Part shown: positions 1 through 64,000 of the stretch, piece after piece | How the letters are laid out: the number at the start of each line of letters is the position of its first letter | How positions within the stretch are numbered: the first letter of the stretch is position 1 | Source of the DNA: Octopus sinensis | Lineage: Eukaryota | Assembly (NCBI RefSeq): GCF_006345805.1 | Contig: NC_042999.1 | Span: forward strand, 19,530,001 to 19,594,000 | Length of the DNA stretch: 64,000 bases | Reading direction: 5' to 3' | Program-made: the position numbers and the translations under genes | Notes under the pieces: model-generated | Told to the model about the DNA's origin: nothing | Seen by the model: the letters and a program-made list of their open reading frames with translations, nothing else | Databases searched by the model: none

Positions 1-224
1 CTAAACAACATTCAATAATACCTTTTAATAATAAATGGAATTAGCAATAACGATGATGATAATAAGGAGACAAAAGAGGCCTCACACACTTTGGGTCAGC
101 AGAGGTCAAATGTATTTACTACTACTAGCAATCATTGAGAGCTCTGACCTTGGCCTTGAAAAGAAGCAATTCATCTGGTTCTATTTTTAATTACTGATAG
201 AAAAAAATAACATACATACATATC

Positions 225-487
225 TATCATCATCATCATAGTTTCACATCCGCTTTCCATGCTAGCATGAGTTGGACAATTTGACTGAGGGCTGGCGAAC
301 CAGATGGTTGCACCAGGCTCCAATCTTGATCTGGCAGAGTTTCTACAGCTGGATGCCCTTCCTAACGCCAACCACTCCGCGAGTGTAGTGGGTGCTTTTA
401 CGTGCCACCAGCACGGGGGCCAGTCAGGCGGTACTGGAAACGACCATGCTCAAATCTTTTTACATATGCCACCAGCACAGGTGCTGG
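225..487 (-). mobile_element. RTE LINE 3' end fragment
   Basis: Matches the 3' terminus of the RT-bearing RTE at 8091-10622 (CTACAGCTGGATGCCCTTCCTAACGCCAACCAC, GGTGCTTTTACGTGCCACC units); (GAT)n tail on minus strand. Confidence 0.8.
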
Positions 488-564
488 TAATATATATATA
501 TATAGACATATTGATGTTCACTACTATTATTATCATCATCATCATTATTATTATTATTATTATT

Positions 565-1030
565 ATTCGTTTAAAGTACGTTTTCTATGCTGGCATGAGT
601 TGGATGGTTTGACTGAGGCCTGGAGTGCCAGCAGTTGCACCAGGCTCCTGTCTGATCTGGCAATGTTTCTACAGCTGGATGCCCTTCCGAATGCTAACCA
701 CTCCAAGAGTGTAGTAGGTGCTTTTTACATGCCACCGGCACAGGAGCCAGGTGAGTACTGGCATCAACCACGATCGATTGGCGCTTTTTATGTGCCACCA
801 ACACAAGAGCCACTCAGGCAGACATGGCGTCGACCATATGTACATGGTGCTATTTACATGTCACTGGCATGGGATCTAGTCTGGGGGTACTAGTGTCGGC
901 CAAGTTCGATTGGCGCTTTTTACACGCCACCAGCACAGGTGCCAGTCACGGGGCACTGGCCACAGCTACAATATTAGTTATATTTGGCTCAACAGGTCAT
1001 CTCAAGCATATCATATCATCCGACGCATCA
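565..1030 (-). mobile_element. RTE LINE 3' UTR fragment with tandem units
   Basis: Same terminal sequence plus about 4 GGTGCTTTTTAYGTGCCACC units. Confidence 0.75.
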
Positions 1031-1175
1031 GGGGTATTCTTAATAGGGCCAGACATGCGTGGCTATGATCTCAGTGACTGCATATCTCCAAAGGGGGCTG
1101 GCAGAATCATGATCACGCCGGGCAAAATACTCAGGGACATTTCGTCCATCTTCATGTTCCGAGCTGGCTTGCAAT

Positions 1176-1345
1176 GGTTTGTTTACATCCCCATAACTTA
1201 GTGGTTTGGCAAAAGAGACCAATAAAATAAGTACCTGACTTCAAAAGAAAAACAAAGCGACGTAAATGCTGGAGTTGATTTGTTTGACCAAAATCCCATC
1301 AAGGTAGAACTCCAGCATGGCCACAGTACAATGGCTGTAACAAGG
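1176..1345 (+). mobile_element. SINE type A 3' half (diverged)
   Basis: TTTACATCCCCATAACTTAG...CCAGCATGGCCACAGT shared with >20 copies in the window. Confidence 0.65.
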
Positions 1346-1635
1346 AATACAAATAAAAGATAAGATCATTAGAATAGTCGTTATTACCACCATTATTAAT
1401 ATTGTTACATACAGCGTCTTTATTGTCATCATCATCATCAACATCATTATTCACATTACCTTTATTAATTTCCTTATCATCATCATCATCATCAACAGCA
1501 GGAGCAGAATCAACCCCTATCACCATCAATGTAATTGTTTGTATAACGAACACAACAAGTCTTGGTTTTGTTTCCATAAATTTCTTTTTTTTCTTATTTA
1601 GCACTTTCATTATTAACTGTACTTACATCTACTAA

Positions 1636-1668
1636 ATCATCACTACCACCATCATCATTATCATCATC

Positions 1669-1701
<33 letters not shown>

Positions 1702-1892
1702 ATCATCATCAATACCAGCACCACCACCAACATCATCACCATCATCATCATCATCACCACCACCACCACCACCATCATCATCACCACCACCATCATCATC
1801 ATCATCATCATCATCAACACCACCACCACCAACAACAACACTATCATCATCATTATCATCATCATCATCATCATCACCACCACCACCACACC

Positions 1893-1923
<31 letters not shown>

Positions 1924-2135
1924 ATCATCATCATCATCATCACCATCATCATCATCACATCATCATCATCATCTCATCATCATCATCACACCATCATCAT
2001 CATCATCATCATCATCACCATCGTCATCATCATCATCATCATCATCAGCATCATCATCATCATCACACCACCACCACCACCAACAACAACACTATCATCA
2101 TCATTATCATCGTCATCATCATCATCATCATCACC

Positions 2136-2169
<34 letters not shown>

Positions 2170-2258
2170 TCATCACCACCACCATCACCATCATCATCAT
2201 CATCATCACCACCACTACCACCAACATCATCATCATCATCATCATCACCACCACCACC

Positions 2259-2292
<34 letters not shown>

Positions 2293-2332
2293 TCATCATC
2301 ACCACCACCACCACCACCATCATCATCACCAC

Positions 2333-2364
<32 letters not shown>

Positions 2365-2446
2365 CCACCACCACCACCACCACCAACACCAACACCATCA
2401 TCATCACCATCATCATCATCATCACCACCACCATCATCATCACCAC

Positions 2447-2480
<34 letters not shown>

Positions 2481-2493
2481 GTCGTCGTCGTCA
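1636..2493. repeat. Compound (CAT)n/(CAC)n microsatellite, about 850 bp
   Basis: Directly visible; explains the poly-M/V ORFs. Confidence 0.97.
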
Positions 2494-2959
2494 TTGCCAT
2501 CACACAGTTGTAAGAAGCTCCACTAACATTGTAGCCTCGTTACTTTTTATTGCCGCAATTAAATGACACACAGAAGAAATGAAACATATTCTGGCTGCTT
2601 CCTCAGCAGCTGTACTTTTACCAATTTTGGTTTTTTATTATATTCCTTTAGATATCATCTCTATTAGTTCTATATTCTACGACACCATCATCGCCATCGT
2701 CTGCAGCACCACCTTAACCATCAAAACACTTCTGCTTTTATGATTACCATTATCATCAATAGCTGAGCACATCTTCACATGGAGCAAGCAAAGGAGCCTC
2801 TACATGGCCTTCTCAACTTCCTAAAAGTAGCAGCAAGAATTTTCTTTTATCTTACCATTTTAAGATTAAACAAGAGAACATATTGAGTTATAGAGTCATA
2901 TATACCCTTGCGAGTACTTTAGTCTTACTCTATTACTTGTTTCAGTCATTTGACTGTGG

Positions 2960-3285
2960 CCAAAATGGAATCTATTTTGTTCAAGAATTCTATTTTTTAA
3001 TCATTTTGGAATCTATTTTGTTTTTTGCTAGTTAATTTTACTTAATTTTTCTTTGTTTTCAGATCATTAAAATGGAATGTCAAGTTAAGAAAAACAACCA
3101 TTTTCGACACCTACTTCTTTTTGCTTTTAATCAAAGCACTAAGGCTGCAAAAGCTGCTCGCAACATTTGTGCCATGTATGGAGAGGGTGCCGTAGCTGAA
3201 AGAACCACACGTGATTATTTTTTATCAAATATTTTTTTAAATTTTAATTTAAAAAAACAGTGGGAACTTAGCTGCCAACCCAATA
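2960..3285 (+). mobile_element. Internally deleted mariner element (transposase N-terminus joined to 3' TIR)
   Basis: ORF 3072 begins MECQVKKNNHFRHLLLFAFNQSTKAAKAARNICAMYGEGAVAERT, a mariner N-terminal HTH; ends in GGGAACTTAGCTGCCAACCCAA-TA. Confidence 0.8.
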
Positions 3286-3295
3286 TATATATGCA

Positions 3296-3490
3296 TATGT
3301 CTGTGTGTCTGTGTTTATCCCCCAACCATCACTTTACAACCAATGTTGGTGTGTTTACGTCCCCATAACTTAGTAGTTCAGCAAAACAGACCAATAGAAT
3401 ACAAAGAATAAGTCCTGCGATCGAATTCTTTGACTAAAGGTGGTGCTCCAGCATGGCCGCAATATATTTGATTAAAAGAAATGAAAGAAT
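3296..3490 (+). mobile_element. SINE type A 3' half
   Basis: Similarity to other copies. Confidence 0.7.
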
Positions 3491-3702
3491 ACAAGGCCAT
3501 TTTTGTCATATATGAGGCTATTTTATTCAAAAACCAATTAAAAACGTAATGCCAAGGAGTTTAAGTCATGTAACCTGTGTGACTGGACATTTACCAGACT
3601 ATCTCCTTCTGAGGACGGGATTTTGTGCCTGAGATATAAAGGATATAAAGGTCTTTGTTAAACTTTCCACATTGTCAGAAGCTTTCTTATTTTTCCCTTC
3701 AA

Positions 3703-3822
3703 CATGGTTCTGGGTTCAGTCCCACTGCATGGCATCTTGCGCAAGTGTCTTCTACTATAAACTCGGGTTGACCAAAACCTTGTGAGTAGATTTAGTAGAG
3801 TGAAACTGAAAGAAGCCCAACG

Positions 3823-3857
<35 letters not shown>

Positions 3858-4480
3858 GTATATACATATATACGTGAGATATGTATTAGTTTGGCAACTA
3901 AGTTCCCACTGTGTTTTTAAATTTTGGAATCTACTTTTTCGAGAATTCAATTTTTGAATCATTTTGGAATCTATTTTGTTTTTTCTTTTCTAGTTAATTT
4001 TACATAATTTTTCTTTATTTTCAGATCATTATCAATTTTTACTCATTCGTCATCATTTGTATGTGTGTGTGTTTGTGTGTGTGTGTGTGCGTGTTAGTCT
4101 TTGTGTTTCTCACCCCCACAATTGTTTTGATAACTAATGCTGGTTATGTCTCCGTAAGGTAGATGTAGCAGTTCAGCAAAAGTGACTGATAGAATAAATA
4201 CCAAATTTCAAAAATAAGTACTTATCATCATCTTCATCATTATCATCATCATTATCCCCCTCCTCCTCATCCTTATCATCATCATCACCATTATCCTCAT
4301 TATCATCATCATCATCCCCTTCCTCCTTCTCCTCCAACTCCTCATCCTCATCATCACCATACAATGTCGGTCCTCCATGGAAGTCAACATAATAGGGATT
4401 GATTTTTTTTATTCCACTTCAACCCTATGAAGCAATGGTCCAGCATGGCTGCTGTCCAATGACTGAAACAAGCAAAAGAC
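3703..4480 (+). mobile_element. SINE type A split by a mariner fragment and a (CAT)-rich tract
   Basis: 5' part 3703-3825, 3' parts about 4070-4220 and 4395-4480. Confidence 0.6.
3884..4031 (+). mobile_element. Mariner 5' TIR and 5' UTR fragment
   Basis: TA-TTAGTTTGGCAACTAAGTTCCCACTG is the inverse of the TIR at 3255-3285; downstream sequence repeats 2960-3070. Confidence 0.75.
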
Positions 4481-5431
4481 ACTGCTAAAACATCATTTAG
4501 AAATACCAACACTTACATGGTGTTGCCAACTCCTCTAAACTCACTGAATTACACATTATCATTCTGAATTGCGTACCAACTCATTTAGCGTCTCAGCACC
4601 CTTATCTATATCCCAAACAAGATTTTGAGGTTCATAATGCTTTAATAAATTTTTATATAATTTAAGAAAGCATGTGATTTAAAACTTCAATTAATTTAAG
4701 GAAATTAGAAGCAATTCTCATAAATCATCTTTCTTTGCTTAATTGTTTAATCAAAAATAAAATTGACAGCTATTTGTGAAAAGGATTTTTACAGGTGATA
4801 TGAGTTTCATGTGTCGTCACGTTTGATCGGATTATCAGTTTGATGACGACAGGTATTGTGGTCTCCTTTGGTTACTTGTCATTTCAATTTTTCTTTTATG
4901 ACATTCTCTTACACCATTCGCTGGAATATCAATGGAAAGCATCGCTTAACGACAGATGATTGATTGATGTTTGGTTTGTTCAATCATACATCTTCATAAA
5001 ACGTGGATTTACTAAAGCCACCAAGTGAACCAACATCTAAAGGGTCGTTTAATTGGTTAGGAATAGGAACCAGATCTCTCTTGTAACCACATCTTATAAT
5101 CGTTACAAAGGACATGTGGGATAATGTGATCCAAAGTAAAAAAAATTCCTGAATATAAAAAAAAAACGTCTAAAACAAAACAAAACAAATGAGACAATCA
5201 TGGTTTCAATTCCTTTGATCCTGGATCTGCTTGATCAGAGTTTATTCAGGGCTTCACACAAATATGCTTCATAAAAATGAACCCACTGTTGTTGCCTATA
5301 AATAATACTTTCAAGCTCATCCAGATATGGAGAAGTGTGAAAGAAGGTCAGATAGGGTTGAGGTACTTTGGTTGTTATGATTGTTTGAGCAGCAAAATGA
5401 AATTTGGAAAGAAACCAAATAGGTGCTATAT

Positions 5432-5625
5432 TCTTTTCTAGTCTAACCAAGGGCCTAGTTGATTAGATCGATCCCAGTATGCAACAGGTACTTAATTCAT
5501 CGGCCACAAAAGGATGAAAGTCAAAGTCGACATCAGCAGAATTTGAACTCAGAACGTAAAGAAAATGAAATATCACTAAGCATTTCGCCCAGTGTGATAA
5601 CATTTCTGCCAGCTCACAGCCTTCA
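5432..5625 (-). mobile_element. SINE type B (tRNA head, Meta/Sauria-like core)
   Basis: Reverse complement of GAGCTGGCAGAA...GTTCTGAGTTCAAATTC...CTTTCATCCTT. Confidence 0.7.
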
Positions 5626-5777
5626 AACTGGTGCAATAATAAAACAGTTTAAATAAAAAATATCATCTTCCATCATATTAACATTCCTTTGAAAGAATTT
5701 GATTTCACACACATCCAATGAAATGTGTTCAGTAAAACATTTGTCATTGCTCCCTCACAATTTCTGCATATTTCTTT

Positions 5778-5935
5778 GTGCTGGTGATGCGTAAAAAGCA
5801 CCATTCGAGCATGCTTGTTACCCGTGTCACCTTACTGGCATGCGTTGAAATGGCAGCCCTTCAGCTTACAAGCTATGGTCAAACTCTCCAGCCATGCCAG
5901 CATTGAAAAACAGATGCTAAATGATGACGATAATG
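5778..5935 (+). mobile_element. Degenerate RTE 3' end
   Basis: TAAAAAGCACC unit and terminal CAGATGCTAAATGATGACGAT. Confidence 0.5.
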
Positions 5936-5936
<1 letters not shown>

Positions 5937-5983
<47 letters not shown>

Positions 5984-6768
5984 GTGTATGTGTGTGTATG
6001 TATATAAATATATATATATATATATATATAACATATATATGTATATCAATATCTATTTTTCTGTCTACATACATATATATATATATATATACAGGTATGG
6101 CTATAAGTCATTTTACCCATTTGTGTGTGTGTGTGTGTGTGGTGTGTGTGTGTATGTATGTATGTGTGTATGTGTATAAATATATAGATAGATAGAGAGA
6201 GAGAGAGAAATAAAGAGAGAGATAGCTAGATAGAAAGATTGATAGATTGATAGTCTTCTGGTATATATGCTTACACACATGCAACACACACACATACGCA
6301 CATGCACACACACACAGACACACACGTGCAGTAGTAATTTTCCATGTCTGAAAATAAAAGGTTCCCCCCTCACCCTCACCCCCAAAAAACTACGAAACAA
6401 ATAACAATGAGACATTTAAAAATAAATCAACTACATTATAACAAAAGCAGTCACTTCAGCAATAATAAAATTGTCTTTGATTTTATTCAATTGAGCTGAT
6501 CAAAGAATATATATACTAAACACACACACACACACGCACACACACACATTTTTCATCTACATGCACACACACATACACATAAACACATATGTACATACAC
6601 ACACACATATAGACACAGTACGTATACATTTATTTATAAACATATGTATGCATTATATATAAACTTATATATATGGGTATATATACGTTATATACAAACA
6701 CACATATATATGTGTGCGCATATGTTTGTAGCTGTATATATGAAAGTGGGAGCATATATATAAATGAA

Positions 6769-6823
<55 letters not shown>

Positions 6824-6935
6824 GTATGTATGTACATATGTATGTATGAGTGTGTGAGTGCATGTATGTTTATATATATATATATATGTGTATGTATGTA
6901 TGTATGTATGTATGTATATATGTATGTATATGTAG
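5937..6935. repeat. Mixed (TG)n/(TA)n/(TATG)n/(GATA)n microsatellite field
   Basis: Directly visible. Confidence 0.9.
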
Positions 6936-7104
6936 ATATCTTATACAGACATATTCTTAGGGAATAACAAAAATAATTGAGGCAATACATGAAGTAACAA
7001 TGTTGTAAGTAAAATAAATGTTTGAAGTAATTTACAATTGGAATAAATTGGTTTGTCTCAAGAAACAGGTGGGGAAAACATCAAACATTGCAATATTCAT
7101 CAGA

Positions 7105-7330
7105 TGTGTGTGTGTCTGTGTGTATGTATTTGTGTCTATGTTTGTCCCCCCACCATCGCTTGATAACCGATGTTGGTGTGTTTACGTCCCCATAACATAG
7201 CAGTTTAGGAATAGTGACCAATAGAATAAGTACTAGATTTGCAAAGAATAAGTCCTGGGGTCAGTTTGTTTGACTAAAAAGGCAGTGCTCCAGCATGGCT
7301 GCAGTCAACTGACTGAAACAAGTAAAAGAA
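7105..7330 (+). mobile_element. SINE type A 3' half
   Basis: Similarity to other copies; GACTGAAACAAGTAAAAGA tail. Confidence 0.8.
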
Positions 7331-7522
7331 TGCATATATATGAAATGAGACTATATTTTCTTTAATTTACACCATGTTTGTCAGTCTCCAAATGATGCCA
7401 TATTTCATAGATGCTGATGTAGCTGTGTGGTTCAAAACCATTTTTTGCAACCATGTGGTATCAGGTTCTGTCCCACTGCACAATGAACTGAGCAAGTGTT
7501 TTCTGTGAGAAGGCCTAAAATT

Positions 7523-7935
7523 AAGGCAGCGAGCTGGCAGAAACGTTAGCATGCTGGGTGAGATGCATAGCCATATTTCGTCTGCCGTTACGTTCTGAGT
7601 TCAAATTCCGCCGAGATCAACTTCGCCTTTCATCCTTTCGGGGTCGATAAATTAAGTACCAATTACGCACTGGGGTCGATGTAATCGACTTAATCTGTTT
7701 GTCTGTTCTTGTTTGTCCTCTCTGTGTTTAGCCCCTTGTGCATAGTAAAGAAATAGAAATAGGTATTTTGTCTGCTGTTACGTTCTGAGTTCAAATTGCA
7801 CCAAGGTCGACTTTACCTTTCAGGATCGATAAATTAAGTACCAGTTATGCACTGGGTTCGATGTAATCAACATAATCCCTTTGTCTGTCCTTGTTTGTCC
7901 CCTCTGTGTGTAGCCCCTCATGGGTAATAAAGAAA
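7523..7935 (+). mobile_element. SINE type B with tandem duplication of the body
   Basis: GGCAGCGAGCTGGCAGAAACGTTAGC head, B box GAGTTCAAATTCC, core CCTTTCATCCTTTCGGGGTCGATAAATTAAGTACC; body repeated from about 7762. Confidence 0.8.
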
Positions 7936-8090
7936 TAAGAAGGCCTGAAATAGGTGTTAGTGAAGTTGTAGAAATATTTTCTCAACCAATTTTGACTCTT
8001 TCAGGAGGTATATCTAGGAATCAAATCTGACCACAACACACATGGTCTTCCAACAGCAACCCTCTCCAGCTAGAGTTTGACCAGCTGAAA

Positions 8091-10622
8091 CATCATCATC
8101 ATCATCATCATCATCGTTTAACGTCCGTTTTCCGCGCTAGCACGGGTTGGACGGTTCGACCGGGGTCTGGGGAGCCAGGGGCTGCCCCAGGCTCCAGTCT
8201 GGTCTGGCAGTGTTTCTACAGCTGGATGCGCTTCCTAACGCCAACCACTCCGCGAGTGTAGTGGGTGCTTTTTACGTGCCACCTGCACAGGTGCCAGAGG
8301 GGTCTGGCATCGGCCACGATCGGTTGGTGCTTTTTTATGTGCTACCGGCACAGAAACCAGTCAAGGCGGTGCTGGCATCGGCCACGTTCGGATGGTGCTT
8401 TTTATGTGCCACCAGCACAGAAGCCATTCGGGGCAGGGTTGGCATCGGTCACGTTCGGATGGTGCTTTTTATGTGCCACCGGCACAGAAGCCAGTGGAGG
8501 CTGCATTGGCAACGGCCACGTTCTGATGGTGCTGGCGGGGTTGGCAACGGTCACGTTCGGATGGAGCTTTTTATGTGCCACCGGCACAGAATCCAGTGGA
8601 GGCTGCACTGGCAACGGCCATGTTCAGATGGAGCTTTTTATGTGCCACCGGCACAGAAGCCAGTGGTGGCTGCACTGGCAACGGCCACGTTCGGATGGTG
8701 CTTTTTATGTGTCACCGGCACAGGTATCACAACTACAACTGTTTCCATTGATATTTGGTTCGATTCTCATGTACATGGACATGCACTTGACTCAACAGGT
8801 CTCCTCAAGCACAGCGAGATGTTCCGGGATCCCACGATCGGTTGGTGCTTTTTATGTGCCACTGGCACAGAAGCCAGTGGAGGCTGCACTGGCAACGGCC
8901 ACGTTCGGATGGTGCTTTTTATGTGTCACCGGCACAGGTATCACAACTACTGTTTCCATTGATATTTGGTTCGCTGTTCATGTGCCACCGGCACAGAAGC
9001 CATTCGAGGTGGGGTTGGCATCGGTCACGGTCGGATGCTGCTTTTTATGTGCCACCGGCACAGGAGCCAGGGGAGGCTGCACTGGCAACGGCCACGTTCG
9101 GATGGTGCTTTTTATGTGTCCCCGGCACAGGAATCAACAACTGTTTCCATATATATTTGATTCGATGTTCATGTATCGATGTTCATGTATATGTATATGC
9201 ACTTGACTCAACAGGTCTCCTCAAGCACAGCGAGATGTTCCGGGATCCGGGGTACTTTGGATGGGCAGGGGGTATGCGGTACTGGTGCCGGAAGCATCTC
9301 GGGTCTTAGTAGTCACAGCACACCTCCAGAGATCTCGGTCCTTCGCCATTGCCTCAGTGAGGCCCAACGCTCTGAGGTCATGCTTGACTACCTCATCCCA
9401 TGTCTTCCTGGGTCTACCTCTCCCCCTGATTCCTTCAACTGTTCGGGAGTGGCACTTCTTCACACATCTCTCCTCATCCATCCGCAGTACATGACCATAC
9501 CATCGCAAGCGTCGCTCTTGCACACCGCGTCTGATGCTTCTTATGCCTAGCATTTCTCTCAAGGTGCTTACACTCTGTCGTGCATTCACACTGACATTAC
9601 ACATCCAGCGGATCATGCTAGCTTCATTTCTTTCAAGTCTACGCATGTCCTCTGCAGTCACGGCCCATGATTCACTGCCGTGAAGCATGGCGGTTCACAC
9701 ACATGCATCATACAATCTACCTTTCACTCTGAGTGAGAGACCCTTTGTCGCCAGTAGGGGTAGGAGCTTTCTAAACTTTACCCAGGCTATTCGTATTCTA
9801 GTGGTGACACTCTCTGTGCATCCACCCCCACTATTAACTTGGTCACCCAGGTAGCGGAAACTATCAACTACTTCTAGTTTCTCCCCCTGGAGTGTGATGG
9901 AATCTGTTTTTTTAGTGTCTGTGGTGTCTATTGTCCCTATGCATCTGCCGCACATGAAAGCTATCTTATCAGTTAATTTCCCTTTGATGTTGCTGCATCT
10001 CTTATGCGTCCATAGCTTACACTGGGTGCATCTTATGGAGTTTCTACCTACACCTTTCTTACAGCTCGAGCAGGGCCACCTGCCCGATGGGGTGTGTGCT
10101 GAGTTCGCCTTTCTGCATACTATAACTTTGGTCTTCGCTACATTTACTCTAAGGCCCTTAGATTCTAACCCTTGTTTCCACACCCGAAATTTCTTTTTTA
10201 GTTCCGGTAGTGATTCTGCTATGAGGGCCAGGTCATCAGCATAGAGGAGCTCCCAGGGGCAACCTGTTTTGAATTCCTCTGTTATTGCCTGGAGGACTAT
10301 GATGAATAAAAGGGGACTGAGGGCCGAGCCCTGGTGTACCCCTACTTCAACCCGAAATTCTTCACTATATTTGTTGCCAATCCTAACCTTGCTGACAGCC
10401 TCTCTGTATAGAGCCTGTACAGCCCTTATTAGCCATTCGTCAATCAACAGTTTCCGCATCGACCACCAGATAAGGGATCGGGGAACCCTGTCAAAGGCTT
10501 TCTCCAAGTCCACAAAAGCTATGTAGAGGGGTTTATCTTTAGCTAGGTACTTCTCCTGCAGTTGTCGGACCAGGTATATAGCATCAGTGGTGCTTCTACC
10601 TGGCACAAAACCGAACTGCATC
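8091..10622 (-). mobile_element. 5'-truncated RTE-clade LINE with long tandem-repeat 3' UTR and (GAT)n tail
   Basis: RT motifs QFGF, FVDLEKAFD, GVHQGSALSP, YADD, FRYLG; RTE C-terminal LRWYGHVLR and GRPRKTW. Confidence 0.93.
9221..10621 (-). pseudogene. RTE reverse transcriptase C-terminal half with one in-frame nonsense codon
   Basis: ORFs 9695-10621 and 9221-9688 share a frame; TGA at 9695-9697 corresponds to CGA (ACVRTAM) in the copy near 42705. Confidence 0.9.
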
Positions 10623-10623
10623 T

Positions 10624-10900
10624 CCTATTTGAAAATGATACCAGGCTTACCATCCCTACAGGAAGTGCAAAAAATCGTGTTAACTGGAATGGCTCATGTA
10701 CTGAGAAGAGCATTATTGCTGTGAAAACAACATCCATTCATGAATTTATTAATTTATTAATTTTTTTAAATACATATTTTACCTGTGAATTTGCATGTGT
10801 AATCTGGGAATGCATGCAATGAGCTTCTCTGCCCTAGGTGTATGGAAAACACTCGGTGAGAAACGGAAGAAAATTTGAAGAAAGAAGGAAGAAAAAAAAT
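10624..10900 (+). mobile_element. R4/Dong-like LINE 3' end
   Basis: Encodes YLKMIPGLPSLQEVQKIVLTG..HVLRRALL; followed by (TAA)n; near-identical to 37092-37445 and 38968-39321. Confidence 0.8.
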
Positions 10901-10914
10901 ATAATAATAATAAT

Positions 10915-11100
10915 AATCCTTTCTGTTATTGGCTCAAGGGGCCTGGAATATTGTGGGAAAGGGTTAGTCAATTGCATTGACTTCAATGCTCAACTGATGC
11001 GTATTTGATTGACCCTGAAAGAATGAAAGGCAAAGTTGATCTCAGCAAAAATTTGAACTCAGAATGGAACAAAGGTCACTAACCATTTTGTCTTGCACAA
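10915..11100 (-). mobile_element. SINE type B (diverged)
   Basis: GACCCTGAAAGAATGAAAGGCAAAGTTGA...TTTGAACTCAGA. Confidence 0.6.
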
Positions 11101-11199
11101 ATGGCAAATGATGAGGACAATAATAAGGATGATGATGATGGTGATAAGGGGTGTAGTGTCCTTGTAATAGTGGTGTAGAGGTGGTGGTAATATAAAGGA

Positions 11200-11288
11200 A
11201 GTAGTAGTAGTAGTAGTAGTAGCAACAGCAGTGCCAAGAGCAGCAGCAGAATCAATCATACTAGATGCAGCAGTAGTAGTAATAGTAA

Positions 11289-11357
<69 letters not shown>

Positions 11358-11446
11358 AGTAGTAGTGACAGCAGCACCTGAAGCAGTAGATTAGTAGTGA
11401 CAGCAGCAGCTGAAGCAGTAGAGTAGTAGTAGCAGCAGCAAGAGTT

Positions 11447-11477
<31 letters not shown>

Positions 11478-11520
11478 CAACAGCAGCAGCAGCAGTAGTA
11501 GTAGTAGTAGAAGGAGGAGG
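11200..11520. repeat. (TAG)n/(CAG)n microsatellite
   Basis: Directly visible. Confidence 0.9.
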
Positions 11521-11925
11521 AATAGATTTTTCTGTTTTTTTCTGTTTATTTCTTTTCCCAAGAAATACAAAACGAAAAACAAAAAAAAAAATTCAAGAAA
11601 CGTGCAAACAGTTAAAAAAAAATACAAGATAAAGAATCGGATGAAACATTAAAAATCCTAATTTCCACAGACTTTACCAATCTGAGAAAGTAGACTTTCC
11701 ATTTCCCAAAAGAATTAAACTTGTAATTACATTGTACTATTTCAGCAAAGAACTTCATAAATAGAATATTATCAATAACAACAACAACAACAACAACAAC
11801 GACAGTAACAATAACAAGAACAAGAACCATCAGTTGTGAAGATTATGAAAACACAAAAAAAAGAATGAGAAAAAGAAAAAACATGGACATGAAGAAAACT
11901 ACTCAGCAGATGTTTAAAATCATAT

Positions 11926-12132
11926 ATACTCTTTTACTTGTTTCAGTCATTTGACTGCGGCCATGCTGGAGCACCACCTTTAGTCGAGAAAATTGACCCC
12001 AAGACTCATTCTTTGAAAAGCCCAGTACTTATTCTATCGGTCTCTATTGCCGAACCGCTAAGTGACGGGGACGTAAACACACAGCAGCATCGGTTGTCAA
12101 GCAATGCTAGGGAGACAAACACAGACACACAA

Positions 12133-12169
<37 letters not shown>

Positions 12170-12326
12170 CATATATACGACAGGCTTCTTTCAGTTTCCG
12201 TCTACCAAATCCACTCACAAGGCATTGGTTGGCCTGGGTCTATAGCAGAAGACACTTGCCCAAGATGCCACGCAGTAGGACTGAACCCGGAACCATGTGG
12301 TTGGTTAGCAAGCTACTTACCACACA
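11926..12326 (-). mobile_element. SINE type A, near full length (tRNA head, CORE-like segment, internal microsatellite)
   Basis: A box TGTGTGGT and B box GGTTCAGTCC; CTTGGGCAAGTGTCTT resembles the start of the CORE domain; (AAAGAGTA) tail. Confidence 0.85.
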
Positions 12327-12327
12327 G

Positions 12328-12397
<70 letters not shown>

Positions 12398-12439
12398 TAA
12401 TAATAATAATAATAATAATAATAAACCATGCTTTCCATT

Positions 12440-12742
12440 TATGTTTGTTCCTTGTCGAGCCATGCCTGGCTCATAAGGGCCGGTTTCCTGGTTTCCTTGG
12501 CATATAGGTTCCCCACCTGGATGGGATACCGGTCTGTCGCAGGTGAGCTGCAAGATGCAGGAGGAAAGAGTGAGAAAAAGTTGTGGTGAAAGAGTCAGCA
12601 GAAGTTCGCCATTACCTTCTGACGGAGTCGTGTGGAGCTTAGGTGTTTCACTCATAAACACACACATTGCCCGGTCTGAGATTAGAACCTATGATACCTC
12701 GACTGCGAGTCCGCATCTCTAACCACTAGGCCATGTGCCTCC
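12440..12742 (-). mobile_element. SINE type C (tRNA-derived, V-SINE-like tail)
   Basis: Minus-strand GGAGGCACATGGCCTAGTGGTTAGAG head; tail CCCATCCAGG...GGAAACCAGGAAACCGG shared with 59677-59925. Confidence 0.7.
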
Positions 12743-12819
12743 ACTTCCATTTATGTATGTAGGTATATATACATGTATATATACATATATATATATATAT
12801 ACACTTATATATATATATA

Positions 12820-13020
12820 TAGTTAATCCAAACATGAAAACACAAAGAGGAAAACACAACACCGCGAGGATGTGGAACAAGTATAGTATTATTGGACGCT
12901 TAGGAAAGAAGGAAAGAAAGAGGGTTTAACGTTTTGAGTGGAGCTCTTTGTCAGAAACATAGGAAAAGGAAAGATCCAAAGAAGGGAAGACAGAGGAAAA
13001 AAAAATCGCCAACGGTCACA
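12820..13020 (-). mobile_element. Penelope-like pLTR fragment with decayed hammerhead (12924-12958)
   Basis: Minus strand gttt-CTGACAA-agagctccactc-AAAA-cg-TT-aaac; two G-to-A changes from the HHR core. Confidence 0.5.
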
Positions 13021-14286
13021 AAAATTTAGATTCAGTTGAATATGGTACTTAAGTTAAAGGCACCAGAATTTAGTATGGTATTATCCATATAATTCAAAAT
13101 GGGGTGATTACAATCAAAATAAGCAACAAGGATATCCAGAGGTAATGCAGTACGATCGTTTCATGCGACACCATTTAATTGAGCAATGCAAATATTACAT
13201 CAATTTTAAAATTTAGAGCAATCTTCAGCTGCATAAAAATATAGAATTTAGTTAAATTCGAAGGATTCATTTGTATAATTTTCTTATTATCCAAAATCAC
13301 AATAGTCAAAGGACATGTTTCATCAACAACATCATAGTTGTAACTGATATTTTTCCACAGGAAGACACTGCTTATCATTGATTTTATTTTGTTATTCAGA
13401 TTTACTAATGGGGTGGGTGGTCTAGTTCTAATTTATAGACTAGATTATCAAGTCTAATAGAAACTAGAATCTATCCTTTATGAATAGGGTAAAAGGACAG
13501 TTTAAATGGCAGTCATAAATCAAGATTTCTTTGAAGAAAACCATTTGGCTCAGTAAGAATATATTTCAGCCAAATTTGCAGGCTAAAGCTGATGGGGTAG
13601 AGAGAGTAAAACTTATAATACTTAACTATTTGACAACCATAAACCCAGTGTTATTTTTATATTTTTATATGTTATTTTAGAGAATTGTATTTACACACAC
13701 AAAAAATATTTTACACAATAGAGGGATGGAGAATAGAGAAATAATTCCATATTTCTATAATTTCTATACTAACTTAATATATATTTATAGTTAATCATTC
13801 AATAGTAATTTTTGGTAATAATAAGTTAAATTAAAGGAATATGTTAAAAATGTATATATTTTTTATATGCTAATAATCTTAGAGCAAATTTGTTGTATTA
13901 TAAAATAAACAGTGAAATAGTTTTATATTGGCTGAGTATGAAATTTATAGAAATATATTATAAATAAAATGATATAGTGAGTAAATAAGTAAGAAAAAGT
14001 GGTTTAAAATTAAAATAAAGAAATGAAAATGAATATAATAAAAAATAAATATAAAACTTTGTAGAATATTATAGACAAGGGGTAGAACAGATTTGTGTTC
14101 TAAAATCTTATTATAAGATATACCTACCTTATTCATATTAATAGGTAAGGTAAGTTGTTAGAAGAAATTTTTTTATAATTCTATAATTTTTAGACTAAAA
14201 TTTATATTTACTTATCATGAGAATATCTATAAATAGTGTTTAATGCCAGGTAAAGAAATGATCAAGTTATTGGGCAAAAATTATAT

Positions 14287-14697
14287 TTACTCTTTTACTT
14301 GTTTCAGTCAACTGACTGTGGCCAAGCTGGAGCACTGCCTTTAGTCGAGCAAATCGACTCCAGGACTTATTCTTTGTAAGCCTAGTACTTATTCTATCAG
14401 TTCTTTTGCTGAACCGCTAAGTTACGGGGACGTAAACACACCAGCATCGGTTGTCAAGCGATGTTGGCAGGTACAAACACAGACACACAAACATATACAC
14501 ACACACATACATATATATTATATATATATACGACAGGCTTCTTTCAGTTTCCATCTACCAAATCCACTCACAAAGCTTTGGTTGGCCCGAGACTATTAGT
14601 AAAAAATATTTGCCCAAGGTGCCATGCAATGGGACTGAACCAATAACCATATGGTTTGTAAGCAAGCTACTTACCACACAGCCACTCCTACGCCTAC
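14287..14697 (-). mobile_element. SINE type A, full length
   Basis: Head to tail match with other copies. Confidence 0.85.
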
Positions 14698-15204
14698 GGC
14701 TATATGATGATTTATAATTATTAATTGGTACTTATAAAATGTTACTTATTTATTTATAATTTATTTTTATAAAGCTTTCTAATACATACAAAGATCATGA
14801 GGGTAGAGTTGTTTTAGAGAAATAGAAACCAAGTAACTTAGATATTATTATCTATTTTTAACAGGTTTTGAATATTGATTAAGGAGATTTAGAAGATTTT
14901 TTAAAGAGATTCCCAGTAAATAAGGCATTAATTGACTCACATACCAAAATCCTTAAAATACAATAGAAGGGAGGTAACCAAAATGTAATTTTAAAAATGA
15001 AAATGCAATTATTTGTTTATATGGAGATCCTATATTTTATATTAAGAGTAAAGTATGGTTATATGGGGTATAATAATTTAGGCTTATTTAAAGGTAATAT
15101 TTATAATATCGAAAAGGATTAGGTGGAGTAGAATACTTGTAGAAATAGATGTGAAAATTACCAAATCTTTAAAACTTATAGTAGAGTAAGTATACAACTT
15201 ACAA

Positions 15205-15915
15205 TATCTGTCTCTTTTACAATCTCTTGAACAAGCCTCAAATTGTGTAGGTCTTTACCTCAATGAGTCCAAGACTGAATATGTAAACAAGTGCCTGTCC
15301 AACAGTGATTTCATCATCCATACTCTCAACAATACGCTCTTAAATATGGTTTCTGATTACAAGGATATTACATATCATCATCTGAAAAAGATTTTCTAAC
15401 TAGAAAGGGTATGGCTTGGTCAGCCTGTAATGATATGCATAAGATCTGGTCATCAAATCTAAGTAGAGATTTCAAACTTAAAATCTTCAAAGCCACAGTC
15501 GAACCAATTCTACTATATGGCTCAGAAACCTGGACGTTATCAAAGAAGCTTGAGAGGCGGTTGGATGGAACTTACACTCGCCTCCTTATGAGAGCTCAAA
15601 ATCTCTCATGGAAGCATCATCTGACCAAAGTATAAATGTATGGGGAATTACCACCTGTATCATCTCTTGTGAAAGGTAGAAGACTCCAGTTTGCTGGACA
15701 TTGTTGTAGAGCTGAAAATGAGGTAATTTCTACTGTTCTCCTCTGGAAGCCATCTACTCGCGATACCAGAGGGCGCACACTCTCCTACCCTGATGTAATC
15801 TCCAGGGATACAGGCATCCAGCAACAGGATCTCTGTAATGCTATGATGGACCATGAAGTCTGGCGTAGCATGGTAAATTCCATTGTCTCGACCACGGTCA
15901 AACAATGATGATGAT
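15205..15915 (+). pseudogene. Second RTE-like LINE family, C-terminal ORF remnant with (TGA)n tail
   Basis: ILLYGSETWTL, RRLQFAGHC motifs; in-frame stop at 15633-15635; stop codon runs directly into TGATGATGA. Confidence 0.85.
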
Positions 15916-15929
15916 ACAACTTAATAACT

Positions 15930-16795
15930 TCATCATCATCATCATCGTTTAGCATCCGCTTTCCATGCTAGCATGGGTTGGATGGTTCAACTGGGGTGTG
16001 GGAAGCCAGAAGGCTGCATCAGGCCCAGTCTGATCTGGCAATGTTTCTACAGATGGATGTCCTTCCTAATGCCAACCACTCCGTGAGTGTAGTGGGTGCT
16101 TTTTACGTGCCACCAGCACGGGGGCCAGGCGAGGCTGGCAATGGCCACGAACGGTTGGTGCTTTTTACGTGCCACCGGCACTAGGCCAGTCAGGGTGGCA
16201 CTGGCAACGTCCACGTTCAGATGGTTCTCTTACGTACCACCGGCACTGGTATCACAGCTGCAATTTCCATTGATATTGATCGATTTCGATTCTCACTTAT
16301 CTCAACAGGTCTTCACGAGTAGAGTTTTGAGTCCCCAGAAGGAAAGGTATGCATAAGTGGACTGGCACATCCTGGGTTATGGTCTCACTTGTCCTGCCGG
16401 GTTTTCTCGCACACAGCACACTTCCAGAGGTCTCGGTCTCTAGTCATTTCCTCAGTGAGACCTAAAGTTTGAAGGTCATGCTTCACCACCTCGTCCTAGG
16501 TTTCCCTGGGTCTGCCTCTTCCACAGATTCCCTCAACCACTAGGGTATGGCACTTTTTCACCCAACTATCTTCATCCATTCTCGCCACTTGACCATACCA
16601 GTGCAAACGTCTCTCTTGCACACCACAATTGATGCTTCTTAGGTCCAGCTTTTCTCTCAAGGTACTTACACTCTGTCGAGTATGAACACTGACATTACAC
16701 ATCCAGCGGAGCATACTGGCTTCATTTCTTGCGAGCTTACACATATCCTCAGCAGTCACAGCCCATGTTTCACTGCCATGTAGCATGGCTGTTCA
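15930..16795 (-). mobile_element. 5'-truncated RTE LINE (same family as 8091-10622)
   Basis: ORF 16496-16786 MLHGSETWAVTAEDM...GRGRP; same 3' UTR and (GAT)n tail. Confidence 0.9.
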
Positions 16796-17369
16796 TTAGA
16801 TATATAAAAGTTCAACAATAATTCTTCTGCAGTCACTTAATACAAAGACAATTTGGTGTACATAGGGCCTTATTTTTCGTACAAATAATTATTTGTAGTA
16901 TCTGGTATGTAACTAAACTCCTGTTTGTAATTTGAAGCGAAATTACACCACTGTCACTAAACACTATTTTAAAGTGCAATTTTTATGGTTCAGAATTGCT
17001 TTAAATGTATTTGACCATAAAGATGCTTGAAATTTAGTGTTTTTTGATATTTTTTAAGGTAATAATAAAATTAGTCATATCTATTTCCATGAAGTCAGAG
17101 TGCGCTAAGTTTCCATGGCTCCGACATCCAGCAGCATGAAAATAGGTCCTAGAAATTTTATTAGTATATGAAAAAATACTAAATTTCCAACATTTTTACG
17201 GTAGAGAGTTACAAGAGGTAATATTTTATTCTTTATAACAAACACTTAGGCTTTAACACAGAAGGAACAATACAAGGACAGATACAACACCTCAGTGGGG
17301 ACAAAAACATAAAACGGATGACATGAAATGTATAAAATGAACAAAATGATATTGTCCTCATCTTGTTTG

Positions 17370-18070
17370 TTGATGAAAAAGCAAAGTTGACTTCAGCAGT
17401 ATTTGAACTCAGAACGTAAAGACTTGAAATACCGCTAAGCATTTGATCCGATGTGCTAACGTTTCTGCCAGCTCACTGCCTTAAATATTCTTTTCTACTC
17501 TAGTGCAAGGCCTGAAATTTTGGGGGAGGGGGCTAGTCGATTAGATCAACCTAAGTATGCAACTGGTACTTAATTTATCGACCCTGAAAGGATGAAAGGC
17601 TAAGTTGACTTCCACAGTATTTGAACTCAGAATGTAAAGACAGACGAAATACTTATTTCTTTACTACCCACAAGGGGCTAAACACAGAGAAGACAAACAA
17701 GGACAGACAAATGGATTAAGTCGATTATATCGACCCAAGTGCGTAACTGGTACTTATATAATGGACCCTGAAAGGATGAAAAGCAAAGTCAACCTCGGCG
17801 GAATTTGAACTCAGAACGTAGTGGCAGATGAAATACTGCTAAGCATTTCGCCTGGCATGCTAAAGTTTCCGCTAGCTCACCACCTTAAATTTTCTTTTCT
17901 ACTCTAGGCACAAGGCCTGAAACTTTTGGGAAGGGGACCAGTCAATTAGATCAACCCGAGTACATAACTGACACAACTGGTACTTAATTTATCAACCCTG
18001 AAAGGATAAAAGGCAAAGTCGACCTCAGCAGTATTTGAACTCGGAACACAAAGACAGACAAAATACCAGT
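17370..18070 (-). mobile_element. Head-to-tail cluster of about four SINE type B copies
   Basis: TTTGAACTC(A/G)GAA recurs near 17402, 17620, 17803, 18034. Confidence 0.8.
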
Positions 18071-18434
18071 ATTAATATTGGTTGTTTTCGATATTATTGC
18101 AAACACATTATTTGTTCAACATATTCTCCTTAACAAATTATTGTTTGCAGCTGTTCTGACTGCATCCAATCAGTTCAAATGTAAAATGTTATAATGTAAT
18201 GAGAATTGTCAAGCCCTCCTGACTGAGATTTTATATACAAATTAATCACAGCGAGCTTCTTAATAAATTCCATTTCGTTCAGCTAGTTTCGATGTAGAGT
18301 TGGAGAATAGCTTAACTGATGGTTTATCTATTATGACTGTTTGCTTACATGTCTGTGATGGTTAATACCAGATTGAACGGCAGTCCTGTGGCTAGGGGAT
18401 TATTCTTCAGCAATGACATGTCGTTGTCACTGGC

Positions 18435-18975
18435 ATCATCATCATCATCATCATCATTACCATCTTCATCATCATTACCATCTTCATCATCATCATCATC
18501 ATCACAATCATCTTCTTCTTCATCATCATCATCATCATTGTTTAGCATCCGCTTTTCATGCTGGCATGGGTTGGAGGATTTGACTGAGGACTGGTGAACC
18601 AGATGGCTGCACCAGGCTCCAAATCTGATCTGGCAGAGTTTCTACAGCTGGATGCTCTTCCTAACGCCAACCACTCCGAGAATGTAGTGGGTGCTTTTAT
18701 GTACCATCGGCACAAGGGCCAGTCAGGCGGTACTGGCAACAGCGATGCTCAAATGGTGTTTTTTATGTGCCACCTGCACAGGAGGCAGTCCAGCGTCACT
18801 GGTAACAACCTCGGTCGAATGTCTTTTTCATGTGCCACTGGCACAAGTGCCAGTAAGGCGATGCTGGTAATATTCACACTCGAATGGTGCTTTTTACGTG
18901 CCACTGACACAGAAGCCTGTTAGCTGCTCTAGCAACGATCACGCTTGGATAGTGCTCTTAGCGCTCCATCATTTC
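18435..18975 (-). mobile_element. RTE 3' UTR fragment with expanded (GAT)n tail
   Basis: Terminal sequence plus about 4 tandem units. Confidence 0.8.
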
Positions 18976-19149
18976 CGTCTTCATCATCATTACTATCTTC
19001 ATCATCATCATCATCAACATCGGCAGCATCATCGTCACCATCTTCATTCATTCTCATCCTCATCATCATTATAATCATAATCGTCATTATCATCACCATC
19101 ATCACGTGTACTTTTCTATGCTTGCATAGTTCAAGATAAACGTACGTTT

Positions 19150-19471
19150 TTTGGTGGTGGTGGTAATGATGATGATGATGATGATAATGACAACAACAAG
19201 AACTGTGGTGGTGGCAGCGGCGGTGGTGGTTGCAGCAGTGGTGGCGGTTGTGGTGGTGGTGGTGGAAGTGGTTGTGGTGGTGGTGGTGGCAGTGGTTGTG
19301 GTGGTGGTGGTGGCGGTGGTGGTGGTGGTGGCAGTGGTTGTGGTGGTGGCAGTGGTGGTGGGTGTTGCAGCAGTGGTGGTGGTGGTGGTGGTGATAATGA
19401 TGATAATGATGATGATGATGATGATGACGACGACGACGATTATGATGATGATGATGATGATGATGATGGTA

Positions 19472-19503
<32 letters not shown>

Positions 19504-19582
19504 ATTGATGTTTATGATGAAGAGGAGGAGAAGGAGGAAGAGGAGAAGAAGGAAGAGGTGAAGGAGGAAGAAGAGGAGGATG
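19150..19582. repeat. (GGT)n/(GAT)n/(GGA)n compound microsatellite
   Basis: Directly visible. Confidence 0.93.
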
Positions 19583-20559
19583 ACTGCTAAACCATACATG
19601 TTCTAGTTCTGGACTGCCTCAAACCCTAATGGATGATTGTGACAGAGCTTCAACTCAGAAACCAAAAGCAGCACATTAGATATTCGTAAAGAAATCTGTC
19701 AGATAACTTTAATGATTGCCAATGCACTGTCAACAAATTCATGCATCAAAAGATCTGCTGAGTTGTATGTTTTTGTCATACGACGTAATTTGTGGTAAAA
19801 TTAACCATTAAAATTGAAGAAGCAAGTCGAAAATATTTCAATGGTTTCATGAAAAGAAAGAATAAAAAAATTGACTTAGCAAATGACAGCTGAAAATTAG
19901 CTTTAAATGGCAACTAACCAGAGCAAAGTTGTTCACTGAAGATTACATAAGTGGATCATTGAGTAGAACAATTTCTCTACTATTAGAAGTCTTAACAGTT
20001 GAAAAAAAATACAAGTGTTTCAGACATTGGTATTTACAGGAACTTTCAGACAAAAAAAATTTCTTTCGATACATATTTATGTAGAAATTTGTAAAAAATG
20101 GTGGAAAGCAGATGCTAAACGTTGATCTTATGCAATCAAATGTAATTCATACGTCACCAAAATTGTGATACTAATTTTTAAATTTTATTTCATTTTGTTT
20201 TATATTTCTATAGAAGTCTTTAATTGTTAGCAATTTAATTATGAATAATGTTGAAAACAATTTTTTTTTGTTAATTGGAAACAGTAAAAACAATAAAGGA
20301 GACATTTCAACAATTGAATAATAATAAATTTACAATATCAGATAAAAAAAAAAAGGTTTTAAATATGGCTGCCGTTACTTCTAATTTGATATTTGCCTTC
20401 TTTCTGACTATAGTAAAATTTTGACCGTGCATGTTCTTTTCTTTTTTGCTTTGCTTTTATTACCAAACAGATATTTTCATTTGTATGTTAAGTAATGCTT
20501 GAAGACAATTATATATTAAAACTGCATAAAAGAATAAAACAACCCATGACATTGATAAT

Positions 20560-20690
20560 AACCCTTTTTACTAAAGGCACAAGGCCTGAAATTTGGCCGG
20601 AGGAGACTAGTTGATTACATACACCCCAGTGTTTCAATGGTATTTAATTCAATGGTTTAATCGACTCTGAAAAGATGAAAGGCAAAGTTT
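20560..20690 (-). mobile_element. SINE type B 3' part
   Basis: GGCACAAGGCCTGAAATTT...GATGAAAGGCAAAGT. Confidence 0.6.
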
Positions 20691-20825
20691 GCATTTTCAC
20701 GCTTTTTTGTTTTTTCTTAAAATCTGGTACATTTTCAATAGGATTTTTTTTTTGCTGATGTAAACAAGCCAACATCAGTTACCAACCAGTGGTGTAGGAC
20801 GAACAAAGACACACCACACACACAC

Positions 20826-20864
<39 letters not shown>

Positions 20865-21392
20865 CACACACACACACACACACACTCATTAATATAGTTT
20901 TCTTTTAGGGGTTGAACTTAAAGTAGATAAAGCTATAGACAATAGAGTATAAATATGGTGTTAAAGAACCTTTTGGAGCCATCTTCAACATTTTCTATCT
21001 GAAAGGTTTTTTAACCAGATATTGGCATGCTTTTATTTATAACACTGTTAAACTATGATTTCTACCATTAGAAATGAATTATTTTATGTTCTCTCAAATT
21101 TTCTAAATTTTTATGATGTAAGCAATATATATAACTATAGATGTATGCATGTGTGTGTGTATATATATATAAAGTATGGGGGTTTAGTTCATAGGTGATC
21201 TAAACAATTAGGTACACAAGGTAAGTGCTGTAACAGATTACTAGGGCTTCAAGGTTATAGCTAAGATAGTAGTTATGTAGCCATTAAAGATTTCCAATGC
21301 AGTGAATATATAATTGTTAAAGAGGGAAGCAAACGTTAAGGCAAAGCAAACATCTTAATTCATATACATTATTATTATTGGAAAAATTCAAA

Positions 21393-21448
21393 GTCTTACA
21401 GCTGTTTCTGGGATATACCAGAGTATGGGATATTCCATCATCAGAGAC
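21393..21448 (-). ncRNA. Type I hammerhead ribozyme motif, complete core
   Basis: Minus strand gtct-CTGATGA-tggaatatcccatactctggtatatccca-GAAA-cagctg-TA-agac; helix I GUCU/AGAC, long helix II, palindromic helix III, GUA triplet. Confidence 0.8.
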
Positions 21449-21511
21449 AAATATTTTTCCCTAAACTCGGAAATATACCAGGTATACCTGGACATCCTTG
21501 TTACTTATTTA

Positions 21512-21554
<43 letters not shown>

Positions 21555-21557
<3 letters not shown>

Positions 21558-21790
21558 GGGAGAAGTTACGAAAAAACAAAACATGAAGACAGGTGGTGTA
21601 GACAACAAACAGATGTAATAATTTAACGCTCAGGAAGTGAAAAAGTCTTTAACTTTTCAAGCCTACCTTCTTCCACAGAAATGAACACAGAAATAAACAA
21701 TGAGAGAAAATAAAGCGTGTGTAGTGGCTAGTAGTCTATCATGCTGAATGCTGGACAGAAGGGTCACACAGAAGAGCTAGGAAGAAGGGG
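21555..21790 (-). mobile_element. Penelope-like pLTR fragment with decayed HHR (21647-21681)
   Basis: ttt-CTGTGGA-agaaggtaggctt-GAAA-ag-TT-aaa; layout resembles 12820-13020; flanked by (TA)n. Confidence 0.4.
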
Positions 21791-21810
21791 ATGGTTATAT
21801 ATATATGTAT

Positions 21811-21858
21811 GTCTCTGATGAAGGGATATCCATAATATCTCAGAAACAGCTGTAAGTA
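21811..21858 (+). ncRNA. Type I hammerhead motif, core intact, helix I weakened
   Basis: gtct-CTGATGA-agggatat..atatctca-GAAA-cagctg-TA-agta. Confidence 0.65.
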
Positions 21859-22363
21859 TATTTATATCTTTTTCCTTATAAATGTCCTGCAAACTCCTCA
21901 CAGCCTTCGCTTTCTTATTTCATTTTGTCTGAACCCACAAGCATAAACAAGAGAGACAGAAACAGGTGGAAACAAGTAAAATGCCCCTTGTATTTGAATA
22001 CTATGCAAATATTCTTTAAAAAAAACTTTTCTTTTAATTTTTCAAAAATTTAATTGTTTTCAATACTTACAGTTGACAAGTTTCAATGACTGAAACCGGT
22101 ACTGAAATGTGTTTTATGACAAAATTATTTTTGTAATTTCTATCTTGACTTTTGCTCCTTCTACATATCAACTCATGTGTTCCTTTTCAACCTTCTACAT
22201 ATATATATATATATATATATATATACCATTCTGCCTTAAAAAATGGATTTACAACATCAATATCCCTGCATATCTTGCACTTGCATCTATTTTCTTTCCT
22301 CCACCTCATTCTCTATTTTGAATCACATCTAAACTAACTGTGACTTAACCATCCTCTCACACC

Positions 22364-22415
22364 ATCTCCGATGAAGGGATATAATTAATAAATATCCTAG
22401 AAACAGCTGTAAGAC
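22364..22415 (+). ncRNA. Type I hammerhead motif with U4C core mutation
   Basis: atct-CCGATGA-agggatat..atatccta-GAAA-cagctg-TA-agac. Confidence 0.6.
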
Positions 22416-22519
22416 CTTCTATCTATAAATGTTCTAATATCTACACAGTCTTGGTTTTTTTATCTCATTATGCAAAAAATTCTCATATATATATATAGAT
22501 AGATAGTTAGATAGATATA

Positions 22520-22686
22520 TACAATGGACCTCCACACAGTTTCAGTACATTAAATTCACTCAGAAAGAATTAGTTGGCCCAGCACTGTAGCAAAAGTTAT
22601 GAGACCAAGGTGCTGTGAAGCAGGACTGAACCTAAAACCAACATGTTTACCAAGCAGTCTTCTTAATCACACAGCCATGCCTGCAC
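22520..22686 (-). mobile_element. Diverged SINE type A head
   Basis: CACACAGCCATGCCTGCAC and GGACTGAACC. Confidence 0.55.
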
Positions 22687-23484
22687 ATAAACATTACCAA
22701 TTTCCATTCGATTCTACCCCAATTCGAAATGTTCTCGCTACAGGAAGAATGATGAACATTTTATATAATATTTTCACAAGTTTATGTAACGCAAATACTT
22801 TCAAATTCTATCCAAAATATATTTATTGTCTTAATTACTACAATTTCAGATAAATATGCTTAGATTTATTTAATAAATAATAGTCATTAAATTTTTTTTT
22901 AATTTCTTTTGTAGTTTAGTAAGTTTTTCTAAAGTTGATAAAAATACAATTAAAACTTGTTTACACTTGTTTTGTTCAGCAGAAAACAAGAGCAGAGTAA
23001 ACAAGTTTTATTATAATTTGACAACTTTAGAAAATCTACCAAACAACAAAAGGAAATGTTTGTATTTAATATTTATTAATATTTTATTTAAAGTTTATTA
23101 CATAAATTTGAGCATATTTATCTACAATCATTGTTGTAGACACACACACACACACACAAAAACAAACAAACGCACACGTATATTTATATCTGTGTGTGTA
23201 TGCGTGTGCTTTTGTATGTACACGCATACTCACACAGATACATGCACACTCCTTGAACAATTCAACACTCATGATTTTTCTATTTTGTCATCATGCTGTA
23301 ATCCTCTTCTCCTCTCCCACTCTTCATCTCTCTCTCTCTCTCTCTCTCGCTTGCTGTGTCTGTATGTCTGTCAGTCTATCTGCTAGTCTCTCTTTCTCAC
23401 CCTCTCTTGCCCTTTGCCTTTTACTCTGAACCTAGATCAAAACCTCCTTCATTGGAATTTCAACATCAACAACAGGGTATTTTG

Positions 23485-23541
23485 TATGTATGTATGTATG
23501 TTGTATGTATGTATGTATCTATGTATCTATCTATCTATCTA

Positions 23542-23621
<80 letters not shown>

Positions 23622-23624
23622 AAA

Positions 23625-23663
<39 letters not shown>

Positions 23664-23665
23664 CG
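23485..23665. repeat. (TATG)n/(TATC)n/(TA)n microsatellite
   Basis: Directly visible. Confidence 0.92.
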
Positions 23666-23824
23666 ATCTCTATTGATCATTCTTATGTTTTTTTCTTTTT
23701 TTCCCTTTCCTTTTTACGATCCCTTTTGATTGTAAACCCACCCCAATTTTTTTCTCCCCAAAAAGAAAAGCTCTCCTTTGTAATTTGTCCTGTCTGTATT
23801 CAGCTCTGTGAGGCTAATAAAGAA

Positions 23825-24245
23825 ACATATCTATGTGCAGATTTGTATGTTTTATGTATGTATTCTCATGCATATAGTTGCATATCTAGACATGCTCATG
23901 TATATTTAAATGATAAGCCTCTAGAGAGTTTTACAGATTTTTACAGTTCCAATGATGGATTGGATCTGTCGACTTCGAATTAACTTACCCCTTTCTGGTT
24001 CTGAGAAGCCTAATTTCTCAAGATTGGTATTTAAGGCAGTGTGTTACATACTCCAGGGCCCCAATAATTACAGGTATAAGCCTAAACTTGTAATCTGGAT
24101 AGAGTAACTGCAGATTTCTCAATAGTTCATAGGTATTCTCTTTTTCACCGTTCTTCCGCTTTATATTAATATCTGCTGGGCAGCTAATTTCCACAATTGG
24201 GCACAGTTTCTCTTGTCTATTCCAAATCATTATATCAGGTTTGTT
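23825..24245 (-). pseudogene. CRE/NeSL-like LINE restriction-like endonuclease C-terminal remnant
   Basis: MIWNRQEKLCPIVEISCPAD..EKENTY..IPVIIGAL then, after a frameshift, LEKLGF..IQSIIGTVKICKTL. Confidence 0.65.
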
Positions 24246-24439
24246 GTGCTTACATTTTATTTAGTTCAAGTATATATGTATGCATGTATGTGCGCATACA
24301 CATACACACACAAATATATATAGAATTGTTTCTTCATAGGAAATGCAGAGCTAGGTTTTATGCTAATTTGAGGATGTCTTTCAACTGAACTCAGCACAAG
24401 TGTATTTTTAAAGAATCCTGCACAATTCCTTAATAATAA

Positions 24440-24625
24440 TACTTTCTCTTATAGGTAACAAGGCCTGAAATTGTAAGGGAGGGGACTAGTCAATTAGATC
24501 GACCCCAGTGTTTCACTGGTACTTAATTTATAGACTCTGAAAGGATGAAAGCAAAGTCCACCTCGGAAGAATTTGAACTGAGAACATGGTGAAATACCGC
24601 TAAACATTCCATCCAAGCTTGTCAC
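24440..24625 (-). mobile_element. SINE type B
   Basis: Core and B box recognisable. Confidence 0.7.
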
Positions 24626-24692
24626 CTTAGCAATAATAATAAGAAGAATAATGATGATAATAATGAGGATGATAATAATAATAATAATAATG

Positions 24693-24750
<58 letters not shown>

Positions 24751-24752
<2 letters not shown>

Positions 24753-25310
24753 GCCCTGATGCAGTACAAGGCAGTGGCTCTCATGGCTTCTGATCTTAAT
24801 TGATTGGAAGTGTTATCATGTACATTTTTTTGTCTTGGTATAAAAGATGGGCTACAGCAAATATTCTGCTCAATACCACAGATTTGCTTGTCAGTTGTTT
24901 GACCTTAACCAGTTGAGCATGTCCCTTAGTGGCTGACGATATGTGCATCTCTGATCACGAGCAGAAGTAGTGGGGGAGCATCATGACCATGTGTTGGGGG
25001 GGGGATTCTTTGGGGTTTGAATAATTCACCTCTGGAAACATGGGTGGTTCTTTCAACATCCTTAAACAACCCTTATTCAGAGACCTTTTGAGCGGGATGG
25101 GCTACTCAACCTGAAGAAAATTCTAACTGGGCCCCACCTGCAAGGTCATGTGCTGTTTATCTTGATATGAGATCACCATGTCGAGAACATATGGTTGTGA
25201 TGCAAGTGCCTGGTGTACCTTTATCAGACGGGTAGTCATGATGGGTATATTGGGCTTCGTATATTTTACCCCAGTGTCACTTTGATAGCATGCACTGCTC
25301 TCTCACTCAA
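24751..25310 (+). mobile_element. About 560-bp non-coding element flanked by (TAA)n
   Basis: Begins GCCCTGATGCAGTAC, ends CTCTCTCACTCAA; second full copy at 51078-51625 with the same ends. Confidence 0.7.
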
Positions 25311-25322
25311 TAATAATAATAA

Positions 25323-25690
25323 TATGCATCTCTGATCATGAGCAGAAGTAGTGGGGGAGCATCATAGCCATGTGTTGAGAGGAATTCTTTGGGGTTTGAA
25401 CAATTCACCTCTGGAAACATGGGTGTTTCGTTGAACATCCTTAAACAGCCCTTATTCAGGGACCTTTTGAGCAGGATGGGTTACTCAACCAGAAGAAAAT
25501 TTTAACTGAGCCCCACCTACAAGTTCATGAGCTGTTTATCTTGATATGAGATCATCATGTCGTGCACACATGGTTGTGATGCATGTGCCTAGTGTACCCT
25601 TATCAGACGGGTAGTCATGATGGGTATACTGGGCCTGGTATATTTTACTCCAGAGTCACTTTGATGGCATGCACTGCTCTCTCACTCAGT
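25323..25690 (+). mobile_element. 5'-truncated tandem copy of the same TAA-flanked element
   Basis: Repeats about 24940-25310; (TAA)n on both sides. Confidence 0.7.
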
Positions 25691-25734
25691 AATAATAATA
25701 ATAATAATAATGATAATAATAATGATAATAACAA

Positions 25735-25945
25735 TGGTTTCAAATTTCACTACAAGGGCAGCAATTTGGGGGGAGGGGATGAGTTGATTACATGGACCCC
25801 AATATTTCACTGATGCTAAATTTATCGACCCCAAAAGCCTGAAAGGTAAAGTCGGCTTTGACAGAATTTGAACTCAGAACGTAGCGCAGACAAAATGTTG
25901 TTAAGCATTTCGCTCAGTGTTCTAACATTTCTGCCAGCTCACCGT
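25735..25945 (-). mobile_element. SINE type B
   Basis: Head CTGCCAGCTCACC and core recognisable. Confidence 0.7.
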
Positions 25946-26022
25946 GTCAGTATATAGTAACAATAATAATAATAACAATGATAATAATAACGATAATAAT
26001 AATGATGATGATGATAATAATG

Positions 26023-26071
<49 letters not shown>

Positions 26072-26072
26072 T

Positions 26073-26860
26073 AGGTGCCAGCATGGCTGTGTGGTAAGAA
26101 GCTTACTTCCCAACCACATGGTTCCGGGTTCAGTCCCACTGCATAGCACCATATGCTGGGGTCTTCTAATATAGCATCAGGCCAAATAAAGCCTTGTGAG
26201 TGGATTTGGTAGATGGAAACTGAAAGAAGCCTGTCATATGTATTCTTTTATTCATTTATTCTTTTATTCATTTCAGTCATTTGACTGCAGCCATGCTGGA
26301 GCACCGCCTTTAGTCGAACAAATCAATCCCAGGACTTATTCTTTGTAAACCTAGTACTTACTCCATCAGTCTCTTTTGCTGAACAGCTAAGTTACAGGGA
26401 CATAAACACACCAGCATCGGTTGTCAAGCGATGTTGGGTGTACAAACACAGACACACAAGCATATACACACACATACATACATGTAGATATATATATATA
26501 TACGACGGATTTCTTTTAGTTTCCGCCTACCAAATTCACTCACAAGGCTTTGGTCGGCCTGAGGCTATAGCAGAAGACATTTGCCCACGGTACCACACAG
26601 TGGGACTGAACCCGGAACCATGTGGTTGGTAAGCAAGCTATACGTATATAGGTATATATTTGTGTGTCTGTGTGTGTCACTCCAATATTGCTTGACAACC
26701 AATGTTGGTGTATTTACATCCCTGTAATTTAGCAGTTCAGCAAAATAGGCTGATAGAGTAAGTATTGGACTTAGAAAGAATAAGTCCTGGGCCGATTAGC
26801 TCGACTAAAGGCAGTGCTCCAGCATGGCCACGAACAAAACATTGAAACAAATGAAAGAAT
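26073..26860. mobile_element. Nested SINE type A: minus copy (about 26250-26641) inside a plus copy
   Basis: Plus head 26073-26240 and plus 3' half 26655-26860 surround an inverted copy. Confidence 0.75.
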
Positions 26861-27718
26861 GATAATTTGTACTAGAATCTGTCACAATCATTATAATGTG
26901 CAACCAAAAACGTATAATATTTACTGTAACAATCTTCACATTTTAACAGATTCAAACAAAAAGATAAAAAAGAAAAAATACAATAACAACAGCAACATAC
27001 AAAACAACAAATAAATCGTATTAGAGGATAAGATATTAATTGTGCTGGAATAAATATGTAAAGTGATTTATTAAAACTTTTAAGTACTTGTGTAAATACC
27101 TGGAAATGATTTCTGCAAATGTTATTCCACAAACGAAGAGATAATAACGGATAGTTATAAATAAACAAGTCACAAAGAAAGAGAGACAGACAGAGAGAGG
27201 GGGAGAAGGTATCACGAAAATAGAAATAATATATAAAAAATATTATAAAATATTTTAGAACAATGCCAAGAAAATATGGTTATCATGGTGAAAGACATAT
27301 CCATAAAGGATATTTAAATATTTGTGGAAGCAAATTTATGTATGTTATTTTTTACGATGAGACCAGTATATTTGTAAGAAGAGTTGTCGCATGGAAATTG
27401 CATAAACAGAAGAAAAAAAAAAGTGTCTGTCTGTGTGTCGGTGTGTCTATGTGTATGTGAAAATGGATTTGAAAAACAGCCTGTATTCAGCCAAGCTTGA
27501 AGGATATTTTTATCTTAACGCTTGAAGAATAAAATCTATTTGTTATTCATGCTATAGGAAAAAGAAAATAATAATTACATAGAAAAATGCAATCGTCTAG
27601 ATAGAAAAATGCAAAGTGAAGGAATTCGAAACACCTTTTATTCTGGTAGTTTTGTCTTTTTTTGCATTTAAGTGCCATCGCTGGTCTAATGGCGATGTCA
27701 TGAGTTAAATGTCAGGGC

Positions 27719-27739
27719 GTGTGTGCGTATGTGTGTAAA

Positions 27740-27773
<34 letters not shown>

Positions 27774-28123
27774 TGTGTTTATGTGTGTGTATGTATGTCT
27801 GTGTGTGTGTTTCCATATTTTTGCATGCGTGTGTGTGCAGACGTGCATGTCATATTTATGTTTGTGGGAGCACATGTGTATGTGTGTGGGTGTCTGTGTA
27901 TGTGTTTCCATGTGTGTGTATGTGTTTCCATGTGTGTGGGTGTCTGTGTATGTGTTTCTGTGTGTGTGTGTGTGTGTGTCTGTGTATGTGTTTCCATGTG
28001 TGTGTATGTGTTTCCATGTGTGTGGGTGTCTGTGTATGTGTTTCTGTGTGTGTGTTGTGTGTCTGTGTATGTGTTTCCATGTGTGTGTATGTGTTTCCAT
28101 GTGTGTGGGTGTCTGTGTATGTG

Positions 28124-28154
<31 letters not shown>

Positions 28155-28774
28155 CTGTGTTTATGTGTGTGTATGTGTTTCCATGTGTGGTGTTGTGTTT
28201 CCATGTGTGTGGGTGTCTGTGTATGTGTTTCTTGTGTGTGTGTGTGTGTGTGTGTCTGTGTATGTGTTTCCATGTGTGTGTATGTGTTTCCATGTGTGTG
28301 GGTGTCTGTGTATGTGTTTATGTGTGTGGGTGTCTGTGTATGTGTTTCTGTGTGTGTGTGTCTGTGTATGTGTTTCCATGTGTTTATGTGTGTGGGTGTC
28401 TGTGTATGTGTTTCTGTGTGTGTGTGTCTGTGTGTCTGTGTATGTGTTTCCATGTGTTTGTGTATGTGTGTGTGTGACTGTGTGTGCACATGTGTGCATA
28501 TCATATTTATGTTTGTCGGTGCATGTGTGTATATATGTGTGTGTGTATGTCTGTGTATGTTTCATATTTTTGTGTGTGTGCGTGTGTGTGCACATGTGCA
28601 TGTAATATTTATGTTTGTGGGAGCATATGTGTATGTGTGCGTGTGTCTGTGTATGTCTTTCCATGTGTTTGTGTTTGTGTGTGTGTGTGCACAGGTGCAT
28701 GCCATATTTGTGTTTGTGGAAGCACGTGTGTATATGTGTGTGTATGTGTGTATGTGCCTGTGTATATGTTTCCT

Positions 28775-28823
<49 letters not shown>

Positions 28824-29135
28824 TGCAGACGTGCATGTCTTATTTGTTTGTGGAAGCACGTGTGTATATGTGTGTGTTTGTGTGTGTGTGCCTGTGTATA
28901 TGTTTCCTTGTGTTTGTGTGTGTGTGTGTGTGTGTGTGCAGACGTGATTGTCTTATTTGTTTGTGGAAGCACGTGTGTATATGTGTGTGTTTGTGTGTGT
29001 GTGCCTGTGTATATGTTTCCTTGTGTTTGTGTTTGTGTGTGTGTGTGTGTGCACAGGTGCATGCCATATTTGTGTTTGTGGAAGCACGTGTGTATATGTG
29101 TGTGTATGTGTGTGTGTGCCTGTGTATATGTTTCT

Positions 29136-29172
<37 letters not shown>

Positions 29173-29790
29173 ATATATTTAAGTGTGTGTCTATGTGTGT
29201 GTATTTGTATGTGACTATCTGCACATTTTTATGTACACCTTTGTTTTTGTTTGCGTGTGTGTGCTTATGTGCTGTCTGTGTCTGTCTATGTGTATGTGTG
29301 TGTGCATTTGCTCATGTGTGTGTGTAAGTGTGTGTGTGTCAATTTATGTAAGTGCATGTGTTTATGCATGAGTGTGCTCATGTGTGTGTGTGTTATGTGC
29401 TTGTGTATGAGTATACGTGCATTGTGTCTATCTAACTAATGTGTGTGTATATGTATAGGTGTTATGTGTTATGTGCTATGCACCTGTGTATACATGTGTG
29501 TATGTGTCTGCCTGCATATCTTTATGTATATGTGTACACATGCATGAGTGTATGTCTGCATACTTATGTACAAGTCATGCGTGTATATGTGTGAGTATAT
29601 TTGTGTATAAATGGATGTGTGTGAGTGTGTGTATGCGAGTGTGTGTGTGTGAGTGTGTGTATGTGAGTGTGTGTATGTCTGCATAGTTATGTGTAAGTCA
29701 TGCATTTATATGTGTGAGTTTATTTGTGTATAAATGAATGGGTGTGAGTGTGTGTATGTCAGTGTATGCGAGTGTGTGTGTGTGTGTGTC
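27719..29790. repeat. About 2-kb (TG)n-derived compound minisatellite
   Basis: Recurring GGGTGTCTGTGTATGTGTTTCCAT and TTTGTGGAAGCACGTGTG units; source of the 534-aa CV ORF. Confidence 0.95.
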
Positions 29791-30214
29791 TGTCAGCCTG
29801 TACTTATGCATATGCTCGGCTAAAAGAGCGTGTGAGTGCACATGTGCATAGAGCTGAAAAATCATGTTGTTCCCTCTTGCTATTCAAGATTTATCAATCC
29901 TTTATCAATCAATTGAACACCGCTTGCCAACATCGCAGTGTCACTTTTTTAAAAAATGATTTACATTCAACAGGTTTCACTTATAAATATTATTCTCTAA
30001 GCAAATATTTTCATTTTCGATGGCAGTTTTTTTTTTTTTTGTGGGGTGGGGTGGGGGAGTAGGGGGTCTATTTTATTGTATTATCATTTTTGTTGGTTAT
30101 TATAGCTCAACTTTCCGAGAACTAAACTTTGGAAGGAAAAGAAACAAATCTTGGCTAATTCTGATAAGAATTATTAACAATAAATATGCATCAGACATAT
30201 CTTGAGGTGTTCAG

Positions 30215-30670
30215 ATAAATATACATGTATGCACACATACAAATACATCCTTATACATGTTAATACATACATACACATGCACAAATACGTATGTAAGCAT
30301 ATTGATGCTTACACATTCAGAGATGCACCCAATACATACATAAACATATTCACACATATATACACAGGTATACATATATATATATATACGTATGTATGTA
30401 TATATATGTATGTATATATAACTAGGTATGTATGTGTGTGTGTGTGTATGTATATATATATATATACCTGCATGTGTGTGTGTTTGTGTGTGCATAGACA
30501 CTACAAAAATACACAAATACATTAATGCAACCATACATATGCACAAATACATATACATCTTCATGCTTACACACACACAAATACCTATATATATATATAT
30601 ATCTGTGTGTATGCATCTATGTATGTATGTATTAGGTATTTGCATATACATACATGCACATACATATAGA
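30215..30670. repeat. Degenerate (CATA)/(TA)/(TG) simple repeat
   Basis: Directly visible. Confidence 0.85.
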
Positions 30671-31157
30671 CAAAGAAAGTAATAGGGGGAGTGTGAAAGT
30701 TAGAGATTTATAGCAAATGTCTATAAATTATACACACTACATTACAGATCCTCTAATCCGATACCCTAGGGATTTGGGTAATGCCAAAATATTGAATATG
30801 TTGATATATTAGAATACAATCTTAAAAAAAAAACAACAAATCGTGTTTTGTTAACCACATCATAAAATACATAATATTTTTCAGTAGCTTCGACAACTGT
30901 GGGCCTCTTTTCACAAGACAAATTAGATTTACAAATACCATATCATATTTTAAAGTTACTATACTACACAACTATAGAGATATAGGTATTTATGAACTCC
31001 ATGTCTTTGAGCAATTGCTTGGCATTTTCAATAAATGTAAACCCTTCACCCTTTTGGAAGCAACCTGCTCAAGATTGCCCCCGGTTTTATGAAACAAACT
31101 TCCTGTTCTAGCAGCTTTATCATTTAATCTGGCCAAAATCCAGCCACAATACTGCTT

Positions 31158-31282
31158 CATCATCGTCATCATCATCGTTTCACATCCGTTCTCCATGCTA
31201 GCATGGGTTGGACGGTTTGACCGGGGATCTGGGAAGCCAGAAGGCTGCACCAGGCTCCAGTCTTATCTGGTAGTGTTTCTAT
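31158..31282 (-). mobile_element. Short RTE 3' end inserted in the first unit
   Basis: Absent from the second unit at the equivalent GCTTCATG site. Confidence 0.8.
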
Positions 31283-31777
31283 GTTTTATATTTCAAACTA
31301 GACGAATTCAGCTTCTTACACCTTCCCTACAATGTCATTCTAAAAATATCCAATTGCATCATTGGAATATCAAAGTTACAAGATAATACAAGAATAATTC
31401 AAAACAATTTCAATTAATAAACATTTGACAGAGTTATCTGAATGCCAAATGATTAATTTTATTTGGATCAAAATGTTATGTTAATTCAAATTCATATCTT
31501 TGAGTAATTGCTTGGTATTTTCAATAAATGTAAACCCTTAATCCTTTTGAAAGCAACCTGCTCAATATTGCCCCCGGATTTATGAAACAAACTTCCTGTT
31601 CTAACCCTTTATCATTTAATCTGGCCAAAATCCAGGCAAAATATTGCTTCATGTTTTATATTCAAACTAGATGAATTCAGCTTCTTACACCTTCCCTACA
31701 ATGTTATTCTAAAAATAGCCAATTGCATCATTGGAATATCAAAGTTACAAGATAATGCAAGAATAATTCAAAACAAT

Positions 31778-31992
31778 AAGGCAGTGAATTGGCAGAAACG
31801 TTAGCACATCTGGTGAAATGCTTAGCGATATTTCACCTGTCTTTATGTTCTAGTTCAAATTCCACCGATGTCGACTTTGCCTTTCATCTTTTCATGGTCG
31901 ATAAATTAAGTACCAGTTGTGTACTGGGGTTGATGTAATCGACTATCCCCGTCCTCCAAATTTCAGGCCTTGTGGCTATAATAGAAAGGATT
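31778..31992 (+). mobile_element. SINE type B
   Basis: Head, B box, core and tail present. Confidence 0.8.
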
Positions 31993-32042
31993 ATTATTAT
32001 TATATTATTATTATTATTATATTATTATTATTATTTTTATTA

Positions 32043-32447
32043 TCATTACCATTGCCTTTGCACAGCTTCTAATGCTGGAGAAGTCCTACAGTGCCAGCTG
32101 TTCACTGCCAGTGAACTAAGGTAACGCCTCTTATTTTTCAAGCACCTTCCGGAGTATTCGAGTGGTTCCAAGCAGTGCTGTTTTCTGCAAGTGCTCCACC
32201 TGTATTGCTGCCCCTATTAGATCCATGTACTTATTGAGATTTTTGCTCACTGTTCCCCGGGCTCTGACAATTATTGGAACTACTGCTACTTTTTGCATCG
32301 ACCACAACTGCTTAATTTCCCAAGCTAACCTGTCATATCTCTCGACTTTTCTTTCTTCCTTATCGCATACCTTGTTGTCACCAGAGCATTCTATATCTAT
32401 GATCCAGCATAGTTTGTTTTCTTTCTCAATTAAGACTATGTCTGGCT
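32043..32447 (-). pseudogene. Second R4/Dong-like family, RLE C-terminus and 3' UTR
   Basis: Minus translation PDIVLIEKENKLCWIIDIEC..KVERYDRLAWEIKQLW..VPIIV..LQKTALLGTTRILRKVL; followed by (TAA)n on its own strand; missed by the ORF track. Confidence 0.8.
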
Positions 32448-32449
32448 AA

Positions 32450-32636
32450 TGTGGCGAGCTGGCAGAAACGTTAGCATGCCGGATGAAATGCTTAATGGTA
32501 TTTCATCTGTCTTTACGTTCTGAGTTCAAATTCCATTGAGGTCAACTTTGCCTTTCATCCTTTTGGTACTGGGGTTGATCTAATCAACTGACCCCCTCCC
32601 CAAATATTTCAGGCCTTGTGCTTAGAGTAGGAAGGA
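32450..32636 (+). mobile_element. SINE type B
   Basis: GGCGAGCTGGCAGAAACGTTAGC head. Confidence 0.8.
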
Positions 32637-32856
32637 ATAATTTCAAAACAATTCCAATTCATAAACAGTACATTTGACAGAGTTATCTGAATACCAGAGG
32701 GTTAATTTTATTTACATCAAAATTTTATGTTAATTCAAATTCCAAACACTCTCTCACTAATGACTAAGTTATTTTACTAAAATTTTCCTTATTTTCAAAA
32801 TTAACGGAAAAAACGTATGTTTCAACTAAATCACAGTAAGAAAGGGATTTATATAT

Positions 32857-33222
32857 AGGTGCAGGAGTGGCTGTGTGGTAAGTAGCTTGCTTACCAACCA
32901 TATAGCCTCAAGCCAACCAAAGCCTTGTGAGTGGATTTGGTAGCCGGAAACTGAAAGAAGCCTGTCGTATATATGTATATAAAATGTATGTGTGTGTATA
33001 TGTGTGTGTGTCTGTGTTTGTCCCCCAACATCACTTGACAACCGATGTTGGTGTGTTTACATCCCCATAACTTAGTGATTACGCTAAAGAGACTGATAGA
33101 ATATGTACTAGGCTTACAAAGAATAAGTCCTGAGGTCGATCTGCTCAACTAAAGGCAGTGCACCAGCATGGTCACAGTCAAATGACTGAAAGAAGTAAAA
33201 GAAAAAACAAGAGTAAAGAGTA
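32857..33222 (+). mobile_element. SINE type A with deletion in the head
   Basis: GGTGCAGGAGTGGCTGTGTGGTAAG start, standard tail. Confidence 0.8.
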
Positions 33223-33789
33223 ATAAATAAATTATGATGTCTGTCTATCACTCTTTCTATCAGTGTGTATATTTCTGCACCTTTGTGTTTGTGTGTGTAT
33301 TTGCCACCAGTTCCAAACTGTATATTGTTACCAAGACAGGCTGAATATTCAGCTGGCCATGTTCACTCATCAACATCCATATAGTTGTACCAAATTGTCT
33401 AATGTTAGCCTATCTAAACTGAAGAACAGAGATAGGCGAAATCTATCCGTAAATTTCCCCTTTGGCCTTGTGCTTATGCCATGAGATGTTTTGAGTGTTC
33501 AATGGAAACCTGATGTATGTAACATCAAAGCAATTTTAATGTTCCTTTTACACTGAACAAGTTTCAGCTCCATTAATTCAGAACACAAATTTACTTTAAA
33601 GAAATTCGGTGAATGTAAGCTTAGGGTTGACTTTATTCGGTTGATCCAGAAGGATTAAAGATAAAATGCCAGTCACAAATTTGAGTTCAGGAACCCTTTT
33701 CCTAACTGTGCAGCCTTAGAAATCCTTATTATATTGGAGTTTCATTCATGCATGGACAACGATTTCACATGGGAATCGTTTAATATAAG

Positions 33790-34370
33790 CTCTTTACTCT
33801 CTTTTACTATTTTACTTGTTTCAGTCATTTGACTGTGGCCATGCTGGAGCTCTGCCTTTAGTTGAGCAAATCAACCCCAGAACTTATTGTTTGTAAGCCT
33901 AGTACTTATTCTATCAGTCACTTTTGCCGAACTGCTAAGTTACAGGGATGTAAACACACAAGCGATGTTGGATGGGACAAACACAGACACACAAACACAC
34001 ACATATATATATACATATATACAACAGGCTTCTTTCAGTTTCTGTCTTCCACGCCACTCACAAGGCTTTCGTTGGCCCACGGCTATAGTAGAAGACACTT
34101 GCCCAAGGTGCCATGCAGTGAGACTGAATCCAGAACCATGTGGTTGGTAAGCAAGCTACTTTATTTCATCAAATTTGTCCTGAAGACAGTACACAGATTA
34201 TGTAGCTTTGCAGGTTGGACAAGACATTAACGAAATGAATGATAATGATACAAGGATGATAAGGATGGGAGAAGACAGAAAGCGCCCACCGACCCTCTGT
34301 TTTTCTAAACATTGATCTTTAGCAACACATTACACGAGGCAATGAACCACACAGCCACTCCTGTGCCTAT
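33790..34370 (-). mobile_element. SINE type A interrupted in the head by about 185 bp of unrelated DNA
   Basis: Body 33790-34160, remaining head 34346-34370. Confidence 0.75.
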
Positions 34371-34539
34371 ATAAATATGAATACTTAAAATGAGACCTTT
34401 TTATCACAGGATCAGAAGTATTCTTGGGTAGTTTGGTATAAAATAAAGTAAAAGCATGATTAAAAAACAAAATGCTTAAATCATAATTGTGCTTTTTTAA
34501 TGTTACATATTATTTAGCATGAAATATGCTGGCCAAAAT

Positions 34540-34975
34540 ATGTGGTCACTTCCACTAAGAGAATTAAGAGCCAAATCACATTTTATAGCTTTATCAGAGA
34601 CACAAGTAAAACGCCCCCCCACCCATGCAATGGATGGTGCTGAGTTGTTAAACATTTAAACCAAATTTTCTCGAAACAACTTGTCCGACCCTCCCATAGG
34701 CCTCCCCTTTGAGAAACACTGATTTAACCTAAATTTGAGACACCAGCAAAAGAAGATATAAAGATAGACTTTTCTTCTATTCCAAAGAAAAACGATTTTA
34801 TTCACTTTATCGATTGCATTCTCACCTGGAATCGATTTTTGTAATTTTTTCAAGACTTATACATGCCCTGATACCATCAGTATCTACATATCAAATTTGC
34901 GTGCAATCGCATGGAGGATGCCTGAGATCCTAGAAGACACACACACACAGACAGAACATATTTTATATAATAGAT
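34540..34975 (-). mobile_element. Possible non-autonomous Helitron fragment
   Basis: Minus strand starts a-TCTATTATATAAAA followed by (TG)n, a typical Helitron 5' end; 3' end not found. Confidence 0.4.
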
Positions 34976-35109
34976 GTTGGATAATGTAGTCTTTGATAAA
35001 GTGTTTGAAATATAATGGAATGATCACAAATGGAACACCTTTGACTACCTGTTTGTTTGATCGAGGCTGACCAAGAGTGAGAAACTGTGGGTTATTCTAA
35101 TGTTACTAA

Positions 35110-35508
35110 TGAGTAACTCTTTTACTCTTTTACTTGTTTCAGTCATTTGACTGCGGCCATGCTGGAGCACCGCCTTTAATCGAGCAACTCGACCCCGGGA
35201 CTTATTCTTTGTAAGCCCAGTACTTATTCTATCGGTCTCTTTTGCCGAACCGCTAAGTGATGGGGACATAAACACACCAGCATCGGTTGACAAGCAATGC
35301 TAGGGAGACAAACACACACACGCATATATATATATATACATATATACGACGGGCTTCTTCGAGTTTCCGTCTACCAAATCCACTCACAAGACTTTGGTCG
35401 GCCCGAGGCTATAGTAGAAGACACTGCCCAAGGTGCCACGCAGTGGGACTGAACCCAGAACCATGTGGCTGGTAAACAAGCTACTTACCACACAGCCACT
35501 CCTGCACC
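35110..35508 (-). mobile_element. SINE type A, full length, young (CpGs retained)
   Basis: Complete head to tail. Confidence 0.88.
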
Positions 35509-35586
35509 TCTCTACATTTGTAATCTAGACTCTTCCTCTCGCCGCCTCTCTTCAAGAAGCAGATACTTTGTACCATTTTGTACCAA

Positions 35587-35820
35587 AGGTGGTGAGCTGG
35601 CAGAAACGTTAGCACGCCGGGCGAAATGCTTAGCAGTATTTCATCTATCACTACATTCTGAGTTCAAATTCCGCTGAGGTCGACTTTGCCTTTCATCCTT
35701 TCGAGGTCAATAAATTAAGTACCAGTTACGCACTGAGATCGATGTAATCGACTTAATCTGTTTGCCTGTCCTTGTTTGTCCCCTCTGTGTGTAGCCCCTT
35801 GTGGGCAATAAAGAGATAAG
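35587..35820 (+). mobile_element. SINE type B, full length
   Basis: Complete head, core, tail. Confidence 0.85.
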
Positions 35821-36554
35821 ATATCTTGTACCATCACTTATCAACTAAACCCATCTCAGAAGGAATGAAATAGAATGTCAGAGAGAGAGAGAGAGAGAGA
35901 GAGAGAAATGGGGGAGAGAAGGAAGGAGTGAAAGAGAGGGCATGAGACAGAGAGAAAGAGAGATGGAGAGTGATGGAAAAAAGAGAGAAATGTTAAAGTG
36001 GCATCAATGAATATCAGTTGTTCAGAGTTTTCAACAAAGAATCTTTTACTTGGTTACTTGTTTACTCAGCTTGCAAGAAATAGCAGTCAAATACCCCTGA
36101 GATTTGAACACGAATATCTAATTGCTGTTGTTTATACTTACAAACTCCGAAACATGTAGCTTTGGCATGAGTTAGTTTCTGATCTTTTGAAAATGCAATC
36201 CACCATTGTAAAATTCTCTTTGATATATCTCTGTTGTAGTATTTGTCTTTTTTTAAGCAGTCTCACATCAAACATTTATAAGGAAATCCTCAAAGCATTT
36301 TCGTGAATATCAAACATTTGAGAAAAACATCAATAAGTACATGTGAAGAGGTGTGATCTCTATGAAATGGTGAGAATGCTTACAATGAATCTAAGAAAAC
36401 TAGCTACAAATATCTACCATTTGGTTAATTTGAATAAAGTTTTTAAATAGAGAGATTTGATTAGTAATTGTATTATCAAGAACTGTGAACATTCAATTGG
36501 CAAATTTCAAAAAAAAATAACCAAACAAAATTACCAAAAGAAATTACCAAACAT

Positions 36555-36950
36555 AGGTGTAGGAGTGGCTGTGTGGTAAGTAGCTTGCTTACCAACCACA
36601 TGATTCCAGGTTCAATCCAATTGCATGGCACATTGGGCAAGTGTCTTCTACTATAGCCTTGGACCGACCAAAGCCTTGTGAGTGGATTTGGTAGATGAAA
36701 ACTGAAAGAAGCCCATCGTATATATGTATATATATATGTGTGTGTGTATATATATTTGTGTGTCTGTGTTTGTCCCCCCCAACATCACTTGACAACCGAT
36801 GCTGTTGTGTTTACGTCCCCGTAACATAGCGGATCAGCAAAAGAGACCAATAGAATAAGCACTAGGCTTACAAAGAATAAGTCCTGGGGTCGATTTGTTC
36901 GACTAAAGGTGGTGCTCCAGCATGGCTACAGTCAAATGACTGAAACAAGT
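36555..36950 (+). mobile_element. SINE type A, full length
   Basis: Complete head to tail. Confidence 0.87.
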
Positions 36951-37090
36951 GTTTGACCTTAACCAGTTGATCATGTCCCTTAGTGGCTGACAATATGTGC
37001 ATCTCTGATCATGAGCAGAAGTAGGGGAGTATTGTAGCCGTGTGTTGAGAAGAATTCTTTGGGGTTTGAATAATTCACCTCTGGAAACAA
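36949..37090 (+). mobile_element. Internal fragment of the TAA-flanked 560-bp element
   Basis: Matches about 24896-25040. Confidence 0.7.
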
Positions 37091-37091
37091 T

Positions 37092-37445
37092 AGAAATTGA
37101 AAAATGTGGCATTTCAAGGTGACTACAGTATCAGTGATTGTAGGAACTCTAGGAATGATAAAAAAGGTACTGAAACCTATTTGAAAATGATACCAGGCTT
37201 ACCATCCCAACAAGAAGTGCAAAAAATCGTGTTAACTGGAACGGCTCATGTACTGAGAAGAGCATTATCGCTGTGAAAACAACATGCATTCATGAATTTA
37301 TTTATTTATTTATTTATTTTTAAATACATATTTTACCTGTGAATTTGTGTGTGTAATCTGGGAATGCATACAATGAGCTTCTCTGCCTTAGGTGTACCGA
37401 AAACACTCTGCGAGAAACGGAAGAAAATTTGAAGAAAGAAGGAAA
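37092..37445 (+). mobile_element. R4/Dong-like LINE 3' end
   Basis: EIEKMW..IPGLPS..QEVQKIVLTG remnant; (TAA)n downstream. Confidence 0.8.
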
Positions 37446-37457
37446 AAGATAATAATG

Positions 37458-37505
<48 letters not shown>

Positions 37506-37517
37506 TTAAAAATAATA

Positions 37518-38923
37518 ATAAATGCACGTAACAAGGTGTTATCTATAAATTCCTTAGCAGTTCCAGTTGTTACTTATAGCTACAATGTGTTGAACTGGAA
37601 TATGAGTGAAGTAAAGAATATAGATAGAAAAATACGCAAGCTGATGAGTTGTAATAGGATGCACCACCCAAAGGCAGACGTAGATCGCCTTTACCTCCCC
37701 AGAGGCCAAGGAGGTCGAGGCCTGATCCAATTTGAACTAGCTTACAAAACAACCACAATTGGACTGGCCAAATATCTCGAAATATCGAATGACTGGATGC
37801 TAAAGCTCATGGAAAATCACGAGAGACGAAAGAAGCTTCATTCTATCATAAAGGAAAGCAAAAAATTTGCTATTGATCTCGTGTAGGATACCCAAACTGA
37901 ACAACCCGAGGGAAGTAAGGCAACTATTGTTGCAAAGAAGGTGAAAATGATGGCAATGAAGAAAGCGCACGAGCAATTGGCTGATAGGTGGGAGGAGAAA
38001 CCTCTGCATGGCAAATATGTGACCCGCAGCAAACAAGCTGATGTTGACCAGAAGCAAACCAATCAGTGGCTACGGAGCTCAGGGCTAAAAGCAGAGAGCG
38101 AAGGTTTCATCCTGGCTGCTCAAGATCAAAGCCTATTAACCCGGAACTACCAGGCCAATGTGATGAAAAATGGAGCAGACCTAAAATGCCGATTCTGCAA
38201 CGACATGATTGAAACAGTGGACCACCTAATCTCTGGATGTAAAGTCTTAGTACCAGTGGAGTATAATTAAGACATGACAGAGTTGGCCAATATCTCTACT
38301 GGCTAATAAGTCGGCATTACAATATCAAAACTGCCGACAAGTGGTATAATCACCACCCTGAGGCTGTAACTGAAGGAGAAAATGTAACCATTCTGTGGGA
38401 CTTTCCAGTACATACAGACCGAACCATCAAGGCCAATAAACCAGATATTGTTGTGAAAGACCAAAACAATAAAGTTTGCTTATTGATCGACATGAGCATC
38501 CCCTGTGATCATAATATCTCAGCGAAAGAGTTTGACAAGCTCAGAAAATATAAAGACCTACTCATTGAAATTGAGAAAATGTGGTATCTCAAGGTGGTTA
38601 CAATACCAGTGATCGTAGGAGCACAAGGAATGATCAAGAAGGGAACCGAAAATTATATGAGAATGATCCCTGGCTTACCATCCCTGCAAGAAGTGCAAAA
38701 GATTGTCTTAACTGGTACATCACACGTATTGAGAAGAGCATTGTCGATGTGAGAACTGTTGCTGCTCATGTATTTTAATTTAACTTAAAAAAAAAAAAAA
38801 AATGAACGATCTACTGAGTTTGGTTTAATGGCCTACCAATGTATACTATGAGTTTCTTTGCCCTAGGAGTCGGGAAGACACTCGGCAAGAAATGGAAGCA
38901 AATTTGAAAGAAGAAAAAAAAAA
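37518..38923 (+). pseudogene. 5'-truncated R4/Dong-clade LINE (post-RT region, CCHC knuckle, RLE)
   Basis: RLYLPRGQGGRGL, AAQDQ, CRFC..ETVDHLISGC, RHD, WDFP..NKPDIV..IDMSIP..KY; stop at 37884 and frameshift near 38268; (TAA)n on both sides. Confidence 0.9.
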
Positions 38924-38967
<44 letters not shown>

Positions 38968-38968
<1 letters not shown>

Positions 38969-39320
38969 GAAATTGAAAAATGTGGCATCTCACGGCGACT
39001 ACAGTACCAATGATTGTAGGATCTCCAGGAATGATAAAAAAAGGTACTGAAACCTATTTGAAAATTATACCAGGCTTACCATCCCTACAGGAAGTGCAAA
39101 AAATCGTATTAACTGGAATGGCTCATGTACTGAGAAGAGCATTATTGCTGTGAAAACAACATCCATCCATGAATTTATTTATTCCTTAATTTTTTTAAAA
39201 TACATAGTTTACCTGTGAATTTGTGTGTGTAATCTGGGAATGCATACAATGCCCTTCTCTGCCCTAGGTGTACGGAAAACACTCGGCCAGAAACGGAAGA
39301 AAATTTGAAGAAAGAAGGAA

Positions 39321-39321
<1 letters not shown>
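38968..39321 (+). mobile_element. R4/Dong-like LINE 3' end
   Basis: Near-identical to 37092-37445; flanked by (TAA)n. Confidence 0.8.
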
Positions 39322-39362
<41 letters not shown>

Positions 39363-39384
39363 TGATGATGATGATGATGATGAT

Positions 39385-39590
39385 TTAAATCTTTGGCACA
39401 AATCCAAGTTTGGAGAAAAGGGATAAGTTAATTACATCAACCTCAGTCCTCAACTGCTATTTATTTTATCGACCCCCCAAAGGATGAAAAGCAAAGTTGA
39501 CCTCAGTTAGATTTGAACTCTAGATGTAAATACCCAGAAGAAATGCTGCTAAGCATGTTGCAAGACATGCTAATGAATCTGCAAGCTTGA
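39385..39590 (-). mobile_element. SINE type B (diverged)
   Basis: TTTATCGACCCC..AAGGATGAAAAGCAAAGTTGACC core. Confidence 0.6.
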
Positions 39591-40756
39591 GGTCTTTGCC
39601 ATCTCCCCCACATTTACCAGCTCACCGCCTTCATAATTAAATACCACATGAGAATTTTTGCAAAGATCTAACAACTCCATGAATACAGATACAGATACAG
39701 ATATTCTGCCAATCCACCAGAAAGGCTATAAGACATATTTATAAAATCTAATGGGGTTAGGAAATGAATCCCGGATTTCATCGAATGATATACAGTTATT
39801 ATAAGCATGAATTATGTGTTCAAGGTAAATAATTTCCGAAAATCTCCCGGTTATTAAGAATATATCTCCAAGAAAGAAACATAGCAGATTATATGAACAT
39901 GCAATATAAATGGATTATATAACACGAGAGTCGTCGTAGGTGAACAAGGTCTTCGGATAAAGTTGGAATATTAGATTTTGGACTATAAGTGCTTGCAGAT
40001 TTAATTTATGGCAATATTATTTTTATAGGGAACATATTGTCCAATGCTAGAGAGATTGAGATTTGAATCGCCCATCAACGAATCTAGCATTAATGCAGAA
40101 GCTATTTTAGCTATATCGAGTCTTGTGGTTCCATGTATGACACATGAGAAACCGTAACTGTAGGCATATTTATATGTACTTTGAGTGTATTAAGACACTA
40201 CCATTCCATATTAATGTGAGGAAAGACATTACATAAAAACATGTATATACATGTACATTCATATAAAAAGCTTCATGCATGTATGGTCTCCTTAAAGAAG
40301 CTTACTTGGCAACTCTGGGGTTTCGGTTCAATTCCACCATGGGACATTTTGGTCATGTGTTTTTTCTTTATTTTAGGCTCAGATAAATTAATGCCTTGTG
40401 ACTAAATCTGATAGATGAAAGGCTGCAAAATAATAAATAGATAGAGACAGAGAACGTGAAATAGGTTTCAATACAGAGAGAGGGAGGGAGAGAGAGAGAG
40501 TGAAAGAAAGATGGATGGAGAACTAGTTAGAGAGATAGATACACACACACATATATAATACATAAATAAGCACATAAACAAACATAATATATATACACAA
40601 ATGTATACATATATATATATAACCATATTTGTATGTGTTTTTATATATATATATATAATATATATATATATACAAACACACACACATACACACAAACATA
40701 ATATTCTATATATAAGTTAGTCACAGCCTGGTTCATTAATATATATATATATATAT

Positions 40757-41013
40757 TACGGAGATGTACTCGCATAGCAAGTGATTTGATCTGAGATCAT
40801 GTGCTGGAACGAAAACAATTGCAGTGTGGAAGGTGTTTGTAAGCCATTTAAGAAACACACAAAAGCCGTTCGATTCATGGATTTTTGTCAGTGAACAGGT
40901 TGTGGATTTTAGCGAGGAAAATATTTTGACAAATTAAACTTAAATGTTGAAGTGAATCGAACGGCTTTTGTGTGTTTCTTAAATGGCTTACAAACACCTT
41001 CCACACTGCAATT
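40757..41013. mobile_element. MITE/foldback with 61-bp perfect inverted repeats in (TA)n
   Basis: 40817-40877 is the reverse complement of 40953-41013. Confidence 0.75.
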
Positions 41014-41049
41014 ATATATATATATATATTATATATATATATATATATA

Positions 41050-41529
41050 CGGTTAAGTAATTGAGATTCTAGTGAATTCTAAAGAATTCACATGAATATG
41101 GTCCTTAACTAGGATGCACCGGATATCTATATGGTGTTAGCCATATGACAAGTGGGGTGACTTTCCTCTACATGATGTGGCAGTCACTTTGCCTCTTACT
41201 CAGATTTTCAGAAATTTTGCATGTCTGTATCCGAAAATTTCTTCATACAACTTGATCAAATATCCAATATGAGCTATATGTAGACATGCATAAATTCTAT
41301 AGGTTTAAAACCTTTCATCAGATCTCCATGAATCGAACTTGCTTCAATGCAGTTAATCCTACAACCTCTTTTATATCTACCCCTTTTGATGTTTGGGAAT
41401 TCTCTGATATTTTTTCGGCTGACGAGTACGAGCCATCTGTATTCACTGCATTTTTTGTAGCTTATTAAAGATGTCCTCGTACGAAACGATCGTACCGAGA
41501 TTTTAATCCATTCTTGTTGCTTTTTTCCT
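41050..41529 (+). mobile_element. Penelope-like element 3' end (pLTR)
   Basis: Contains an intact HHR; upstream frames give ASYSDFQKFC..ENFFI and CRH..KF, loosely resembling PLE C-termini; flanked by (TA)n. Confidence 0.5.
41413..41500 (+). ncRNA. Type I hammerhead ribozyme, fully intact
   Basis: tttcgg-CTGACGA-gtacgag...ctcgtac-GAAA-cgatcg-TA-ccgaga; 6-bp helix I, 7+5-bp helix II with G10.1-C11.1, palindromic helix III, GUA triplet. Confidence 0.88.
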
Positions 41530-41705
41530 ATATATATATATATATATAAGGGTCTTTCCTTAATATTTTGTTGAATATATTATATAGTCTGTGACTATTT
41601 CTATTTTCTCACTTGACCGCTGGTTGCAGAAAATTTTTCTTGAAATTTTTTCTTGAATTTTTTTGCTACCCTATATTGATAAATATATATATATATATAC
41701 ATATA

Positions 41706-42065
41706 CAGGGTGATTCAAAAGTCGCCATACATAGGAACAATTTAACTTTTTATAAGAAACAGTTTATAAGAAAAGTTTCTTTCTTTTATTTAACAGGCTC
41801 TATGTGGTGTCCATTGTTTTGAATACACATTGCAATACATTTACCCATCTCATTGTAAACTGGTAATAGCACATCTGGTGATACGTGATGCATTCCTTCA
41901 AATGATTTAGGTCTTTTATCTTTCTGCAATACACCATGCCTTTCAAATGGCCCCAAAGATAGAAATCAAGAGGGGTCAGATCAGGGTATCTAGGTGATCT
42001 TATAAACTGTCACTTATAAAAAAATAAAAATTTTTCCTGTGTATGGAGGCTTTTGAATCACCCTG
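41706..42065 (-). mobile_element. Tc1/mariner-superfamily non-autonomous element
   Basis: TIRs CAGGGTGATTCAAAAG, TA target duplication, internal PRYPDLTPLDFYLWGHLKGMVY transposase C-terminal motif. Confidence 0.88.
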
Positions 42066-42130
42066 TATATATATATACATATGCAGGTGTATGTGTATGT
42101 TTGTGTAAATATATATACATATATAAATGT

Positions 42131-42178
<48 letters not shown>

Positions 42179-42189
42179 GTGTGTGTGTG

Positions 42190-42225
<36 letters not shown>

Positions 42226-42228
<3 letters not shown>

Positions 42229-43722
42229 GTGTGGAAACAAGGATTAGAATCGAAGGGCCTCAGAGTCAATCTAGCTAAAACCAAAGTCGTAATCAGTAGG
42301 AAGGTAGACAAATCACAAACACCTTCAGGTGGATGGCCCTGCTCGATCTGTAGAAAAGGTGTAGGTAGAAACTCTATAAGATGCACCAAGTGTAAGCTAT
42401 GGACACATAGAGATGCAGCAATGTCAAAGGAAGGCTAACTAGGAAGATGGTTTTTGTATGTGGCAGATGCTCAGGAACAATAAACACTGAAAATGCTCTG
42501 AGACCAACTTCCGTCACTTTCCAGGGAGAAAAAAAGAAATAGTTGATAGTTTCCGTTACCTAGGTGACCAGTCAGCAGCGGGGGTGGGTGTGCTGAAAGT
42601 GTAACTGCTAGAGTAAGAATAGCTTGGCAAAGTTCAGAGAGCTCTTACCTCTGCTGGTGACAAAAGCCTCTCGCACAGAGTGAAAGGCAGACTGTATGAT
42701 GCGTGTGTACGAACAGCCATGCTACATGGCAGTGAAACATGGGCCGTGACTGCTGAGGATATGCGTACGTCGCTAGAAATGAAGCCAGTATGCTCCGATG
42801 GATGTGTAATGCCGGTACTCACACTCGGCAGAGTGTAAGTACCTTGAGAGAAAAGCTGGACCTAAGAAGCATCAGTTGTGTGTGCAAGAGAGACGTTTGC
42901 GCTGGTATGGTCATGTGGCGAGAATGGATGAAGATAGTTGTGTGAAAAAGTGCCACACCTAGCGGTTGAGGGAACCTGTGGAAGAGGCAGACCCAGGAAA
43001 ACCTGGGACGAGGTGGTGAAGCACGACCTTCGAACTTTAGGTCTCACTGAGGAAATGACTAGAGACCGAGACCTCTGGAAGTGTGTTGTGCGCGAGAGAC
43101 CCGCAGGACAATGAGTCCACAACCCGTGGCCTTCTACATGGGATGGAGCCAGCCTACGTATGCATACCTTCCCTCTTGGGACACAAAACTCTACTTGTGA
43201 AGACGTGTTGAGGCAAGTGAGGATCAGAATCGAAATCGATCAATGGAAATTGCGGATGTGCTACCAGTGCCGGGGCATGTCGAAACTCTGCTTGTGAAGA
43301 CCCATTGAGGCAAGTGAGGATCAGAATCGAAATCGATCAATGGAAATCGATCAATGGAAATTGCAGATGTGTTACCAGTGCCGGTGGCATGTAAGAGAAC
43401 TTTCCGTTTCGCGACCGTTGCCAGCACCGCCCCGTTTCGTGTCCGTTGCCAGCCTCGCCTGGCCTCGTGCCGGTGGCACATAAAAAGCACCATCCGTTCG
43501 TGGCCGTTTGCCAGCTCTGTCTGGCACCAGTGCGGTGGCACAAAAGCACCCACTACACTCACAGAGTGGTTGGCGTTAGGAAGGGCATCCAGCCGTAGAA
43601 ACACTGCCAGATTTGACTGGGCCTGATGAAGCCTTCTGGCTTCACAGACCCCAGTAGAACCGTCCAACCCATGCTAGCATGGAAAACGGACGCTAAATGA
43701 TGATGATGATGATGATGATGAC
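42226..43722 (+). mobile_element. 5'-truncated RTE LINE with frameshifts (same family as 8091-10622)
   Basis: [35 protein letters not shown]..; MLHGSETW; 3' UTR units; (GAT)n tail. Confidence 0.92.
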
Positions 43723-43750
43723 ATATGTAAATATATATATAAACGTGTAA

Positions 43751-43781
<31 letters not shown>

Positions 43782-44293
43782 CACATGTGTATGTATGTAT
43801 GTCTCTGTGTGTGTAATGCATAAATAAGATAGAACTGCCTGGAGACAGTGTCTCTGCTGGAATTTTCAATGCAGTTTGAGACAATGGCAGACATGGTTAC
43901 ACAGAAAACTGCCAGTGTTTTTCTAAAGAAGCAACCGTTTAATAGTACAAGTGACTTCGGTGATCTCAATGTTGTTTTTTTTTCCTTGCTTGGCTTTAGG
44001 CTACTCAATAACTGTTTTACATTATTTTCCTCTGCACGGCATAAACCTAATCCAACGTGTCGTTGCTAAGATGTCGGGACTTGATTTGTGAGAGAGCTAA
44101 CTACTAATAATACCAGGTTGAGCAACCTTTCAGAGGCTTGCACATTGACTTGTATATAGAAAGACATACATAGATGCATACATACAAATGCATGTATATA
44201 TATATATGTATATGTGTGTGTGAGTGTGTGTATAATGTATATGATCTGTATTGAATTAAGAGAAGAGAATGGTGAGTTAGTGGTTAATAATTA

Positions 44294-44684
44294 TCTCTAT
44301 ATATATAAAGCTGAAGTTGTCTGTGTATGGCAGGTTCGACAGCCTTCAACTAACACTATCTCCTCCGAGACCCTGCAGTGCAAGTTGACCAAAATTGAGA
44401 GTATGATAGAAGAAGGCTTGCTTTTCATTCAGTAGAAAGAAAAATTCAAATCGGACCATGTTAAGACCATAAATTATTTACATCAAAAAGGTCCTTTTTT
44501 TTTATGAAAATCCCTATTTTTTACGATTTTTTTACTGCTGTATTGCCATTTTTTGTTGTATTTCAACCAGAAAAATGTTCACTTAAAGAGAATAACAAGC
44601 TACATAATTCAATTTTTTACTTTTCAAAAATTCCAGTTCTAAAGGGTCGAAGCAAACTCGAGCAACGCCGGGTGATACTGCTAC
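44294..44684 (+). mobile_element. Non-autonomous Helitron
   Basis: 5' TC..TATATAAAG; 3' GC-rich hairpin CTCGAGCAACGCCGGG then CTAC-t; second copy at 58603. Confidence 0.7.
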
Positions 44685-44732
44685 TTTATAAATATATTGA
44701 TAATTATTTCTTCCTACAGCTGTTTCCATTTA

Positions 44733-45113
44733 TACTCTCTTTTACTCGCTTCAGTCATTTGACTACGGCCATGCTGGAGCAACGCCTTTAGTCAACAAAA
44801 TTGCCCCAAGCCTAGTAGTTATTCTATTGGCCTTCTTTTGACGAACCACTAAGTACCATGGACATAAACACATCAGCATCGGTTGTCAAGCAATGTTGGG
44901 GAACAAACACAGACACAAAAACACACACATACGTATATATAAATATGCATATATATGAGGGGCTTCTTTCAGTTTCCATCTCCACTCACAAGGCTTTGGT
45001 CGGCCCAAGGCTATAGTAGAAGACACTTGCCCAAGGTGCCAGGCAGTGAGACTGAACCCAGAACCATGTGGTTGGTAAGCAAGCTACTTACCACACAGCC
45101 ACTCCTGCTACCT
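44733..45113 (-). mobile_element. SINE type A
   Basis: Head to tail match. Confidence 0.8.
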
Positions 45114-45937
45114 ATAAATTACAAATTTGTGAATCAAATTTGCATTTATAAGTTATGAGCAAACTGTCATCCAGGAAAAGTTAGACATTTGAAAAATTAT
45201 GTGTTGACCTATCTGTTTGGAATGAACTCATATACACACACACACAAACACACATACACTAACTTCACAGATGGCTACAACAATATCAACAACATGACTA
45301 ACAATAACAACAGTAACAGCAGCCGTTCAAGAATTTGGACCTGGAGATCTCCATTCGAGGGCCACCTCCCAGTGCTGTCGGGCATCAACAAAGAGCCCTC
45401 GACTACAACAAGACGACCAAAGTTATTTTTTTCCAAGGTCTGGGGTCTCCCGCCCCTAAGCCCTAGACCATCACCTCATCACCCTTACCCATCTTGTTGC
45501 TTAACAACAACAACAACAACAGCAACAACTATGATGATGGCAGCAGCATGGGTGAACACACAAACACAGTGAGTTACAAGAACGGTACAAAAGGTCGGGT
45601 TCACGGACAGCAGCAGCAATAAGATAGGGGGCAGGGCTGAGGGGAGGGTCGTAGTGATTCTAAGACCAATGAAACGCACACACACACACACACACAGATG
45701 CATATTCATATAAGGATACACATCATAGAAAAACAGAATGGAATAGGCAGAGCAAGAGAGCACACAAAGATAGAAAGTGTCACTGTGGAGGTCACAGATG
45801 AGTGACAAAAGATGTCCGGACAATGGAGATGAGTTAGAATAAGAAGAGTAATGGATGAGTGAAAAATGAGTATATAATGTATGTGTTAATTTGGTAAAAG
45901 AAAAATAAAAGAAATGACCATCTCAAAATACAACAAT

Positions 45938-46243
45938 ATATATTGTATAAAGGGTCGCGGGTAAGGCCAAATCAATGCGAAGGAAATGCAAGGTATAGCA
46001 CAAGAAAACAAATATGTGAATTGATGTAGGCTCACCTTGTATTCAAAATTTCGGGGTTATGACCCCATTTTCAAGAAATTGACGAATAGCCACATTCGTC
46101 AATTTCTTGAAAATGGGGTCATAACCCCGAAGTACTGAATACAAGGTGAGTCTACATCAATTCAAATATTTGTTTTCTTGTGATTTACCATGCATTTACT
46201 TCACATTGTTTTGGCCTTACCCATGATCTTTTATACAATATAT
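45938..46243. repeat. About 150-bp-arm inverted repeat with 6-nt loop
   Basis: 46050-46087 is the perfect reverse complement of 46094-46131; arms extend imperfectly outward. Confidence 0.9.
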
Positions 46244-46271
46244 TCTACACAATGCTTCATAGAAATTATTC

Positions 46272-46328
<57 letters not shown>

Positions 46329-46364
46329 CTTTATTTAAAGCAGCGGAACTCCGGTATATATATG

Positions 46365-46414
<50 letters not shown>

Positions 46415-46440
46415 TTAAATATATATTACATGTATACATT

Positions 46441-46482
<42 letters not shown>

Positions 46483-46684
46483 AATATATATTACATGTAT
46501 ACATTTAAATATAGAAGGTGCTATGTTGTAAGGACTGAGATATATAAAGTGAAGGAATATATAGGGATAATTGGATATAAGAATGGAGAAATGGTTTTCA
46601 AACATCTATAAGGAAGACAACAGCAGATAAATGGTGAAGGAAGTTTTAAACATTTAGAACATTTAGAACTTTCTGGATAACCCA

Positions 46685-47050
46685 ATCATCATCATCATCA
46701 TCATTTAACGTCCGCTTTCCATGCTAGCATGGGTTGGACAGTTCAACTGGAGTCTGGGAAGCCAGAAGGCTGCACCAGGCCCAATCTGATCTGGCAGTGT
46801 TTCTACACCTGGATGCCCTTCCTAACGCCAACCACTCTGTGAGTGTAGTGGGTGCTTTTTACTTGCCACTGGCACGGGTGCCAGACGAGGCTGGAAAACG
46901 GCCACAATCGGATGGTGCGTTTTATGTGCCACTGGCACGGAGGCCAGTCGAGTGGCGCTGGCTACGGCCACGTTCGGATGGTTCTCTTACGTGCCACCGA
47001 CACTGGTATCACAGCTACAAATTCCATTGATGTTGATAGACTACGATTTT
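46685..47050 (-). mobile_element. RTE 3' UTR fragment
   Basis: Terminal sequence, 3 tandem units, (GAT)n tail. Confidence 0.85.
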
Positions 47051-47316
47051 GAGACATTTTAACCCTTGTTTCTGGTGAAAGTAAAGTTTGATTTCTTCAA
47101 TTCTGTTTCAGACATGGGTATTTTATACTATATATTTTAAGCTTGTGGATATAATTTATATGCAAAAAAGGGGGCTTTGTATAAAAATTGGAATAAAGAT
47201 ACAAATAAAATTTAATTTTACAAGAAAAATGTTTTAATAATTAAACATTAAAAATTTTTTAAATTTAAATAAAGAAAAGAAAGAAAGAGAGAAAAATATT
47301 TATTACTTTTGTATAT

Positions 47317-47660
47317 AGTTCAGTCCCACTGCATAGTACCTTGGGCAAGTGTCTTCTACTATAGCCTCGGGCTGACCAAAGCCTTGTGAGTGGATTTGGT
47401 AGACGGAAACTGAAAAGAAGCCTGTCGTATATATGTATATATATATATATGTGTGTGTGTCTTTGTGCCCCCAACATTGATTGACAACCGATGCTGGTGT
47501 TCTTATGTCCCCGTAACTTAGCAATTCAGTAAAAAAAATCCAATAGAATAAGTACTAGGCTTACAAAGAATAAGTCCTGGGTTCGATTTGCTTGACTAAA
47601 GGCGGTGCTCCAGCATGGCCACATTCAAATGACTAAAACAAGTAAAAGAGTAAAGAGAGA
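47317..47660 (+). mobile_element. SINE type A lacking the first part of the head
   Basis: Starts at the B box. Confidence 0.8.
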
Positions 47661-48025
47661 TAATATAACATCTTCATCATCGTTGTCATCGTCATCGTCC
47701 TCCTCCTCCTCATTATTATTATTATTATCATTTAACATCCTTTTTCTATGCTAGCATCAGTTGTTTTAGCCAATTGGCTGCAGTGGACAAGTTTTCTTTT
47801 GTTTCCTTAAAATTATGATTGCTACATCAACCTTGTAATGATAACATACGTCAGTATTGGATAATCAGATACTGTGGATGTGACAAATGTATAAAAATCA
47901 GAATAGAAATGCAGATAAAATTGAATTCAACAAAAATGGTTTTAATAATTAAATATTTAAAAACTTCTAAATTTAAATATAGAAAAGAAAGGAAAGGGAA
48001 AAGAATTTTAATTACGTTTATATAT

Positions 48026-48193
48026 AGGCGCAGGAGTGGCTGTGTGGTAGGTAGCTTGTTTACCAACCACATGGTTCCGGGTTCAGTCCCACTGTGTGGC
48101 ACCTTGGGCAAGTATCTTCTACTATAGTCTTGGGCAAACCAAAGCCTTGTGAGTGGATTTGGTAGATGGAAACTGAAAAGAAGCCCGTCGTAT

Positions 48194-48248
<55 letters not shown>

Positions 48249-48251
48249 ACA

Positions 48252-48314
<63 letters not shown>

Positions 48315-48548
48315 GTGCATGTATGTTTATGTGTCTGTGTTTGTCTCCCTAGCATTGCTTGACAACCGATGCTGGTGTGTTTATGTCCCCGTCACTTAGC
48401 AGTTCGGCAAGAGGGACCGATAGAATAAGTACGGGGCTTACAAAGAATAAGTCCCAGGGTCGAGTTGCTCGATTAAAGGCGGTGCTCCAGCATGGCCACA
48501 GTCACATGACTGAAACAAGTAAAAGAGTAAAAGAGAGAGTAAAGAGTA
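48026..48548 (+). mobile_element. SINE type A with expanded internal (TA)n
   Basis: Complete head to tail. Confidence 0.87.
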
Positions 48549-48719
48549 TAGATAATGTGTCCTCCTCATCATCGTCGTCATCGTCATTATTATCATTATT
48601 TAACGTCTGTTTTCCATGCTAGCATGGGTTGTTTCGTTCATTGAACAGCTGTGGGCACTATATCTTTTGCTGTATTTTGGGATGGTCAATTTTTTTTTCC
48701 AAATGAACAAACACACTAT

Positions 48720-49350
48720 AGGCATGGGAGTGGCTGTGTGACAAGTAGCTTGCTTACCAACCACATGGTTCCAGATTCAGTCCCACTGCATGGCACCTTG
48801 GGCAAGTGTCTTCTACTATAGCCTTGGGCTGACCAAAGCTTTGTGAGTGGATTTGGTAGACGGAAACTAAAAGAAGGCTGGTGTATATATGTATACATAT
48901 ATATGCATGTGTGTGTATATGTCTGTGTGTCTGTGTTTGTTAATCCAACATTGCTTGACAACTGAGGGTGGTGTGGTTACGTCCCTGTAACTTAGCGGAT
49001 CAGCAAAAGAGATCCAATAGATAAGAATTAGGCTTACCAAGAACAAGTCCTGAGGTCGATTTGTTCGACTAAAGGTGGTGCTCCAGAATGGCCACAGTCA
49101 AATGACTGAAACAAGTAAAAAGCTATAGGTGCATGAGTGGCTGTGTGGTAAGTAGCTTGCTTACCAACCACATGGTTTCAGGTTCATTCCCACTGCATGG
49201 CACCGTAACTTAGTGGATTGGCAAAAGAGACTGATAGAATAATTACTAGGCTTACAAAGAATAAGTCCTGGGATAGATTTGCTCGACTAAAGGCAGTGCT
49301 CCAGCATGGCCACAGTCAAATGACTGAGACAATTAAAAGAGTAAAAAAGT
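48720..49350 (+). mobile_element. Two tandem SINE type A copies (second internally deleted)
   Basis: Heads at 48720 and 49127. Confidence 0.82.
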
Positions 49351-49844
49351 AAAAAAAAGACTATATATTTTTTCTTCACTCATTTATTACTGGTCTTATT
49401 TTATTAATTTAACTCTTGTCCATTGACCTTTTGTTTCCTTAAAATTATGATTGCTACACCAATCTTGTAATGATAACAAATGTCAATGTAAGATAGTCAG
49501 ATATTGTGGATATGACAAAGAAATTAACACATGCATATTGCTGGGGACAGGAGAAAAAAAAAGGAGTAGAATAAATCATATTGAGTGAGAGCTATAGGAA
49601 GAGGATGAGAGGGAGGTGGAAGAAGATAGAGAGAAAGAGAAAAGGAAGGAGGGTCAGAGATGATGTTTTGAGCGAATGGTGATGTTTAAAATAGACAATG
49701 AAATGTTAATTTTATTGAAAATATACAGAAATTTGAATTTTTAAGATTTTATTACCATCCGAGAATAATCCAGAAGGGGTGAATATTTTTTTTTTTGTTA
49801 CGTACATCGATATACATGAATTGCAATCATTATATACAATACAT

Positions 49845-50215
49845 ACATACATACATACATAGATATATATATACATACATACACATATATATGTATATAT
49901 ATATGTATATATATACACATATATATGTAAATATATATGTATATATATATATATATACATACATACACATATATATGTATGTGTATAGTCATATATATAT
50001 ATACACATGTATGTATACATACATTTATGTATATATGTATGTATATATATGTATATATATATATGTATATATACACACACAAACACATACTTATATACAT
50101 ATATATATATATATGCACATACATATATACATATATATATATATACATGCATATCGTTAAACGATATGTATGTATATACATATATATATATATATATATA
50201 TACATACATATATAT
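49845..50215. repeat. (TA)/(CATA) simple repeat
   Basis: Directly visible. Confidence 0.92.
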
Positions 50216-50821
50216 AGGAGATTTTTCTTCTCTTGATTAAAGCAAATGAAAGCAAAAAAAATAAATATTAAAAAAAATTTCAAGCTGAGAAGATAATTTT
50301 CTTATGAATATATTCTTAATTTTCACAAAAGATAAAATCATCTTTCGGTGGGCAATGTTGTGTTAATATACAATGGATGAACAAGCTGTAGATGAATTAT
50401 TCTGATTTATATTTTAATTCGGAAAAATATATTACCATTAATATCCCCCAAAGAAATCAATTTATATTCAAATGTATAATTACATTTTCATCAAATCTAA
50501 TTAATAAGTATCAATTCACATCATCATCGTCATGATGTTGTGAACGAAGATACTTCTTCCTAGACATGAAGAAGAAAATATAAGACAATCCTCTGGGACA
50601 GAACAATATTTTATTAGTGGTTGGCATCTTGGGATGATTTACTTGGAAAAAGCAGAGAAAAGAAGCAGAGAAACTTTACTCGTTTATTCTAGTATGTTTT
50701 AATTAGATTTATTATTATTATTATTAGCTTCATTAAGCAAGGTTGTAAATTAGCAGAAATCATTAGAATACTAGAAAACATGCCTTACATTATTATTATT
50801 ATTTTATTATCATTATTATTT

Positions 50822-50955
50822 TTCAGGTCACTATCTGGAATCAAACTCAGAATCTTGGGGTTAGTAGCCTGCACTCTTAACACCATGGTGCAGTGGTTAA
50901 GAGTGCAGGCTATTAATGCCAAGAATCTGAATTCAATTCCAAGCAGTGACCTGAA
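50822..50955. mobile_element. Head-to-head pair of tRNA-like heads (inverted repeat centred on CACCATGGTG)
   Basis: A box TGGTGCAGTGG, degenerate B box, ending CAGTGACCTGAA; mirrored on the minus strand; third copy at 57639-57713. Confidence 0.7.
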
Positions 50956-50995
50956 TAATATTAATAAAAATAATAATAATGATAACAATAATAAT

Positions 50996-51057
<62 letters not shown>

Positions 51058-51077
51058 TGATGATAATAATAATAATA

Positions 51078-51624
51078 GCCCTGATGCAGTACCAGACAGT
51101 GACTCTCATGATCTTAACTGATTGGAAGTGTTATCATGTACATTGTTTTGTCTTGGTATAAAAGATGGGCTACAGCAAATATTCTGCTCAATACCACAGA
51201 TTTGCTTGTCAGCTGTTTGACCTTAACCAGTTGAGCATGTCCCTTAGTGGCTGACGATATGTGCATCTCTGATCACGAGCAGAAGTAGTGGGGGAACATC
51301 ATAGCCATGTGTTGAGAGGGATTCTTTAGGGTTTGAATGATTCACCTCTGGAAACATGGGTGGTTTGTTGAACATCTTTAAACAACCATTATTCAGGGAC
51401 CTTTTGAGTGGGATGGGCTACTCGACCAGAAGAAAATTCTAACTGGGCCCCACCTGCAAGGTCATGCGCTGTTTATCTTGATATGAGATCACCATGTCGA
51501 GCTCATACGGTTGTGATGCATGTGGCTAGTGTACCCTAATCAGACGCGTAGTCATGATGGGTATATTGAGCTTCATATATTTTACCCAAGTGTCACTTTG
51601 ATGGCATACACTGCTTTCTCACTC

Positions 51625-51625
<1 letters not shown>
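51078..51625 (+). mobile_element. Full copy of the TAA-flanked 560-bp element
   Basis: Same ends as 24751-25310. Confidence 0.72.
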
Positions 51626-51670
<45 letters not shown>

Positions 51671-51709
51671 TTGTCACAAAAGATAATATCATCTTTCAGT
51701 AATAACATA

Positions 51710-51769
51710 CCCTAACCCTAACCCTAACCCTAACCCTAACCCTAACCCTAACCCTAACCATAACCATAA
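51710..51769. repeat. Interstitial telomere-type repeat (CCCTAA)8(CCATAA)2
   Basis: Directly visible. Confidence 0.92.
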
Positions 51770-51774
51770 CAACA

Positions 51775-51916
51775 GTGGAAAAATACCGTAGGAATGAGAA
51801 CCCAGGTTCAAAATTCCCTCAGGACAACTGATGAAGGTTGGAGAGTACATCAGCCAAAATGTTGTGTTAACAACAAATAAGATGAGGACAAATGTCCATC
51901 AAATGTAAATAATGTA
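51775..51916 (+). mobile_element. HHR-bearing pLTR-like tail (decayed HHR 51824-51867)
   Basis: acaa-CTGATGA-aggttg..cagcc-AAAA-tg-TT-gtgt; homologous to 56500-56645. Confidence 0.65.
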
Positions 51917-52044
51917 AATGCCTTACATTATTAGTTGGACTCTTATGTCTCCAAGTTCAAATCTTGTCCTAGTCAACTTTGTGCATCATACTTCTAGGGT
52001 CGATAGAATAAGATATCTATCAAGAAGTACAAGATGCTTTAGGA

Positions 52045-53170
52045 TAGCAGGAGAGAGAGAGAAGGAGGGAGGGGAGAGAAGGGGAGGGAAAACAGATGGA
52101 GAGTAAGGGGAGAGAAGGAGAGAGAAGGAGAGAGAAGGGGAGAAGAGGAGAAGAAGGGAGAGAATGAGAGAGCACAAGAAAGAAAAGGAAAAGAAGAGAG
52201 AATAGAGGGAGAGAAGGAAAGAGAGATGGAGGAAGAGAGAGAAGGAGACAGAGTGAGAGATAGGGGGTGAGAGAGGGGGTGAGAGAGGGAGAGAATGTGA
52301 GAACCTTTAAAATGAGAGAAAGAAGAGAGAGAAAGAAAAGGAGAGAGAGAGAGGAGAAATGACAATTTGGCATCATTGATTTGAGGCTGACTCACTTGAC
52401 ATTGGACCTTTTAATGTTTCTCTCATTTCAACAGTTCTCTCATTGTCTCCCTCTTTCTCTCTCCTTTACTCTCTTCCTCTTTCTTTCTTTCTCCCTCCCT
52501 CTCTCTATCTCTCCTCTCCCTCTGTTCTCTTTTCCTGTCCTTTTCTTTCCCTCCCTCTCTCACTGTCTCTCCACCCCCTTTCTCTTCCTCCCTTCTCTCT
52601 CTCCTTCTCGCCTTCTGTTCTCTCTTCCTCTTATTCTTTCAGTCTCTCAGTCCCTTTCTCTCTCCCTCCCTCCCTCCCTCCCTCCCTCTCTTCTCTCCAT
52701 CCCTTCTCTCTCTCCTTCTTCCCCTCTGTTCTCTCTTCCTTTTTTCCCTCTCCCCCTCTCCCTCTCTATCATTCTCCCCCTCTCCCTCACTTATTCTTTC
52801 TCTCTCCATCTCTCATTCTCCCTTCCTCCCTTTCTCTCATTCTTCCTTCTCCTTTCTCTCATTCTTCCTTCTCCTTTCTCTCATTCTTCCTTCTCCTTTC
52901 TCTCATACTCCTTTCCTCCCCCTCTCTCTCCTTCTCCTTTTCTCCCTCTCTCCTTCTCTCCCTTCATTCTTTCTTCGTCTCCCTCTCTTTCCTTCCTTCC
53001 TTTACTCTCCCTCTCTTTGCTTATGCATTTGAAGCATATTTATCCTTTATGTGAATGTGGAGAGAAGGGTAAGTGTCAACCCTGTTCAGTTCATAAACTG
53101 AATTCTCTTTCTCGTTTTTCTTCACTCTATCTCACTCTCTTTCTCCTCTCCTTCTCTCACTCTTTCTATT
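52045..53170. repeat. Polypurine tract followed by polypyrimidine tract
   Basis: GA-rich 52045-52360, CT-rich 52420-53170. Confidence 0.9.
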
Positions 53171-53518
53171 CGAATGTGTATATTGCTGCACACACATGCT
53201 TATATGTGTATATGAGTGTGCGTGCTTGTGTGCTTATGCATATGTGTGTATGTATGTGTGTGTTTGTCTCCTGAGGCAAAACGCCCTGTTGCCAAAACAT
53301 GTTGAACATCCAGTCAGCCATGTCCAATTGTCTACATCCAAACAGCTGGACCAGGTCTTCTCATTCCATTAGTCAATTAGTAACAATTAGAGTGGATGTA
53401 TTGGCAGAATAATTAATATGTTAGGAAAACCACTTTGTAGTATCAGTCGCATACCGTTACATTCTAAGTACGAATCCAGCTGAAATCGAATATACTTTTA
53501 ATCTTTGCAAAGTTGTTG

Positions 53519-53719
53519 GAGTGGCTGTGTGGTAAGTAGCTTGCTTACCAGCCACATGGCTCCAGGTTCAGTCTTACTGCATGCTATCTTGGGCAAGTGT
53601 TTTCTACTATAGCCATGGGCTGTCCAAAGCCTTGTCAGTGGATTTGGTAGAAAGAAGCCCGTCATATATATATACATGCCTTTATGTATATATATAAATA
53701 TATATATACTACATACCTT

Positions 53720-53758
<39 letters not shown>

Positions 53759-54028
53759 TCTCTACTCCTTACTTGTTTTAGTCATTTGACTGTGGCTATG
53801 CTTGAGCACCGCCTTTAGTCAAGCAAATCGACCCCAGGACTTATTCTTTGGATGCCTATTCTATCGGTCTCTTTTGCCAAACTGCTAAGTTACGGGCAGG
53901 AAAACACACCAGTATCGGTTGTCAAGTAATGTTGAGGGGACAAACACAGACATGCAAACAAACATACACACACACACACACACATATATATACATATATA
54001 TACATATATCCAATCACAATGCTTTAGT
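53519..54028. mobile_element. Convergent SINE type A fragments
   Basis: Plus head 53519-53665; minus 3' half 53755-54028. Confidence 0.7.
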
Positions 54029-54215
54029 CAGTACTGCCTGACTGGTCCACATGCTGGTGGCACATTAAAAGCACTCTCGGAGTGGTTAACATTAGGAAGA
54101 GCATCCAGCTGTAGAAACATTGCTAGATCAGATTGGAGCCTGGTGCAGCCTCCCATTTTGCTAGCCCTTGGCCAAACCATCCAATCCATACCAGCATGGA
54201 AATTGGACGATAAAC

Positions 54216-54250
<35 letters not shown>
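54028..54250 (+). mobile_element. RTE 3' end with (GAT)n tail
   Basis: TTAGGAAGAGCATCCAGCTGTAGAAAC and tail. Confidence 0.8.
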
Positions 54251-54251
<1 letters not shown>

Positions 54252-54410
54252 ATATGCAATAGATTTCTGCACAGTTTCCGTCTACCAGCTTCACTCACAA
54301 GGTATTGGATGGTCACTCACAAGAGCTGTTTAGGAAGACAAATGCTCAAAGTGCTGTGCAGAGGAACAGAACCTAAAATCACATGGCTGCAAAACAAGCT
54401 TCTTAACCAT

Positions 54411-54925
54411 GCGTAGGAGTGGCTGTGTGGTAAGCAGCTTGCTTACAAACTGCATGGTTCCGGGTTCAGTCCCACTGTGTGGCACCTTGGGCAAGTGTCT
54501 TCTACTATAGCCTCGGGCCAACCAAAGCCTTGTGAGTGGATTTGGTAGATGGAAACTGAAAGAAGTCTGTCGTATATATATTTATATATATGTATATGTA
54601 TGTGTGTGTATATGTTTGTGTGTCTGTGTTTGTTCCCTCAACATCACTTAACAACCGATGCTGGTATGTTTACGTCCCCATAACTTAGCGGTTCAGCAAA
54701 AGAGACTGATAGAATAAGTGTTTGTGTGTCTGTGTTTGTTCCCTCAACATCACTTGACAACCGATGCTGGTATGTTTATGTCGCCGTAACTTAGCAGTTT
54801 GGCAAAAGAGACTGATGGAATAAGTACTAAGGTTACAAAGAATAAGTCCTGGGGTCGATTTGATTCGACTAAAGGCAGTGCTCCAGCATGGCCACAGTCA
54901 CATGACTGAAACAAGTAAAAGAGTA
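54411..54925 (+). mobile_element. SINE type A with about 106-bp internal tandem duplication
   Basis: 54613-54718 repeated at 54719-54824. Confidence 0.85.
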
Positions 54926-55729
54926 AATTAGTATGCATCTATGCCTGTACCTAAGACCACTCTCAATACTACACATTAGCAGTTTTCTTTAAGTATCTTT
55001 ACATCTTGCCCATTTCCATTAATCTGGTGAAGTATCGTTTCCAGATTCATAATAGATTTATTAATAATATCACTAACAGAAGCAGATACTCGGATGGCCA
55101 TAACAGTTTTTAATATGGCTATATAAATGTTATTCCAATGATTTGTAACTATAGAAGTGGAAGTATTTAGCATGAAATAAATTAACGTATCTGATAGATT
55201 GATTTAGATTTAAATTCCTAAAATACCAATGTCTCCTAATTGTGACCAACTCGGAAGTCTAATACTATCATTTCAGAAATATCGATTTTGGGGCCATTTA
55301 AAATCATTGCAGACTAACATTTAGATATTAATTTTTGTTTCTGTTGTTTTGTTCTTTGTTTGCCATTAGTATTGCAAGTAAGTTTTTAGATTTTGATTTA
55401 TGAAATACGCCGAGGAAATTTTTTTTTTTTATTATTGTTGTCATTGCTGATGTTGTTGTTGTTTTTTCTTTGTTTTTGTGTTGTTTTATTTAATCTCTCT
55501 CTGCCACTTATGTTGTCAACAGTTGTTCTGTTATAATGTGTGTCAAGTAGATACAACTGATTAACAAGCCATGGATAGGCTGCTTGTTTCTGGATGCAGA
55601 TTTATATATAATTGCAAAAAGACACATTAAATACATTGAATTAAAACGGCAAAAATACATTAGCATTAATATTCCGAATGATATAATCAATACATGCTCT
55701 CTCTCACCCACACCCACCCAACCTCACTC

Positions 55730-56100
55730 ACACGCACACACACACACATACACATACACACACAAACACACAAACACACAAACACATGTGTATAAATATA
55801 TATTTATATATGTATGTATATATACACACATATACTTACATACATATTCAGCTATGTAGACACACACACATATATATACACATACATATACATATATATA
55901 TACATACATATATATATATACATATATATATACATACATATATATGTATATATATATATATACACATACATATATATATGTATATATACATCTATATATA
56001 TATATGTATATATATATATATGTATGTGTATATATATACAAACATATATATATATGTGTGTGTGTGTGTGGTGTGTGTGTGTGTATATGTGTGTGTGTGT
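55730..56100. repeat. (CA)/(TA)/(TG) simple repeat
   Basis: Directly visible. Confidence 0.9.
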
Positions 56101-56548
56101 TGAAATATATGAATATATTATGGCCAGCTCAATTAATATGAAATTTTTCATTGCACATCCATTAACATTTTATCAAATACGCTAGTCTATTTTCCTAAAT
56201 ATCTGCAAAGAGATCTTTAGATCCATTTTGTTTGCATATAACCTTGAAAAAACTGCATACTAAATCATTTCCATGTTACTATAATTTATATTTATATATA
56301 ATTTATACAAACATAGGCACAGGAATGGATGTGTGGTAAGTAGCTTGCTTAGCAGCCACATGGTTCTGGGATCAGTCCCACTGCGTAGCACCTTGGGCAA
56401 GTGACTTTTCCCTATAAAATTTATAATACATGTAAATAAATACATGGCAGTAAAAACAAAACTAGAATGTAAATAATATTTTATATAAAGTAAAAACAAT
56501 GCATTATTTACCTTCGACAGATATTTGTCCTCATCTTGTTTGTTGTTA

Positions 56549-56592
56549 ACACAACGTTTCAGCTGATATACTCTCCAGCCTTCTTCAGGTGT
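56549..56592 (-). ncRNA. Minimal type I hammerhead motif, complete core
   Basis: Minus strand acac-CTGAAGA-aggctg-gagagtatat-cagct-GAAA-cg-TT-gtgt; helix III reduced to palindromic ACGU. Confidence 0.75.
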
Positions 56593-56663
56593 CTTGGGGA
56601 ATTTTCAAACATGGGTTCTCATTCCTAAGGTATTTTTCGATGGTATTATTATTATTATTATTA

Positions 56664-57481
56664 TTTTTTTTTTCTTCTTTCAAATTTGCTTCCATTTCTT
56701 GCCGAGTGTCTTCCCGACTCCTAGGGCAAAGAAACTCATAGTATACATTGGTAGGCCATTAAACCAAACTCAGTAGTTCGTTCATTTTTTTAAATTTTTT
56801 TTTTTTAAAGTTAAATTAAAATACATGAGCAGCAACAGTTCTCACATCGACAATGCTCTTCTCAATACGTGTGATGTACCAGTTAAGACAATCTTTTGCA
56901 CTTCTTGCAGGGATGGTAAACCAGGGATCATTCTCATATAATTTTCGGTTCCCTTCTTGATCATTCTTAGTGCTCCTATGATCACTGGTATTGTAACCGC
57001 CTTGAGATGCCACATTTTCTCAATTTCAATGAGTAGGTCTTTATATTTTCTGAGCTTGTCAAACTCTTTCGCTGAGATATTATGATCACAGGGGATGCTC
57101 ATGTCGATCAATAAGCAAACTTTATTGTTTTGGTCTTTCACAACAATATCTGGTTTATTGGCCTTGATGGTTCGGTCTGTATGTACTGGAAAGTCCCACA
57201 CAATGGTTACATTTTTCCTTCAGTCACAGCCTCAGGGTGGTGATTATACCACTTGTCAGCAGTTTTGATATTGTAATGCCGACTTATTAGCCAGTGGAGA
57301 TATTGGCCAACCTGTCATGTCTTAACTTATACTCCACTGGTGCTAAGACTTTACATCCAGAGATTAGGTGGTCCACTGTTTCAATCATGTCGTTGCAGAA
57401 TCGGCATTTTGGGTCTGCTCCATTTTTCATCACATTGGCCTGGTAGTTCCGGGTTAATAGGCTTTGATCTTGAGCAGCCAT
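56664..57481 (-). pseudogene. 5'-truncated R4/Dong LINE (same family as 37518-38923)
   Basis: AAQDQ, CRFC..HLISGC, RHD, WDFP..PDIV..IDMSIP; (TAA)n on both sides. Confidence 0.9.
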
Positions 57482-57489
57482 ATTATTAT

Positions 57490-57713
57490 TATTTTTAACA
57501 CAACGTTTTGGCTGATCAGCCTTCATCGGGTGTCTTGAGGAAATTTCGAACCTGGGTTCACATTCTGAAGGTAGTTTTTGATGTTATTATTATCATTATT
57601 ATTATTATTATTATTATCATCACTTTTTTTTTTTTTTTTCAGGTCACTGCTTGGAATTGAACTTGGAATCTTGGGGTTAGTAGCCTGTGCTCTTAACCAT
57701 TACGTCGTATACC
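57490..57713 (-). mobile_element. tRNA-like head + A/(TAA)n linker + HHR-bearing tail (decayed HHR 57498-57533)
   Basis: Head homologous to 50882-50955; tail homologous to 51775-51870. Confidence 0.65.
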
Positions 57714-57747
57714 AGTAAAAAGAATGTCAAGATCCTTTATAATATGT

Positions 57748-57910
57748 AGGCGCAGGAGTGGCTGTGTGGTAAGTAGCTTGCTTACGAACCACACGGTTCC
57801 GGGTTCAGTCCCACTACATGGCACTTTGAGCAAGTGTCTTCTACTATAGCCTTAGGCTAACCAAAGCCTTGTGAGTGGATTTGGTAGACAGAAACTGAAA
57901 GAAGCCTATC

Positions 57911-57958
<48 letters not shown>

Positions 57959-58272
57959 TTGTCCCCCCAGCATCGCTTGACAACCGATGCTGGTGTGTTT
58001 ACATACCCGTAACTTAGCAGTTCAGCAAAACAGACTGATAGAATATGTGTTTGTGTTTCTGTGTGTGTTCCCCCCACACCGACATTGCTTGATAACCGAT
58101 GGTGGTGTGTTTACGTCCACGTAACTTAGTGGTTTGACAAAAGAGACGAATAAAATAAGTACTAGGCTTACAAAGAATAAGTCCTGCAGTCGATTTGCTC
58201 GACTAAATGCGGTGCTACAGCATGGCCACAGTCAAATGACTGAAACAAGTAAAAGAGTAAAAGAGTAAAAGA
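57748..58272 (+). mobile_element. SINE type A with internal duplication
   Basis: Second-half segment repeated near 57945 and 58046. Confidence 0.83.
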
Positions 58273-58602
58273 ATAAAAAATATCATTATAGGAATCATAT
58301 TCTAAATCATTTTCACTCACACTAGACTCATGCATACCATTGCTTGTAGACACGATCAATAATTCACAAGCATCCATAGACTGACTTGTGGATTTCTTTT
58401 TAAAAAACAAGTCTAGAGTTGTTTGCTTAGAAGAAGCTTTATTTCGCTCTCTATAAATTACTCAGTAACATGCAGAAGCATTTGTTATGGTAGTAGTAAC
58501 TTGCATTCTTCATTCAAAATTTGGGTCCTGTTGCTATAAAATATAATTCATAAACCTGGGATCTGATAAAGACAAAAACAAGTAAATAAATACATAGCTA
58601 AA

Positions 58603-58992
58603 TCTATATATATGAAGCTGAAGTTGTCTGTGTGTGGCAGGTTTGGTAGTCTTCAACTAACACTATATCCTCCAAGACCCTGCGGCGCAAGTTGACCAAA
58701 ATTGAGAGTATGATAGAAGAAGGCTTGCTCTTCATTCTGTAGAAAGAAAAACTCAAACCGGACCATGTTAATGCCAAAAATTATTTACATCAAAAAGGTG
58801 TTTTTTTTCTATGAAAATCCCTATTTTTTACGATTTTTTGACTGCTGTGTTTCCATTTTTCGGTGTATTTCAACCAGAAAAATGTTCACTTAAAGAGAAT
58901 GACAAGCTACATAATGCAAAATATTTACTTTTCAAAAAGTCCAATTCTAAAGGGTCGAAACAAACCCGAGCAACGCCAGGCGAAACTGTTAG
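58603..58992 (+). mobile_element. Non-autonomous Helitron (second copy)
   Basis: a|TC...hairpin CCCGAGCAACGCCAGG...TTAG|t; collinear with 44294-44684. Confidence 0.72.
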
Positions 58993-59435
58993 TAATTATA
59001 TATAAACTAAACCGACTATGGAAGCATGAATGATGTTGACAATAATGATAGTGGTAGTGGTGAGAGATGGTGATGAGGATGATGAGGACTGCGACAATAA
59101 CAATAACAATGATGACGGTGATGATGATGATGAGAAAGAGGAGGAGGAGGATGACCACAACATGCCTTTCCATATCATATCAGTGAAGGCATCTTATCTC
59201 TTTATATATCCTTAAACCAATCTAATCATCTGAATGAATAGAATAAAATTGACAGAGAAATTACAATTGGATATTTTCAGAGATAATATATTCTCTCAAG
59301 TGAGATAAGCGAAATGGTATTTAGTATTTATTCTAAATGCAGAGAGACTCTAAACAACTGTTATTTGTGTGTGTATGTGTGTCCTTGTTTTTATTTCCAG
59401 CTTGTCCAGTTTTTTTACTACTTGCTTAATTTACT

Positions 59436-59931
59436 TACTTTTTACTATTTTACTTGTTTCAGTCATTTGACTGTGGCCATGCTGGAGCACCACTTTTAAT
59501 CAAACAAAATTGACCCCAGGACTTATTCTTTGTAAGTCTGGTACTTATTCTATCGGTCTCCTTTTGCCAAACTGCTAAGTTATGGGGACGTAAACACACC
59601 AGCGTCATTTGTCAAGCGATGTTGGAGAACAAACACAGACACAAACATATACACATACATATATGTATAATAAAATAAATGTGCCCTTTTAAAGCCTAGC
59701 CAGGCTCATGGGCCTGGTTTCCTGATTTCTATGGTGTATGCATTCCCCAGCTCGATGGGACGCCAGTCCATCGCAGCGTTACTCATTTTTGCCAGCTGAG
59801 TGGACTGGAGCAACGTGAAATGAAGTGTTTTGCTCAAGAACACAATGCGTTGCCCGGCCCAGGAATCGAAATGGCAATCTTACGATCATGATGCTGACAC
59901 CCTAACCACTAAGCTACATGCCTCCACACAC

Positions 59932-59969
<38 letters not shown>

Positions 59970-60136
59970 TACGGTGGGCTTCTTTCAGTTTCCGTCTACC
60001 AAATCCACTCACAAGGCTTTGGTCGGCCCAAGGCTATAGTAGAAGACACTTGCTTAAGGTGCCACACAGTGGGACTGAACCCGGAACCATGTGGTTGGTA
60101 ATCAAGCTACTTACCACACGACCACTCCTGTGCCTA
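59436..60136 (-). mobile_element. SINE type A carrying a nested SINE in its microsatellite
   Basis: 3' half 59436-59665, head 59955-60136. Confidence 0.8.
59677..59925 (-). mobile_element. tRNA-derived SINE with V-domain-like core
   Basis: TGTGTTCTTGAGCAAAACACTT...GCTCCAGTCCACTCAGCTG...CTGCGATGGACTGGCGTCCC. Confidence 0.72.
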
Positions 60137-60149
60137 ATAACATTTAAAT

Positions 60150-60315
60150 AGGTGCAGGAGTGGCTGTGTGGTAAGAGCTTGCTTACGAACCACATAGTTC
60201 CGGGTTCAGTCTCACTGTGTCGCACCTTGGGCAAGCGTCTTCTACTATGGCCTCGGGCCGACCAAAGCATTGTGAGCGGATTTGGTAGGCAGAAATTGAA
60301 AAGAAGCCCATTGTG

Positions 60316-60358
<43 letters not shown>

Positions 60359-60373
60359 ATGTGTGTGTGTGTG

Positions 60374-60407
<34 letters not shown>

Positions 60408-60640
60408 TATGTGTGTGTGTGTGTGTATGCATATATTTTTGTGTCTGTCTTTGTCCACCCTCCTAACATCACTTGACAACCGATGCTGGTGTGTTACTTA
60501 GCTGTTCGGCAAGAGTGACCAATAGAACAAGTACTAAGCATACAAAGAATAAGTCCTGGGGTCGATTTTTGCTCGACTAAAGGTGGTGCTCCAGCATGGC
60601 CACAGTCAAATGACTGAAACAAGTAAATGAATAAAAGAAA
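60150..60640 (+). mobile_element. SINE type A, full length
   Basis: Complete head to tail. Confidence 0.85.
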
Positions 60641-61038
60641 AGAAAAAAGTGGAGATGAAAATATGCAACAAATGGCATAGAGAGGAGTAAGCTAATTATC
60701 TTGTTGTCTGCATTTTCATCATCTTTATTTTTATATCTGCTTTTCCATGCTTACATGGATCTGAATGAATTTATTGATGCAGAGATGTTTTTGTGTTCTG
60801 ATGTCCACCCTGTTAGCAACTGTCATCTGTTTCTGCTTTGATATCCACTTTTCTATGCTGGTCTGGATCACATGGAATTGTTGAGGCAGATTTTCTATAA
60901 CTTGATGCCCTTCTTGTGGCAAACACCGACCTCTTTTCAAGCCAAGTAACTAAGTTCACTTGGTCAGACATGTTTTGAGGGAAAATTGCAAATGAAGGAC
61001 ATTACTTACACCATGGTGTTGCTCATTTGTACACATAT

Positions 61039-61078
<40 letters not shown>

Positions 61079-61114
61079 GCACACTTATATACATACATAT
61101 ATATATGTATATTG

Positions 61115-61453
61115 CTGAAACCCCCTTCAGTCATGACTGACCGTGGGATTGCACCTAGAAGATTACCCTCTGAGGCACAAGTCTGGGCAAGGATGTTTAT
61201 GGAAGACCAGCAGTCGCCCATGCATACCGGCCTCTCCTCTCCACACCACTAGGGTTATCCAAGTGAAAGGCAAAAGGACCGATACAGCTTGGCACCTGTG
61301 ATGTCACAACTCATTTCTACAGCTGAGTAAACTGGAGCAACGTGAAATAAAGTGTCTTGCTCAAGAACACAACACGCAGCCCGGTCCGGGATTCGAACTC
61401 ACAACCTCACGATCATAAGCTCAACGCTCTAACCACTGAGCCATGTGCCTTCA
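61115..61453 (-). mobile_element. tRNA-derived SINE with V-domain-like core and a different tail
   Basis: A box TGGCTCAGTGG, B box GTTCGAATCC, core shared with 59677-59925. Confidence 0.75.
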
Positions 61454-62036
61454 CATATATTTATATATGCAGACATATATGCATACATATATATGTACAC
61501 GTGTTAGAATAGAAAAGAGACGTTGAATGATGTTGATTCATAATTAATGTATATTTGATGGGCTTGTATTAGAGTTAAACTACCAAATCCCCTCAAAAGA
61601 TTTTGATCAGCTTAAGGTACCACACAGCAGGACTGAACCTTAAATGATGTAGTTGGTATGCAAGCATCTTGACCAAAAACACATGCTTAACCCTCATACA
61701 CACACACACACACACACATGCATACACACATGTAAACACACACACACACATTATACACACAGTATAAAGATACAAGCTGCTAATAGTTTCTCGCTGTGGA
61801 AACACATGCCTTGACAGGTTTTTAAAATATGCCTTGAATCTCCAAGCTTCAAAATTACTTAGAGACACAAGATATATTTAAAAACATTCCTATATGGGTG
61901 TCTCCTCAGCAAGAAATTACTAGGAGCTCATAATTTTATACTCTATACATTCGATTATATTTCTCTCTCACTGGACGGCATATGTTTTTTTTATCTTGCA
62001 TGAATGGAACAGGAAACTATATACATACATACATAC

Positions 62037-62067
<31 letters not shown>

Positions 62068-62072
62068 CGTAC

Positions 62073-62112
<40 letters not shown>

Positions 62113-62699
62113 TAATAAATAAATATGTGCATACATACATACATACATATATGTACGTACCTACATCTTCATGTATATATACCTGCATATATAAATATAT
62201 ATACGTGTGTACAGGACACCACAAATAGACGTAGAACTCAATGAGAAATGAAAACAGCATGGAACGGCATAAAAACAGCATGGAACGGACCATTCCTTTA
62301 ACAACGAAAAAACAGAGTACAAGACAGCTACACAAGGAAAAATCCCCTTCATCAGCCGTCCCTAGTTCAACTCCAGCGTGTTTCGAAGGTGTGGACAGAA
62401 CACGTCTCGTCAAACTAATCCTTCCTGCGAAAGAATTAAATAAAATTCCTTTGCAGAGGGGTAAAAACAAGGGAAAAAAAATGTGACAAAAACAGGGCGT
62501 AAAAACAATACAATTAAAAACAAATACAAAAAAATACAATTACAAAAAATACAGTACAAGAAGGAATAGAAACAGGACAGGAAAACAAATAAAGAGGGCC
62601 TATAAGCCTAGACGAGGAAAAAAAGATTTTTTTCACGAGCGCAGGAAGAAATGCTAAAATTGGGAAAGCACACAATAAAAGTTCCCTCATTTCTTTCTA

Positions 62700-62845
62700 A
62701 TTTTGACATAAGGCCAGGACCTTTGAAAGAAGCAGGAAGTTGTTTATATCAATGCCAGTATGCAACTCATACTTTATCAATATTCTAAAGGATGAAAGGC
62801 AAACTAGGCCTCAGTGGCATTTGAATTTAAACTGTAGAGATCTGA
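62700..62845 (-). mobile_element. Diverged SINE type B
   Basis: AAGGATGAAAGGCAAA core remnant. Confidence 0.45.
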
Positions 62846-62847
62846 AA

Positions 62848-63235
62848 GGTGCAGGAGTGGCTGTGTGGTAAGTAGCTTGCTTACCAACCACATGGTTCCG
62901 TGTTCTGTCCCACTGCATGGCACCTTGGGAAGTGTCTTCTTCTACTATAGCCTCAGGTCGACCAACGCCTTGTGAGTGGATTTGTTAGATGGAATCTGAA
63001 AAATGCCTGTCATATATATGTATGTTTGTGTGCCTGTGTTTGTCCCACCAACATTGCTTGACAACCAATGCTGGTGCGTTTATGTCCCCATAACTTAGCG
63101 GTTTGGCAAAAGAGACCAATAGAATGAGTACTAGGCTTTCAAAGAATAAGCCCTGGGGTCGATTTGCTCGACTAAAGGCGGTGCTCCAGCATGGCCACAG
63201 TCAAATGACTGAAACAAGTAAAAGAGTAAAAGAGA
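62848..63235 (+). mobile_element. SINE type A, full length
   Basis: Complete head to tail. Confidence 0.86.
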
Positions 63236-64000
63236 TGCCACTAAGCATTTTGTCTGATATGGTAACCATCCAGCCAGATTGCTGCCTATTCATTTATTTT
63301 TTCCTTATTGAAAGTAAATGGATAAAGATATTAGGAACGGTATAATATTTATTCCTGAGAGAAATTATAAATTTGTTATTAAAATCGCTGTCATTTATTA
63401 TTCATGTAAAATCCACACCAACTTAAATTAATGTTCTAAATTATTGGAAGTAAAACTCAGCCTTTTGCAAACTTGTAATAAATCATACCAGCAAAACAGA
63501 TGAAAGATATACAGCTCTATTCCAACTGCATTTGATTGCTGTTCTAATATACCATTAAATATTATTTACTTCGTGCTTGTGAGGGTGTATGGTATTTGAC
63601 ATTGATCATTTTGAATTATGTTATTAGTGTTGTTTAATACTAACATCGGTTCTGTTCAAAGAGTTCTGTGATCAAAGACTTTTCACCTCCGATCATCTAA
63701 TTATTAAGTATATCAAGGACTTTGTCATCCAATGTGTTTTGATTTACTGTAAGTTTGTTTGGCATGATATGATTCAACTATTTCTTGTGAGTCAAGAGAC
63801 TCTGCAGACACTCTCATGTCAGCTTGTAGTGATGTATTTCTTTGGCCAAAGGCACCAGAGTTCTTTTTCTTTGCATTAATAAAAAAACAAATCTTTCAGG
63901 TTGTGGGCTGCAAGAATTGTTAGGGCATTAGAAAAATTGCTTCATGTTATTTATTTCAATTCTTTATATTCTGAGATCAAATCCTGCCAATGGCAACTTT

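Follow-up and report, generated by a model that had tools for sequence, protein, structure and literature searches.

The closest described relatives of the element studied here are the Hydra-clade Penelope-like elements (PLEs), which include the octopus family Hydra-1_Obim (Craig et al. 2021, PMC8557442). Elements of this clade encode a reverse transcriptase (RT) followed by a GIY-YIG nuclease, carry RWK, DKT, CxCX5C, CxxC and CxH motifs, and insert into (TA)n with an inverted 5′-truncated arm and a tail. In addition, they have a canonical hammerhead ribozyme with a near-palindromic helix III near the 3′ end. Minimal, palindromic type I hammerheads were described in metazoan PLEs (Cervera and de la Pena 2014, PMC4209133), where the palindromic helix III implies cleavage as a dimer, and where solo truncated copies and close opposite-strand pairs are abundant. 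Two further systems are more distant. Animal non-LTR retrozymes (PMC7229834; Li, Clavereau and Pollet 2026) share the type I hammerhead and a PLE connection, and the discontinuous hammerhead in the 3′ UTR of Clec2 genes (PMC6765202, PMC6155905) cuts at a position where it disturbs polyadenylation.

The Octopus sinensis element has all of the Hydra-clade features listed above, but it differs from the published clade in several respects. Its unit is 4.2–4.8 kb long, whereas published units are generally shorter than 3 kb, a figure that is descriptive and not strict; it has two Asn-rich insertions and a 3′ UTR of about 1.35 kb, and its tail is about 118 nt against 30–40 nt. Furthermore, the helix II domain spans 57–60 nt in this clade of copies, whereas loop 2 has 3–10 nt in the Hydra rows of File S2 (PMC8557442). 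By eye, the element is a family separate from Hydra-1_Obim, with a different hammerhead. Compared with the hammerheads of PMC4209133, the topology, the 7-bp basal helix II, the palindromic helix III, the many solo truncated copies and the opposite-strand pairs are the same, but here helix II has a further 43-nt domain, in which an apical hairpin and a poly(A)-type hexamer lie, helix I has 6 bp, and A9 is not followed by a bulged base. The retrozymes are short non-coding tandem units, unlike the protein-coding 4.8-kb element. Meanwhile, the Clec2 hammerhead is a type III ribozyme of a host gene with its signal downstream of the cut, whereas here the hexamer lies inside the ribozyme of a mobile element, and interference with polyadenylation is predicted. 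Thus, the motif is a structural variant, with a long helix II, of the known hammerhead of PLE terminal repeats.

The motif lies in a window of 64,000 nt, by which we mean the whole stretch of DNA that was analysed. We are fairly confident that this hammerhead lies in the terminal repeat at the 3′ end of a Hydra-clade PLE that is young and protein-coding, that the insertion is two-armed, 5′-truncated and placed in (TA)n, that cutting is predicted for the dimer only, and that a likely poly(A) signal is enclosed in the loop of helix II. The features, in window coordinates, are as follows.

41013–41049, no strand: (TA)n microsatellite, left of the insertion
41050–41160, minus strand: inverted tail arm, heavily truncated, from the 5′ UTR of the following unit (element +44 to +154, counted from the cut); 95–97% identical to L060 2290–2400, L057 and L056
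41159–41412, plus strand: non-coding 3′ UTR / pseudo-LTR; 96% identical to L057 from 6635 on
41413–41500, plus strand: type I hammerhead ribozyme motif with a 57-nt helix II domain; 88 nt, 186 exact copies
41413–41418 with 41495–41500, plus strand: helix I, with one G-U pair
41419–41425, plus strand: core C3–A9 (CUGACGA); apart from N7, unchanged in all 19 aligned sequences
41426–41482, plus strand: helix II domain, with a 7-bp basal stem, a partly conserved 5-bp extension, an internal loop and an apical hairpin
41426–41432 with 41476–41482, plus strand: basal helix II, closing pair G10.1-C11.1
41434–41438 with 41469–41473, plus strand: helix II extension CAUCU/AGAUG
41439–41468, plus strand: helix II loop, 30 nt
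41446–41450 with 41456–41460, plus strand: apical hairpin within the loop (41446–41460), pair probabilities 0.96–1.0
41464–41469, plus strand: likely poly(A) signal, the hexamer ATTAAA, which sits in the internal loop and 31 nt upstream of the cut
41483–41486, plus strand: GAAA core
41487–41492, plus strand: CGAUCG of helix III
41486–41493, plus strand: palindromic helix III ACGAUCGU, 8 bp in the dimer
41493–41494, plus strand: UA core
41494/41495, plus strand: predicted self-cleavage site after A41494 (GUA triplet), from core numbering on the sequence
41501–41528, plus strand: U/GU-rich end of the element, its first 3′ end, at +34 from the cut; candidate poly(A) downstream element
41529–41548, no strand: (TA)n microsatellite, right of the insertion

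The original prediction had described an intact type I hammerhead, and we found each listed pairing and core letter at its position. The proposed cut after A41494 agrees with the core numbering and the GUA triplet, and the self-complementary CGAUCG is present in helix III, which has 2 bp in the monomer, forms the 8-bp palindrome in the dimer MFE structure and is 100% paired in 19 sequences. The CAUCU/AGAUG extension exists in the window copy, but two of its five pairs are broken in 11 of 19 and 8 of 19 relatives; the loop length of 30 nt was correct, but the apical hairpin and the ATTAAA had been overlooked. The fold of the hammerhead region had a z-score of −3.34, and none of 200 shuffles was as good. 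Furthermore, the exact 88-nt motif occurred 186 times in the 2.72-Gb genome and its reversed-pattern control 0 times, so the motif is not due to chance. Rfam gave no match in the window at the gathering threshold, and no hammerhead family was among the 37 matches with E up to 10; this miss reflects the long helix II and not the absence of the motif. The Rfam miRNA matches in the window were microsatellites and an unrelated inverted repeat. It is doubtful whether the long helix II domain permits the usual loop I–loop II geometry. Two other hammerhead-like motifs are present on the minus strand of the window. One (core start 56588) is minimal, with a 5-bp helix I and CG instead of helix III, and probably belongs to another PLE family; in the other (core start 21444), helix III is the palindrome CAGCTG and helix II spans 29 nt.

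To identify the family, a genome search was run with positions 41060–41530 as the query; 40 of its 1,455 first-look candidates were scored, and the top matches among these covered 41159–41530 at 97–100% identity. Truncated copies start at scattered points and run unbroken, at 95–98% identity, into a frame encoding RT and nuclease, and in long copies both domains lie in a single frame with the nuclease C-terminal. In each of the six copies examined (L056, L057, L060, L079, L081 and L082), a hammerhead is present in each direct terminal repeat, and the start codon lies 209–211 nt past the first cut; full-length copies measure 4,199–4,815 nt from cut to cut. The open frame is intact with 947 aa in L080, which belongs to a sister subfamily. 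In the subfamily of the window, none of the 14 long copies had a fully intact gene: L060 keeps a 1,105-aa open frame but has YRHD in the catalytic motif and a shifted end. The sister subfamily (L080–L083, L105, L108 and L109) has 83% RT identity and is very young, with identical copies.

The protein carries the motifs by which the Hydra clade is defined (RW[K/R], DKT, CxCX5C, CxxC and CxH; PMC8557442), namely RIRWK in L080 and RIRWR in L060, DKT at 124, the CxCX5C linker, and CxxC and CxH around a conserved E and N. No CCHH was seen by eye on the alignment, and the published Hydra RTs were likewise compared with the element by eye. Both nuclease pieces (2 of 2) matched PF01541 (GIY-YIG) with E of about 1e-4, and a Pfam search with the RT piece of the element gave no match. 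The C-terminal position of the nuclease ruled out a Naiad or Chlamys identity. The two long Asn-rich insertions, which contain internal repeats, stand after the RT thumb and before the cysteine linker (L060 2455–5769, L080 1498–4338), and they were absent in 20 of 20 aligned relatives (20 of 32 protein matches were aligned). A piece of the host gene model P0013, by name an ankyrin repeat protein, is 68% identical to the RT region of the element; the model is probably a chimeric prediction. Thus, the Penelope-like origin that had been proposed is borne out by copies with RT, GIY-YIG and Hydra-clade motifs linked to the same 3′ end, but the family is a protein-coding, autonomous-type PLE, with copies continuous with the RT–nuclease frame, and not the non-autonomous PLE or retrozyme that had been supposed.

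The window locus itself is an ordinary 5′-truncated transposon copy. Its forward arm (41159–41528) comprises the terminal 370 nt of the 3′ UTR and ends at +34 after the cut. The two arms share a 2-nt GA overlap at 41159–41160, and the sequence of the tail arm stands downstream of the hammerhead in other copies. The sequence upstream of the hammerhead had been read as a badly decayed PLE-like frame; this is not the case, since the 254 nt in question are non-coding 3′ UTR at 96–98% identity to full-length copies, and tblastn with the element proteins had no match anywhere in the window. In full copies, this stretch of 3′ UTR lies about 1 kb past the stop codon of the nuclease. With one hammerhead and no gene, the window copy is most likely an inert passenger. 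Just upstream of the hammerhead, the 3′ UTR also contains a direct repeat that is degenerate and about 250 nt long (69–74% identity; L057 6397–6816, window 41165–41340). Next to the insertion lies an unrelated element, whose terminal inverted arms are long (about 40760–41010), and 40758–40954 draws an Rfam MIR8007 match. Farther downstream, 42250–43000 is by eye a broken RTE/LINE-like reverse-transcriptase sequence, 84–90% identical to stretches of L003 and L022.

The ends of insertions fall into two classes. Among 105 contexts, the 3′ end of the element lay at +28 to +51 in 57 and at +148 to +165 in 38, with none between; these 95 contexts reach (TA)4 at one of the two fixed distances, and the other 10 had no (TA)4 in range. 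Inverted pairs had one short and one long arm in 20 of 20 cases with both ends found (22 pairs were listed). Two internal reverse-transcription starts with two-strand extension were reported in vitro for an anole element (PMC11167929), and the two arm classes fit these two start sites by analogy. Since every insertion ends past the cut site, the template is not a linear RNA ending at the cut. We therefore infer that it is a circle or an uncut tandem RNA, as was proposed in PMC4209133. A circularised unit RNA, or an uncut tandem RNA, would be copied from two internal starts, which lie some 36 and 154 nt past the cut. With one start per DNA strand, the insertion would receive one short arm and one tailed arm.

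Recent activity, which had been anticipated, is confirmed by the 186 exact copies and by a mean divergence of 1.5% among the 30 best copies, which include the window copy and were chosen by similarity to it. The motif does retain its CpGs (8 of them), but this needs no special cause: among the 30 best copies, differing letters were as rare at CpG sites (7 of 660) as at other sites (90 of 10,424), so the intact CpGs reflect youth. Differences were rarer in the hammerhead (7 of 2,639) than upstream (88 of 7,607; Fisher p = 8e-6, with sites that are not independent).

Older subfamilies extend this comparison, with RT dN/dS of 0.08–0.10 and dS up to 1.36. The hammerhead bin was 72–97% identical in 12 of 12 older copies, and the UTR more than 120 nt upstream was about as identical as a shuffled control in the distant ones. 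In addition, the catalytic core was invariant across subfamilies with dS up to about 1.4. In an alignment of 19 of the 40 distinct motifs, picked to span the subfamilies, 90.8% of 513 cells were paired, with 17 double changes, against 30–50% in slid controls. Helix I was 93.9% paired with double changes at 2 pairs, and the 7 basal pairs of helix II were retained in 18–19 of the 19 sequences; covariation scores based on numbers of pairs or of types were no better than those of shuffles (233 and 405 of 500). An RT tree built from 18 copies shows two switches of the palindrome in helix III between AATT and GATC, by double substitution, and one lineage has a G-U-compatible intermediate (the label of L078 was disregarded, since its motif belonged to a neighbouring family). 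CpG decay was rejected as the cause of the GATC/AATT change, since at least one change was toward CpG in the lineage of the window, the tree being unrooted in substance. These patterns of substitution demonstrate selection on the hammerhead fold among source elements. The invariant core and the double substitutions of the palindrome support cleavage as a dimer.

Folding predictions point in the same direction. As a monomer, the best structure (−26.4 kcal/mol, against −22.0 for the hammerhead fold) hides the core by pairing it with its own 3′ half. The dimer MFE structure is a double hammerhead of −58.8 kcal/mol against 2 × −26.4; the gain of −6.0 kcal/mol was matched by 162 of 200 shuffles, so within these models only the identity of the dimer fold is informative, not the size of the energy gain. 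Dependence on the dimer is known behaviour of this class of hammerhead (PMC4209133; PMC6765202). In a transcript spanning both terminal repeats, two hammerheads 4.2–4.8 kb apart would join through the helix III palindrome, and the double hammerhead would release a unit-length RNA. A full element would thus supply two hammerheads per RNA, and the window copy, having one, would need a partner in trans.

Three other explanations of the hammerhead should be weighed against this reading. The most substantial of them, though improbable, is that conservation concerns the structure of the motif, which might, for instance, serve as a handle for protein binding, without meaningful cleavage any longer, the long helix II replacing or blocking the contact of loop I with loop II. 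PLE hammerheads cut poorly in vitro, even as dimers (PMC4209133), catalytic mutants left insertion in vitro unaffected (PMC11167929), and the monomer fold is predicted to be inactive, all of which suit this explanation; against it, all catalytic positions are invariant over dS of about 1.4, and the palindrome was restored by double changes. A hammerhead of a non-autonomous element or non-LTR retrozyme is highly improbable. Although the window copy is non-coding and short truncated copies predominate among the matches, the truncation points are scattered at the 5′ side and the copies continue into the RT–nuclease frame at 95–98% identity; in addition, we did not find a short head-to-tail unit like those described for retrozymes (PMC7229834). 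Least credible of all is that host selection keeps the window copy as a regulatory ribozyme. The perfect motif with its retained CpGs could be taken in its favour, and the original prediction had allowed for it, but the motif is identical to 185 other copies and the 370-nt arm departs from the commonest letters at 3 places. Youth is sufficient to explain the intact copy, and selection is seen among the source elements.

The long helix II is not confined to this family. Outside the clade of the window, the helix II span was 10–25 nt in 48 of 48 distinct hammerheads, which came from 51 of 77 metagenome Hydra-like loci. Within the genome, a search for the core letters only, with helices unchecked, gave 40,216 matches with a span of 40–70 nt (control 1,712) and 20,274 with a span of 10–39 nt (control 1,477). 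These core matches come from many families, and nearly all of those listed are palindromic in helix III. At least one other long-helix family (L126) sits downstream of a Hydra-type nuclease. The loop hexamer is present in only 12,319 of the roughly 40,216 long cores (control 40), counted with slightly different span limits, so long helix II as such is not accounted for by the hexamer. No PLE hammerhead with a long helix II turned up in the searched literature, and work of 2017 on PLE hammerhead variants may include forms with a long stem II. Both the long helix II and the loop hexamer go beyond the searched literature, and the novelty of the long arm could be lower given the work of 2017.

In the clade of the window, the loop hexamer was found in 89 of 93 distinct contexts, as ATTAAA in 60 and AATAAA in 29, with one switch on the tree. 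These are the two commonest poly(A) hexamers. Among families without a loop hexamer, three with a long helix and one with a short helix carry it past the cut, at +3, +6, +20 or +22; the three long-helix families with the hexamer 3′ of the cut also led us to reject the hexamer as the reason for the long helix II. Two tandem, retrozyme-like hammerhead families have no poly(A)-type hexamer: one (L140–L147 and L168–L169; C1:257506–258667 and others) consists of head-to-tail units of about 558 bp, and the other (L149; C1:4297863–4299124) of units of about 400–440 bp. The place of the hexamer relative to the cut ranges from −31 to +22, and it correlates with the place of the first 3′ end (r = 0.91), the distance between them being 50–73 nt in 8 families of this genome; these families are related, four of them were found via the hexamer, and the L130 family was left out for unclear ends. 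Among the metagenome families, 18 of 29 have a hexamer within −55 to +25 of the cut, 14 of them at −1 to +9, and 11 of 29 have none in that range. Shuffled flanks gave a mean of 2.9 and a maximum of 8 in 1,000 trials, the reverse complement gave 4 of 29, A-rich control words gave 8 and 9 of 29 with overlap of the hexamer sites, and TATAAA/TTTAAA gave 3 of 29.

In the element, A(A/U)UAAA is followed by a U/GU-rich tract, so both features of a poly(A) signal are present. Poly(A) is usually added 10–30 nt after the hexamer. On these sequence features, and less firmly than for the template, polyadenylation in the family of the window would fall at 41479–41499, on the ribozyme cut, and either event would then disable the other. 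The hexamer and the U/GU tract would direct polyadenylation within a few bases of the cut, giving two possible fates of the transcript: a polyadenylated mRNA in which the ribozyme is destroyed, or a ribozyme-cut template from which the downstream element is removed. Assembled contigs from four presumed-RNA runs cover both the repeat and the tail and run across the cut site, and no loose poly(A) end was present among the 19 listed of 22, a result that weighs neither for nor against expression. The searched literature made no link between polyadenylation and the PLE hammerhead, and polyadenylation is not treated in PMC2377424.

The main rival to the poly(A) reading is a role in protein positioning. 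A(A/T)TAAA could be a site at which the element protein binds and sets the first RT start 50–73 nt downstream, or else a tertiary-contact or TATA-like promoter motif; taken together, we regard these as a possible but rather less probable explanation. The near-constant distance to the first 3′ end would suit a protein ruler equally well, the sequence around the hexamer is rich in A, and in some families the hexamer forms part of helix I. However, the hexamer switches between ATTAAA and AATAAA, precisely the pair most common among poly(A) signals, both in the clade and in outside families; TATAAA/TTTAAA occurs in 3 of 29 families. Moreover, its location varies: it can precede helix I on the 5′ side, sit within loop II or follow the cut, and a fixed tertiary contact would not permit such freedom. 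The U/GU tract also stands downstream of it.

We put at about an even chance the broader proposal, under which Hydra-clade PLEs couple the hammerhead to a poly(A) signal, with cleavage and polyadenylation exclusive and yielding template and mRNA, respectively. Under this proposal, the long-helix-II forms are a radiation of about 40,000 cores, twice the number of short ones and invisible to Rfam, including a clade of about 12,000 in which the signal has shifted into the ribozyme. As the long helix II form shows, ribozyme counts in such genomes overlook tens of thousands of motifs. In addition, assays could draw on this young family, in which identical copies and compensatory variants occur naturally. 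The role of the hammerhead in nuclease-bearing PLEs was stated as unclear (PMC8557442). If the proposal is true, a hexamer travelling with the ribozyme would give it a concrete role, as a switch between mRNA and transposition template.

Follow-up and report, generated by a model that had tools for sequence, protein, structure and literature searches.

An autonomous Penelope-like element of Octopus sinensis with a tRNA-derived head in its pseudo-LTR

RESULTS AND DISCUSSION

The flagged locus and its relatives in the window

The window (the whole 64,000-nt stretch of Octopus sinensis DNA analysed) carries at 50822-51919 a composite repeat whose parts are listed in Table 1 together with two related copies. 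A first-pass annotation, made from the letters alone, had described here a Pol III-type head with an A box and a decayed B box, a TAA linker, a tail of ~140 bp with a minimal hammerhead ribozyme and, at the 5′-end, an inverted partial copy of the head, a hallmark of Penelope-like integration. The head, which is tRNA-related, its boxes and the inverted copy were all found as described; the inverted head and head pair (50822-50955) folds as a hairpin with a z of -13.8. The linker does contain TAA repeats, but it is far from simple: the head-to-tail span of 820 bp is composite, with a 547-bp unrelated repeat, a 38-nt filler and (CCCTAA)10 inside it. The tail is likewise present and the hammerhead belongs to the family, yet the core is broken in both copies that had been cited. 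In the flagged hammerhead AAAAT stands in place of GAAAC and one pair of stem I is mismatched; CCGATGA, AAAAC and an 8-nt deletion mark the second copy (57713-57479). The latter copy confirms that the head-linker-tail order recurs on the minus strand (about 57713-57479). A third tail (56640-56502), overlooked earlier, retains an intact core, and its stems I and II form in the minimum-energy fold.

With its ribozyme core mutated and an unrelated 547-bp repeat in its linker, the flagged locus is a dead, fossil copy of a pseudo-LTR (pLTR). Its head and tail most likely belong to one insertion, since the same 547-bp repeat breaks the linker in four other loci (L019, L020, L035 and L211). The filler resembles DNA 1.35 kb upstream; (CCCTAA)10, which we take to be a telomere-type repeat, then grades into the tail and was absent from all other copies inspected. 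The stretch 51671-51770 may record a break repaired from a local template and telomere-type repeats.

Table 1. Coordinates of the repeat features in the window
Feature	Position	Strand	Remark
Inverted partial copy of tRNA-like head, Penelope-type 5′ inversion	50822..50881	-	83% over 60 nt to head
tRNA-derived pLTR head	50886..50955	+	identical to genomic tRNA-Arg(TCT) in 45/77 columns
A box of flagged head, TGGTGCAGTGG	50886-50896	+	
Decayed B box of flagged head	50929-50940	+	
pLTR (TAA)n linker, part 1	50954..51077	+	TRF period 3
547-bp non-coding repeat, unrelated, within TAA linker	51078..51624	+	fixed ends; without long ORF
(TAA)15, linker part 2	51625..51670	+	TRF
38-nt filler akin to local DNA	51671..51708	+	matches 50320-50349 at 90% over 30 nt
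(CCCTAA)10	51709..51770	+	TRF
pLTR tail without 37-nt terminal extension	51778..51919	+	
Minimal type I hammerhead, core broken	51823..51868	+	predicted cleavage site after 51863
Third tail, hammerhead core intact	56502..56640	-	86% to flagged tail
5′-truncated LINE fragment in TAA repeat, between second copy and third tail	56660..57475	-	zinc-knuckle motif in translation
Second copy: head, A/TAA linker, 3′-truncated tail, broken hammerhead	57479..57713	-	

Family size and linkage of head and tail

Genome-wide counts were made in the 2.72-Gb genome (13,516 contigs). Exact 21-mer matches numbered 6,812 for the tail, 3,847 for the head, 808 for the ORF end and 110 for the reverse transcriptase (RT) core; reversed-pattern controls for the exact counts of the tail 21-mer, the head 21-mer and the hammerhead core plus stem II all gave 0. 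Corrected by the fraction of sampled copies that match exactly, the counts correspond to ~20,000 tails (24/70 sampled copies exact), ~1,500 ORF ends (11/20) and ~400 RT cores (9/31); the estimate for the head was unstable (1/17 exact) and was dropped.

The first-pass annotation had proposed to check the co-occurrence and orientation of head and tail genome-wide, and both hold for most of the copies sampled. Of 90 head-anchored copies, 3 were duplicates; among the remaining 87, a tail was present on the same strand, at most 580 nt away, in 76. Conversely, 19 of 30 tail-anchored copies had a head on the same strand at most 700 nt away. By inspection, the 11 head copies without a tail include two that enter the 547-bp repeat, three that enter LINE-like sequence and two with decayed tails. 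A random sample of 40 stretches of 10 kb held two head-tail loci, too few for statistics.

Some loci repeat one another. L185, L186, L188 and L189 (G000:C1 21.69-22.60 Mb) carry identical or near-identical insertions and were counted once in the 5′-end statistics; L324, L327, L328 and L332 carry such insertions at several places and were left uncollapsed in the ORF-start count given below. Both sets suggest segmental duplication or assembly redundancy.

The repeat is the pLTR of an autonomous element

An autonomous Penelope-like element (PLE) has head, linker and tail as its own pLTR. The claim that they form a non-autonomous SINE with a borrowed tail has thus to be given up; the first-pass reading of the tail as a Penelope pLTR stands. 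Protein-coding sequence was seen immediately 5′ of the head in two tail loci, and that piece was used as a search query; in 29 of the 30 loci so obtained the ORF end is followed by the head. The head lies within 1.5 kb of RT in 18 of 30 RT-anchored loci, and in 27 of 30 loci the tail or its extension lies before the start of the ORF, a count that takes in the query, a duplication with four copies and both arms of a single locus. Locus L315 is full length, with head, TAA, tail, extension, ORF, 3′UTR and again head, 2.7 kb from head to head. The order of the element is head-(TAA)n-tail-37-nt extension-ORF (RT, GIY-YIG-like)-3′UTR-head-(TAA)n-tail.

The RT of the ORF is PLE-type (PF00078, E 1e-9), and the RT ORF has 759 relatives at E≤1e-30, the best being 71% identical. 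Pfam gave no GIY-YIG match on the broken endonuclease pieces; an endonuclease piece shares 44% identity over 72 aa with a stretch of relative P0039 that overlaps its Pfam GIY-YIG region. In full-length elements the tail and the ORF start share one reading frame. The peptide encoded by the tail agrees with a relative's ORF at its N-terminus in 10/17 positions (E 0.003), with 42% for the following 214 aa, and relatives P0003 and P0149 likewise begin with the ribozyme-encoded tail peptide.

Copies are 5′-truncated and frequently lie in inverted pairs. Of 75 such pairs, 66 carry the 37-nt extension on exactly one arm, 9 lack it altogether and none has it twice, a pattern drawn for PLEs in the available excerpt of PMC8557442. 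The family belongs to the endonuclease-bearing (EN+) PLEs, whose marks it combines: a PLE-type RT, a GIY-YIG recognized by match to a relative, pLTRs with inversions and extension, and a minimal hammerhead motif. By inspection it would be of the Penelope/Poseidon type, no CxxC linker being seen.

Do the short copies form a lineage of their own? Divergence from the column majority was 7.1% in 81 ORF-linked copies and 6.3% in 127 copies starting at the head, and variants are shared. When variant frequencies of the two sets were compared in 28 columns, the smallest P was 0.003, at a CpG site; only five non-CpG variable columns are comparable, which leaves room for a weak short-only subfamily. With variants and age in common, nothing sets the short copies apart as a SINE lineage, and they would be SINE-like products of the autonomous family. 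Upstream pLTRs begin at the head in three elements (L315, L336 and L337), extend into the ORF end in two (L321 and L343) and are shorter in most; full-length elements are therefore no proof of the start site.

The tRNA-derived head

Box A (TGGCGTAGTGG) and box B (GTTCGATTC) are given here by the commonest letters in 85 head copies. Local alignment of the head to tRNA-Arg(TCT) had a z of 6.3-7.0, the best among 27 genomic tRNA sequences; as these cover six isotypes only, the donor tRNA is not thereby fixed. Four other head copies are identical to tRNA-Arg(TCT) in 46-49/77 columns (60-64%). The 150 of 169 Rfam matches listed for the window contained neither a tRNA nor a hammerhead, and Rfam matched neither in 20 loci. 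ARAGORN at default settings reported 0 tRNAs in the window and 0 in 60 loci; its tRNA-Ser(act) calls on some heads at relaxed thresholds lay amid noise and were discarded. Cutting of the head by RNase P is unlikely, the acceptor and T stems being unpaired on inspection.

The hammerhead

The commonest letters of 320 distinct tails give stem I GACAC/GUGUU, core CUGAUGA, stem II GGCUG/CAGCC, GAAAC-GUU and a palindromic helix III. The proposed consensus check, whether CUGANGA and GAAA are kept, thus came out in favour of the ribozyme (CUGAUGA...GAAAC-GUU), which matches the minimal PLE hammerhead described in the part of PMC4209133 at hand. The motif is intact in 68 of 274 copies spanning it, the exact core plus stem II occurs at 2,897 genomic places, and the chief non-CpG core variant falls on the free position N7 (T 222 / A 59 of 292). 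A dimer requirement is stated for minimal hammerheads in excerpts of PMC4209133 and PMC6765202.

In relatives P0003, P0009 and P0149, from other organisms, the ORF start also appears to encode a hammerhead in frame. Self-cleavage there would part the start codon from the ORF, and a translation switch is possible.

Distribution of 5′ ends, the boundary hairpin and TTTT

The 5′ ends of the 87 head-anchored copies are unevenly distributed: 15 lie within the head, 40 at +3 to -11 relative to its start, 10 at -12 to -29 (several of them where chance extends the copy into a palindrome) and 22 farther upstream. The 15 nt around the head start, a bin picked after the data were seen, hold the ends of 40 of 72 at-risk copies against 3.7 expected from the upstream rate (P 2e-32). 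These 40 peak ends comprise 10 head fold-backs, 13 that adjoin an inverted tail, 14 that adjoin unique DNA and 3 others.

A hairpin sits at the head boundary. It is the most stable 40-nt window of the 620-nt reference and, at -12.2 kcal/mol, its strongest local hairpin (next best elsewhere, -9.7). The peak of 5′ ends (+3 to -7) falls in its loop and 5′ arm, not at its 3′ base; at upstream hairpins of -9.2 to -9.7 kcal/mol there is no pile-up. Head-start copies with a GCCC arm are mostly perfect palindromes, with TAT upstream in 19 and ATT in 5; ATT is upstream in 56 of 81 ORF-linked copies. Flip-flop inversion was weighed as a reading of the AC/GT variation at the palindrome centre and dropped, since CpG decay can account for it.

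TTTT is missing from the 2.5-kb coding strand over 828 codon columns. By codon shuffling, the expected numbers were 2.7 from its own codons (P 0.037) and 3.8 from the codons of other elements (P 0.012); under a dinucleotide model the absence was not significant (P 0.12). This test, counting each column once, replaced a raw-copy count (5 in 10.7 kb versus 19 expected) that was pseudo-replicated. Fifteen control ORFs of the same genome had 51 TTTT versus 42.7 expected, with at least one in 15/15. A second Penelope/Poseidon-type family that could serve as a matched control was not found, all 30 of 30 loci belonging to the tRNA-headed family; a distant relative from a metagenome scan (L319) has 6 TTTT in 759 nt (n=1).

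RNA reads on one locus (L220; three raw runs and a contig set) cover both strands at equal depth in a copy-number-like profile with no piles of starts or ends; 73-77% of the reads continue into unlike sequence, so they are uninformative about a promoter.

Possible origin of the short copies

Of the causes considered for the 5′-end pile-up, we infer Pol III initiation at the head to be the likeliest. Boxes A and B are in themselves no proof of Pol III transcription, as the SINEBase paper warns in its available portion (PMC3531059). The flagged unit is a dead, interrupted copy of the pLTR of an autonomous PLE, and we consider it fairly probable that the tRNA-derived head of this pLTR works as an internal Pol III promoter, the short RNAs from which would be copied by the element's own RT. 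Pol III would transcribe any pLTR, whether at an element end or solitary, starting some 0-7 nt ahead of the head. As a monomer the minimal hammerhead would cut poorly, and short RNAs left uncut would keep the 3′ end where reverse transcription starts, so that the element's own RT could copy them from the extension region. Full-length cDNAs would end in a short palindrome, from which fold-back or template switching could produce the inverted arms. One could go further and speculate that an autonomous Penelope captured a tRNA promoter, that its ~2.9 kb are transcribed whole by Pol III with TTTT terminators purged from the coding strand, and that each terminal repeat is a self-made SINE; we regard this extension as unlikely. 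If true, the uncapped RNA would need cap-independent translation, with a start codon just upstream of the in-frame hammerhead.

The pile-up could also arise in an ordinary Pol II-driven Penelope that carries a passenger tRNA or SINE fragment in its pLTR, through RT pausing, snap-back or processing at the boundary hairpin. That the strongest local hairpin sits exactly at the pile-up speaks for such an origin, as do the mostly perfect palindromes of the GCCC-arm copies and the sharing of all common variants by short and long copies, as if from one RNA; moreover, PLE promoters so far described are LINE-like, among them the internal promoter of D. virilis Penelope (PMC2377424, as excerpted). However, 30 of the 40 peak ends are not head fold-backs, the somewhat weaker upstream hairpins gather no ends, and pausing should presumably leave ends at the stem's 3′ base (+9 to +11), away from the observed peak; the intact boxes A and B and the missing TTTT are left unexplained as well. 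On balance we think this origin possible and not very likely. If it alone holds, the family is an ordinary Penelope whose odd pLTR may be wrongly labelled a SINE in repeat libraries.

An independent SINE that joins a tRNA head to a tail taken from a Penelope partner would agree with the ~57% of head-bearing copies (50/87) whose first base lies between +3 and -29 relative to the head start and with a length and tRNA identity that satisfy the formal thresholds of SINEBase; nevertheless, the head occurs at both termini of the autonomous element itself, and the ORF-linked and head-start copies are alike in variant frequencies and divergence, which makes such a SINE improbable. Still harder to credit are tandem monomers of the retrozyme or Sm-alpha kind, freed by hammerhead cleavage and spread as circles. 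A ~290-nt unit with a type I hammerhead and occasional tail-to-tail tandem joints (L150; a joint of 2646 to 2478 in RNA reads) would fit them, but copies are single or head-to-head without tandem arrays, they end at the head start and ~50-90 nt beyond the cleavage site rather than at it, and the ribozyme is of the minimal PLE type.

Comparison with known elements

tRNA-derived SINEs share with the octopus unit the tRNA head, a length of <700 bp and thousands of interspersed copies; unlike them, the unit has no separate non-autonomous lineage and no LINE partner, and its insertions are PLE-type. Octopus SINEs named OK, OR1 and OR2 were reportedly described by Ohshima and Okada in 1994, OR1 and OR2 being said to be of tRNA-Arg origin. 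In the terms of SINEBase the unit is short, interspersed and present in at least 100 copies, and the four head copies compared above have at least 60% tRNA identity over 60 nt (46-49/77), the flagged copy falling just short (45/77); it does not, however, form a non-autonomous family that is separate from the donor of its RT and has a LINE partner, as the accessible part of PMC3531059 has it.

Known EN+ PLEs, as far as the excerpts of PMC4209133, PMC8557442 and PMC2377424 go, share a single ORF with RT and C-terminal GIY-YIG-like domain, partial-tandem pLTRs, 5′ truncation, inverted 5′ copies, a 30-40-bp extension at one end, and a minimal hammerhead in which stem I has 5 bp and helix III is palindromic. 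What is new relative to these Penelopes is a pLTR that opens with a tRNA-derived box A/B head and a (TAA)n linker, 5′ ends piled up at that head, and a coding strand without TTTT.

Closest in promoter design are the TRIMp3 elements Cassandra, Helenus and Ajax, which in the available text of PMC10886601 have a small-RNA-derived Pol III promoter in the terminal repeat, the boxes kept and the cloverleaf lost. They are non-autonomous LTR elements of <1.3 kb, whereas the octopus repeats flank an RT ORF and belong to a 2.7-kb protein-coding PLE; the same portion of this 2024 paper argues that autonomous partners of TRIMp3 need Pol II. Schistosome Sm-alpha and Sj-alpha, like the octopus unit, have an apparent Pol III promoter and then a hammerhead in a short repeat, but spread as tandem repeats with no autonomous sharer named in the excerpt of PMC6765202; the octopus unit is the pLTR of an RT-encoding element. 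Metazoan non-LTR retrozymes are hammerhead repeats of 170-400 nt suspected of using PLE machinery. They differ from the octopus unit in being tandem and having canonical hammerheads, with no tRNA head mentioned in the sections available (PMC7229834). Tandem monomers bounded by cleavage sites, which typify both groups, are not what the octopus copies are.

A literature search by titles and abstract openings found no description of a tRNA-headed pLTR, nor do the available parts of PMC6962438, PMC7229834, PMC4758252 and PMC8967140 describe one. For Octopus vulgaris, the portion of PMC13282606 at hand lists 190 Penelope-like families and gives no details of their structure; the present family may already be catalogued, its tRNA-head anatomy unremarked. 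Small-RNA promoters are on record for such non-autonomous elements as SINEs and TRIMp3, and a tRNA head in an element's own pLTR blurs the divide between SINEs and autonomous elements. It would offer one element a route to ~20,000 short copies versus a few hundred RT-bearing ones. The family also provides a cheap test of how PLE RNAs start, are cut and are translated, which is still poorly understood.

Other repeats in the window and sampled loci

The 547-bp repeat occurs in the window also at 24753-25688 (with a partial tandem) and 36950-37089, and in 4/40 random 10-kb stretches; it has sharply fixed ends, is mostly flanked by TAA repeats and is probably a non-autonomous partner of R4/Dong-type LINEs. 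The LINE fragment at 56660-57475 (minus) gave a zf-RVT match below the cut-off (E 4e-4) and is 98% identical over 421 nt to one in inverted orientation at 38379-38799, which indicates a recent family; both are presumably of the R4/Dong-like clade. Another RT-like element, distinct from this one, is open without a stop for 615 aa at L094:537-2381; it has no Pfam match and a motif that we assume to be Naiad-like. At L300 (G000:C12 about 22.96 Mb) tRNA-Cys genes of six distinct sequences are clustered within 3 kb. Finally, an array of 67-bp tandem units with long open frames extends over 8264-9132 of the window, and related units lie at 18695-18911.

What the first reader, a model, noticed from the sequence alone, without database searches (positions are those of the whole stretch)
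56500..57713. Second locus: tandem hammerhead tails split by a Dong insertion
Seen (minus): tRNA-like head, A/TAA linker, tail 1 with decayed HHR ending just past helix I, (TAA)n, an 820-bp Dong fragment, (TAA)n, complete tail 2 with intact core. Established: minimal HHRs with ACGU helix III need a partner copy, which tandem pLTRs supply. Inference: the ancestral unit was a tandem dimer able to self-process. Its TAA linker is a landing pad for Dong-type elements at both loci, a three-level parasite relationship.
Basis: partly seen in the sequence, partly recalled or inferred. Interest (0 to 1): 0.72.

Follow-up and report, generated by a model that had tools for sequence, protein, structure and literature searches.

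The report
Octopus ribozyme SINE split by LINE
A short, high-copy repeat, likely from an octopus genome, has a tRNA-like front end and two decayed copies of a self-cutting-RNA motif that likely arrived in one Penelope-type insertion and were later split by a younger TAA-seeking retrotransposon, but the double tail is likely a quirk of this one copy rather than the family's working form.

Summary
The layout is confirmed on the minus strand: tRNA-geometry head, A/TAA linker, short tail 1 with a broken hammerhead, TAA, an 817-bp 5'-truncated R4/Dong-type LINE end, TAA, full tail 2. Tail 2 is not fully intact (G10.1-C11.1 has become G-U).

A 13-bp flank duplication (12/13) brackets head to tail 2, and the tails share no private change, so both likely arrived in one insertion. 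The LINE piece is much younger (24/819 differences to a paralogue, against 14/90 between the tails), so it did not create the duplication.

The claim that the family's unit is a self-processing dimer is not supported. The other locus in the window has one tail inside a perfect 16-bp duplication. Contig depth in 3 of 4 runs fits mostly single tails. Folding does not favour the paired form, although that test has no positive control.

The landing pad is ordinary TAA targeting: 7 of 9 such pieces in the window lie outside this element, and the locus-1 insert shows no protein likeness to the LINE.

What remains of interest is the family: a tRNA-headed SINE with Penelope-type hammerhead and insertion marks, whose autonomous partner was not found.

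The parts
57714..57726 (-). Upstream copy of a 13-bp flank duplication (likely target-site duplication)
   Evidence: 12/13 match to 56489-56501; 1 of 1818 AT-rich 40-mers of the window scores as well; a contig joint across the whole cassette resumes at 57714 in 4 of 4 runs
57642..57713 (-). tRNA-geometry head: A-box-like 57707-57697, B-box-like 57663-57653
   Evidence: box starts 44 nt apart; loose-end consensus of other copies gives an A box fitting the recalled Pol III consensus; no ARAGORN or Rfam tRNA hit
57585..57641 (-). A-run and (TAA/TGA)n linker
57495..57584 (-). Tail 1: short form ending after helix I; hammerhead core 57529-57523 with U4C, G12A and an 8-nt loop II deletion; cleavage triplet and helix I strands kept
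57481..57494 (-). TAA run 5' of the LINE piece
56664..57480 (-). 5'-truncated 3' end of an R4/Dong-type non-LTR retrotransposon (CCHC knuckle, restriction-like endonuclease, stop, 3' UTR); holds a TTTT run at 56821
   Evidence: 97% to 38113-38924; about 70% protein identity to C-termini of RT-bearing single-ORF proteins; the 1216-aa relative P0003 hits R2 structures; loose ends at 57480 continue into upstream LINE sequence
56646..56663 (-). (TAA)6 3' of the LINE piece
56502..56643 (-). Tail 2: full form; hammerhead core 56588-56582, GAAA-ACGU near 56560-56553, about 45-nt 3' extension
   Evidence: family 3' end at 56502 shown by 315-441 loose ends per run
56489..56501 (-). Downstream copy of the flank duplication; contains a T5 run (56496-56492), a likely Pol III stop
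50780..51933 (+). Comparison locus: perfect 16-bp flank duplication (50780-50795, 51918-51933) around an inverted linker plus head, a direct head, a linker with a ~550-bp insert and (CCCTAA)n, and one full tail (51772-51915)
   Evidence: 0 of 1818 controls reach the score

Best explanation
This is one decayed copy of a high-copy repeat with a tRNA-geometry head and a minimal-hammerhead tail, likely a Pol III SINE moved by Penelope-like reverse transcriptase and endonuclease, whose two tails likely arose in a single insertion event and were later likely pushed apart by an unrelated TAA-targeting R4/Dong-type LINE. Shown: the layout, the bracketing duplication, the relative ages, a single-tail sister locus with an inverted 5' segment, and generic TAA targeting. 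Inferred steps: Pol III transcribes head, linker and tail up to a T-run. The Penelope enzyme starts at the far end of the tail, copies it as far as the UAA repeats, then jumps to the AC-rich site just behind helix I and copies tail, linker and head. That gives full tail 2, short tail 1 and one flank duplication, the partial tandem with a one-sided extension that is known for Penelope-like elements. The hammerhead is likely carried along as part of the enzyme's recognition region and is likely not needed as a cis dimer. The LINE later hit the TAA run as it hits any TAA array, and its TTTT would now stop Pol III before tail 2.
For: Flank duplication 12/13 exactly outside head and tail 2, with no TAA between the upstream copy and the head. 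Contig joint 56441 to 57714 in 4 of 4 runs fixes the 5' border (only 18-27 letters on the short side). Tail 1 has 8 and tail 2 has 6 private substitutions, none shared, after correcting one majority letter by hand. Tails differ at 14/90, LINE copies at about 24/819, Fisher p 4e-6. Sister locus: one tail, inverted head, 16/16 duplication; 81-138 contigs per run carry a short inverted 5' extension. Partial tandems, inverted 5' pieces and a one-sided 30-40-bp tail are listed as Penelope-like marks (PMC8557442, passages). Two RT start sites, ATT cleavage preference and hammerhead cleavage being dispensable in vitro are reported for an Anolis element (PMC11167929, parts 1-2). An unpaired base between A9 and G10.1 and a palindromic 15.2-16.2 match the Penelope minimal hammerhead (PMC4209133). 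Dong elements target TAA (PMC3812793); Dong-R4 is recently active in Octopus vulgaris (PMC13282606).
Against: No autonomous Penelope element with this tail was found: two protein searches with the tail's reading frame gave only an octopus gene end, an unnamed short protein and an ankyrin-repeat chance hit. Pol III transcription is not shown, and a loose A+B box scan fires 12 times in the window. Heads have only 0.23-0.41 of the depth of tail starts, which fits 5' truncation but also several tails per head. One run (X1) gives a core-to-extension ratio of 1.37 by bins and 2.31 at single places. The flank offsets were chosen after looking at the sequence. The template jump itself is not observed.
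Confidence: 0.6

Rival explanations
1. One reading: the family's source unit was a tandem dimer whose two minimal hammerheads pair across ACGU and cut the RNA, releasing a unit of about 131 nt (a SINE-headed retrozyme); this locus is a faithful copy of it.
For: One duplication brackets both tails. Without the LINE there is no T4 run between head and the end of tail 2. Majority letters restore CUGAUGA and G10.1-C11.1. Tail depth exceeds head depth about 2.5-4 fold. Dimer dependence of minimal hammerheads is in print.
Against: Sister locus has one tail. Core-to-extension ratios 0.76, 0.80, 0.70 in three runs by bins, 1.02-1.21 at single places. 315-441 contigs per run leave the tail end into mixed flank, agreement about 0.5. 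No variant marking a short-tail-to-TAA junction is among the 40 best-supported rows (82 rows not shown). Cross-paired fold costs 7.7-9.6 kcal/mol in cis and 6.9-8.7 in trans, so the tandem gives no modelled advantage. Even dimer constructs cleaved poorly in vitro.
Confidence: 0.15
2. Nested insertion: a new head, linker and short tail landed in the TAA run in front of an older headless tail, because TAA arrays offer ATT cut sites.
For: Tails share no private change; tail 1 shares two changes with the sister-locus tail rather than with tail 2 (one is a CpG). Headless tails appear common. Penelope-like elements tend to insert into or next to existing copies (PMC6765202).
Against: The upstream flank duplication abuts the head directly with no leftover TAA of an older copy; the tails are of similar age (8 against 6 changes).
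Confidence: 0.12
3. Local duplication: a single-tail copy duplicated about 110 bp by slippage between the TAA linker and the AC-rich stretch behind helix I soon after insertion, or the LINE insertion made the duplication.
For: TAA and AAC runs give microhomology at both ends of tail 1.
Against: No shared private change, so any slippage must predate nearly all decay. The LINE is far younger than the split between the tails (14/90 against 24/819), which excludes it as the cause.
Confidence: 0.1

Closest known systems
Non-autonomous Penelope-like elements and their pLTR minimal hammerheads (PMC4209133, PMC8557442, PMC11167929)
   Same: Type I minimal hammerhead with ACGU helix III and an extra base before helix II; partial tandem; inverted 5' piece; extension at one end only; AT-rich targets.
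   Different: Carries a tRNA-geometry head and an internal (TAA)n linker; here the complete copy lies upstream of the truncated one; the autonomous partner is not identified.
Schistosoma SM-alpha / Sj-alpha SINE-like hammerhead elements (as described in review PMC6765202 and PMC8490949; originals not read)
   Same: Pol III-type promoter followed by a type I hammerhead in a short non-coding repeat.
   Different: Those occur as tandem repeats of promoter plus ribozyme with shown cleavage; here heads are not tandem, the ribozyme is the minimal Penelope form, and cleavage is untested.
Animal non-LTR retrozymes (PMC7229834; bioRxiv 10.64898/2026.07.22.740005)
   Same: Short non-coding hammerhead repeats related to Penelope pLTRs, occurring as monomers and dimers.
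   Different: Active retrozymes are defined by whole-unit tandems with complete hammerheads in each unit; here tail 1 is broken and short, and the unit has a tRNA-like head.
Dong (R4 clade) non-LTR retrotransposons (PMC3812793; octopus Dong-R4 in PMC13282606, PMC8967140)
   Same: The 817-bp insert has the C-terminal CCHC and restriction-like endonuclease end of a single-ORF RT element and sits in TAA repeats.
   Different: No named Dong reference was aligned; the clade call rests on domain layout and target.
Octopus tRNA-derived SINEs OK, OR1, OR2 (Ohshima and Okada 1994; seen only as a citation)
   Same: tRNA-derived head, likely the same host group.
   Different: Sequences not available here, so identity with OK or OR1 could not be tested; OR2 is a CORE-SINE, and no CORE-type body was seen in this element (by eye).

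Membership tests
tRNA-derived SINE | A and B boxes at tRNA spacing at the 5' end | tested here: met
   Boxes start 44 nt apart with 2 and 1 mismatches to the recalled consensus; loose-end consensus of other copies gives a matching A box 7 nt from the start. The loose scan alone is not specific (12 hits in the window).
tRNA-derived SINE | Detectable homology to a tRNA | tested here: inconclusive
   No ARAGORN or Rfam tRNA match on the decayed copies; head folds have z 0.35 and 0.64.
tRNA-derived SINE | Short, non-coding, high copy, flank duplications | tested here: met
   Summed contig depth 1e5 to 6e6 against 3-78 for single contigs; 13- and 16-bp duplications.
tRNA-derived SINE | Transcribed by RNA polymerase III | not testable with these tools
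   Only assembled contigs were offered.
Non-autonomous Penelope-like element | Minimal type I hammerhead with palindromic 15.2-16.2 and an unpaired base after A9 | tested here: met
   against the description in PMC4209133.
Non-autonomous Penelope-like element | Partial tandem, inverted 5' segment, one-sided extension | tested here: met
   Tandem with one-sided extension at this locus; inverted head at 50822-50889; short inverted 5' extension in 81-138 contigs per run.
Non-autonomous Penelope-like element | 3' end shared with an autonomous RT plus GIY-YIG element | tested here: inconclusive
   No partner in two protein searches with a 17-40-residue alignment; no genome held.
Non-LTR retrozyme (active) | At least two consecutive units each with a complete hammerhead | tested here: not met
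   Tail 1 has U4C, G12A and a loop II deletion; units are split by 817 bp; definition from the bioRxiv paper.
Non-LTR retrozyme (active) | Self-cleavage and circular RNA | not testable with these tools
   Needs assay or raw RNA reads.
R4/Dong non-LTR retrotransposon (the insert) | Single ORF with RT and C-terminal CCHC plus restriction-like endonuclease | tested here: met
   74 homologues, many about 1200 aa with PF00078; zf-RVT weak hit on the paralogue; R2 structures hit by P0003.
R4/Dong non-LTR retrotransposon (the insert) | Insertion into TAA repeats | tested here: met
   5 of 5 LINE pieces end in TAA arrays; 3 of 5 also have TAA at the 5' side.
R4/Dong non-LTR retrotransposon (the insert) | RT phylogeny within the R4 clade | not tested
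   No named reference sequences were at hand.

The most novel reading that the evidence does not exclude
Octopus carries a true Pol III tRNA SINE that has captured a Penelope pLTR end and is moved by Penelope machinery at very high copy number; its UAA linker serves as an internal priming and jump site that builds tandem and inverted copies, and the tandem copies are the self-cleaving source class that releases a ~131-nt ribozyme unit.
Probability: 0.15. Interest if true: 0.72.

Novelty: new variant of a known kind. Interest (0 to 1): 0.4.

Why it matters
SINEs are normally passengers of LINEs. A tRNA-headed family with Penelope-type ends and insertion marks would extend that partnership to the Penelope class. 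Its many short copies, each with readable flank duplications, would be a natural data set for how Penelope enzymes build tandems and inversions, which PMC8557442 calls undefined. The family has also reached genes: a predicted Octopus bimaculoides tectonic-3 ends in the tail's reading frame. The specific finding, two tails split by a LINE, is a single decayed locus and adds little beyond one example of a partial tandem and ordinary TAA targeting.

Tried and rejected
No whole genome is held, so the genome-wide tandem count could not be made. Pattern scans for the tail found 0 loci in metagenome contigs, viral contigs (36, 40) and prokaryote genomes (39). Rfam: 0 matches at gathering score in the window; 9 and 12 sub-threshold matches at the two loci, none tRNA or hammerhead. 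Earlier findings: nothing by place, sequence or words. In one search the joints between tail 2 and tail 1 places in the same register (for example 56548 to 57517) were rejected as evidence for tandems: they are single tails split over the two copies. TAA stretches were masked there, 450 joints and 3205 loose ends were not shown, and no listed piece spans the stretch. Folding: the probability of the double hammerhead was 1e-9 or lower in all models, but there was no positive control and the model ignores Mg2+, tertiary contacts and protein, so this is weak; the 'as it stands' row was mis-indexed onto LINE sequence and dropped. A position-free shuffle test of the locus flanks was not significant (136 of 2000; 10 of 358); only the junction-anchored test was. 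P0077 (18 matches) looked like a tandem array of tails but is an ankyrin-repeat protein. The LINE as maker of the duplication was rejected on age. Literature: 10 searches showed no paper describing this octopus element or a Penelope-mobilised tRNA SINE; subscription papers, Repbase and Dfam are not covered, and Luense et al. 2017 was not held.

Full report
Observation. Tail 2 holds GACAC, CUGAAGA, an extra A, helix II, GAAA, ACGU, U and GUGUU, the minimal type I hammerhead layout described for Penelope-like elements (PMC4209133, passages). Its helix II closes with G-U. Summed contig depth from four runs mostly reads the letters that restore G-C at 56561 and CUGAUGA at 56584. Tail 1 has U4C, G12A and an 8-nt loop II deletion. 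Rfam and ARAGORN see neither tRNA nor hammerhead. The head is tRNA-like by geometry only: A- and B-box-like motifs (consensus recalled) start 44 nt apart, and the loose ends of other copies give a matching A box 7 nt from the start.

Host and copy number. No genome is held. The tail's reading frame matches the C-terminus of a predicted Octopus bimaculoides tectonic-3, so the host is likely an octopus. In four runs labelled as four organisms, summed depth on head and tails is 1e5 to 6e6 against 3-78 for single contigs. The tool warns that this is no copy number; it does show a high-copy family.

The insert. It is 97% identical to the 3' part of a longer piece at 37521-38924. It encodes a CCHC knuckle and the C-terminal region shared at about 70% with RT-bearing proteins of about 1200 aa, one of which matches R2 structures. 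Dong elements target TAA repeats (PMC3812793, passages), and Dong-R4 is among the recently active LINEs of Octopus vulgaris (PMC13282606, part 1 and supplement search). The clade name was not tested by phylogeny. The two LINE copies differ at about 24 of 819 columns and the two tails at 14 of 90 (Fisher p 4e-6), so the LINE arrived long after the tails had begun to diverge and did not make the duplication.

Was this locus tandem from the start? Likely yes. A 13-bp stretch directly outside the head (57714-57726) recurs with one mismatch directly outside tail 2 (56489-56501). One of 1818 AT-rich control 40-mers scores as well in a junction-anchored test; an unanchored test was not significant, and the offsets were set after inspection. 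In 4 of 4 runs a contig joins 56441 to 57714, skipping the whole cassette. The short side is only 18-27 letters and the letters between are unknown, so this may be a paralogous or orthologous empty site; it does agree with the 5' border. Against majority letters, tail 1 has 8 and tail 2 has 6 private substitutions with none shared (I reassigned one position where tail 1 and the sister tail agree, and ignored the first column). One insertion carrying both tails fits best.

Is the dimer the family's unit? The evidence leans no, without a direct count. The sister locus (50780-51933) has one tail, two heads back to back and a perfect 16-bp flank duplication. At the tail's 3' end 347, 384, 441 and 315 contigs run into mixed flank with agreement about 0.5, though tandem-linked contigs would be under-counted because TAA stretches were masked. 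A standard dimer with a short first tail predicts about twice as much core as extension; bins give 1.37, 0.76, 0.80, 0.70 and single places 2.31, 1.15, 1.21, 1.02. One run therefore does not exclude it. Heads have 0.23-0.41 of the depth of tail starts, which fits 5' truncation at the linker or several tails per head.

Could it self-process? With the LINE left out the two cut sites lie 131 nt apart and no T4 run interrupts the RNA before the T5 behind tail 2. The cross-paired double hammerhead is 7.7-8.7 kcal/mol worse than self-paired folds for the present letters, 8.2-9.6 for majority letters, and 6.9-8.7 for two separate RNAs. Without a positive control this says only that a tandem gives no modelled gain. 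By the topology of a double hammerhead (inference), tail 2's enzyme half could at most cut tail 1's site. In print, even dimers cleave poorly, and for an Anolis element cleavage needs protein and is dispensable for insertion in vitro (PMC11167929, parts 1-2).

Landing pad. The window holds 9 pieces of TAA-associated elements: 5 LINE ends and 4 pieces of a ~550-bp non-coding element. Eight end in a TAA array and one is a fragment fused to a LINE end; 2 of 9 lie in this SINE. The locus-1 insert is the non-coding element and shows no likeness to 74 LINE proteins. General TAA targeting explains both cases; a rate comparison needs a genome.

Mechanism (inferred). Pol III makes head-linker-tail RNA. 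A Penelope-like enzyme starts at the tail's far end, copies to the UAA repeats, jumps to the AC-rich site behind helix I and copies on to the head. Two start sites a tail's length apart, ATT cut preference and extension of both strands are reported for the Anolis enzyme; partial tandems, inverted 5' pieces and one-sided tails are the class marks (PMC8557442, passages). At the sister locus the left duplication ends in ATTATTA and runs straight into the inverted linker, as expected if the second target strand primed on the UAA repeats (inference). The partner enzyme was not found.

Comparison and novelty. Pol III promoter plus hammerhead is known from schistosome SM-alpha (review PMC6765202, passages; PMC8490949, passages). 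Short non-autonomous Penelope derivatives and retrozymes are known (parts 1-2 of the preprint; 58, 74, 79 passages). Ten literature searches showed no account of this octopus family or of a Penelope-mobilised tRNA SINE. PMC10886601, PMC6962438, PMC8967140 and PMC4758252 were checked by passages only. Repeat libraries, subscription papers, the 1994 octopus SINE paper and bioRxiv supplements were out of reach, so the family may already be named. Verdict: observation confirmed, interpretation partly supported, new variant of a known kind, interest 0.4.

Noticed in passing
window 50780-50953: Sister locus has two heads back to back around a palindromic junction; the left flank duplication ends in ATTATTA and continues directly into the inverted TAA linker, as if the second target strand primed on the RNA's UAA repeats.
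   Followed up: partly
window 51918-51977 and 56442-56501: At both loci a 10-nt exact match to the reverse complement of the tail's 3' end lies within 60 nt downstream; 1 of 572 AT-rich control 60-mers reaches 10 (seen first, tested after). Unexplained: target choice or an inverted extension.
   Followed up: partly
loose ends at 57704: 81-138 contigs per run extend the family's 5' end with a short self-complementary stretch, a hairpin-like 5' inversion absent from this copy.
   Followed up: no
window 21392-21450 (-) and 21810-21860 (+): A divergent pair of a second hammerhead-like motif (CUGAUGA ... GAAAC, palindromic ACAGCUGU), 80% alike over 55 bp; folds are not significant.
   Followed up: partly
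window 24753-25309, 25322-25688, 36950-37089, 51078-51625: A ~550-bp non-coding element that sits in TAA arrays, once as a partial tandem; no protein likeness to the LINE; partner unknown.
   Followed up: partly
window 37090-37447, 38966-39325, 10624-10897: A second LINE-end family (72% to the first); two of three pieces start at nearly the same base, hinting at a fixed short derivative or a truncation hot spot. Arrays of such pieces stack at 36950-39360.
   Followed up: no
window 51709-51770: About ten (CCCTAA) telomere-type repeats inside the sister locus linker, directly before the tail, grading into CATAAC units.
   Followed up: no
P0075 (Octopus bimaculoides tectonic-3, predicted), last 25 residues: The predicted protein ends in poly-Asn plus the tail's reading frame and stops where the window's frames meet the hammerhead's TGA; another annotation of the gene is shorter, so exonisation or a gene-model error.
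   Followed up: partly
window 56456-56500: 5-14 contigs per run share two variants in this flank (56460, 56462), so the flank may itself be a low-copy repeat; this bears on whether the empty-site joint is orthologous.
   Followed up: no
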